Below are positions 1 to 27,773 of a DNA stretch of 27,773 bases, in pieces. The notes beneath the pieces are model-generated. The model searched no databases and was not told the DNA's origin. It worked only from the letters and a program-made list of their open reading frames with translations. Position numbers and translations under genes: made by a program. Every line of letters begins with the position of its first letter. Position 1 is the first letter of the stretch. Location of the stretch: assembly GCA_038886535.1 (NCBI GenBank), contig JAVZXS010000008.1:1-27773 (forward strand), written 5' to 3'. This DNA comes from Candidatus Micrarchaeia archaeon (GTDB lineage: Archaea > Micrarchaeota > Micrarchaeia > CABMEP01).

Positions 1-1
1 A

Positions 2-328
2 ATGCCTAAAACTCAAACTGAAACAAAAAAGGAAATTGCTGTTGCTTTGTCTCCTGAATGTAAATACTGCAAGGCAGAAATATTAATTTTAGAAGCATTT
101 AAGAAGAAATACCCTAATCTTGATATTAAACTTGTATGGTATGGGACTGGTAATTCTTTACCTAATACAACTTTGCCTGTGCTTTTAGGAAAACCAGAAG
201 ATAAATCAAAAATTAAAAAATTCCCTACTTTCTTTTTTGTGTTTCCTGATGGTAAAACAATAGGAGGAGAAGGTTTTATAGATGGAAAAAATCTGGAAGA
301 GTTTTGTAAAAAAATTAACTTTTTATGA
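2..328 (+). CDS. Thioredoxin-fold CxxC protein (TrbB/TraF-like conjugation accessory), possibly 5'-truncated by the window edge
   Basis: SPECKYCK CxxC motif after a beta strand and a cis-Pro-type 'FPTFFFV' motif; lies upstream of a conjugation gene. Confidence 0.65.
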   Translation: MPKTQTETKKEIAVALSPECKYCKAEILILEAFKKKYPNLDIKLVWYGTGNSLPNTTLPVLLGKPEDKSKIKKFPTFFFVFPDGKTIGGEGFIDGKNLEEFCKKINFL

Positions 329-513
329 AAATGAATAAAGAATGTAAGTTTGTCCCTGTTAAGGCAAGAAAAAAAGAAAAAATATATCAAGGGCTATGTA
401 AAATATGTAAAAATTACTACAAAAAAACTTGTCCTTTTGAAGAACAAGGAGGACTAGATGAGAAAAATTGTTGTATTCATCTTTATCGTAGGAATAACTA
501 CTCTGTTTGCTGA
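325..513 (+). CDS. Small Cys-rich hypothetical protein
   Basis: ATGA overlap with the previous stop; CKIC...CPF...CCIH; however it overlaps the next gene by 56 nt. Confidence 0.35.
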   Translation: MKMNKECKFVPVKARKKEKIYQGLCKICKNYYKKTCPFEEQGGLDEKNCCIHLYRRNNYSVC

Positions 514-1645
514 AGAACAAGGATTTACTTATAGAGGCGGAGTTGATTTTACACCAAAATATTATCAAATACCAAGTGTGTCGTATTCTTTTGGTATTGG
601 CTTGGGTTGTGAGGGATTTGATTTAGAGGCAAGTTTTAGGTCTTTGTTGTCAGGAGAAGCAATAAAAAACTATCTTGAAGGAAATTTAAGGGCTATTATT
701 TCTGCTGCACCTATGCTTCTTTTAGAATATGCTTCTCCTACACTTGCGGATACTCTTAAACATCTTCAAAATCGTTCTGGAGAATTACTTCATTTAAATT
801 ACCTCACCTGTCAGGATGTAATGGAAAGAGGACAAAATTGGCTGGCAAAACTTCGTGGAGAAAATCAGGCAATGACAATACAAACAAGTAGTAGAACTTC
901 AGATTTAGCAACTACGATGGAAAATGTTAAAAATGATACTTCTTTGAAAAATATCCTAAATTATCAAGGAAAACCTATAAGCAATGGAAATCTATATGTA
1001 GTTAAAGATGGACTTGAATGGACAAAAGCACCACAGGAAACAAAAGATATAGCAAATGAACTTTTAGGAGATGTAGTTATTTCAGGAAGTGGAAAAATCA
1101 GTTATGTAGAAAGTAAAAAAACACCAAATGAACTATACACTCACAATAGAAATGAATTTGAAAAAAATATCAAGTTAGCAATAGATTATTATCTTGCAAC
1201 AGGAAAAGTTAATCAACAGGACTTAAAGAAAATATCTCTCCCGGCTTTTCCTATCCGAGAAGTGGTAATTAAAAGCATAGGGGACCTGAAACAAGGGAAA
1301 AGAGAAATAGCAATAGGGAAACTTGCTTCTACACTTGCACATATAAAAATGTTAACAGAATTAGATGATTTGCATTATTCTCTCTCAAAGGCACATCAAA
1401 ACCCCCACATTAGCGAAACAACAAAAGAAATATTACAACAAAAAATAACATTAACAGAAAACATTAAGAAAAATTTGAAACTTGAAAAAGAAACAACAGA
1501 AGAATATTTTGCTAAAACAATCAATACAATCATATCAGAAGCAGAAGTAGATAAAGCTAAAGCATTTAATAGTGTCATTTCTGAAAGCAAAAAAGAAGCG
1601 TCGCCATCTGAAAATAAATTTAACTGGGGAGGCATAGCGTGGTAG
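458..1645 (+). CDS. Integrating conjugative element protein, PFL_4711 family / TraH-like periplasmic transfer protein
   Basis: SD AAGGAGG; signal peptide; 'GLGCEGFD...LLLEYASPTLADTL...LTCQDVM' resembles the recalled family pattern CGxFD...IIQRANPGLYDLL...LTC. Confidence 0.65.
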   Translation: MRKIVVFIFIVGITTLFAEEQGFTYRGGVDFTPKYYQIPSVSYSFGIGLGCEGFDLEASFRSLLSGEAIKNYLEGNLRAIISAAPMLLLEYASPTLADTLKHLQNRSGELLHLNYLTCQDVMERGQNWLAKLRGENQAMTIQTSSRTSDLATTMENVKNDTSLKNILNYQGKPISNGNLYVVKDGLEWTKAPQETKDIANELLGDVVISGSGKISYVESKKTPNELYTHNRNEFEKNIKLAIDYYLATGKVNQQDLKKISLPAFPIREVVIKSIGDLKQGKREIAIGKLASTLAHIKMLTELDDLHYSLSKAHQNPHISETTKEILQQKITLTENIKKNLKLEKETTEEYFAKTINTIISEAEVDKAKAFNSVISESKKEASPSENKFNWGGIAW

Positions 1646-2091
1646 GAAAGATATTGCCTGGCGTTTTAATTGGTGGAATATTATTAGCAGGAGGCACAAA
1701 ATTTAAGACAACAGCAACAACAAAAAAATACGAAATACAGAAAATGCAAAAAGAAATAAACGAAGTCATAATCCCAGAAGAACAACCTGTTTATCCTAAA
1801 GAAGAAATAATCGCTAAAATTATGAGTTATTTTATCAACAAAGGAGAAAAGTTAGATATACCTGTAAGTTTTGAAGAAGTAGAAGAAAAAGAACAAACAA
1901 TAAGCATAGGAGAAAAAAAAGGAAAAATAATAAAAATGAAACTAACATCCCCACTATTTTTAGAAAGACAGATACTTAACTGGATAAATGATTTTAAAGA
2001 ACAATTCCCTTGTGTTTTGATAAATAAAATAACAATTACACAGAAACAGGAGACAAATTGGGAAATAGAAATGATAGTTTTTGGAAGTTAA
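1639..2091 (+). CDS. Membrane-anchored hypothetical protein (possible pilus-assembly accessory)
   Basis: GTG start with GGAGG SD, overlaps previous stop, N-terminal hydrophobic segment. Confidence 0.55.
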   Translation: MVGKILPGVLIGGILLAGGTKFKTTATTKKYEIQKMQKEINEVIIPEEQPVYPKEEIIAKIMSYFINKGEKLDIPVSFEEVEEKEQTISIGEKKGKIIKMKLTSPLFLERQILNWINDFKEQFPCVLINKITITQKQETNWEIEMIVFGS

Positions 2092-2216
2092 CCCGTGAGC
2101 CCGTGAAATTGCCCGTAAAGCCGTCTTTGTCCCGTGGTTGCCGAGCGAAGCGAGGAAGTGAAAACATTAACCGAATACCCGTTGTCCGTTCACCCGTGAG
2201 TATCCCCGTAGCCCGT
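2092..2216 (+). repeat. Cluster of ten same-strand CC(C)GT motifs around a GCGAAGC mini-hairpin
   Basis: CCCGT at 2092, 2100, 2112, 2131, 2178, 2193, 2205, 2212; CCGT at 2121, 2186; CCGAGCGAAGCGAGG at 2141-2155. Confidence 0.75.
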
Positions 2217-2221
2217 TTAAA

Positions 2222-2902
2222 ATGGAAAGAATAATAAGTAAGTTAAAAGAAAAGTTTGAAGTAAAGGAAGAAATAGAGATTAAATATGACTTGGAAGATA
2301 CAGGGAGAGTAGATTTTTTGCCTGATGGGAAGAAAGTAAGATTAGTTATACCTCCGGAAATTAATTACTATGACTTGGTGGATTTGTTTGGATTGATTAA
2401 ACTTGGCGAGATAAATTACCTTCTTGCTACTTTTTATTTTCAGAAAGATTTAACAGAAGAAGAGAAGAAATATGCAGAGATGTTTCATTTGTTATGTCAG
2501 CCATTACAGGATGTGTGGTGCTACAAGATAATTAAAAACTACTTACAGGAAGATGAATATAAAGAAATAATACAGGACCTGGTGAATTTATATGAAAATG
2601 TAAAAGAAATAGTAGAAGCACCGCCTATGGAAGGAGTGGAAATGCCAGAAGATATAAAGAGAAGGTTATATGTGTCAACTGCTTTGATTTTAGAAAAAAC
2701 AAGTAATGCTGATGTGAATTTAATTATCACAGGGAAATATAAAAAGGAATGGGAGATTTATTTGTTCTGGATTAGACATTTTGCAGATTTGAAACCTGAC
2801 CCGAAGTATTTTGTTAAATTACCAAAAATAACAAGCGCTCCTTATGAAGTTAAAATTAAAAAAAGTGAGATTGAATACTACGAGGTGAAGAAAAAACAAT
2901 GA
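2222..2902 (+). CDS. Hypothetical protein
   Basis: 226-aa ORF with composition like neighbours; coupled to next gene (ATGA). Confidence 0.75.
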   Translation: MERIISKLKEKFEVKEEIEIKYDLEDTGRVDFLPDGKKVRLVIPPEINYYDLVDLFGLIKLGEINYLLATFYFQKDLTEEEKKYAEMFHLLCQPLQDVWCYKIIKNYLQEDEYKEIIQDLVNLYENVKEIVEAPPMEGVEMPEDIKRRLYVSTALILEKTSNADVNLIITGKYKKEWEIYLFWIRHFADLKPDPKYFVKLPKITSAPYEVKIKKSEIEYYEVKKKQ

Positions 2903-3405
2903 TAAAGAAAATATTGCTTGCTTTTATCGGGCTGGTATTCTGGGCTTGGTGTGAAGTAGTCCCTTGTAGATTTGCTTATGTGGTAGATGGAGATACAATT
3001 AAGGTTTATTATCAAGAAGAAAAAGTAAGTGTGAGGTTAATCGGAATAGACGCTCCTGAAAGTAAAATGAATGATAGGGTATATAGACAAGCGGAAAGTT
3101 TTAATAAGAGTGTGGAAAAAATAGTTGAAATGGGTCAAAAATCAAAAAAATACGCCAAGAAAATTTTACAAGGAAGGGAATATGTTTACCTTGAATTAGA
3201 TGCGCAAATAAAAGATAAATATGGACGGATTTTGGGCTATGTCTGGCTTGAACCTGATAAGAAACAAATGCTGAATGAGATAATGGTGAGAGAGGGTTAT
3301 GCAGTAGTTTATACTTGTCCACCAAATGTAAAATATACTGAAAGGTTCGTAAAGGCAGAAAGAGAAGCAAGAGAAAAAAAGAAAGGGTTATGGAGAGAAA
3401 ATTGA
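2899..3405 (+). CDS. Thermonuclease (staphylococcal nuclease-like), secreted or membrane-anchored
   Basis: VVDGDTI, VRLIGIDAPE, DKYGRILGYV, LNEIMVREGYA and AREKKKGLW motifs; N-terminal signal/anchor. Confidence 0.93.
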   Translation: MIKKILLAFIGLVFWAWCEVVPCRFAYVVDGDTIKVYYQEEKVSVRLIGIDAPESKMNDRVYRQAESFNKSVEKIVEMGQKSKKYAKKILQGREYVYLELDAQIKDKYGRILGYVWLEPDKKQMLNEIMVREGYAVVYTCPPNVKYTERFVKAEREAREKKKGLWREN

Positions 3406-3447
3406 CAAAGTTGAGTAGAAATGATAAAAAAGAAAAAAGGGGAAAAT

Positions 3448-3915
3448 ATGAAGATGAAAAATTGGATAAAGAAAATTTTATTTGTCTTGGTGGTCTATTT
3501 ATTCTGTTGTTCTTATGTGCTGGCTAAAGGGGGAAGGGTTTATGTAAGAGGATACTACAGGAAAGATGGAACTTATGTAAAACCTCATTATAGAACTGCA
3601 CCTGATGGAAACCCATACAATAATTATAGTTTCCCGGGGAATTATAACCCTAATACAGGAAAGTTTTCTTCTGGCAACCCAGATACTTATTTAAGAAATT
3701 ATTACAATAAAGGGTCAAGTTCAAGTTATGGTAGTGAATATTATTATTTTAAAACTCTTCCTTCTTACTCTACACCTACAACGACAAACGACACAAAAGA
3801 CAAACCACAGGAAAACCAATCAGAAATAAACCAAGAGAACCAAATAAATCAAACTCTACAACTCCCAACTATTAAAAGGAAAGATATTAAGACAATTGAG
3901 GATATGTTTAAATGA
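3448..3915 (+). CDS. Secreted hypothetical protein with VxGYYRKDGTYVxPHYRTxPD motif
   Basis: Signal peptide ending VLA; recurring motif of small exported proteins; start moved to 3448 after the purine-rich AAGGGG SD. Confidence 0.75.
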   Translation: MKMKNWIKKILFVLVVYLFCCSYVLAKGGRVYVRGYYRKDGTYVKPHYRTAPDGNPYNNYSFPGNYNPNTGKFSSGNPDTYLRNYYNKGSSSSYGSEYYYFKTLPSYSTPTTTNDTKDKPQENQSEINQENQINQTLQLPTIKRKDIKTIEDMFK

Positions 3916-4298
3916 AAAAGATAATTTTGTGTTTTATGTTCTTTTTTGCCTTGAGTTTTGGAGGAGAAATAAGAGGGTTTATAAATAAGAAGAAACTTGT
4001 GCGAGATGTATATTTGCCTCACCCTGAAAAAAATCCACTTGCAAAATATTTGATAGAAAACGGGTTTAATATTTTTTTAGGAAGGAAATTAAATGTGTTA
4101 GAGTTTGAGATAGAGACATCTTCAAATTCTGTGTCAGTTTACATATATTACATTTCTCATTATTCCATAGTAGAAAAAGAGTTTATCGGAGAGTTTGAAT
4201 ATATCTTTGATGAACAAGAAAGTAGAAATCCAGACGAATTTGCTAAAAAGTTTGTTGAATGGCTTGTAAAAAATCTTCAATCTTCTAATGAAAAATAA
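3912..4298 (+). CDS. Secreted hypothetical protein
   Basis: ATGA overlap with previous gene; MKKIILCFMFFFALSFG signal peptide. Confidence 0.7.
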   Translation: MKKIILCFMFFFALSFGGEIRGFINKKKLVRDVYLPHPEKNPLAKYLIENGFNIFLGRKLNVLEFEIETSSNSVSVYIYYISHYSIVEKEFIGEFEYIFDEQESRNPDEFAKKFVEWLVKNLQSSNEK

Positions 4299-4310
4299 TT
4301 CCCTGCTAAC

Positions 4311-4979
4311 TTACCAGTTAATATTATCAAAGAAAATTCTGCCATCTATCTGGGTTATTTTTGCATATATTGTTGTGTTTAAGATAGAAGCGTGTCCGAG
4401 CCATTCTTGAACTAAACTTATTGGAACTCCTGATGAAATACAATATACAGCAAAACCATGTCTAAATGCGTGTGGATGTAGTTTATGTGTTGGTATGCCT
4501 GCTTTCTGTCCTATCTTTCTTATAAGTTTAAATCCGTATGTCCTGTCAAAATCAAAAAATCTATCATCTCCTCGTAAGTTATAAGTTAAACAATAATCAA
4601 GTAAATCTGCTCGCAAAGTATCTGATATGGGAATTACTTTTTCTATGTAGACAGGACTATCTTTTGCTGGTCTTCCTTTGCCTCTTTTTGGTTTTCTTTT
4701 TAAACAAGGTAGGGTTATTGTTCTTTCTTGTCTGTTTATTCTGTTTGGTGTTAGTTGTAATATCTCTGAAATCCTTGCTCCTGTCTGAAATAAGCACATA
4801 AGGAATAGTTTGTTTCTTATAGCGATTTGTTTTTGCCTTGGTGTCTTTGCTTTATTTATCTGTTCTTGCTGAACTTGTATCATTTGGTCGTATTCTTGTT
4901 TTGTGATGTAAACAGGGATTTTCTGGGTAGATAAAGCAATAGAGAGAGATTTAGTCGGACTTGTTATTATGCTTTTCAT
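4311..4979 (-). CDS. Tyrosine recombinase (catalytic-domain-only, ~222 aa)
   Basis: TGARISE (R), HAFRH (HxxR), LGH, TTIY (Y); start reassigned to 4979 after SD AAGGAGG. Confidence 0.92.
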   Translation of the reverse strand: MKSIITSPTKSLSIALSTQKIPVYITKQEYDQMIQVQQEQINKAKTPRQKQIAIRNKLFLMCLFQTGARISEILQLTPNRINRQERTITLPCLKRKPKRGKGRPAKDSPVYIEKVIPISDTLRADLLDYCLTYNLRGDDRFFDFDRTYGFKLIRKIGQKAGIPTHKLHPHAFRHGFAVYCISSGVPISLVQEWLGHASILNTTIYAKITQIDGRIFFDNINW

Positions 4980-4993
4980 TCTGCCCTCCTTTC

Positions 4994-5284
4994 TTAAACT
5001 AAAAATCTTATATCTGTGTAAGTAAATCCAATCTCTTTCAATTTTTTCTTTATCTGACTTTTTTGTAATCTTAACATTGACAGACAAACACTGCTTTCTA
5101 CTTTCACATATAATATTTTCTTCTCTTTGTCTTCTTTAAAAACATAACATTTGCCTTTTAGTGGGTCATCTATTAATTTTGTCCAAACTGCAGAAATATC
5201 TGAACATCTTGTTGTATCTACTTTCTCTTTTATACCTTCCATAATTCTTTTTATAATCACATCAATTCTTTCAATATCAGCCAT
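4994..5284 (-). CDS. dciA: DciA/DUF721-family protein
   Basis: Pattern W..LI.......C.........LYVKVESS....L...K..I..KL......TDIRFLV matches the recalled DUF721 pattern; 96 aa. Confidence 0.65.
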   Translation of the reverse strand: MADIERIDVIIKRIMEGIKEKVDTTRCSDISAVWTKLIDDPLKGKCYVFKEDKEKKILYVKVESSVCLSMLRLQKSQIKKKLKEIGFTYTDIRFLV

Positions 5285-5882
5285 GTTTTATTTTTAGTTT
5301 TCTGTTTATGTATTTCTTGGTGGCTTTGCTGGGTAAGAATTTTATTGTGTAAGTGTCTGGTATCTGGTATTCTCCTACAATTGGGTTTTTTACTTTTCTG
5401 GATTTCTTTTTCACTAACACAAATTTCCCAAAGTTTCTGATTTTGTATTCTGTCTTTCCGTTGCAAAGTGTATCAATTATATCCGAAACAAGCATTTTAA
5501 TTAAAAGTTGTTTTGTCTGAAATAAAATTGTTTTTTCCATTTTGGGCGGGATTTCTATTATTTTTTCTATTATCGCCTTAACTTCTGGTAATTTGTTTTT
5601 GACGATATCCCAAACCAATCTGTAATCTATTTCAAAATAAAAATGGGCTAATTCATCTCCTATTTTTGCAATATATTCCCAAGGGACTTCTTTGTATTTT
5701 TGCTTGAAAGGTTCAGGGACTTGTTTTATTATTTGCCTAATCATATAAATTTCTCCAATAACTGCCTTTTTAGTTTTCTCATCTTTGCAAAATGAATCAT
5801 AACTATGCTGGCTCGTGAAATCTTCTATATTTTTTATTGCCTTAATTATGTTTTGAAACAATAACCTTGTTTTCCTATTCAT
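5277..5882 (-). CDS. Fusion of a degenerate HepT/DUF86 HEPN domain with an HU/IHF-like DNA-binding domain
   Basis: N-term: KT.KAV...VPW..IA.IGDELAHFYFEID..LVW....LP (DUF86 pattern); C-term: IRNFGKF...KKSRKVKNPIVGE.QIP....KFLPSK (HU/IHF arm pattern). Confidence 0.8.
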   Translation of the reverse strand: MNRKTRLLFQNIIKAIKNIEDFTSQHSYDSFCKDEKTKKAVIGEIYMIRQIIKQVPEPFKQKYKEVPWEYIAKIGDELAHFYFEIDYRLVWDIVKNKLPEVKAIIEKIIEIPPKMEKTILFQTKQLLIKMLVSDIIDTLCNGKTEYKIRNFGKFVLVKKKSRKVKNPIVGEYQIPDTYTIKFLPSKATKKYINRKLKIKHG

Positions 5883-5894
5883 ATCAGTTTAATA

Positions 5895-5922
5895 ATAACA
5901 TACATTCCAAAATTGTCAAGTA
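5895..5922 (-). promoter_or_regulatory. Sigma70-type promoter for the HEPN-HU/DciA/recombinase operon
   Basis: Minus strand TTGACA-16 nt-TATTAT with TG extension, just upstream of ATG 5882. Confidence 0.5.
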
Positions 5923-6164
5923 GTAAATGAAAAAAATAATTTTTTAAAAAATTCCAAAATTAAATAAATATACTACAAAAACTTTTCTGGAAGATAAAAA
6001 TATATACCCTTACTTAAAAACTGCCTTTAAATTTGTTCTATTTGAGATATCAACAAAAGATAATGAAAAGTTGACAGAAGGATAAGAAAAAGGAGAAAAA
6101 AGAGGAATAAAAAGTAGGAAAAACAAGGCAAGAAAGTCAACAAAATACTCATTTTGTGGAGTGA

Positions 6165-6200
6165 AAAATTAAGGGGTCAAGGAGCGAGTCCTTGACCCCT
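6165..6200 (-). terminator. Intrinsic terminator after the par genes
   Basis: 12-bp stem AGGGGTCAAGGA/TCCTTGACCCCT followed on the minus strand by TAATTTTT. Confidence 0.7.
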
Positions 6201-6220
6201 ATGCCGGAAAGAGAATGTTT

Positions 6221-6568
6221 TCAAGATTGTTTTATATATTGTAAATGCTCTTTGACTTGATTTTTCATTTCTTCTTCTGTGTCTAATTGTAAAAATATTT
6301 CTCTGTTTTGTTGTATTGCTTCAAGGACTATTTCAAGCCCAATTCTTAAAAGAACAGAAAGGGCTATTTTACTTTTTTGATTTTTCCTTCTTTCTTTGTT
6401 TATATTGTGTAGCAGTTCTTCAAGATAGTTCAATTTACTTTCTTTTAATCTTAAAGCAATAGCAATAGTTCTTTCTTTTTCCCCTGTTTTTTCCCCTGTT
6501 AATGTCTTTAATATACTGCTTACATCTTTTTCTTTGGTTAGAGGGTTGTATTTTACTTTTTCTTCCAT
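6221..6568 (-). CDS. Putative ParA partner (type Ib centromere-binding protein, RHH-like)
   Basis: Directly downstream of parA; flexible N-terminus then 'TIAIALRL' strand plus helices; start 6568 after SD AAGGAG. Confidence 0.6.
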   Translation of the reverse strand: MEEKVKYNPLTKEKDVSSILKTLTGEKTGEKERTIAIALRLKESKLNYLEELLHNINKERRKNQKSKIALSVLLRIGLEIVLEAIQQNREIFLQLDTEEEMKNQVKEHLQYIKQS

Positions 6569-6581
6569 TTTCTCTCCTTTG

Positions 6582-6630
6582 TTATACATTATACATTATA
6601 CTTTATACTTTATACTTTATACATTATACA
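6582..6630. repeat. Seven tandem TTATAC(A/T) heptads (candidate parS)
   Basis: ttataca ttataca ttatact ttatact ttatact ttataca ttataca; overlaps the parA stop codon. Confidence 0.9.
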
Positions 6631-7384
6631 ACTTTTTTAAAAACTCTTCTACGAATTCATAATAATCTTTTGCTCCAAATGAGACAGGACTGCATTGGTT
6701 AATAGGTTTGCCTTTTTTGCTTGCTTCTTGAAGGGATACAGTCCTTCTTATTTTTGTTTTAAAAAGCAAATCTTTTAAGTTTGTTTCCATTATTGTTTGT
6801 AAAGTTTCTTGACACATCTTTTCTCTTTTAGCATACATAGTAGGCAAAATCCCCAAGATGTAGTTTTTCTTTTCCAGTTGCCCTTCTATCTCTTTTGCAA
6901 GGTTTATTAAGACATTTAAACCTTCCAGAGGTAGATATTGTGTCTGAACAGGAATAAGTAGTTTATCCGCACAACAAAGCCCATTTATCGTCAAAATCCC
7001 TAAATTAGGTGGGCAGTCAATGATAATGAACTCAAATCTGTTTTCAAAAGGAGCCATTTTTTCTTTTAATACATTTTCTCTATTAAGAAGTTTTGTAAGA
7101 AGTTTAATTTCTAACTCTGCAAGTTTTAAAGTTGAGGGGAGTAGATATAAATTTTCATTTATTTTTAAAACACACTCATCAAAACTTGTCTCTCCTATAA
7201 GAAAGTTATATATGCTTTTTATTATTTCATCTGGATTAAAACCTAAATGAGTGGTTGCATTTGCCTGTGGGTCAAGGTCAATTAACAGAATTTTTTTCTT
7301 TTTCTCTGATAATATGCCTGCTAAATTTACGGCGGTTGTTGTTTTCCCTACTCCTCCTTTTTGGTTTGCTATCGCTATTATCAT
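6617..7384 (-). CDS. parA: ParA/Soj family partition ATPase
   Basis: NQKGGVGKTTT deviant Walker A, DLDPQANAT, IIIDCPPNLG. Confidence 0.97.
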   Translation of the reverse strand: MIIAIANQKGGVGKTTTAVNLAGILSEKKKKILLIDLDPQANATTHLGFNPDEIIKSIYNFLIGETSFDECVLKINENLYLLPSTLKLAELEIKLLTKLLNRENVLKEKMAPFENRFEFIIIDCPPNLGILTINGLCCADKLLIPVQTQYLPLEGLNVLINLAKEIEGQLEKKNYILGILPTMYAKREKMCQETLQTIMETNLKDLLFKTKIRRTVSLQEASKKGKPINQCSPVSFGAKDYYEFVEEFLKKLYNV

Positions 7385-7736
7385 TTTCCCCTCCTGTTTT
7401 AAAGAATAAATAAATATCTGTTTTCCCTTCTTTTCCTACTTGTGCTTTCCAACTGACTTCTACTTGGGAGAAATTGTCGTCTTTGCATAAACCAGAATGT
7501 TTAAGTGCATTTAAGATTGGCTGAAACCCTGCATAATTATCTAAATCTCGTCTTCTTCTATCCGGGAAAGTAAAAACAATCTTTACTTTTTTAATTTCTC
7601 CTTCTATTTTTTTACTTTTTATTTCTCCCCATATCCACCATTCCCATTTGTTAAATATCCTGTATCTTTCTTTGTAAAACATACGCAATAGTTGATTTTG
7701 ACTTGGCGGTATGGCTGGAATTGTTATTTTTTTCAT
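7278..7736 (-). CDS. rusA: RusA-like Holliday junction resolvase
   Basis: PPSQN N-terminal motif, PDRRRRDLDN, ALKHSGLCKDD. Confidence 0.8.
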   Translation of the reverse strand: MKKITIPAIPPSQNQLLRMFYKERYRIFNKWEWWIWGEIKSKKIEGEIKKVKIVFTFPDRRRRDLDNYAGFQPILNALKHSGLCKDDNFSQVEVSWKAQVGKEGKTDIYLFFKTGGENDNSDSKPKRRSRENNNRRKFSRHIIREKEKNSVN

Positions 7737-7924
7737 TCTATCTCCTTTAAGAAATCAATAATGTTCTGTCCTAAAATTTTATATTCCTTGCCTATTTTCT
7801 TCGCTTTAATTTTGCCTGTTTTAATTAATTCTGACATCTTCTTTATTGAAACTCGCAACAACTTTCTTGCTGTCTTAAAATTATATAGTCCGTAAGGGTC
7901 AATCTGGGTTATTCTGTCTTTCAT
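7733..7924 (-). CDS. Excisionase-like helix-turn-helix DNA-binding protein
   Basis: LYNFKTARKLLRVS......LIKTGKIKAKKIGKEYKI pattern (HTH_17 type); SD AAGGAGG. Confidence 0.8.
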   Translation of the reverse strand: MKDRITQIDPYGLYNFKTARKLLRVSIKKMSELIKTGKIKAKKIGKEYKILGQNIIDFLKEIE

Positions 7925-7937
7925 CTCTCCTCCTTTG

Positions 7938-8231
7938 TTATATAATTATCTCTGGGAAATAATCCTGTATCTTTTTTATAGCAATTGTTTCTTCCCAACC
8001 AGTCATAAAAGTTTCTATTTCCTCTTCAGAAAATTTTTTATTTGTCAATTGCACTTCTTTGGTAATCAAATTGATAACATAAACTTCGCCTGTTTTTTCT
8101 ACCCAAGTAATCCGATGTGGGTCTTTATTGTATATACTTTTCCACCGGACACCATAATCAACTTCTCCTGAAACTCTTCTTTCTGGGTTTTCCTGATAGA
8201 ATATTTCTATAGATTTATATATTCTTATCAT
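7938..8231 (-). CDS. Hypothetical protein
   Basis: Coupled to upstream gene (ATGA); SD GAGGGG. Confidence 0.7.
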   Translation of the reverse strand: MIRIYKSIEIFYQENPERRVSGEVDYGVRWKSIYNKDPHRITWVEKTGEVYVINLITKEVQLTNKKFSEEEIETFMTGWEETIAIKKIQDYFPEIII

Positions 8232-8707
8232 TTTTCACCCCTCTTACATATTTTATCTATGAGAAAACTTTCAAATCTTTTAATTGCTTCTTCATATTCT
8301 TGTTTTGTTTCTTTACTAATGAAATTTTCATAAGGAACGCCATCTTTTTTTATGTTTTCTATTACTTTTTTAAAAATTTCATATGTTTTGTTAGTAAAAA
8401 TATCAAATAAAGTTAAAGTAAATTCTTTATAAACTCCACCTATAAAACCATCTCTGTTTATCTGATTTCTTATTTTACTAACTTCTCCAAAATCTCCAGT
8501 TTTATATAAAAAAACAAAAAAAATAAGTTCGTCTTCATCTTTCTCAAAAGTTTCTAATCTGTTATTGAAAAAAGTAAACAACTCCCACATTAATTCTTCG
8601 TTATTTGTTTCTTTCGCTTTCACAAAATCATTAAAAAAATCGCTTGGCCATATTTTTTTTGCTACTATTTCTGATATTTTTTCTATTGCAAATTCTTTTT
8701 CTGTCAT
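8228..8707 (-). CDS. Hypothetical protein
   Basis: 159 aa; SD AAGGAGGG. Confidence 0.75.
   Translation of the reverse strand: MTEKEFAIEKISEIVAKKIWPSDFFNDFVKAKETNNEELMWELFTFFNNRLETFEKDEDELIFFVFLYKTGDFGEVSKIRNQINRDGFIGGVYKEFTLTLFDIFTNKTYEIFKKVIENIKKDGVPYENFISKETKQEYEEAIKRFESFLIDKICKRGEK
8256..8293. repeat. 38-bp exact direct repeat, copy 1 (copy 2 at 9434-9471)
   Basis: tctatgagaaaactttcaaatcttttaattgcttcttc. Confidence 0.9.
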
Positions 8708-8781
8708 TTTTCCCTCCTTTTTTATTCACTTTTTTTCTATTTTTTAAAAAATTAACAAATTCTTTGTCTATTAAAACCTGT

Positions 8782-9357
8782 TCATTTTCTCACCTCCTTT
8801 CTTTGATTATTTATTTTCTTAATTATGTCTTCTATTCTTTCTATGCGTGGTTCAATTTTAACCCCGCATAGAACTTTTTCGTCATACTTCCCTCCCTTCT
8901 CTGGGTGGACGAAATGTTTGAATGCATATGATGCGTTGCAGGCCAACACAAACCCCAGAGTGTCATACTCTGGGGTTAAAATTATATTTTTTCTCAAGAT
9001 CCGTTTCTCTATTACAATGTTAAATGAATCATAGTAATAGTAAATCTGTGCAACCATCTTTCCTAACAAGGAAGAATATACTAACTTCTCGCAACTAGAG
9101 TTGAAGAAATGCCCCTCATTGTCGACATCTTTTATTCTTACTACCCACCAGTTAAGTGGGTAATTTGGACCCCAAAGCACTCCCACTCCTTCAGGAATAC
9201 ATGGGTTCAAATCATACTTTCCAGGGCCGGGACAATATGTCCCGATTACCCCTTTAAAGACCCATTCCACCCCTACTTTGGGGGCTTGGGCCTTGAGAAG
9301 AACTATTTCATCTGAAATGTAATGGTCTTGTCTGAGTTGTATTTTTTCATATTTCAT
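8782..9357 (-). CDS. Hypothetical protein preceded by a pseudoknot element
   Basis: 191 aa, SD AAGGAGG, 5' half visibly more GC-rich than the flanks. Confidence 0.75.
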   Translation of the reverse strand: MKYEKIQLRQDHYISDEIVLLKAQAPKVGVEWVFKGVIGTYCPGPGKYDLNPCIPEGVGVLWGPNYPLNWWVVRIKDVDNEGHFFNSSCEKLVYSSLLGKMVAQIYYYYDSFNIVIEKRILRKNIILTPEYDTLGFVLACNASYAFKHFVHPEKGGKYDEKVLCGVKIEPRIERIEDIIKKINNQRKEVRK

Positions 9358-9371
9358 TTCTTCCTCCTTTT

Positions 9372-9417
9372 GGGAGCATTTTTCCCCTCTCCCTACCGTG
9401 CTCCCGTTCGGTAGAGA
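9372..9417 (-). promoter_or_regulatory. SD-proximal H-type pseudoknot element, copy 1
   Basis: TCTCTACCG-AAC-GGGAGCA-CGGTAGGGA-linker-TGCTCCC-AAAAGGAGG. Confidence 0.8.
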
Positions 9418-9433
9418 TATTTACTTTTTACTT

Positions 9434-9471
9434 TCTATGAGAAAACTTTCAAATCTTTTAATTGCTTCTTC
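9434..9471. repeat. 38-bp exact direct repeat, copy 2 (gene-end remnant)
   Basis: Identical to 8256-8293; on the minus strand encodes EEAIKRFESFLI, the near-C-terminal segment of 8228..8707. Confidence 0.9.
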
Positions 9472-9491
9472 TTTACCTCCTTTTTATATAT

Positions 9492-9520
9492 ATTATACCC
9501 TATTTTTGCCAATCTGTCAA
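9492..9520 (-). promoter_or_regulatory. Perfect-consensus sigma70 promoter
   Basis: TTGACA (9520-9515), 17 nt, TATAAT (9497-9492). Confidence 0.85.
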
Positions 9521-9628
9521 GAGATGATAAATAGCATATAATATCATCATAAAAATCACTTAATATAAAAATAAAAAACAAAAGGGACGAAATAATTGGA
9601 AATACGGGCGAAGTAAAAAACAAGTGGA

Positions 9629-10615
9629 TTAAGAAGACACAAGTTTCAGAATTTTTTCTTTATATTCTTCTGTCATTCCTACTTGTTTCAGTGTTTTGAT
9701 AAGTGTTTCTATTTCTTTCAATATGCTTTCTTTACTATGTATTCTATTTTTGTATTCAGTTTCTGTTAAAGTTAAAAACAAATTACTGAATACATAGTAT
9801 AAAATCTGTGTTTGCTGTATTCTCTTTAAAATAAACTGATGAGTCAAACTTGTAATTGTAGCATATCTAATCTCTTGTGTATGTTCTGTTGTTTCTCCTA
9901 TAACTTTTTTCTTCCAAATTGGATTGCTTTGTTCTTCTTCCAAAATAACATTGTCTATGCTTTTATCAATTTTAAATCCTACAATGCTTAATAACGATTT
10001 TGCACCTGTTTCCCATTCCTGTGGTGCTTTTCTTATATTGATGTAATAATGTTTGTTTTCTTGATTATAAACAATTGATACTATTCCAATCCCTATTCTA
10101 ACGTCTTTGCTTAATTTACCAGTTTTTCTTTTATCATATACATTAATACTCCCCTCAACCAAAGAAGTAGTAGGTCTATATTGTAAAAAGTGATAATTTT
10201 CAGTTATTTCTATATGGTCAGGTTTGGTAAGATATGTATAACAAACTCCTTCCCATACAGATATTGCTTTTGTTCCTTGTCCAATTGTAAATATTGCCCT
10301 TGGCCCTTCTGAAAGTGATAAAAAATGCTGGCAAAAATCCTGTTTAGTAAAGTTGTTTTCTGTAAAACAGAAAGGACAGGTTATTTTATCTTCTTGTAAT
10401 GAGAAATAAGTCAACAAACCTCCTTCTTCAACATTCGCTATGTATAAGTTTTCTAAATCAACGTCTCCAAAAATTTCTTTACTTTTTTTACTCGCCAAAA
10501 TTTTCCCTGAATTAATATCAAATATTTCGTAGATATCTTTTTTTTCTATGTCTTTTTTAACTATTATTTCTTTTTGATACTTTTCGTCTTTTCTGTTTTT
10601 CACTATTATTTTCAT
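9629..10615 (-). CDS. Hypothetical protein with possible Zn site (CPFC...FCQH)
   Basis: 328-aa ORF at the end of the transfer operon. Confidence 0.7.
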   Translation of the reverse strand: MKIIVKNRKDEKYQKEIIVKKDIEKKDIYEIFDINSGKILASKKSKEIFGDVDLENLYIANVEEGGLLTYFSLQEDKITCPFCFTENNFTKQDFCQHFLSLSEGPRAIFTIGQGTKAISVWEGVCYTYLTKPDHIEITENYHFLQYRPTTSLVEGSINVYDKRKTGKLSKDVRIGIGIVSIVYNQENKHYYINIRKAPQEWETGAKSLLSIVGFKIDKSIDNVILEEEQSNPIWKKKVIGETTEHTQEIRYATITSLTHQFILKRIQQTQILYYVFSNLFLTLTETEYKNRIHSKESILKEIETLIKTLKQVGMTEEYKEKILKLVSS

Positions 10616-10964
10616 TTTCTTTCTCCTTGTTAAGTTTTTTGATTGCCCAGTTTAGTAAAATTTCTGCCTGTTTGGGTAAGTTAGGTGGAATTAAAAGTTT
10701 TAAAGTTTCCTCATCAATTATTTCTATTCTTAAAGCACCGTAATAATAGTGTGTTTTTTTTAATCTAAATCCCAGAATGTATCTGCCGAGAGTGTCTATT
10801 ACTGCCCTATAAGGTATTGTTTGAACAGGAATATAATAATAAGGGTGCTTCATAATGACATTTTTAAAAGCAAAATAAAACTTCTCTGGGGATTTAAACT
10901 TTACTTGTGCGAAAAACTTTCTTTCATTATCAATCTTGGGTAGAGGCAACCTTAATATTTCCAT
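10557..10964 (-). CDS. Hypothetical protein
   Basis: 135 aa, SD AAGGAG, overlaps neighbours in the operon. Confidence 0.6.
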   Translation of the reverse strand: MEILRLPLPKIDNERKFFAQVKFKSPEKFYFAFKNVIMKHPYYYIPVQTIPYRAVIDTLGRYILGFRLKKTHYYYGALRIEIIDEETLKLLIPPNLPKQAEILLNWAIKKLNKEKENENNSEKQKRRKVSKRNNS

Positions 10965-11886
10965 TTGGCATCTCCTTCTTTATTTCATAACTTACTTTTT
11001 CTTGAGAAAAAACAACTTTACATTCTGGGTATTTCTGTTTGATTTTGTTTTGATATTTTGTAGTAGTGATTATTGCTTTAATTGTTTTTTCTGCATTGTC
11101 AAACTCTATCTTGTCTATATTGCAATCTGGTATGCTTCTTGTAAAACTCATAATTTCTTGCACAAAATCAAAAAAAGATTGTGAAAAGTCAATTTCTTTT
11201 ATTCTGTCAAGATATCTATTTGAGATTATCTTTTGTCTTTTCAGCCCAAGTTGTAAGTATTCGCTCTGCACTTTTGAGTATTCTTTATCTATGTTCTGTT
11301 TCTCAAAAAATGAGACAACTAAAAAATATAAACCAAGAATAATTAACGCAAGGTTAATAGATAAGACAATTTTTCTTTGTTGAATATTTTTGATTTTTTC
11401 TCTATATTGCAAAATTTCAGGCAGTAAAAACTCTACTTTTGTATCCCAGTGAATTTTTGCGTCTTGTATCTCTTTTATATTTTCTACTCCAAGGGTATTT
11501 TTCATAATCTGTAGAACCATCTCTTTTTGTTTCTCAAAATCCACGCTTTTTACTCTTGCTGGTTGTGTAATTCTTGTAGGGCTATATCCTGAAAAAATGA
11601 CTTCATCTCCTTCGCTATCAAACAAGACAAAAAATTTCTCACTAATAGAATGTAATACGCAACTTTGGTATGGAACTATTTTGTATCTTTCGTAATTTTC
11701 TATTTCTTTTATTTCCCGTAAGATATCTGCTGGTAATTCATATAGTATTATTCCTGTGTCTGTCTTTTCGTATGCGTAAATGCTTCCTTGAGTTCTTGCT
11801 ATCGTTTCAATCGCTTTTTCATCTGAAATAAACTTACATAATGCAAAGACGCAAATATTCTGCCCTCTGATAACATACCTTTTCAT
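10930..11886 (-). CDS. Bitopic membrane protein, possible type IV pilus/T2SS alignment component
   Basis: Cytoplasmic N-domain, one TM (IVLSINLALIILGLYFLVVSFF), coiled coil, small periplasmic domain; follows the secretin. Confidence 0.5.
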   Translation of the reverse strand: MKRYVIRGQNICVFALCKFISDEKAIETIARTQGSIYAYEKTDTGIILYELPADILREIKEIENYERYKIVPYQSCVLHSISEKFFVLFDSEGDEVIFSGYSPTRITQPARVKSVDFEKQKEMVLQIMKNTLGVENIKEIQDAKIHWDTKVEFLLPEILQYREKIKNIQQRKIVLSINLALIILGLYFLVVSFFEKQNIDKEYSKVQSEYLQLGLKRQKIISNRYLDRIKEIDFSQSFFDFVQEIMSFTRSIPDCNIDKIEFDNAEKTIKAIITTTKYQNKIKQKYPECKVVFSQEKVSYEIKKEMPNGNIKVASTQD

Positions 11887-13544
11887 TTCACTTCCTCCAC
11901 GCTTAATAATACAACAAGTTCGCTCTTTGTCTTTGCTTTAACTTTTTGAGAGAAGAAATATTTCAAAACAGGGACTTTTCCTAAAAAAGGAGTTCTTTGC
12001 TCCTTCATATTTGTTGTTTCTTTCATCAATCCCCCTAAAATTATCGTATCTCCTTTTTGCACTATTACAGAGGTATTCAATGCTCTCGTGTTAACATCTG
12101 GTGCTTCAATTTTTCCTCCTCCTGCAACAGGTATACTTCTTATTTCTGCAACTTCTTTTAAGGTAGGCATAAGCGAGATATAAATTTTCCCGTCATCGTT
12201 TATTTTAGGAATAAGCCCAAGAGTAAGTCCTTCTGTAATTTGGCTTGTTCCATATCCTGTAAGTAGTCCTAATTGTGTAGTTTCTTGCGTAATATTTGAA
12301 ATATAATTTTTAACAGCACCGACTTGTATACTCGCAGGTTGTGTATTCAAAACAGCAATAGAAGGTTGTGAAATTATTTTAACATTTCCAAACTCTTCAA
12401 GTAATTTCAATATAATCTGTGCCCCTTTTTCTGTTGTTCCAGCGTTTGCACTTCCTGTTGACCTGAATATGTAAGTATTTCCTTGTTCTACAAGAAAAAA
12501 AGATGAACTTAAACTATGTTTTAAATTAGAAGATAACCAGTCCCAGTTAATACCTTGTGAATATTTTTCTGTTAAATCAACTTCTACTATTTTTACTCGT
12601 AGATATACTTGCTTTGCAAATTCTTTATTGATTTCAGTTAATACTTTTTCTGCTTGATTAAGGTTTTCTGCATAGTCAGTTATAGTAATTATTCCTGTGT
12701 TTTTGTTTATTCCGTATTTGCCCTCTTTTGATAAAACCGCTTTTAAACTCTTTTCAATCTCATCATATACTTTCATCTCTTCTATCTTAATCTCTACTTT
12801 CGTGTTAGGACCTGCTTCTGAAGAACTCGTTGTAGTAGCCGTTGTATTTGCACTTTCAGTTATTGATTGTGTCCCTCCAAATCCAGATGTGCTTATAGAA
12901 GAAGAGAAAGAATGAGATATTGAAGGAAGAACAATTTTGAAAAGTTTTGTTCCAAAGGAATAGATATAGATTTTACCATCTTTGTATGAATAGGTTGCTT
13001 TTGCTTGTGTTGTTATATCATCTAAAACATTAGAAAGTTTTGATTTTTCAGCAAAACAAGAAATTTTTACATCTTGCACATCATTTGAAAGAATAAACTT
13101 TAATCCATATTCTATTGCCAGTTGTCCAAGTGCTACTTTAATAGGTAAATCATAAAAGGCAACTGAAACTTCTTTATCTAACTCGTCTGGGATTGTGTCT
13201 ATCACTATTTTTTCTTTTTTAATTTCTTGTTCTTTCTTTGTCTCTTGTAATTTTTCTGTTTCCTCTGTTTGTGGTTTTAATATTGATTGTTTTTCTTCTG
13301 TTATTGTTTGCTTTTGTTCTGCTGTTGATTGCTTCTGTTCTGCTATTACATATTCTGCTGGTTTTATAATTACTAACTGCTTATGTTTTGGGACATAAAA
13401 TCCGTTAACGATACCACTTGGCACTTCTATTTCGCATACAAGAGGTTGATAATAAAGATACTCTGGCAATTCGCTTTTTAAAAAATATGGTTTTTGTGCA
13501 TAAAGCATGCTTATCAAAAAAATAAAAACAACACATTTTCTCAT
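11883..13544 (-). CDS. Secretin (PilN/MshL/GspD-like outer-membrane channel)
   Basis: QVYLRVKIVEV, GINW, ISQPSIAVLNTQPASIQVG, GDTIILGGL, PFLGKVPVLKYFF, KSELVVLL. Confidence 0.92.
   Translation of the reverse strand: MRKCVVFIFLISMLYAQKPYFLKSELPEYLYYQPLVCEIEVPSGIVNGFYVPKHKQLVIIKPAEYVIAEQKQSTAEQKQTITEEKQSILKPQTEETEKLQETKKEQEIKKEKIVIDTIPDELDKEVSVAFYDLPIKVALGQLAIEYGLKFILSNDVQDVKISCFAEKSKLSNVLDDITTQAKATYSYKDGKIYIYSFGTKLFKIVLPSISHSFSSSISTSGFGGTQSITESANTTATTTSSSEAGPNTKVEIKIEEMKVYDEIEKSLKAVLSKEGKYGINKNTGIITITDYAENLNQAEKVLTEINKEFAKQVYLRVKIVEVDLTEKYSQGINWDWLSSNLKHSLSSSFFLVEQGNTYIFRSTGSANAGTTEKGAQIILKLLEEFGNVKIISQPSIAVLNTQPASIQVGAVKNYISNITQETTQLGLLTGYGTSQITEGLTLGLIPKINDDGKIYISLMPTLKEVAEIRSIPVAGGGKIEAPDVNTRALNTSVIVQKGDTIILGGLMKETTNMKEQRTPFLGKVPVLKYFFSQKVKAKTKSELVVLLSVEEVK
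13282..13344 (-). repeat. 3 x 21-bp imperfect coding repeat in the secretin N-terminal linker
   Basis: AEQKQST AEQKQTI TEEKQSI. Confidence 0.6.
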
Positions 13545-15955
13545 TTTGCCTCCTTGTTAATAATATGGGTAATTGCTGTTTCTATATCACAATTGTATAA
13601 TTGTTGTATCTCTTTTATTTTTTGTAAATCTTTTGGGTCAGTAGTAAATAACCAGTATTCAAAAGGAGAGGGGATTAGTCGTATTACTCCTTTTTTCTCT
13701 TCAAGTTTAACATACACTTCTGAATATTTCCCTTTTTGTGTTTTAATTGTTTTCAGTATATCCATTTCTGTATCTTCTATTGAGAGTGTTTCTTTCATTC
13801 TACTGATTACCTCTGGGTTTTGTGCAAGGAAAAATCTGTTAACCGCATTTGCCAAGATTGTCTTGCCTGCAAAAGTCCTGATGAAATCTTCTGCCTGTTG
13901 TGTAATCGCTATAACTGAACATCTATATTTTCTGAAAGTTCTATATGCATTTTCTAAAAAGACAGCAGTGTTTTCTGTATTAAGCAAAGACCATGCTTCA
14001 TCAATAAGTAAAAATTTCCTCTTTTCTCTCTGAGTGGCAACAAACTCTGTCAGCATATACATTAAAGTCAAAAGTAAAACTACTTGTAAATCTTTCCAAA
14101 CGCCTACCGCTCCCATCTCAAACACAACAAAATTACTACCTATATCAAGTTGATTTATTCCGTCAAAAAACCCTGCGTATTGACCATTACCAACAAACGG
14201 AGCAAGTCGGAACGCTAATCTTTCTCCCTCTATAAAACTCATCTTTTCCTGTCTCATAATTTCTACAAGGTCAGACAAAGTATGTTCTTTTCCGTTTTTA
14301 GGGGGTTTGGTATACATAATTTCTATACATCTTTGTATAAAACTTTTTTCTTCTCTTCTTAATGCTTCTCTTTCTTCCCCGCCACTTGCCATTTCACTTA
14401 CAACTGCTACAAGAAAAGCAAGTTGTTCTGTTGAAAGTGAAGAGGTTTTAAAAATGTTAATACAAGTAGGTCTATCTAAAGAAATTTCCACATATTGCCC
14501 TTTAACTATCTCGCATAGTTTCTGATAACTTCCTCCTTTGTCAAAAATAAAGAAACTACTGCCAAGCCGTAAGTTCTGCATAATTAAATCATTAACAAAG
14601 AAAGATTTTCCTGCTCCTGTTATTCCAGATATGATTGCGTGAGGACTATTACTATCAAAAACATCAAAACTAACAACTTGTCCATGTCTATCAAGATATA
14701 ATTGTGCTGGTGTATTTGTCCCTTGGAAAAACCCGTAGAATGGAAGCACATCAGCAAGATTATCAGACACAAACTTAAAACATCTCTTTATAAATCTCTC
14801 ATTTGAAAAAGAAAAACCAAAAGGGCAACATCTTAAAAACATTCCAGGTCCTATTATCGTCTCTTCAAATCCTTCAAATCCTAAAAAATGCATACTATTT
14901 AGAACCTCGTCAACTATTGTTCTATTATCAACAGGGTGATAAATAATAAAATGTAATCCTGCGTTAACAATCTTCTTCCCTTCTGCATATATTTTTTCTA
15001 TTGTTTTTTCTGTTTCTCTTTGTATAACTTCGCTTTCTATGCTTCTTCCTCCGAAAAGGTTAAATCTATGCAAAAAAGCAAATGTGTTTTTAGTTTTTAT
15101 TGCTGTCATTTCTTTACTCTGCTGGTCTATATAAAAATTACAAACAAGCACAAATTTATCTGCCACATCTATAATAGGAAGTTTTCCTGAAAATAGAGTT
15201 AACATTCCCGGATAGGTAAATAATGGCAACGCTTTTAAGGACAATACTACTGCTTTGGTTTTATTAAATACCAATCCTGAATCTTCAAAGAAAATCTGCG
15301 TATATAAAATTTGTTCTCTAATTTCTTGATTAGGATTATAATGAGTAGCAATTTCTCTGTCAGGATTAAATATATTGCACAACAAAGAAGTTAATTCTTG
15401 TCCATTTAGTATTTTTGTTTTTATATGTGCATCTTGAAATAGTTTCTCAATACTATTTACTTTTGTAATCAGTTGTGTTTTCATTTCCCGATATTCTTTG
15501 TGATACATTGTCTTTTTCTCGGGTTCAATCTTTGCTGTGAAAAACAATCTAAACTTTCTTATTGAAAAGTCCTCTATTAAAGAATTCTTGTTAGTTGTGT
15601 AATATTTAATTTTCTCCTCTATTGTTCTTTTTGCAATAGAAGAATAGCCAAACTCCTTTTCTGTGTAATCCAAATATTTCTTAAATTCTGTTTCTACATT
15701 TGGAGAAGATAAAAGTATTGTCTGATAACAAAGCCCTTCGGGTAATCTTTTTAATAATGTCTCAAATTCAGAAGATATTTTTTCTAATGTTTGTTCTCCT
15801 TCAAATTCTGCCTGCCTAAAAGAAAGTTCCCATATCACCCCAAGAGAACCATCACAAAGCAAGAAAATATTATCTTCTTCATATAAATATGGCAAATACT
15901 CAACTAATCTTTCTCCTTCTTCGTATAGTTTTAAAAAATCACTCTGTCTCACCAT
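13541..15955 (-). CDS. traC: F-type T4SS VirB4-family ATPase TraC
   Basis: Walker A GITGAGKS, FDKGGSY, LIDEAW, RTFRKY, ITQ; 804 aa; position after traV. Confidence 0.93.
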   Translation of the reverse strand: MVRQSDFLKLYEEGERLVEYLPYLYEEDNIFLLCDGSLGVIWELSFRQAEFEGEQTLEKISSEFETLLKRLPEGLCYQTILLSSPNVETEFKKYLDYTEKEFGYSSIAKRTIEEKIKYYTTNKNSLIEDFSIRKFRLFFTAKIEPEKKTMYHKEYREMKTQLITKVNSIEKLFQDAHIKTKILNGQELTSLLCNIFNPDREIATHYNPNQEIREQILYTQIFFEDSGLVFNKTKAVVLSLKALPLFTYPGMLTLFSGKLPIIDVADKFVLVCNFYIDQQSKEMTAIKTKNTFAFLHRFNLFGGRSIESEVIQRETEKTIEKIYAEGKKIVNAGLHFIIYHPVDNRTIVDEVLNSMHFLGFEGFEETIIGPGMFLRCCPFGFSFSNERFIKRCFKFVSDNLADVLPFYGFFQGTNTPAQLYLDRHGQVVSFDVFDSNSPHAIISGITGAGKSFFVNDLIMQNLRLGSSFFIFDKGGSYQKLCEIVKGQYVEISLDRPTCINIFKTSSLSTEQLAFLVAVVSEMASGGEEREALRREEKSFIQRCIEIMYTKPPKNGKEHTLSDLVEIMRQEKMSFIEGERLAFRLAPFVGNGQYAGFFDGINQLDIGSNFVVFEMGAVGVWKDLQVVLLLTLMYMLTEFVATQREKRKFLLIDEAWSLLNTENTAVFLENAYRTFRKYRCSVIAITQQAEDFIRTFAGKTILANAVNRFFLAQNPEVISRMKETLSIEDTEMDILKTIKTQKGKYSEVYVKLEEKKGVIRLIPSPFEYWLFTTDPKDLQKIKEIQQLYNCDIETAITHIINKEAK

Positions 15956-16340
15956 ATTGTTCTCCTTGGCTTTTCGTTTCTTGTTTTTGTTCTTCTTTGT
16001 AAGGTATTATCACTTTTATATTTTCTTTTGCGCCATTTTCTTCTATATACCAACTTGGCTGTTTTGTAATTATATAAATCCAATACCCACCAACAAGATT
16101 TCCTTCTTCTGTAATATGTGGCAAAATCCAAACTCTTTTTATCTCTGGCGGATTGATAACTGGGTAATAACTTGGCATACTTTGAGGGATAGGCGTCGTT
16201 TTAATATCTTTAACTTCTTCCTTGGATACTGACTGACTTTTAAAATAGACCTTCTCCATTGGTGTTTTGTCTCCTTCTAATATTGCCCTACCACATCCAG
16301 AAAGAACTATCATACATAAAATAAGTTTTTTAAGTTTCAA
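15939..16340 (-). CDS. traV: TraV-like lipoprotein
   Basis: Lipobox VLSGC; P.I.RVWILP.....GNL......Y......W motif; lies between traB and traC. Confidence 0.8.
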   Translation of the reverse strand: MKLKKLILCMIVLSGCGRAILEGDKTPMEKVYFKSQSVSKEEVKDIKTTPIPQSMPSYYPVINPPEIKRVWILPHITEEGNLVGGYWIYIITKQPSWYIEENGAKENIKVIIPYKEEQKQETKSQGEQYGETE

Positions 16341-17430
16341 TCTCTACTCCTTGTTGAATTACAAGATACACTTTTTTCCCTTTTTCCACTTTTACTGCTG
16401 TTATAATTTCTTCAAGTTGTTTAGCATAATAATCTGAAAGTTTTTGAGAAGCAGAAGCAAGCCCAGAATAAAGCCCATATTTTGTTGCTGACCCAGTAAT
16501 AGCAGTAGTCACCCCAGAAGGAGTAGCAACCTGTGTAGTTTCTTTTAATGCAAATGCCTCTGACAGCCCAGACATAAACCCGGACATAAAACTACCTGCA
16601 AGTTCTTTCCCTACCCGTCTTATTACTTCTCCTTGCACTCCTAAAATTCCATCATCTCCTGCCACATATCCATTTATGTTCTTTTCTATTGCTCTACCAT
16701 CAGGGTAGATATAAGAAAAAGAAACAAGTTGAATAATTGCTCTTGAAGAATTTATATCAGCAACGCATTTCCCTATTGTAAACGCTCCTTTAAGTGGCAC
16801 TCTTGATAAGTTAGGTCCATAGAACGCTTCGTCTACTGCGATTAAGACAGGTAAAGGATTGCTTTTATCAGCAGGCGCAAACACACCTGTTAAAAGAGTT
16901 CCTTTAACAAATGCACCCGCTGGAAGAAACATTTTCTTTTTTTCTTTTGTTATAGGCATGTATGAAGATGTTTTTATTGTAGGTGGTGGTGGCAGAGGGG
17001 AAATTTGTTGTTCTTCTTTTGCTGGTAGATATTCACTTACTTTTTCTTCTATTCGTTTTAATGTTTCATCTGTCTTCTTTTGAAATTCCTCTTGCATTAC
17101 CCCAAAGCGCTGGTCTATATTCTTTTGTAGTTCTTTCATTCCCTCAATTTCTTTTTTAAGGTCTTCTATCTGTCTTTGTTGTTGCTCTATTATTGTTTGT
17201 AGGTTTTGTTGTCTTTCTTCTATTTTTTCAGTTGCTATCTCTGTCATAGGAACACCTAAAAGCCCAGAAGAAGGAGCAGTTATAGTTTCTTGCTGTTGCT
17301 GTTTTTGTGTAGTTTTGCTTCCTAATCTGCTGGTAAAGATAACAAAAATAATCCCAAAGAAAACAATTCCGAAAAATATTAAATTTTTCTGTCCTTTAAG
17401 TTGTTCTTTATTTATTTTTATTCTTGCCAT
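16330..17430 (-). CDS. traB: TraB (VirB10/TrbI-like)
   Basis: N-terminal TM, coiled coil, Pro-rich linker, LPAGAFVKGTLLTGVFAP, DGILGVQG. Confidence 0.88.
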   Translation of the reverse strand: MARIKINKEQLKGQKNLIFFGIVFFGIIFVIFTSRLGSKTTQKQQQQETITAPSSGLLGVPMTEIATEKIEERQQNLQTIIEQQQRQIEDLKKEIEGMKELQKNIDQRFGVMQEEFQKKTDETLKRIEEKVSEYLPAKEEQQISPLPPPPTIKTSSYMPITKEKKKMFLPAGAFVKGTLLTGVFAPADKSNPLPVLIAVDEAFYGPNLSRVPLKGAFTIGKCVADINSSRAIIQLVSFSYIYPDGRAIEKNINGYVAGDDGILGVQGEVIRRVGKELAGSFMSGFMSGLSEAFALKETTQVATPSGVTTAITGSATKYGLYSGLASASQKLSDYYAKQLEEIITAVKVEKGKKVYLVIQQGVEIET

Positions 17431-17431
17431 T

Positions 17432-18097
17432 TCAACTACCTTTGAATAATAAATACACTTTAGTTTTTTCTTTCGGTTTTAAAAACTCTTTGTCAACAGA
17501 AATAGCAACCAAAAGTGGTATGGAAATCTGGGTAATAGGTATAACTACTTCTGTTTTAGATATGTTTTCAATTTCTCCTACCACTCCTACAAAATTATTT
17601 GTAAATCTGAAAAGTTTATTCCCTCTTATTACAATGTTTTTATCTTTATAAAATTCCTGATTTATCTGTTCTTCTATTCCGTTTTGCACCTTTTCTGTTA
17701 ATAATTCTTTCAATGCTTGTTCCATTTGCGCCCATACACTCATTTTTGTTTTTATTTTCTCTCCTACAACTTTCAAAACAATGTCTGGATTATCAACAAC
17801 AATTTTCACCCGGATAGGATAACTTACTCCACTTTCCCCTATTACAAAAAAAGTGCCTTCCCACAAACCATTTAAAAGGAAGAATAATTTGTTTTCTATC
17901 ACATTATAACTTGCAGTCCCTTCAGGAAAAGATACTACGACATGTGCGATATTTTCAGGAAACTCTATTATGCTTTGTATATTTTGCTGAACAAAAAAAT
18001 CAATTATCTTCCCTTGTCTAAACATCTCTATCCTCTCGCTAAAAACAACACTTGCAAAAAACAAAAAACTAAATATTGCTTTCTGTAATTTCAACAT
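17432..18097 (-). CDS. traK: TraK-like core complex protein
   Basis: Signal peptide from M at 18097; C-terminal AISVDKEFLKPKEKTKVYL; position between traE and traB. Confidence 0.7.
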   Translation of the reverse strand: MLKLQKAIFSFLFFASVVFSERIEMFRQGKIIDFFVQQNIQSIIEFPENIAHVVVSFPEGTASYNVIENKLFFLLNGLWEGTFFVIGESGVSYPIRVKIVVDNPDIVLKVVGEKIKTKMSVWAQMEQALKELLTEKVQNGIEEQINQEFYKDKNIVIRGNKLFRFTNNFVGVVGEIENISKTEVVIPITQISIPLLVAISVDKEFLKPKEKTKVYLLFKGS

Positions 18098-18662
18098 TAT
18101 CCACCACCATTCCAATTGGATTTGAAACACGTGGAGATACTTTCTTAACTAAAACATTGTAATAATAAATTTTTTCGCTAACTTTTTCCTGACCTATCCA
18201 TATGACACGGAAGATTTTTACATTGACTTTGTATGTATCTTCTGTAATTTTTTTTGTTTCAGATGACATAATTGAAGAAGAAGAATTTATTTTACTTTTT
18301 TCTGCACTTGTTATTTCTGAATTAAGTATAGGCCTGATTTTTGCAAGATAACTTTCTGAACACATTTTTTTTGCGTTTTCAAATACATCTTTAACATTCT
18401 CGCTTTTAAAATTCGTAATATTAGAAACAAAGAGTTTTGCATACTCTTCTGCTATTGGTGCATAGTCAACCAAAGGAGTAGCAATTCCTGAAACACCATT
18501 TATGTAATATATAGGTTTAGGGCTTGATACATAAAAAACAAAACTAACAACAACCACACACAGACAAATAGCAAGAACAAAAGAGATTAAAACTGCTTTT
18601 TTTTCTCTCTGTTCAAGTTCTTGAAAAATGTTGTATAATCTATCTTTCACCATACCCTCCAT
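18069..18662 (-). CDS. traE: TraE-like (VirB8-fold) protein
   Basis: One N-terminal TM, NPIGMVVD C-terminal motif, position after traL. Confidence 0.72.
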   Translation of the reverse strand: MEGMVKDRLYNIFQELEQREKKAVLISFVLAICLCVVVVSFVFYVSSPKPIYYINGVSGIATPLVDYAPIAEEYAKLFVSNITNFKSENVKDVFENAKKMCSESYLAKIRPILNSEITSAEKSKINSSSSIMSSETKKITEDTYKVNVKIFRVIWIGQEKVSEKIYYYNVLVKKVSPRVSNPIGMVVDNVEITESNI

Positions 18663-18916
18663 GTTTTCTTAAATGGTGGAAGCCCTTTGATTTTTAAATT
18701 AAGTTTTTTATATAAAAAATGCATTAAATACCCTCTCGGTTTGCCTGCTTTTATTTTTTTAATCACAATAATTAAAGCAATTGTAGTTGCAAGAGCAATC
18801 AAAACATCAAAAATAACCTGTATAATTCCTGTCCAGATAAGCAAAAATACCACTTCTTCAACATCAAGCCCTAAAACTTGAAATGGTTTATCTATATTTC
18901 TTGGACAATTTTTCAT
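18647..18916 (-). CDS. traL: TraL-like membrane protein
   Basis: PRNIDKP..VLGLDVEE, hydrophobic core, K.GKPRGYLMHFLY. Confidence 0.8.
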   Translation of the reverse strand: MKNCPRNIDKPFQVLGLDVEEVVFLLIWTGIIQVIFDVLIALATTIALIIVIKKIKAGKPRGYLMHFLYKKLNLKIKGLPPFKKTWRVW

Positions 18917-18917
18917 A

Positions 18918-19259
18918 TTATCTAAACACTGCCTCTGCTATTCTTTCAGCAAAACCTAAAAATATTCCTCCTACTATACAGCCAATTGCTATTCCAATTT
19001 TCCCAAGCATAAAGAAAATGCCCGCTCCAATAAAACAACCTACTGCCAGTGTCTTTGCCACAGGACCTACAAGAATATTCCTCAATGTCTCTGCAAATCT
19101 GGACATTTCTCCTTCAACTCCACTCTGTGCAAAAGCATTTGTTGCCAACAAAACTACACCTAAAACAATCAGCAACATTGATATTTGCTTTGAATGTCTT
19201 TTGCACCAGAATAAAACTTTCCAACAACATAAGTCAAATTTCTCTTTAAACTTTTTCAT
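18918..19259 (-). CDS. Conjugative pilin (TraA/TrbC/VirB2-like)
   Basis: Long leader ending AFA, then GPVAKTLAV and two hydrophobic helices; immediately upstream of traL. Confidence 0.78.
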   Translation of the reverse strand: MKKFKEKFDLCCWKVLFWCKRHSKQISMLLIVLGVVLLATNAFAQSGVEGEMSRFAETLRNILVGPVAKTLAVGCFIGAGIFFMLGKIGIAIGCIVGGIFLGFAERIAEAVFR

Positions 19260-19540
19260 GTCTGCCTCCTTTCTTTTAAGATTTTTAAAAGTTTTCTGAC
19301 TGGGTCTGACTCAATTGCTCCTAAATACACAATTTCATCTTGCAAAAAAAGAAGAGAAAATGTAGGCATTTCCCATCTTTCTTTATTCACAATAGGATAG
19401 AAAAAATTAATCTGCTTCCCTTCAAGAAACTCTACTTCTGTAATATAATGTTGTCCTTCAATTTTAACTGGCTCGTTATTCTTTAATGTTTTTAGAATTC
19501 TGACAATTTCTGGTTTTGAAAGCAATTTTTCATGTATCAT
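19256..19540 (-). CDS. Hypothetical protein
   Basis: SD AAGGAGGTGA, coupled to both neighbours. Confidence 0.65.
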   Translation of the reverse strand: MIHEKLLSKPEIVRILKTLKNNEPVKIEGQHYITEVEFLEGKQINFFYPIVNKERWEMPTFSLLFLQDEIVYLGAIESDPVRKLLKILKERRQT

Positions 19541-20030
19541 TTCTTCTCACCTCCTTCATCACTTGTTTAATTTCTTTAAACATATTTTGTATTTCTTTTT
19601 TTACTTCTTGACTAATCTCTTTTGAAAAATCATACGAAAGTTCTATATCTTGTCTATTGTTCTCTTGTTCTTGAGGTGTTTTCAAAACTTCAACACGAAC
19701 AAATGTAAGCCCTTTTTCTAAATCTTCTATTTGTTCAAAAGCAGTTTTCGTAAGGTCTATTATTCTTGAAGGAAGCCAATCTGCTGGCCCTCTGTCATTA
19801 ACTCTTACTATAACATCTTTACCATTACGAATATTGACTACCCGAAGAAGTGTTCCAAATGGATAATTGCGAGTGGCACAGGTAAATTTATACGGAGAAA
19901 AAACTTCGCCATTTGCTGTATAGTAGTTAAGTGGCTCTCCCCCACCATACCAAGAAGCAAGTCCATACTCTTCGCAATAAAGGTAGGCAAGCGAAAAAAA
20001 TAAAATAAAGAAAATTTTACTTTTCATCAT
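19530..20030 (-). CDS. rlpA: RlpA-family (DPBB) lytic transglycosylase
   Basis: GLASWYG, TANGE, PFGTLLRVVN, VRVNDRGP, RIIDL motifs; signal peptide. Confidence 0.9.
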   Translation of the reverse strand: MMKSKIFFILFFSLAYLYCEEYGLASWYGGGEPLNYYTANGEVFSPYKFTCATRNYPFGTLLRVVNIRNGKDVIVRVNDRGPADWLPSRIIDLTKTAFEQIEDLEKGLTFVRVEVLKTPQEQENNRQDIELSYDFSKEISQEVKKEIQNMFKEIKQVMKEVRRNDT

Positions 20031-20205
20031 GTTTTTTCTTCCTGCTACGCTTAAAATATTCTTGTAAAATCTCTCCTACAACTCTTGAAAGAGATATTTG
20101 TTTTCCTGTTTCAAGTATTTTTTCTCCTTGTTTTTTTACAAGTTCTTTAAATGTCTCTTCGCTTATTACTACTCTTATCTGTCTCATTTTTTGTAGTTTT
20201 ACCAT
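20017..20205 (-). CDS. Ribbon-helix-helix-like transcriptional regulator heading the tra operon
   Basis: RQIRVVIS beta strand, EETFKEL helix, SLSRVVGEIL helix. Confidence 0.65.
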   Translation of the reverse strand: MVKLQKMRQIRVVISEETFKELVKKQGEKILETGKQISLSRVVGEILQEYFKRSRKKKHDEK

Positions 20206-20212
20206 ATATTTT

Positions 20213-20243
20213 ATTATTTGTCAAGTTTTGTAATTTGTCAAGT
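20213..20243 (-). promoter_or_regulatory. tra operon promoter overlapped by a direct repeat ACTTGACAAAT x2
   Basis: TTGACA (20241-20236), 17 nt, AATAAT (20218-20213); second TTGACA at 20224-20219. Confidence 0.55.
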
Positions 20244-20249
20244 AAAGAT

Positions 20250-20324
20250 AACAAGCGTAGTAGTGGAAAAAGGGACAAATTTTAATTTATAAATTCCTAA
20301 AACAAGCGTAGTGGTGGAAAAAGG
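20250..20324. repeat. Two 24-bp direct repeats upstream of the tra promoter
   Basis: aacaagcgtagtagtggaaaaagg (20250-20273) and aacaagcgtagtggtggaaaaagg (20301-20324), 23/24 identical. Confidence 0.85.
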
Positions 20325-20329
20325 AAATA

Positions 20330-20378
20330 AAAATAAAAAAGGGCTGGAAGAAGGAGTTTCCCCTTCTCCCAGCCCCTT
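20330..20378 (-). terminator. Intrinsic terminator ending the establishment-like operon
   Basis: GGGCTGGGAGAAGG...CCTTCTTCCAGCCC followed by TTTTTTATTTT, just after the vWA stop. Confidence 0.8.
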
Positions 20379-20384
20379 AATTTT

Positions 20385-21914
20385 TCACAAAATTTTTAAT
20401 AATACATAAGGCAGGTCTTCTATTCTCTCTATCACCTGAAAATACTTCTTTGTTTCTTTTATTTCTTTTGATTCTTTTATTTCGTCAATTATCAAAATTC
20501 CCCTTGCGGTAGGTAAATATTTTCGCAGATATTCTATAGAACATGTTGCCCACTCTCCATCTGTAATGAAAATAATTTCCTTCTTGTTAGGTTGTTTATC
20601 TTTAAGCACTAAATCTATTGCTTTTTCTGGGCGTGTCCCTCCTTTAGGGAACGGGACTGCATAATCTCTTGACGATATAATTTTCCTTATGTTTATCTCT
20701 TCTGCAACATCGTTAAAGTAAATCACTTTTAAATTAATTTTTGGAATATTCATACATGCCTTCGTCAGATTGTATGCTATTTCAAACGCTCTTTTATATT
20801 TTTTCCCATCTTCCATTGAAATACTATTGTCAACACAGAGATAAAGAGTTATACTTTTTTCTTCTTTTTCTTCTTTTTTCATTACAGATGGGGGGTCAAT
20901 ATAAATTTTGTTTATCTTTTTGATATTTAATTTTTCAAGACCTGCCTTGGATTCCAACTTCTTCTGTAAAATTCTCCTTAATATCCACGGTTGCACTTTT
21001 ACTTCTTTTGGGGATAAATTCTCCATATATTCTTCTAACTTTTCTATCCCCAAAGAAGGGAGAGACGAAATTGCTTCTTTTAATTCTTCTACAACTTCTT
21101 CTATTTCGCTTTCTTCTGTTTCACTTTTTTCTTCATTTATTTCTGTATCCTGTGGTGTTTCTGTATCATTTTGTTGCTCTTTTTCATTTTCATCTTCCTG
21201 GTCGTTTTCTTCCTGTGGTTCTATATCATTCTGTTGCTTTTCATCTTCTTCCTGTGGTTCTGTATTATTCTGTTGCTTTTCATCTTCTTCTTTTTCATTT
21301 TCTTCCTCTGTGGTTGCTGTATCTTTTTCCTGTTGCTTCTGTTCTTGTATAAATTTTTTAACTTTTTCGTATATTTCTTCTACTGCTTCTTTTATACTAT
21401 TTTTTAACCTTTCTCCTTTTCTGATAAGTGGAACGCTTACAAGGATTTCTGCAATTTCGTCTCTTAAAGGTATAAGTTCTACTGGTAAACTTTCTTTTGG
21501 TATCTCCAGTCCTTCTGCTTTTATCATTGCCTCTGCGAGTAGTCCTGCAAGAATAGAAACTGGTTCAGCAGAGGCAATCTCATTTATTGTTATTTGAAAG
21601 AGATTTTTAACTTTGGGGTATTTTCTCATTATAAATCTGTCTAATCTGACATCTTCTACTACATTAAAAATCTCTCTCTTTATCTCTTCTGGTATATTTA
21701 TCTCGTTTACTATTCTTTCAAATAAATTTTTTGTGTTTAGTGAAATATGCTGTGTTTCGTGTAATAGTGTAGTAATAAGGACTGGAGATATTATGTTGTT
21801 ATATTTTTCAGGAAGATAAATGGTTCTCCCATCTGTTTTAGGAGGGCCTTCATAGAAAACAATCTCTACTTTTTTTTCTGCCCAGAATTTACTTAAAATT
21901 TCAATTGCTCTCAT
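20385..21914 (-). CDS. CobT-like protein: HExxH metallopeptidase-like domain, acidic linker, vWA domain
   Basis: PKTDGRTIYLP, LLHETQH, FNVVEDVRLD; MIDAS DNSISM, GGT, FITDG; start 21914 after SD AAGGAGG. Confidence 0.85.
   Translation of the reverse strand: MRAIEILSKFWAEKKVEIVFYEGPPKTDGRTIYLPEKYNNIISPVLITTLLHETQHISLNTKNLFERIVNEINIPEEIKREIFNVVEDVRLDRFIMRKYPKVKNLFQITINEIASAEPVSILAGLLAEAMIKAEGLEIPKESLPVELIPLRDEIAEILVSVPLIRKGERLKNSIKEAVEEIYEKVKKFIQEQKQQEKDTATTEEENEKEEDEKQQNNTEPQEEDEKQQNDIEPQEENDQEDENEKEQQNDTETPQDTEINEEKSETEESEIEEVVEELKEAISSLPSLGIEKLEEYMENLSPKEVKVQPWILRRILQKKLESKAGLEKLNIKKINKIYIDPPSVMKKEEKEEKSITLYLCVDNSISMEDGKKYKRAFEIAYNLTKACMNIPKINLKVIYFNDVAEEINIRKIISSRDYAVPFPKGGTRPEKAIDLVLKDKQPNKKEIIFITDGEWATCSIEYLRKYLPTARGILIIDEIKESKEIKETKKYFQVIERIEDLPYVLLKIL
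21207..21291 (-). repeat. 39-bp (13-aa) tandem coding repeat in the acidic linker
   Basis: EEDEKQQNNTEPQ EEDEKQQNDIEPQ. Confidence 0.75.
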
Positions 21915-21927
21915 TTTCTCCTCCTTT

Positions 21928-21976
21928 GACGGGAAAGGAAAAAGAAGGGGCGCCCCCGTCGTTAACGCCCCTTCTT
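21928..21976 (-). promoter_or_regulatory. SD-proximal pseudoknot element, copy 2
   Basis: AAGAAGGGGCG-TT-AAC-GACGGG-GG-CGCCCCTTCTT-linker-CCCGTC-AAAGGAGG. Confidence 0.8.
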
Positions 21977-21981
21977 GTTTT

Positions 21982-22812
21982 TTATAATGCTTCCCCAAAT
22001 ACTACCGAGGCAATTCCTTTATATGCCTCAGCAATATCTGGGTCTGTTGCTTTGATTTTATTCAGGAAGCAACTTTTAATTGCCTCCTGTTTTCCTATCA
22101 CTTTTGAGAGTGCTTCATATTGAAGCAACTCTCTAATGCCAAATTGTATAGGGAGATTTTCCTTTTCTGATAGTTTTATTACTTCCTCATAGAATAAAAC
22201 TGCTTCTTCGTCTTTTATGATCTTTTCAAGTTCTTTTCTTTCCCAGCAGGGCACTTCTACTACCACTACTCGGGAAAGTAAAGCGAAATTCAATGGTTGT
22301 GTTCCGTAGTATACTTTCCCTGTAGGGTTAGAAGCAAGAATAACTTCTGCCTCTACTGGGAAAACTTTTGAAACTTCTGGAAGGAAAAACCTTTTGTTGT
22401 TGAGCAACTCGTGAAGGAAGAACAAATATTCTCCCTCCAGCGAGTTGACTTCATCAAAAATGACTACTGACTTTGTGGTTAGAAAATGCGTCAGTAGCCC
22501 TAAGTTAAATTCTGTTTCAGGACCTGTAGGACCATTGGTAAGTTTCCAATGACCCAACAATTCTCTTAAATTTTTGAAGTCGCAATTTACTATAAGAAGA
22601 GGAAGGTTCTTTTTACAGGCATACCATTCAGCGAAAGCGGTCTTGCCTGTTCCGCTATCACCGATAAGGTATGGCGTAAATCCCTCCTGTAATATCTTTT
22701 CTACGATGTTATAAAAGGTCCTTTCTATGTAATTTACAGAAGGGATATACTCTGTTAAATCATATCTTCTTGGATATTCTTTTTCTATTTTTTCTATTTT
22801 TATCATCTTCAT
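21982..22812 (-). CDS. MoxR/CbbQ/CobS-like AAA+ ATPase
   Basis: GDSGTGKT, VIFDEVN, ILASNP, YYGTQPLNFALLSR, GIREL; adjacent vWA partner. Confidence 0.9.
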   Translation of the reverse strand: MKMIKIEKIEKEYPRRYDLTEYIPSVNYIERTFYNIVEKILQEGFTPYLIGDSGTGKTAFAEWYACKKNLPLLIVNCDFKNLRELLGHWKLTNGPTGPETEFNLGLLTHFLTTKSVVIFDEVNSLEGEYLFFLHELLNNKRFFLPEVSKVFPVEAEVILASNPTGKVYYGTQPLNFALLSRVVVVEVPCWERKELEKIIKDEEAVLFYEEVIKLSEKENLPIQFGIRELLQYEALSKVIGKQEAIKSCFLNKIKATDPDIAEAYKGIASVVFGEAL

Positions 22813-22826
22813 TTTCTCCTCCTTTG

Positions 22827-22878
22827 GTGAGCCACAAAAGAAACAGGGGAAGGTGGCTCACGTTCCCTTCCCCTGTTT
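22827..22878 (-). promoter_or_regulatory. SD-proximal pseudoknot element, copy 3
   Basis: AAACAGGGGAAGG-GAAC-GTGAGCCA-CCTTCCCCTGTTT-CTTTTG-TGGCTCAC-CAAAGGAGG. Confidence 0.85.
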
Positions 22879-22888
22879 GTTCTTTTTT

Positions 22889-23365
22889 TTATCTTAATTT
22901 AAAAATAATGTTCTGTCTGGTTCTTAAACCTCCGATGATAGCATTTCCTGTATGATGAAATCCGTAAAGTTTCCCGTCATCAGATTTCTTGGCTCTTTCT
23001 ATTAGGTCTTCCAGTGTCACCATCCAAGAGTAATTTTCCTTTAATGTATCTATTGTCTCAATCACTACAATTTCTGCTTCTACAAGGTAATGACCTCTGG
23101 TTTCATCATCCATGTGGGGTTCTCCAACAATTAAAACTACATCTCCTATTTTAGGAGTGTAGTTTTCCCCAAGGGGGCGGAAGAAATTAAACCATTCATC
23201 GTCTTCATAATTCTCTTTGAGAATTTTAGGTAAATCTATGCCCATTTCTTCTGCCTTCTCTCTTATTTTCACAAATATTTCCCCATATTTCTGCACGCTG
23301 CTCAAAAGGTTTTGAGCATAATTAAATAACTCTGGAAAATCTTTTATTGTTATTCTTTTTTTCAT
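22889..23365 (-). CDS. Hypothetical protein
   Basis: 158 aa, SD AAGGAGG. Confidence 0.78.
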   Translation of the reverse strand: MKKRITIKDFPELFNYAQNLLSSVQKYGEIFVKIREKAEEMGIDLPKILKENYEDDEWFNFFRPLGENYTPKIGDVVLIVGEPHMDDETRGHYLVEAEIVVIETIDTLKENYSWMVTLEDLIERAKKSDDGKLYGFHHTGNAIIGGLRTRQNIIFKLR

Positions 23366-23379
23366 CTTTGCCTCCTTTT

Positions 23380-23427
23380 GTGAGCCAAAAATAGAGGGGA
23401 GAGTGGCTCACATTTACTCTCCCCTCT
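23380..23427 (-). promoter_or_regulatory. SD-proximal pseudoknot element, copy 4
   Basis: AGAGGGGAGAGT-AAAT-GTGAGCC-ACTCTCCCCTCT-ATTTTT-GGCTCAC-AAAAGGAGG. Confidence 0.85.
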
Positions 23428-23440
23428 TTTATTTCTTTTT

Positions 23441-24055
23441 TTATTTTTTGGGAAGCGCCATTAGCTCTTTTATAATTTTACTTGCTTCTTCTTTTGAACT
23501 AACTTCTGGCACTTCCACCCCTTTTTCTTGTGCTAATTTTCTTATTAGCACAAGTTGGGGTTTTGAAGGTTTTAAAGAATTTAAATTAGGAGTTTCCTTG
23601 GGAACTTCTTGGGGTTGAGGACTTTCTTTAGGAACTTCTGGAGAAGGAGAATTCTGTGCTGTTGGTCTTAAAAGTCCCCTATATGCCTTGGAGCCAATAC
23701 CCCAAAGGGATAGACCCTTTCCAAGGGCATCTGTTATGGCTCCTTTTTCAGCGTCTCCCGGATAATTTGTAGAGACGCCGAATTGAGGACCTTTGCAGAC
23801 CAACTCGTCTCCAATCTTGATATATACCTCTACTTGAGCAACGGCAGTTATTCTGCCGTTGTCCCCGGGGGTTGTAGTTAGAGATACTAACTTAAACCCC
23901 CAGTTTTCTTCTCCTAATACCTCATTGACAGCATCAATGAGGTATTGAGGTTTGTATCCCCATAGAGACCCCCAAGGTCTCTTTTCTTCCTGTATGGCTT
24001 CATCGCCATACTTTTCAAGAATTTCATTGATTTTTCTTACTTTTTCTCTTATCAT
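23441..24055 (-). CDS. Rad52/Rad22-family (Sak-like) ssDNA-annealing protein
   Basis: YLIDAVNEVLGEENW, AEKGAITDALGKGLSLWGIG..AY; Pro-rich linker; small C-terminal helical domain (S.PQL..I..L...SKEEASKII). Confidence 0.82.
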   Translation of the reverse strand: MIREKVRKINEILEKYGDEAIQEEKRPWGSLWGYKPQYLIDAVNEVLGEENWGFKLVSLTTTPGDNGRITAVAQVEVYIKIGDELVCKGPQFGVSTNYPGDAEKGAITDALGKGLSLWGIGSKAYRGLLRPTAQNSPSPEVPKESPQPQEVPKETPNLNSLKPSKPQLVLIRKLAQEKGVEVPEVSSKEEASKIIKELMALPKK

Positions 24056-24069
24056 TTTTTTCTCCTTTT

Positions 24070-24118
24070 AGAGGCAAAAAATAAAAAAACCCCCAGTGTG
24101 CCTCCGTTCACTGGGAGT
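24070..24118 (-). promoter_or_regulatory. SD-proximal pseudoknot element, copy 5
   Basis: ACTCCCAGTG-AAC-GGAGGCA-CACTGGGGGT-T-rich-TGCCTCT-AAAAGGAG. Confidence 0.85.
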
Positions 24119-24132
24119 AAGTTCTTGTTTAT

Positions 24133-24903
24133 TTACTCTATTCTTTTACAGGAAACTCCAGCGTATCTATCTGGAATTTCCTGTCTTTCAAACAGAACCT
24201 CCCAATCTGGTTCTTCACAACAGATTGGGAGATATTCACACATACCACAGAAAAAGGACACATTCTTGTAAAATGGTCCTTCTTCCATAAGAACAACCTG
24301 TTCACTCCAGAGCATTATGTCTTCCTGCCTGACAATAATATCAACAACAGGGGAAAAAACAATTTCAGGATTTTTATTTCTTTTGATGTAGATATACCCC
24401 CCTTTTGTTATTCCCGTCAGGTAGGAATACATCTTTAATTGAGGGTCTATTTTTTCTTTTCCCTCAATTAAAGATTTGGTTATTTTCCAATCCAGAACGA
24501 CTTTCTCGCCGTTCTGGATTGCAATAATGTCTGGAGTGCCTTTGAGCAACCCTATTGGTAGTTTTCTTTCGTAGGGTTGCTCAATTTCTATAATTTCCAA
24601 AGAAGCAACTACTTGAGGAATTTGAGATAGGATTTTTAATCCTATCTCTTTCAAACTTTCCCCGTCTTCCCTTTCAGGATAGACGAGGATATCTTTTACC
24701 TTATCCCAGAGGTTGACAAAAAATTCCTCTGGGTTTTTTACTTCCTGTTTTAGCCACTTCTGGATAGTGAGGTGTATATAGTTTCCAAACACCTCACTAC
24801 TTCTTTTTACACGAGGGACTAATCCCTCGTGATATTTTAGCCAGTATCCATATGGACACTGGCTGTGAGTTTTCAACATTGACGGAGTAATATATTCTCT
24901 CAT
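24133..24903 (-). CDS. PD-(D/E)XK nuclease (RecB/AddB/Cas4-like) with probable Fe-S cysteines
   Basis: SMLKTHSQCP, FGNYIH, GTPDII, VLDWK, QLKMY, CGMCEYLPIC. Confidence 0.88.
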   Translation of the reverse strand: MREYITPSMLKTHSQCPYGYWLKYHEGLVPRVKRSSEVFGNYIHLTIQKWLKQEVKNPEEFFVNLWDKVKDILVYPEREDGESLKEIGLKILSQIPQVVASLEIIEIEQPYERKLPIGLLKGTPDIIAIQNGEKVVLDWKITKSLIEGKEKIDPQLKMYSYLTGITKGGYIYIKRNKNPEIVFSPVVDIIVRQEDIMLWSEQVVLMEEGPFYKNVSFFCGMCEYLPICCEEPDWEVLFERQEIPDRYAGVSCKRIE

Positions 24904-24917
24904 TTCTCTCCTCCTTT

Positions 24918-24968
24918 GGAGACAAAAAAATAAAAACCCTCAAAATGTGTCTCCGTTCATTTGAGGGT
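24918..24968 (-). promoter_or_regulatory. SD-proximal pseudoknot element, copy 6
   Basis: ACCCTCAAATG-AAC-GGAGACA-CATTTTGAGGGT-T-rich-TGTCTCC-AAAGGAGG. Confidence 0.85.
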
Positions 24969-24995
24969 GTTGGAAGAAGATTTAAAGAGAAGGTT

Positions 24996-25047
24996 GGAGA
25001 CAATAAGAACTTCACGCCCCCAGTGTGTCTCCGTTCACTGGGGGCGT
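24996..25047 (-). promoter_or_regulatory. Pseudoknot element, copy 7 (tandem, not followed by SD or ORF)
   Basis: ACGCCCCCAGTG-AAC-GGAGACA-CACTGGGGGCGT-GAAGTTCTTAT-TGTCTCC. Confidence 0.85.
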
Positions 25048-25052
25048 TATTT

Positions 25053-25727
25053 TTAATCGCCCACCCGAGGTAATGGGTGGGTTACTTTATATACCCCACC
25101 CTTTAATAGGATGGGTTCGTCCATATGGTCTGGTGAGACCACATGGACAAAATTTTGGGAAATTAAAAGATATTCCTCTTCCGTATCTTTTTTGATACGG
25201 AAGATTTTACAACCACCACCAAAAAATTGGTGGTTGTAGATTCTACGCCTTCCCGGCGTAGAATCAAAATACTTCTGAGCACGACCCCAATAAGGGTCGC
25301 GCTCATCTATGAAACAGGGGAGTATTTTTAAACTCCCCTGTTTTATTTTTTCTCCTGTCCCGAGAATTTTGACTCGGGACAAGAGAGATTCGATTTTTGT
25401 GAGTTCAGATGGGTATATCCTTCCGTCAAGATATACCCATCTTTCTTGATCGACTCTCCACCCCCACTTATATGGGGGTGGAAAATCTCTTTCACGGGTG
25501 ACAATGATGTCACCCGTGAAATAAAACTCCGCTGACGGGCAGTATCCCCTGCCCGTCACGGCCCATTCAGGGAGACACCAATACCAGGCGCCTCCCTTAC
25601 TTTGGTAAGTTCTGCCCCTTATATAGGCAGAAATTACCTTAATTGTTCCCCACGGAAGTGGGGGACAATTTTCATCCCGGGGATACCTCGTATCCCGGTA
25701 TAAGTTGTTATTAATTAAAAATATCAT
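25053..25727 (-). CDS. Hypothetical protein (GC-richer than backbone)
   Basis: Start reassigned to 25727 (MIFLINN) after SD AAGGAGG; 224 aa. Confidence 0.75.
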   Translation of the reverse strand: MIFLINNNLYRDTRYPRDENCPPLPWGTIKVISAYIRGRTYQSKGGAWYWCLPEWAVTGRGYCPSAEFYFTGDIIVTRERDFPPPYKWGWRVDQERWVYLDGRIYPSELTKIESLLSRVKILGTGEKIKQGSLKILPCFIDERDPYWGRAQKYFDSTPGRRRIYNHQFFGGGCKIFRIKKDTEEEYLLISQNFVHVVSPDHMDEPILLKGGVYKVTHPLPRVGD

Positions 25728-25743
25728 CTTCTCTCCTCCTTTT

Positions 25744-25794
25744 GGGATACAACAAAAAAACTCCCCGTGCGGTATCCCGTTCACACGGGGAGTT
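25744..25794 (-). promoter_or_regulatory. SD-proximal pseudoknot element, copy 8
   Basis: AACTCCCCGTGTG-AAC-GGGATAC-CGCACGGGGAGTT-TTTTTGTT-GTATCCC-AAAAGGAGG. Confidence 0.85.
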
Positions 25795-25816
25795 GCTTTT
25801 CCTACACTTTTCCCTA

Positions 25817-25867
25817 TTATCCTAATATGGATAATAGGGTTAAAATGCATTTAATTATTTGCGCCAT
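25817..25867 (-). CDS. 16-aa leader peptide MAQIIKCILTLLSILG
   Basis: Full SD AAGGAGGTGA upstream of ATG; first strongly initiated ORF after the 26014-26042 promoter; stop lies in an 11-bp hairpin (25812-25839). Confidence 0.65.
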   Translation of the reverse strand: MAQIIKCILTLLSILG

Positions 25868-26013
25868 TTTTTTGTCACCTCCTTTCTCTTTTTTTGCCTT
25901 GAGTGAAGAAGACATTAAACTTGTCAAAGAACCTCTGTAGGTTTTTTACGAGGACCTGCCCCTCGCCCGGGTTTTTCCTTGGCCCTAAACCCGGGAAAAC
26001 CATTCTTACTTTC

Positions 26014-26042
26014 TTTATACCCTATATTTTAAAATTTGTCAA
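26014..26042 (-). promoter_or_regulatory. Sigma70 promoter of the establishment-like operon
   Basis: TTGACA (26042-26037), 17 nt, TATAAA (26019-26014). Confidence 0.75.
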
Positions 26043-26053
26043 GTGCTTTTTTG

Positions 26054-26082
26054 TTTACAACTCTTTACTCTTGAGGTATAAT
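26054..26082 (+). promoter_or_regulatory. Divergent sigma70 promoter of the sRNA
   Basis: TTTACA (26054-26059), 17 nt, TATAAT (26077-26082). Confidence 0.75.
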
Positions 26083-26087
26083 AATAA

Positions 26088-26182
26088 TGCCTTGGGTGAA
26101 AACTCTGGCAGAGTTCTGCCAGAGGAAAATGTCACCTCCGAATTAAACCCTGACTTGCCTGCGCCCAAGTCAGGGTTTTTTT
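26088..26182 (+). ncRNA. ~95-nt putative antisense sRNA targeting the leader-peptide RBS
   Basis: Own promoter, internal hairpin 26103-26124, terminator 26145-26182, three boxes complementary to the minus-strand leader. Confidence 0.7.
26145..26182 (+). terminator. Intrinsic terminator (possibly bidirectional)
   Basis: AAACCCTGACTTG-CCTGCGCC-CAAGTCAGGGTTTTTTT; also lies just after the stop of 26191..26994. Confidence 0.85.
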
Positions 26183-26190
26183 ATTATCCT

Positions 26191-26994
26191 TTATCGTGCA
26201 GTTAGAGTTATTTTCCTTATTATTCTTTCTTCTACTTGTTTTTTTCTCTGACTTATCTTTTTTATTATCTTATCAATTGCCTTTCTTCTTCTCTCGGCTG
26301 TTTTTATCTTTTTCCATTTCTTTATTGCTCCTCTTAAATCTTCGTCTAACTCTATTCCTACTCCATCTTTTATTGCTTTTTCTATCTCTCTTATTGACAC
26401 TTTTTCTAACTGCTTCCATTCTCCATTTTTTCTCAACATCCATTTATCTTCTCTAATTTTTACATTCCACCTTTTATTAACCTGTTTTCTTATTTTTGTT
26501 TTTATCTTTTTTATTTCTTCAATTTCACATCCTAATTCTTGTGTATATTTTTCTAATTTTCGTCTCTTAACCCTAACTTTTTTTATTCTTTCCATTATTT
26601 TTCTTAACTCTCTGTAGTTTCTATTCCACCATTTTATTTCTTCTGCCTTTTTAGGGGTTATCCATTTCCCTTTCACTCTCCACCCTTCTATCTTCCAAAA
26701 TGCAACATCGTATTTATTTCCCCAGTTTATACTCCTTCCCAATTCCCTTTTAAAAACTTCATTATTAAACTCTCTTATTTTTCTTTCATTCATATCTACG
26801 CCTAAACATTTATATTTCTTTCCATACCAACTTACCCCTAAAAACTGCATCCAATACCATCTATTTTCTCTTTTTAACATTCTTATTGGTAGTTTTTCTT
26901 TTTTACAATACCAATTTACCCTTTGTGCTATTATATCCATCAGTTCTTTTATTTCTTCTTCTTTTCTATTTAACCAGTTTTCTATTACTTTCAT
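26191..26994 (-). CDS. Highly basic Lys/Arg/Trp-rich hypothetical protein
   Basis: Long ORF; start reassigned to 26994 (MKVIENW) after SD AAGGAG. Confidence 0.7.
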   Translation of the reverse strand: MKVIENWLNRKEEEIKELMDIIAQRVNWYCKKEKLPIRMLKRENRWYWMQFLGVSWYGKKYKCLGVDMNERKIREFNNEVFKRELGRSINWGNKYDVAFWKIEGWRVKGKWITPKKAEEIKWWNRNYRELRKIMERIKKVRVKRRKLEKYTQELGCEIEEIKKIKTKIRKQVNKRWNVKIREDKWMLRKNGEWKQLEKVSIREIEKAIKDGVGIELDEDLRGAIKKWKKIKTAERRRKAIDKIIKKISQRKKQVEERIIRKITLTAR

Positions 26995-27041
26995 CTTTTT
27001 CTCCTTTCCCTTTGCCCACCCACCCGAAGCCAACCAAGTCC

Positions 27042-27135
27042 GCAAGATTGCTATCGCAACCTTGCTTTGTCCCGCTCGGCACTCTGAAACTTCCTCGCAC
27101 CTACCTTTCGTAGGTGCTTCGGAACTTTCAGTGCC
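27042..27135 (-). other. GC-rich double-hairpin element
   Basis: GGCACTGAAAGTTCC-GAA-GCACCTAC-GAAAG-GTAGGTGC-GA-GGAAGTTTCAGAGTGCC and GCAAGGTTGC-GATA-GCAATCTTGC. Confidence 0.6.
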
Positions 27136-27409
27136 TCGCTCTCACCCTTATTTTTTTTGTTCATTTTTGTTTATATTATACCGTATGTGCACATTATTAA
27201 AAAACATATCCCTTATTAAATTGACTAATCCTTTGCTACATAATAGTTTCAAAATATATATCTACTTTTTGGGGAATATATATACCGTGGTGCACTTTTC
27301 TTTTTTAAAATATAACAAAAATTTTTCTTTTTGCTTGCTATATTTGGCTTTTAGAATTCTTTTGCACTTACTTTTTTGTTTCTTTTGTTGTCTATCAAGG
27401 GGTTTAATG

Positions 27410-27508
27410 TTATACGTTATACTTCATACAAAACTTTGTTATACATTATACATTATACTTTATACTTTATACATTATACTTTATACATCATACATTATAC
27501 TTTATACA
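27410..27508. repeat. Thirteen T(T/C)ATAC(A/T/G) heptads (3 + 10 tandem); second candidate parS
   Basis: Three heptads 27410-27430 and ten contiguous heptads 27439-27508; 39 bp identical to 6577-6615. Confidence 0.9.
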
Positions 27509-27773
27509 GCCCTGCCTCTTAATAACCCCCAAAATCATATTGAGTAAGTAGGACTTTTTGATGTTTTAAATTATTAAAATTCCCCCTATTGAGATTAGGG
27601 GGTTAGGGGGTAAAGAAAAGAAAGAGAAAGAATTTATAAACAAAGCCGAAACTTTTTCGTAAGAAAAAGTTGAGGCAACGGCAACCGTTAGGTTGCCGAC
27701 TTCTTTTTCTTTCTTTTTATATTTTCTTTCTTTTTCTTTATATATTTCTTATATTTTCTTATATTTTCTACGC

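What the first reader, a model, noticed from the sequence alone, without database searches (positions are those of the whole stretch)
21928..25794. Covarying H-type pseudoknot in front of the Shine-Dalgarno of every long gene in the establishment-like operon (8 copies in the window)
Seen: on the minus (coding) strand each intergenic gap reads stem1 (9-13 bp), AAC, a 6-8 nt loop arm, stem1', a usually U-rich linker, the complement of the loop arm, then (C/A)AAAGGAG(G) and ATG. Copies: 21928-21976, 22827-22878, 23380-23427, 24070-24118, 24918-24968, 24996-25047, 25744-25794, plus 9372-9417. Primary sequence differs between most copies but both helices are kept by compensatory change. Loop/partner pairs are GACGGG/CCCGTC, GTGAGCCA/TGGCTCAC, GTGAGCC/GGCTCAC, GGAGGCA/TGCCTCT, GGAGACA/TGTCTCC (x2), GGGATAC/GTATCCC and GGGAGCA/TGCTCCC. 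Most stem mismatches are G-U compatible on this strand, and loop 1 contains AAC in 7 of 8 copies (AAAT in one). Known analogies: the SD-proximal activator pseudoknot of IncI/IncB repZ, and repeated upstream elements that co-regulate plasmid establishment genes (IncN CUP repeats, pLS20-family attenuators). Inference: an operon-wide cis-RNA module that I do not recognise as a named family. It could be a translation enhancer, a processing/stability element, or a terminator-like hairpin (several have a U tract) converted into a pseudoknot upon read-through.
Basis: partly seen in the sequence, partly recalled or inferred. Interest (0 to 1): 0.93.

Follow-up and report, generated by a model that had tools for sequence, protein, structure and literature searches.

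The report
Pseudoknot module before operon gene starts
Each gene of one operon on a conjugative DNA element from a hot spring is preceded by the same kind of folded RNA knot, set right beside its ribosome-binding site; the design is in no RNA family library and probably punctuates the message and helps each gene to be translated.

Summary
All 8 elements lie at the stated coordinates on the minus strand. Each has a GC-rich stem S1 (9-13 bp), a short loop L1 (AAC in 7 of 8), and a 6-9 nt loop arm that pairs with a partner (S2) 5-12 nt after S1. That partner ends 3-4 nt before GGAG in the 7 copies that precede a gene.

A 2.4-kb metagenome contig (L002; AAA ATPase 63% identical) has the same architecture at two orthologous gaps, with unrelated S1 and S2 sequences. 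In my alignment of the 10 copies, all 15 core pair positions show compensatory changes. A covariance model and a custom scan find no further copy in the 1.14-Mb assembly. Rfam has no match.

The window is a whole contig of a bacterial-looking conjugative element binned with an archaeal MAG.

- **Where the elements sit:** six punctuate one promoter-to-terminator operon, one is an orphan, and one lies in a separate 5' leader.
- **Best reading (inferred, untested):** an RNA-level, RBS-anchored intercistronic module. A hairpin plus U-tract attenuates or stabilises the upstream RNA, and the loop pairing keeps the Shine-Dalgarno exposed.
- **Rivals:** a processing or stability element, a switch, or an ssDNA or recombination site.
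- **Also seen:** extreme hairpin density inside the first three coding regions.

I rate it a new variant of a known kind. Known distribution is two contigs.

The parts
21928..21976 (-). pk1, before the vWA-domain gene (20385-21914). S1 13 bp, L1 AAC, S2 GACGGG/CCCGTC, L3 8 nt and U-rich, then AAAGGAGG and ATG at 21914.
22827..22878 (-). pk2, before the MoxR-type AAA_5 ATPase gene (21982-22812). S1 12 bp, S2 GTGAGCCA(C)/(G)TGGCTCAC, L3 5-6 nt, then CAAAGGAGG and ATG at 22812.
23379..23427 (-). pk3, before the 158-aa gene (22889-23365). S1 11 bp, L1 TAAA, S2 (T)GTGAGCC(A)/(T)GGCTCAC(A). It looks like a paralogue of pk2, with compensatory changes in S1.
24070..24118 (-). pk4, before the Rad52-like gene (23441-24055). 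S1 10 bp with one G.U, S2 GGAGGCA/TGCCTCT, L3 12 nt and U-rich.
24918..24968 (-). pk5, before the PD-(D/E)XK nuclease gene (24133-24903). S1 9 bp (plus 2 more beyond a bulge), S2 GGAGACA/TGTCTCC, L3 11 nt and U-rich.
24996..25047 (-). pk6, the orphan copy after the 224-aa gene. S1 12 bp, with the same S2 arms as pk5. It has no U-tract, SD or start codon.
25744..25794 (-). pk7, before the 224-aa gene (25053-25727) and after a 16-codon leader ORF. S1 13 bp, S2 GGGATAC/GTATCCC, L3 8 nt and U-rich.
9372..9417 (-). pk8, in the 5' leader of the 191-aa gene (8782-9357), about 75 nt downstream of a 12-of-12 TTGACA-17-TATAAT site (9520-9492). S1 9 bp, S2 GGGAGCA/TGCTCCC. L3 is GAGGGGAAAAA, so there is no U-tract.
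26014..26042 (-). Probable operon promoter, TTGACA-17-TATAAA. I read this by eye; the scan tool did not list it.
   Evidence: sequence read directly; inference
25814..25864 (-). 16-codon leader ORF with a strong SD. An 11-bp hairpin (25812-25839) spans its stop codon.
20338..20378 (-). Canonical intrinsic terminator that ends the operon. It has a 19-bp stem, a 3-nt loop and a T-run, and no loop-to-downstream pairing.
20385..25727 (-). The six operon genes: 224-aa unknown family, PD-(D/E)XK nuclease, Rad52-like, 158-aa unknown, AAA_5 MoxR-type ATPase and vWA protein.

Best explanation
The elements are cis-acting RNA modules in a polycistronic mRNA, each anchored to the ribosome-binding site of the gene that follows.

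Shown:
- S1 is a stable GC-rich hairpin.
- An arm in its loop pairs with the stretch that ends 3-4 nt before GGAG. Because L2 is mostly 0 nt, this gives a classical H-type pseudoknot with the two helices end to end.

Inferred mechanism:
1. Where the element follows a gene, S1 plus the U-rich L3 works as a leaky terminator and/or a 3'-end protecting hairpin for the upstream cistron.
2. On read-through, S2 forms. It ties the U-rich tail and the pyrimidine-rich 3' arm away from the purine-rich SD/AUG region, which they would otherwise pair with.
3. This places a compact, stable fold at the 5' edge of the 30S binding site. Each cistron is then initiated independently and efficiently, and its 5' side is shielded from nucleases.

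In effect it is a portable 'terminator-like hairpin + pseudoknot + SD' punctuation unit.
For: Structure is under selection:
- 10 copies (8 in the window, 2 in L002) have 10 different S1 arms and 9 different S2 core arms.
- In my structural alignment 90 of 90 S1 cells and 60 of 60 S2 cells pair, against permuted means of 46.5 and 36.9. None of 5000 permutations reached the observed values. All 9 S1 and all 6 S2 core positions carry double changes.
- On the model-made alignment of 8 copies, 90.8% of cells pair against 63.8% in shuffles, and 12 of 16 pairs change on both sides. The covariation score is 0.661 against 0.187 (0 of 500 shuffles). Slid controls give 37-60%.

Orthologous conservation: L002 has the architecture before its AAA and vWA genes, with unrelated arm sequences.

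RNA sense:
- The called stems hold 6 G.U pairs. Because that parse extended stems only through standard and G.U pairs, it could not have shown an A.C mismatch.
- An unbiased count on the operon's hairpins gives 7 sense-strand G.U against 1 A.C, and 3 T.G against 0 A.C in L002.

Anchoring to the RBS:
- The distance from the S2 end to GGAG is 3-4 nt in 9 of 9 copies with an SD.
- The distance from the upstream stop codon varies from about 5 to 28 nt (read).
- pk8 sits in a 5' leader behind a promoter with no upstream gene, and it lacks the U-tract.

Terminator-like part:
- 8 of 10 copies have 5-7 U in the 8 nt after S1. The two without are the leader copy and the orphan.
- The true operon end uses an ordinary tight-loop terminator without S2.

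Masking alternative:
- In pseudoknot-free folds, most copies pair L3 and part of the S2 3' arm with the SD/AUG region.
- These hairpins are worth -4.4 to -12.6 kcal/mol at 37 C in the nine copies that precede a gene.

Stability: S1 is -11 to -24 kcal/mol at 37 C and still negative at 75 C. The S2 duplex is -6.4 to -15.7 kcal/mol at 37 C.

Precedents:
- A loop-to-leader pseudoknot is essential for RepZ translation initiation in IncI1 and IncB/O plasmids (Discussion passage of PMC8053102).
- A pseudoknot is required for 30S and S1 binding on tisB mRNA (abstract of PMC7708055).
Against: - There is no expression, end-mapping or probing data. No RNA run holds this DNA.
- The SDs are already near perfect (AAAGGAGG), and most other genes of the contig have good SDs without any pseudoknot. 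An enhancer is therefore not obviously needed.
- The masking hairpins are A-U/G-U rich and vanish at 60 C or above in the model. If the host grows hot, the anti-masking step would matter little.
- pk6 has a full pseudoknot but no SD. pk8 and pk6 have no U-tract. Neither half of the proposed dual role is therefore universal.
- Loops of 10-17 nt are larger than in usual intrinsic terminators, so termination may be weak or absent.
- Only two records carry the motif. The 8 window copies are paralogues, so the covariation counts are not independent events. The pairs were also defined on each sequence itself.
- Pseudoknot energies are rough. No pseudoknot-aware folding was run.
Confidence: 0.45

Rival explanations
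1. The element is mainly for processing and stability. The stacked S1+S2 fold would be a nuclease barrier or a specific processing site that cuts the polycistronic RNA into separately stable cistrons. This would resemble the RNase III sites between phage T7 early genes or intercistronic stabiliser hairpins. Translation would be affected only indirectly.
For: - An element lies in each of the 5 gaps between the 6 operon genes and before the first gene.
- S1+S2 together span 16-21 bp end to end.
- The first three coding regions are themselves packed with hairpins: 9, 6 and 3 perfect stems against 0.14, 0.04 and 0.01 in synonymous-codon shuffles. This fits an mRNA built to resist nucleases.
- An earlier scan note (e1-024318) reports a GC hairpin after every leading-region gene of an enterobacterial plasmid and reads it the same way.
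Against: - A plain hairpin would do for a 3' barrier, so this does not explain why S2 is kept.
- It does not explain the fixed 3-4 nt distance to GGAG.
- S1 alone (9-13 bp) is short for RNase III, by my recall of its roughly two-turn requirement.
- No end-mapping data exist.
Confidence: 0.25
2. The element is a regulated switch. The pseudoknot (SD free) would compete with the alternative hairpin that pairs L3 and the S2 3' arm with the SD/AUG. The balance could be set by temperature, by ribosomes finishing the upstream gene (translational coupling, as in repY/repZ and repB/repA), or by a trans factor that binds the loop.
For: - Alternative SD-masking hairpins are predicted in most copies, and they melt between 37 and 60 C in the model.
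- A 16-codon leader ORF precedes pk7.
Against: - The loop arms differ between copies, so no single antisense RNA or sequence-specific factor could address them all.
- The distance from the upstream stop codon to S1 varies from about 5 to 28 nt.
- The masking hairpins are an expected by-product of a U-tract next to a purine-rich RBS.
- pk8 and pk6 lack them.
Confidence: 0.12
3. The element works at DNA level. The interleaved repeats would act on single-stranded DNA of the sense strand during transfer or replication, or as recombination sites that flank gene cassettes.
For: - The contig is a conjugative element with a tyrosine recombinase.
- The region is extraordinarily rich in hairpins, even inside genes.
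- One contig of another run of the same study lacks 22819-23370, the 158-aa gene plus one element. The end points fall in the two SDs.
- L002 lacks that gene too.
Against: - The constant contact with the SD and ATG points to mRNA.
- In the best-studied leading regions the transferred strand is the template strand (my recall). The wobble bias here is on the sense strand.
- No attC-type core sites (RYYYAAC / GTTRRRY) occur in any of the 10 elements.
- The deletion end points lie in a repeat of about 17 nt (S2 3' arm plus SD) shared by pk2 and pk3, so ordinary homologous recombination explains them.
Confidence: 0.08
4. These are ordinary terminator hairpins, and the loop-to-downstream complementarity is a chance or hitch-hiking product of recent duplication.
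For: - Subsets of copies are clearly paralogous: pk2/pk3 and pk4/pk5/pk6.
- U-tracts follow 8 of 10 copies.
Against: - Between paralogues both helices change by compensatory substitutions.
- The two L002 copies keep the architecture with unrelated arms.
- The operon's real terminator has no such pairing.
- The shuffle and permutation controls exclude chance.
Confidence: 0.03

Closest known systems
Activator pseudoknot of repZ/repA in IncI1, IncB/O and IncL/M plasmids (described in the Discussion passage of PMC8053102; the primary papers by Asano & Mizobuchi and Praszkier & Pittard were not held)
   Same: The loop of an upstream hairpin pairs with a stretch next to the SD of the downstream gene. 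That pseudoknot is needed for translation initiation. The system is plasmid-borne and lies downstream of a translated leader ORF.
   Different: - repZ/repA is a single copy per plasmid, in front of a replication gene, and is governed by an antisense RNA aimed at the loop.
- Here there are 8 copies with different loops in front of unrelated genes.
- S1 is followed by a U-tract, and I did not look for an antisense RNA.
- No Rfam family matched at E up to 1, so there is no homology.
- The details of the repZ helices are from my recall.
Intrinsic (Rho-independent) terminators
   Same: GC-rich stem, A-rich 5' flank, and a U-rich 3' tail in 8 of 10 copies.
   Different: - The loops are 10-17 nt rather than the usual 3-8 nt.
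- The loop is complementary to the RNA made after the U-tract.
- Two copies have no U-tract.
- The operon's own end uses a normal tight-loop terminator.
Intercistronic processing and stabiliser structures: phage T7 early-region RNase III sites, and REP-type hairpins between cistrons (both from recall). Also the earlier scan note e1-024318 on hairpins after every leading-region gene of a plasmid.
   Same: One structured element in each intergenic gap of an operon of a mobile element.
   Different: Those are plain or internally looped hairpins. None is described with a loop-to-RBS-flank pseudoknot or with a fixed distance to the SD.
Start-associated sequences (SAS/ESAS) of Cluster K mycobacteriophages (passages of PMC3203893)
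   Same: A repeated motif tied to the translation start sites of a subset of genes of a mobile element. About half have an inverted repeat just upstream. The function is unknown, and a role in translation initiation is suspected.
   Different: SAS/ESAS are conserved in sequence, with a 13-bp consensus and a 17-bp inverted-repeat consensus. Here the sequence is free and only the pairing is kept. No pseudoknot is described for ESAS.
Standby pseudoknot of tisB mRNA (abstract of PMC7708055)
   Same: A 5'-UTR pseudoknot is required for 30S and S1 binding and for translation, proven there by compensatory stem-2 mutations.
   Different: The tisB pseudoknot acts about 100 nt from a sequestered RBS. 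Here the pseudoknot abuts an open, strong SD.

Membership tests
IncI1/IncB repZ-repA activator pseudoknot | Hairpin loop pairs with the sequence adjoining the SD of the downstream gene | tested here: met
   10 of 10 copies have the loop-to-downstream helix. It ends 3-4 nt before GGAG in 9 of 9 copies with an SD.
IncI1/IncB repZ-repA activator pseudoknot | Sequence and structure homology to the described family (a match to an Rfam model) | tested here: not met
   The whole window gave 0 matches at E up to 1 to any of 4227 families. Small-region searches at E up to 10 listed no plasmid-replication pseudoknot family.
IncI1/IncB repZ-repA activator pseudoknot | Controls a replication initiator and is opposed by an antisense RNA that binds the loop | tested here: not met
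   The downstream genes are a nuclease, a Rad52-like protein, an AAA ATPase, a vWA protein and unknowns. The loop arms differ between copies. I did not search for an antisense transcript.
Intrinsic terminator | GC-rich stem followed directly by a U-tract | tested here: met
   8 of 10 copies have 5-7 U in the 8 nt after S1. pk6 has 3 and pk8 has 0.
Intrinsic terminator | Short loop (about 3-8 nt) and actual transcript release | tested here: not met
   The loops are 10-17 nt. The consensus scan did not call any of the 8 as a minus-strand terminator, apart from a 5-bp sub-stem of pk1. Release cannot be tested here.
Integron attC recombination site | Nested imperfect palindrome with RYYYAAC / GTTRRRY core sites | tested here: not met
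   Neither core pattern occurs in any of the 10 elements. The two repeats interleave rather than nest.
RNase III processing site (T7 early-region type) | About two turns of mostly continuous duplex, and cleavage in vivo | tested here: inconclusive
   S1 alone is 9-13 bp. S1+S2 stacked would be 16-21 bp. Cleavage cannot be tested with these tools, and the length requirement is from recall.
Cluster K mycobacteriophage SAS/ESAS | Conserved 13-bp start-associated sequence and a 17-bp inverted-repeat consensus | tested here: not met
   Apart from (A)AAGGAG and a short L1 motif, the sequences of the 10 copies differ: 10 distinct S1 arms and 9 distinct S2 cores. The SAS consensus is taken from PMC3203893.
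Rfam Termite-leu (RF01730) | Score at or above the curated gathering score | tested here: not met
   The best match is 28.4 bits against a gathering score of 51, on L002 568-645. The element's loop is treated as an insertion in a generic tight-loop hairpin.

The most novel reading that the evidence does not exclude
The operon is written in a so far undescribed 'armoured message' style. Each gene would travel as a cassette with its own self-insulating unit: a terminator-like hairpin, a pseudoknot and an SD. The promoter-proximal 2.4 kb is additionally filled with selected coding-region hairpins. Together these would make the transcript (or the sense-strand DNA) resistant to the recipient's nucleases or RNA-targeting defences during establishment of a conjugative element in thermophilic, uncultivated bacteria. 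The pseudoknot would then be a general, portable device for expressing newly acquired genes.
Probability: 0.2. Interest if true: 0.8.

Novelty: new variant of a known kind. Interest (0 to 1): 0.6.

Why it matters
RBS-adjacent activator pseudoknots are known as single, antisense-controlled devices of plasmid replication genes. Here the same geometry appears as a repeated, sequence-free, structure-conserved unit in front of each of 7 genes of a mobile element, fused to a terminator-like hairpin.

If it works as proposed:
- It shows how a polycistronic message can be punctuated so that each cistron ends, survives and starts on its own.
- It gives a compact natural part (about 50 nt) for insulating genes in synthetic operons, possibly at high temperature.
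- It is a clean case for compensatory-mutation tests, because natural variants already supply many arm pairs.

The limits are that only two contigs carry it so far and that its host is uncertain.

Tried and rejected
Searches for relatives:
- AAA ATPase as a single query found none in genome contigs or viral contigs.
It found 6 distant loci in genome contigs and 1 distant locus in viral contigs.
- The nuclease and Rad52-like queries found none in viral contigs.
- The 224-aa family found one 39%-identical locus, L036. Its gene overlaps its neighbour and has no pseudoknot.
- tblastn on plasmids found only MoxR ATPases at 27.6% identity or less, and TraC at about 27%.
- 0 of 400 other genomes of the MAG's phylum have the ATPase.
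- The contigs that encode the closer homologues P0002-P0008 could not be fetched, so the wider distribution is unknown.

Expression: no RNA holder is listed for this DNA. Only DNA contigs from 4 runs of one study could be laid.

Rfam: nothing was near a gathering score. The Termite-leu and PyrG_leader partial hits are generic hairpin matches.

Alignment: MAFFT alignments A2-A4 misplace the helices. I therefore used a parse-based alignment in scripts, plus the model-made alignment A7. In A7, 2 rows are off by one column in S2 and 1 row has its loop arm in insert columns, so understates S2.

Readings rejected:
- Stop-codon read-through or frameshift stimulator. The distance from the upstream stop is not fixed (about 5-28 nt), and further stops follow.
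- attC sites. No cores are present.
- The loop arm as a second SD. GGAG occurs in only some arms.

Papers:
- Six searches found no description of such a repeated RBS-adjacent pseudoknot.
- The leading-region paper PMC13478746 mentions no pseudoknot.
- Three older primary papers were not held.

The profile of the 224-aa family against PDB sequences gave nothing below E 0.36.

Full report
**What the window is.**
- The window is a complete 27,773-base contig (C8) of a 1.14-Mb, 40-contig assembly.
- Earlier notes of this scan call that assembly a hot-spring Micrarchaeota MAG.
- The contig itself looks bacterial.
  - It encodes TraC, TraV, TraL, TraH, TrbI and a VirB2-type pilin, plus a secretin, a lytic transglycosylase, ParA and a tyrosine recombinase.
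  - Most of its genes have AAGGAG-type Shine-Dalgarno (SD) sequences.
  - It has perfect TTGACA-17-TATAAT sites.
- Its AAA ATPase has no relative at E up to 1e-10 in 400 other genomes of the MAG's phylum.
- Its closest named homologue is from a MAG labelled Candidatus Ratteibacteria.
- I therefore treat it as a conjugative element of an unknown bacterium, probably mis-binned.

**The observation.**
- On the minus strand all 8 elements are at the coordinates given.
- An automatic parse gives the same layout for each:
  - S1 of 9-13 bp.
  - L1 of 3-5 nt, with AAC in 7 of 8 copies and TAAA in one.
  - A loop arm of 6-9 nt.
  - L2 of 0 nt in 7 of 8 copies.
  - The 3' arm of S1, then L3 of 5-12 nt.
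  - The complement of the loop arm, then (C/A)AAAGGAG.
- The distance from the end of S2 to GGAG is 3 or 4 nt in all 7 window copies that have an SD.
- The copy at 24996-25047 has no SD or start codon. It lies in tandem before the copy at 24918-24968 and shares its S2 arms.

**Operon layout.**
- A probable promoter lies at 26042-26014 (read by eye).
- It is followed by a 16-codon leader ORF, then pk7.
- Next comes a 224-aa gene, then pk6 and pk5, then a PD-(D/E)XK nuclease.
- pk4 precedes a Rad52-like gene, pk3 a 158-aa gene, pk2 an AAA_5 MoxR-type ATPase, and pk1 a vWA protein.
- The operon ends with an ordinary terminator (19-bp stem, 3-nt loop) at 20378-20338.
- The promoter of the type IV secretion genes follows.
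- pk8 sits alone in the 5' leader of a 191-aa gene. It is about 75 nt behind a 12-of-12 promoter match and has no upstream gene.

**Chance and specificity.**
- A strict scan of the whole assembly recovered all 8. Everything else it reported was AT-rich low complexity.
- A relaxed, GGAG-anchored scan gave 8 rows on C8 (7 true) and 14 weak rows in the remaining 1.109 Mb.
- The same scan over 34 fetched loci (316,933 bases) gave 38 rows. Only the two in L002 have the architecture.
- A covariance model built from four copies (pk4, pk5, pk7, pk8; S1 only) found:
  - pk6 at E 1e-7.
  - The two L002 copies at 4e-6 and 6e-5.
  - pk2 at 3e-4.
  - pk1 and part of pk3 near E 0.1.
  - No other full-length match.
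- Over the whole assembly only C8 matched.

**Related sequence.**
- L002 is a 2,430-base metagenome contig. Its AAA ATPase is 63% identical to the window's.
- It carries Rad52-like, AAA and vWA genes in the same order, without the 158-aa gene.
- It has the element in both gaps.
  - S1 is AAAGGGCAGGG and ACAGGCAGGAG.
  - S2 is GGGTAA/TTACCC and TAGGGAAA/TTTCCCTA.
  - L1 is CAAATC and TGTAAAA.
  - L3 is U-rich, and the S2 partner ends 3-4 nt before GGAG.
- None of these arms resembles those of the window. AAC in L1 is therefore not a family constant, while the geometry is.

**Covariation.**
- In a parse-based alignment of the 10 copies, 90 of 90 S1 cells and 60 of 60 S2 cells pair.
- Dealing the 3' arms among copies gives means of 46.5 and 36.9, and never reaches the observed value in 5000 trials.
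- All 9 S1 and all 6 S2 core positions show changes on both sides.
- On the model-made alignment of 8 copies the counting tool gives 90.8% paired cells against 63.8% in shuffles, and 12 of 16 pairs with double changes against 6.4. The covariation score is 0.661 against 0.187 (0 of 500), and slid controls give 37-60%. That alignment mis-registers S2 in three rows, so it understates S2.
- Even the obvious paralogues pk2/pk3 and pk4/pk5/pk6 differ by compensatory substitutions.
- Caveats: the copies are related, and the pairs were defined on each sequence.

**Strand and molecule.**
- The called stems contain 109 G-C, 69 A-U and 6 G.U pairs. That parse admitted only standard and G.U pairs, so it says nothing about A.C mismatches.
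- An unbiased count over 35 hairpins of the operon gives 7 internal sense-strand G.U, 1 A.C and 2 other mismatches. L002 gives 3 T.G and 1 G.A.
- Together with the fixed contact to the SD, this points to the mRNA.

**Energetics.**
- Pseudoknot-free folding always returns S1, with z-scores of -2.3 to -5.5.
- S1 is worth -11 to -24 kcal/mol at 37 C and remains negative at 75 C.
- The S2 duplex is worth -6.4 to -15.7 kcal/mol at 37 C, including initiation.
- In most copies the pseudoknot-free fold pairs the U-rich L3 and part of the S2 3' arm with the SD, spacer and AUG.
  - These hairpins are worth -4.4 to -12.6 kcal/mol at 37 C in the nine copies that precede a gene.
  - They are at or near zero at 60 C and above.
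- With L1 of 3 nt across a 7-bp S2, L2 of 0 nt, and L3 of 5-12 nt along S1, the geometry fits a classical H-type pseudoknot. That judgement rests on general knowledge; no 3D modelling was run.

**How it most likely works.**
- *Shown:* a selected, sense-strand, RBS-anchored pseudoknot architecture.
- *Inferred:*
  - Where it follows a gene, S1 plus the U-tract acts as a weak terminator and/or a 3' protecting hairpin. 8 of 10 copies have 5-7 U in the next 8 nt. The two that lack them are the leader copy and the orphan.
  - After read-through, S2 captures the pyrimidine-rich 3' arm and constrains the U-tail, so neither can mask the purine-rich RBS.
  - The result is a compact fold at the 5' edge of the 30S site.
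- *Precedents:* the pseudoknot essential for RepZ translation initiation in IncI1 and IncB/O plasmids (passage in PMC8053102), and the tisB pseudoknot needed for 30S and S1 binding (abstract of PMC7708055).
- I put this composite reading at about 0.45.
- The rivals are listed separately with their evidence:
  - A mainly processing or stability role (0.25).
  - A regulated switch (0.12).
  - A DNA-level role (0.08).
  - Incidental complementarity (0.03).

**Evidence that weighs against my reading.**
- The SDs are already near perfect, and other genes of the contig do without the element.
- The masking hairpins vanish at high temperature in the model.
- pk6 has no SD.
- The loops are large for terminators.
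- There are no RNA data.

**Comparison with known systems.**
- No Rfam family matches.
- The element works like the repZ/repA activator pseudoknot in geometry. It is not a member: there is no homology, no replication gene, many copies, and different loops.
- It shares the stem and U-tract of intrinsic terminators, but not the short loop.
- It shares the 'one structure per gap' layout of T7 early RNase III sites and of intercistronic stabilisers (both from recall), and of the leading-region hairpins noted earlier in this scan (e1-024318). It adds the loop-to-RBS helix.
- It shares start-site association with the SAS/ESAS repeats of Cluster K mycobacteriophages (PMC3203893), which are sequence-conserved instead.
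- Six literature searches found no description of such a unit. The library lacks most subscription journals, so this is not proof of absence.

**Context seen along the way.**
- The promoter-proximal part of the operon is extraordinarily rich in hairpins, even inside genes.
  - 30 perfect stems (at least 9 bp, at least 4 G/C) lie on C8, 26 of them between 23 and 27 kb.
  - The rest of the assembly has 0.04 per kb.
  - The 224-aa, nuclease and Rad52-like genes hold 9, 6 and 3, against 0.14, 0.04 and 0.01 in synonymous-codon shuffles (0 of 200 reach the observed counts). The three distal genes and TraC and the secretin hold none.
- The 224-aa ORF is nevertheless a real protein family: 11 homologues at 36-42% identity with many invariant residues, and no Pfam or PDB match.
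- L002 also has coding hairpins.
- One contig from another run of the same study lacks exactly the 158-aa gene plus one element, with end points in the two SDs. The units therefore behave as cassette borders, at least through homologous recombination.

**Verdict.** The structural interpretation is well supported. The function is inferred. I rate it a new variant of a known kind (RBS-adjacent mRNA pseudoknots and intercistronic punctuation), with interest 0.6. It is held back by the narrow known distribution (two contigs), the uncertain host and the lack of any expression data.

Noticed in passing
window 23400-25900 (minus strand); also L002: Coding regions of the first three operon genes are packed with GC-rich hairpins. 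They hold 9, 6 and 3 perfect stems of at least 9 bp, against 0.14, 0.04 and 0.01 in synonymous-codon shuffles. On the contig, 26 of 30 such stems lie between 23 and 27 kb, against 0.04 per kb in the rest of the assembly. Wobble mismatches favour the sense strand 7:1. The purpose is unknown.
   Followed up: partly
window 25053-25727 (minus strand): The hairpin-filled 224-aa ORF is a genuine conserved protein family. It has 11 homologues at 36-42% identity, with invariant motifs such as NHQF and SPDH-like stretches. There is no Pfam, NCBIfam, PHROG or PDB match.
   Followed up: partly
whole window (contig C8): The contig looks like a bacterial conjugative element binned into an archaeal (Micrarchaeota, per earlier notes) MAG. 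It has sigma-70-type promoters, strong SDs, a secretin and a TraV lipoprotein. Its ATPase is absent from 400 genomes of the phylum, and the nearest named homologue is from Candidatus Ratteibacteria.
   Followed up: partly
window 22819-23370: A contig of another run of the same study skips these 552 bases, which hold the 158-aa gene plus one pseudoknot. Both end points lie in the SDs of pk3 and pk2. L002 also lacks this gene, so the units behave as cassette borders.
   Followed up: partly
window 6582-6630 and 27439-27508: Two arrays of the heptamer TTATACA are present, with 7 and 10 copies. The first abuts the ParA gene. They may be centromere or iteron-like sites.
   Followed up: no
window 27050-27170 (minus strand): A long imperfect hairpin and a second stem-loop lie in the leader of the 267-aa lysine-rich ORF (26191-26994). 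There is no Rfam match.
   Followed up: no
L036 7022-7090 and 7727-7795: A distant relative (IMG/VR contig; 224-aa family at 39% identity) uses a different repeated intergenic unit. It is a TAAGC...GCTTA hairpin with a short loop, then a shared spacer of about 22 nt and GGGAGG before ATG. There is no loop-to-downstream pairing.
   Followed up: no
window 5277-5882 (minus strand): One ORF combines a HepT-like (HEPN RNase toxin) domain with an HU/IHF-like DNA-binding domain. This may be two genes read as one.
   Followed up: no
window 11883-13544 (minus strand): A true secretin (PF00263, E 6.5e-34) lies inside an F-like TraL-TraB-TraV-TraC gene cluster, which is unusual company for that transfer type.
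   Followed up: no

Follow-up and report, generated by a model that had tools for sequence, protein, structure and literature searches.

The window, as we call the whole stretch of 27,773 nt analysed here, contains three short boxes that a predicted small RNA (sRNA) shares, in complementary form, with the leader of a divergently oriented operon headed by a 16-codon ORF. Because its boxes change together in related elements, this three-box module is very probably a genuine, hitherto uncatalogued type of RNA-on-RNA off-switch. As for its role, we think it somewhat more likely than not that a trans-acting antisense RNA represses the small first cistron, and that an establishment-type operon on a conjugative element is gated in this way. 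In silico work established the parts of the module, how they are conserved and that the boxes co-vary; from these we infer transcription of the sRNA, repression, downstream coupling and timing. All coordinates (Table 1) were checked on the sequence itself, which confirmed the placing of the three boxes, the two promoters, the sRNA terminator and the 16-codon ORF in the initial annotation.

Table 1. Positions of the module, the operon and the neighbouring gene in the window
Feature	Position	Strand	Remarks
284-aa Lys/Arg/Trp-rich gene	26191-27045	-	upstream; stop abuts sRNA terminator
sRNA promoter	26054-26082	+	TTTACA-17-TATAAT; 11/12 consensus matches
Predicted sRNA, ~97 nt	26089-26185	+	putative 5' end 7 nt past the -10 hexamer; 3' end is the U-run
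Box A, 13 nt, extreme 5' end of sRNA	26088-26100	+	repeat at 25895-25907, 1 difference (92%); pairs with leader 25907-25896, 12-bp helix, one G-U
sRNA internal hairpin	26103-26124	+	from inverted repeat and folds
Box B, 10 nt, anti-Shine-Dalgarno patch	26130-26139	+	repeat at 25873-25882, 100% identical; pairs with 25882-25873
sRNA terminator	26145-26185	+	13-bp stem, 8-nt loop with box C, then U-run; terminator scan lists 26145-26178 plus T-run
Box C, TGCGCC	26160-26165	+	second copy 25860-25865; pairs with GGCGCA at 25865-25860
Operon promoter	26014-26042	-	TTGACA (26042-26037), 17 nt, TATAAA (26019-26014); back to back with sRNA promoter
5' UTR of operon mRNA	25868-26007	-	two hairpins, 25995-25966 and 25965-25949
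Conserved 5' UTR motif GGTTCTTTGACAA	25933-25921	-	
Box A'	25907-25895	-	
Box B'/Shine-Dalgarno	25882-25873	-	
Small ORF MAQIIKCILTLLSILG	25817-25867	-	16 codons plus stop; from ORF list
Junction 1	25728-25799	-	stem cores 25792-25784 and 25769-25761; U7 25760-25754; loop GGGATAC 25778-25772; pre-SD GTATCCC 25750-25744; SD GGAGG 25739-25735
224-aa protein	25727-25053	-	ATG 25727; first gene after small ORF; no family assigned
PD-(D/E)XK nuclease	24903-24133	-	Pfam/PHROGs scans
Rad52-like annealing protein	24055-23441	-	Pfam/PHROGs scans
158-aa protein	23365-22889	-	operon member
AAA_5 ATPase	22812-21982	-	Pfam/PHROGs scans
vWA protein	21914-20385	-	Pfam/PHROGs scans; terminator after 20385

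A repeat search returned boxes A and B as direct repeats. When sRNA:leader pairing was scored as ungapped helices with G-U pairs allowed, the top three helices were those of boxes A (12 bp, -18.4 kcal/mol), B (10 bp, -17.5 kcal/mol) and C (6 bp, -10.0 kcal/mol), which together cover positions -40 to +7 relative to the AUG. Their summed energy of -45.9 kcal/mol was reached by none of 1000 sRNAs shuffled with dinucleotide content kept (mean -22.4, sd 3.7), and this result, together with the co-variation described below, supports the earlier claim that three separate boxes join the sRNA and the leader in the same 5'-to-3' order. Among all non-self helices that the sRNA could form on the entire 27.7-kb minus strand, those of boxes A and B took the top two places, and no second target with at least two boxes was found elsewhere in the window; box C taken alone was nothing unusual. 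The window encodes a predicted antisense RNA whose separate boxes A, B and C are complementary to the ribosome-binding region of the small ORF that comes first in the operon, and the gene of this RNA does not overlap the operon transcript (start near 26007). The two units are divergent, and each has its own terminator.

The predicted sRNA folded with a minimum free energy of -44.2 kcal/mol (z -6.9), and none of 200 shuffles folded equally well. The initial annotation had put all three boxes outside the stems of the sRNA. This held for the loop-borne box C and for the 5' GCCUU of box A, the only box bases unpaired in the free sRNA; the claim failed for the rest, as the 3' half of box A (26094-26099) pairs with the core of box B (26132-26137) in both the minimum free energy and the centroid folds. 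This partial sequestration of boxes A and B counts against the gating mechanism proposed below. An Rfam search of the entire window gave no match at gathering score, and a search of 22700-26300 with E values up to 5 gave only chance sub-threshold hits (best E 0.18, none with E < 0.1).

The operon promoter was read by eye, for the promoter scan accepts only a T as the sixth base of the -10 hexamer and so passes over the minus-strand TATAAA. Part of it is repeated on the contig at 20197-20226 and 9493-9521, both of which look like promoters as well. In the 5' UTR behind it, the first hairpin had 3 of its 8 pairs altered on both sides in the alignment with pairing kept, and in the fold of the window sequence the Shine-Dalgarno (SD) lay within a local hairpin that involves part of box A'. 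The conserved TCTTTGA(C/A)AA (25930-25921) was considered as a further promoter and rejected, since no conserved -10 hexamer follows the motif in the five homologues.

The same module, consisting of the divergent sRNA, the small ORF and the PD-(D/E)XK/Rad52-like/AAA operon, was present in the metagenome loci L017, L012, L010 and L011, and the L017 module was identical in L013 and L014. All these homologues were retrieved through the nuclease gene, and the finding that the module always heads this operon is biased accordingly. The related elements come from hot springs and other metagenomes, and all are uncultured. The homologous sRNA promoters were a 12/12 match in L012 and, read by eye, TTGACA-17-TATAAC in L017, and the operon promoters of both loci were 12/12 matches. 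The homologous sRNAs (L017:5504-5576(-), z -4.2; L012:3988-4062(-), z -4.6) lacked the internal hairpin in the alignment.

Co-conservation of the boxes in homologues, on which the initial annotation had staked the pairing, was borne out: in L017, L012 and L010 the boxes differ yet stay matched. Box A reads GCCUUGGGUGAA in the window; L017 and L012 have GUCUAUUAGUU(GGU) and L010 has GGUUGUAGUUGG, and every version is complementary to its own leader. For box C, the window has GGCGCA, L017 has GUAUGGAG and L012 has GUACGGAG, and in all three the box lies in the sRNA terminator loop and in the first codons of the ORF. The three-box energies summed to -44.2 kcal/mol in L017 and -39.4 kcal/mol in L012, values that none of 1000 shuffles reached in either case, whereas non-cognate crosses of the window with L017 or L012 gave just -23 to -31 kcal/mol. 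Strain variants in DNA contigs of four source hot-spring runs (X1 to X4) extended the pattern. In a minor variant of X1, 26094 G>A in box A occurred together with 25901 G>A, and C>G at 26162 and 26164 in box C had its counterpart in C>G at 25862 and 25864. A variant of X2/X3 carried a third version of box A in the sRNA and in the leader-side loose end alike. Mismatches within boxes (box A of the window, of L017 and of X4, and box B of L012) were all G-U compatible, a count that is biased because the helices were delimited with G-U pairs allowed. Across homologues the box positions were constant, namely the transcript 5' end, the anti-SD patch and the terminator loop, and such constancy makes sense only for RNA.

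This last point bears on the reading of the repeated boxes as DNA operators for a protein, or as remnants of a duplication, rather than as RNA pairing sites. The boxes are indeed direct repeats on the DNA, and paired operators would also co-vary. It is hard to see, however, why operators should take the form of three distinct boxes, each present exactly twice and at the sRNA 5' end, the anti-SD patch and the terminator loop in every homologue, or why the differences between partners should be G-U compatible (with the bias just mentioned), and a Pfam scan made no regulator gene evident beside the module. A simple duplication would not invert the order of the boxes between the two DNA sites, as is seen here. 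We therefore regard this reading as very improbable.

The small ORF has homologues of 15-22 codons in L017, L012, L010 and L011, and box C' runs from the last base of its start codon through codon 2 to the second base of codon 3. The encoded peptides of 15-22 aa were hydrophobic in five of five homologues (GRAVY 0.88-1.88; 1.8-2.6 over the last 10 residues). Comparison of L017 with L012 gave a pN/pS of 0.17, with the residue kept in 15 of 19 codons, a value reached in 18 of 20000 simulations, which indicates purifying selection on the peptide. Being both selected and hydrophobic, the peptide is likely to be more than a translated spacer, and an activity of its own, for example as a toxin, is favoured. 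Its best conserved part was the C-terminus (SILG, SLLG, SILV or YIAG followed by the stop, with Gly-stop in four of five). A Pfam search with E values up to 10 matched none of the three peptides of at least 20 aa, the two shorter ones being below the length limit. There is a weak promoter-like site (9/12) inside the ORF at 25843-25816, which could drive the downstream genes independently and thus counts against gating. The idea that a hairpin across the ORF's stop codon is conserved was discarded too, as this hairpin was seen only in the window and in L011.

The hydrophobicity of all five peptides and the purifying selection have given weight to the alternative named in the initial annotation, a type I toxin-antitoxin system, which could serve in addiction or stress and in which the peptide would be a membrane toxin, the sRNA its antitoxin, and the position at the head of the operon incidental or secondarily useful. 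Such systems comprise a small (less than ~60 aa) hydrophobic protein and an sRNA that base-pairs with its mRNA, and pairing was found in silico in three of three complete homologues (0/1000 shuffles in each) with co-varying boxes. The SD of the window is partly sequestered in cis, an intrinsic terminator lies 3' of the small ORF in the window and in L011, and dispersed repeats that block the ribosome-binding site are known from pAD1 par (PMC4147584, PMC3919570). On the other hand, the divergent type I antitoxins of E. coli named in PMC4147584 leave the translation start uncovered, whereas the present sRNA would cover both the SD and the start codon. L017 and L012 have neither a U-run nor a promoter between the small ORF and the nuclease gene, the junction that follows the ORF is the generic cistron junction of the operon, and the Pfam search matched the peptides of at least 20 aa to no described toxin family. 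Type I toxins are not known to be as short as 15-16 aa. Weighing both sides, we consider a toxin-antitoxin system less probable than gating but a serious rival to it.

The conserved C-terminus would also fit a cis-acting arrest or sensor peptide that holds the ribosome at the stop and so determines how the junction RNA folds, with the sRNA as a second input. The four Gly-stop ends, the purifying selection and the structured junction immediately 3' agree with this proposal. Nonetheless, no known arrest motif was recognised in the peptide, the spacing between stop and hairpin varies from 12 to ~45 nt, and hydrophobicity is unnecessary for arrest, so that we think it improbable.

Behind the small ORF, the operon 20385-25727(-) keeps its synteny in L017 and has no replication initiator among its genes. 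The slot immediately after the small ORF is variable. In L010 it is occupied by Csx3 (E 1.9e-27), which fits an early anti-defence cargo. The 224-aa protein that fills it in the window had a sole relative in a collection of 5.8 billion proteins (38% identity, on a 1-kb contig) and none in 400 other genomes of the phylum, and the ESM Atlas offered no usable match to it and a poor model. The initial annotation, which placed the leader ORF at the head of this operon, overlooked the terminator-like hairpin with its U7 (25792-25754) between the ORF and the ATG of the next gene, as well as the recurrence of this junction at every cistron boundary. A U-run terminator at this point was found in the window and L011 and was absent from L017, L012 and L010, and the homologues examined showed no conserved promoter ahead of the gene that follows the small ORF. 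Because of the lack of such a promoter, and of a U-run in L017 and L012, the small ORF and the next gene are probably co-transcribed.

In junction 1 the hairpin loop is complementary to the bases before the SD of the next gene, and at every cistron junction of the operon the loop pairs with the 6-9 nt immediately 5' of the next SD. This architecture occurred at seven further minus-strand sites, which makes 8 of the 9 hairpin-plus-SD junctions of the contig, and in none of the 11 such junctions in the remaining 1.109 Mb of the metagenome-assembled genome (MAG). Junctions were tested by comparing cognate with non-cognate partners; a MAFFT alignment of them had many rows out of register. In an unselected set, at least six cognate Watson-Crick pairs were present in 15 of 23 junctions as against 36 of 506 non-cognate combinations, and none of 20000 permutations reached the cognate mean. 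Across the five homologues the stop codon of the small ORF lay 12 to ~45 nt upstream of the junction hairpin; across such a gap the hairpin may stay beyond a ribosome that terminates there, and coupling is thus the weakest link of the mechanism proposed below.

Under the gating that we favour, the strong divergent promoter would produce an sRNA of ~97 nt, whose free 5' end (box A) and terminator loop (box C) would make the first contacts with the operon mRNA. The internal helix of the sRNA would then open and box B would cover the SD, so that three short helices around the AUG exclude the ribosome. The small ORF would act as the first cistron of a chain in which each junction combines a terminator-like hairpin with a loop:pre-SD pseudoknot, and if it were left untranslated, downstream expression may fall through termination at the first hairpin, loss of translational coupling, or both. 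The genes gated in this way would be the variable cargo gene, the PD-(D/E)XK nuclease, the Rad52-like annealing protein and the AAA ATPase with the vWA protein. In a new recipient devoid of the sRNA the operon would be on until the sRNA accumulates, which would amount to the zygotic induction suggested in the initial annotation, and an element already in the cell would silence any newcomer with the same boxes. Only tentatively do we extend this to an RNA-only immunity and timing switch of an establishment/anti-defence operon, in which the block is relayed serially by translation-dependent terminator/pre-SD junctions, and in which the box variants coexisting in the hot spring would represent immunity types comparable to P1/P7 heteroimmunity.

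The 284-aa protein upstream of the sRNA had no Pfam or PHROGs family and showed weak similarity (26% identity, E 0.005) to an equally placed 285-aa gene product of L017. The expression signals of the contig are bacterial in type while the MAG is archaeal. These signals, the raised tetranucleotide distance of the contig to the core contigs of the MAG (0.0227 vs 0.004-0.005) and the absence of the junction motif from the rest of the MAG make an archaeal host doubtful. No PLSDB plasmid matched the region 25000-27100 in blastn distant mode, the intergenic DNA was found in none of eight other genomes of the family of the MAG, and no match came from IMG/VR, scanned with both the nuclease and the 284-aa protein, or from GTDB genomes, scanned with the nuclease alignment.

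Antisense RNA control of plasmid and phage genes is classical, and nearly all cases are from few cultured hosts and most are cis-encoded. The design predicted here is trans-encoded, uses three sites, is backed by natural compensatory changes and heads an operon with a recombination pair; in the relative L010 the same operon context includes Csx3, a ring-nuclease-type gene. If gating is true, it would be a third route for timing establishment genes, beside single-strand promoters and protein repressors, and the boxes would give a simple sequence rule that predicts cross-immunity among related elements. If the variants are immunity types, then in an occupied cell it would depend on the boxes which of the incoming relatives can switch on their establishment genes. 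The recurring terminator-loop:pre-SD pseudoknot is a compact junction architecture and a candidate for translational coupling.

With regard to timing, the establishment genes of plasmid p576 are transiently de-repressed after transfer until the repressor Reg576 builds up (PMC6294495), and PMC11541004 describes anti-defence genes as clustering in early-expressed plasmid regions. The proposed de-repression after transfer and the Csx3 in the first cargo slot of L010 resemble these systems. The candidate repressor here is an RNA that would target translation, which sets it apart from the ribbon-helix-helix protein Reg576, which acts on promoters, and from control by a single-strand promoter.

The layout is reminiscent of the type I systems tisB/istR-1, zorO/orzO, shoB/ohsC and dinQ/agrB, which, according to PMC4147584, share the small hydrophobic peptide gene, the pairing sRNA, the divergent non-overlapping arrangement and the long structured 5' UTR. 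The same source describes RNA I and RNA II of pAD1 par, on a conjugative plasmid, as pairing through short direct repeats and blocking ribosome binding. The present peptide gene differs from those of the type I systems in its probable co-transcription with an operon and in its product of 15-22 aa, which matches no family and has a putative toxin role. Unlike pAD1 par (Fst / RNA II), where the RNAs are convergent, the sRNA has no terminator in common with its target.

Control over a short leader peptide by an antisense RNA is found in the IncFII (R1 CopA/tap/repA) and IncI1/IncB (Inc RNA, repY/repB) plasmids; according to PMC8053102, the RNA blocks the leader peptide and hence the downstream gene, and initiation in IncI1/IncB requires a hairpin loop to form a pseudoknot with bases beside the downstream SD. 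The loop:pre-SD pairing predicted here has, in silico, the same topology. The antisense RNAs of these plasmids are cis-encoded with full overlap and control a rep gene, whereas the present sRNA is trans-encoded with three short boxes and the module heads a six-gene operon with a pseudoknot junction at every cistron boundary.

The closest parallel in design is the c4 RNA of the P1/P7 immI region, which acts on icd/ant through short separate boxes that target ribosome binding at the small ORF placed first (PMC8198154). Both are short antisense RNAs acting, or here predicted to act, in trans through separate boxes on a small first ORF that controls the genes behind it, and both belong to plasmid-like mobile elements. 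The specificity of c4 was reportedly traced by Citron and Schuster in 1990 to a few box bases that differ between relatives, with matching changes in the target. The c4 RNA is cotranscribed upstream of its targets and processed from the same transcript; the present sRNA lies on the opposite strand under its own divergent promoter. It further differs from c4 in having three boxes, one of them a terminator-loop contact, and in its lack of sequence or Rfam similarity to a catalogued family, and where P1 places an antirepressor under this type of control, the genes downstream here are those for recombination, AAA and vWA proteins.

The window is one complete contig, 27.8 kb long, from a hot-spring MAG of 1.14 Mb. 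Its conjugation genes form an F-like set (TrbC/VirB2 pilin, TraL, TraV, TrbI-like, TraC, secretin and lytic transglycosylase), and alongside them are genes for ParA and a tyrosine recombinase as well as a RusA-like gene. The secretin (Pfam Secretin, E 6.5e-34; PHROG "protein IV of M13") lies amid the type IV secretion genes, a combination unusual for a conjugation locus. Expression signals on the contig are consensus sigma-70-type promoters, SD sequences and intrinsic terminators, and the secretin and TraV are outer-membrane conjugation parts. In tetranucleotide composition the contig lies 0.0227 from the core contigs of the MAG, against 0.004-0.005 among the core contigs (C1-C5) themselves, and several other small contigs of the MAG lie at a similar distance. 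We treat the contig as a bacterial-type element, which may have been mis-binned or may be a foreign element.

Features of the sRNA/leader module, its operon and related sites (window coordinates unless stated)
Feature	Position	Strand	Remark
284-aa gene	27045-26191	minus	upstream of the module
sRNA	26089-26185	plus	predicted
sRNA terminator	26145-26178	plus
Box A	26088-26100	plus	leader partner 25907-25895
Box B	26130-26139	plus	leader partner 25882-25873
Box C	26160-26165	plus	leader partner 25865-25860
5'-UTR motif	25921-25965	minus
Small ORF	25867-25817	minus	16 codons
Operon gene 1	ATG 25727	minus	224 aa, without family
Operon gene 2		minus	PD-(D/E)XK nuclease
Operon gene 3		minus	Rad52-like annealing protein
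Operon gene 4		minus	158-aa protein
Operon gene 5		minus	AAA_5 ATPase
Operon gene 6		minus	vWA protein
Junction	25799-25728	minus	approximate
Junction	25047-24904	minus	approximate
Junction	24118-24053	minus	approximate
Junction	23427-23363	minus	approximate
Junction	22878-22810	minus	approximate
Junction	21976-21912	minus	approximate
Junction	9417-9355	minus	approximate
Promoter-like site	20197-20240	minus
Promoter-like site	9493-9525	minus
Secretin	11883-13544	minus
Csx3 homologue	437-718	plus	in metagenome locus L010

The module occupies a 463-bp gap between the 284-aa gene and the minus-strand operon. The initial annotation had placed here a divergent sRNA with three boxes complementary to the leader of the small ORF; its coordinates were all correct on re-reading. 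A repeat search recovered both box A (13 nt, one mismatch) and box B (10 nt, identical), the sRNA promoter matched the consensus at 11 of 12 positions, its terminator was detected in a terminator scan, and TTGACA-17-TATAAA was visible at the operon promoter. When ungapped helices were searched between the predicted sRNA and positions -70 to +40 of the small ORF, the top three were exactly A, B and C (-18.4, -17.5 and -10.0 kcal/mol), and their summed energy was equalled by none of 1000 dinucleotide shuffles. Boxes A and B were also the two strongest non-self helices of the sRNA across the entire minus strand of the window. The complementarity is real and far beyond chance. The claim that all the boxes lie outside the sRNA stems had to be dropped: the predicted fold of the unbound sRNA joins the core of box B to the 3' half of box A, which leaves exposed only the first five bases and, in the terminator loop, box C.

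Direct searches of plasmids, the family and phylum of the MAG, viral contigs and GTDB genomes gave no match. An alignment of nuclease relatives (60-73% identity), used as query, recovered nine metagenome loci, four of them with enough upstream DNA: L017, L012, L010 (truncated within the sRNA gene) and L011 (which retains just the leader); L013 and L014 were identical to L017 across 570 nt. As far as each of the four extends, the upstream gene ends at a hairpin with an A/T-run, followed by an opposite-strand sRNA gene, back-to-back promoters, a structured 5' UTR, a strong SD, an ORF of 15-22 codons, a hairpin and the next gene. The operon promoters of L017 and L012 and the sRNA promoter of L012 each scored 12/12. 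L017 also preserves the gene order further out (TraU, RepA-like, 285-aa gene, module, nuclease, Rad52-like, AAA_5, lytic transglycosylase, pilin, TraL, TraE), and its 285-aa protein shows weak similarity (26% identity) to the 284-aa protein in the same position of the window. The 5' UTR of all five homologues, the window included, contains a hairpin, UAAAAAA, 5-25 nt and then GGUUCUUUGA(A/C)AA; this motif is probably not a promoter, since no conserved -10 hexamer follows it.

Box co-conservation, which the initial annotation had proposed as a check, was borne out in that the boxes differ among elements and match within each. The predicted 5' end of the sRNA holds box A, which reads GCCUUGGGUGAA in the window, GUCUAUUAGUU(GGU) in both L017 and L012, and GGUUGUAGUUGG in L010, with its complement 18-40 nt upstream of the AUG in each leader. 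Box B always lies over the SD and its flanks shift in step (GGAGGUGACA vs GAGGUGAUUG), and box C is always in the sRNA terminator loop and pairs with the first codons (window GGCGCA, L017 GUAUGGAG, L012 GUACGGAG; in L012 a U-to-C change affects both partners). Summed helix energies were -44.2 (L017) and -39.4 kcal/mol (L012), each equalled by 0/1000 shuffles, against only -23 to -31 kcal/mol when the window's RNAs were paired with those of either locus.

Strain variants were read by aligning to the window the DNA contigs from four runs (X1-X4) of a single hot-spring study. A minor variant in X1, which may be the source sample, on two short contigs of depths 3.0 and 5.3 presumably from one strain, changes the same box A position on both sides (sRNA 26094 G>A, leader 25901 G>A) and box C likewise (C>G at 26162 and 26164 in the sRNA loop, and at 25862 and 25864 in the leader). 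Lone low-depth contigs may contain errors, although mirrored changes on two independent contigs are unlikely to be errors. X2 and X3 carry a third box A, seen in the sRNA and in the leader-side loose-end consensus, and in X4 leader and sRNA differ by one U-G pair. All partner differences found so far are G-U compatible, a count that is only suggestive because the helix definition itself allows G-U pairs. On these comparisons, natural compensatory variation strongly supports the predicted pairing. That the boxes act as DNA operators is a minor alternative.

The small ORFs of L017 and L012 differ by 13 nucleotides but keep the residue in 15 of 19 codons (pN/pS 0.17, matched by 18 of 20000 random placements); identity is 78% in the ORF and 82% in flanking non-coding DNA. 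Each of the five peptides begins with basic or polar residues and has a hydrophobic tail, four of them with Gly at the end, and a Pfam scan of the three long enough gave no family. Judged from its codons, the small ORF is a real gene; that it encodes an arrest peptide is a minor alternative.

Downstream of the small ORF is a hairpin, with U7 behind it in the window. Seven bases right ahead of the SD of the 224-aa gene, GUAUCCC, are complementary to the hairpin loop (GGGAUAC). The same design recurs at the remaining operon junctions, in two copies after the 224-aa gene, upstream of the gene at 9357 within its 5' UTR, and in L010, L011, L012, L015, L016 and L017. The order is stop codon, G+C-rich hairpin, usually a U-run, 6-9 nt of loop complement, AAAGGAGG and start codon; the loop is 10-18 nt, A-rich on its 5' side and often contains AACG. 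Loop and pre-SD sequences vary by junction, yet they match at each, and the predicted topology is that of an H-type pseudoknot. At least seven pairs were present in 8/9 hairpin-plus-SD junctions of the contig vs 0/11 across the MAG's remaining 1.109 Mb, where the motif is absent. Among 23 distinct junctions of the window and the loci, picked without regard to this pairing, at least six Watson-Crick pairs formed in 15/23 cognate vs 36/506 non-cognate combinations, and the cognate mean was reached by 0/20000 partner permutations. Rfam gave no match for the junction element. The shared design means that the small ORF is joined to the first gene just as later cistrons are to one another.

The operon ends in a strong terminator followed by a new promoter-like site. 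Part of its promoter, a sequence of the TTGACA...(A)TAGGGTATAA type, is common to two more promoter-like sites, which may head transfer-gene operons; of these two, that at 9520 matches TTGACA-17-TATAAT perfectly. The 284-aa product is Lys/Arg/Trp-rich, and its gene ends right at the sRNA terminator. Since this hairpin lacks a U-run when read on the minus strand, read-through from that gene would yield a perfect antisense "sponge" of the sRNA; it would also run into the operon promoter.

At the level of sequence, strong signals mark an sRNA gene, and three short complementarities that co-evolve cover the SD and the beginning of a small, translated ORF that heads an operon. From this we infer the physiological role of the sRNA: it would block initiation on the small ORF, and this block would in turn lower operon expression, either by termination of the untranslated RNA at the first hairpin or through junction pseudoknots that support translational coupling, as in the IncB/IncI1 rep genes (PMC8053102). 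A serious rival is that sRNA and small ORF form a type I toxin-antitoxin pair. The divergent sRNA, the long structured UTR and the hydrophobic peptide, which is under selection, agree with descriptions in PMC4147584, as do the dispersed repeats, which resemble those of par; however, small ORF and operon are predicted to share one transcript in L017 and in L012, the junction after the small ORF is generic, the peptide is very short, and the start site is covered by the sRNA. Both readings could hold together. In the P1 module the first cistron, Icd, itself inhibits growth (PMC11897509).

The first cargo slot after the small ORF holds the 224-aa orphan in the window and a Csx3 homologue in L010 (Pfam Cas_csx3, E 1.9e-27), which could be anti-CRISPR cargo acting on type III signalling. 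A variable first cargo gene with an exonuclease/annealing pair fits an establishment operon, useful just after transfer and then turned off. The module matched no Rfam family, and a narrow search of open-access papers found no sRNA-gated establishment operon. The nearest working models for the proposed gating by the sRNA are P1 c4 acting on icd/ant (PMC8198154) and CopA/Tap, and there is a likeness to p576, where the protein repressor Reg576 likewise turns off establishment genes after transfer (PMC6294495).
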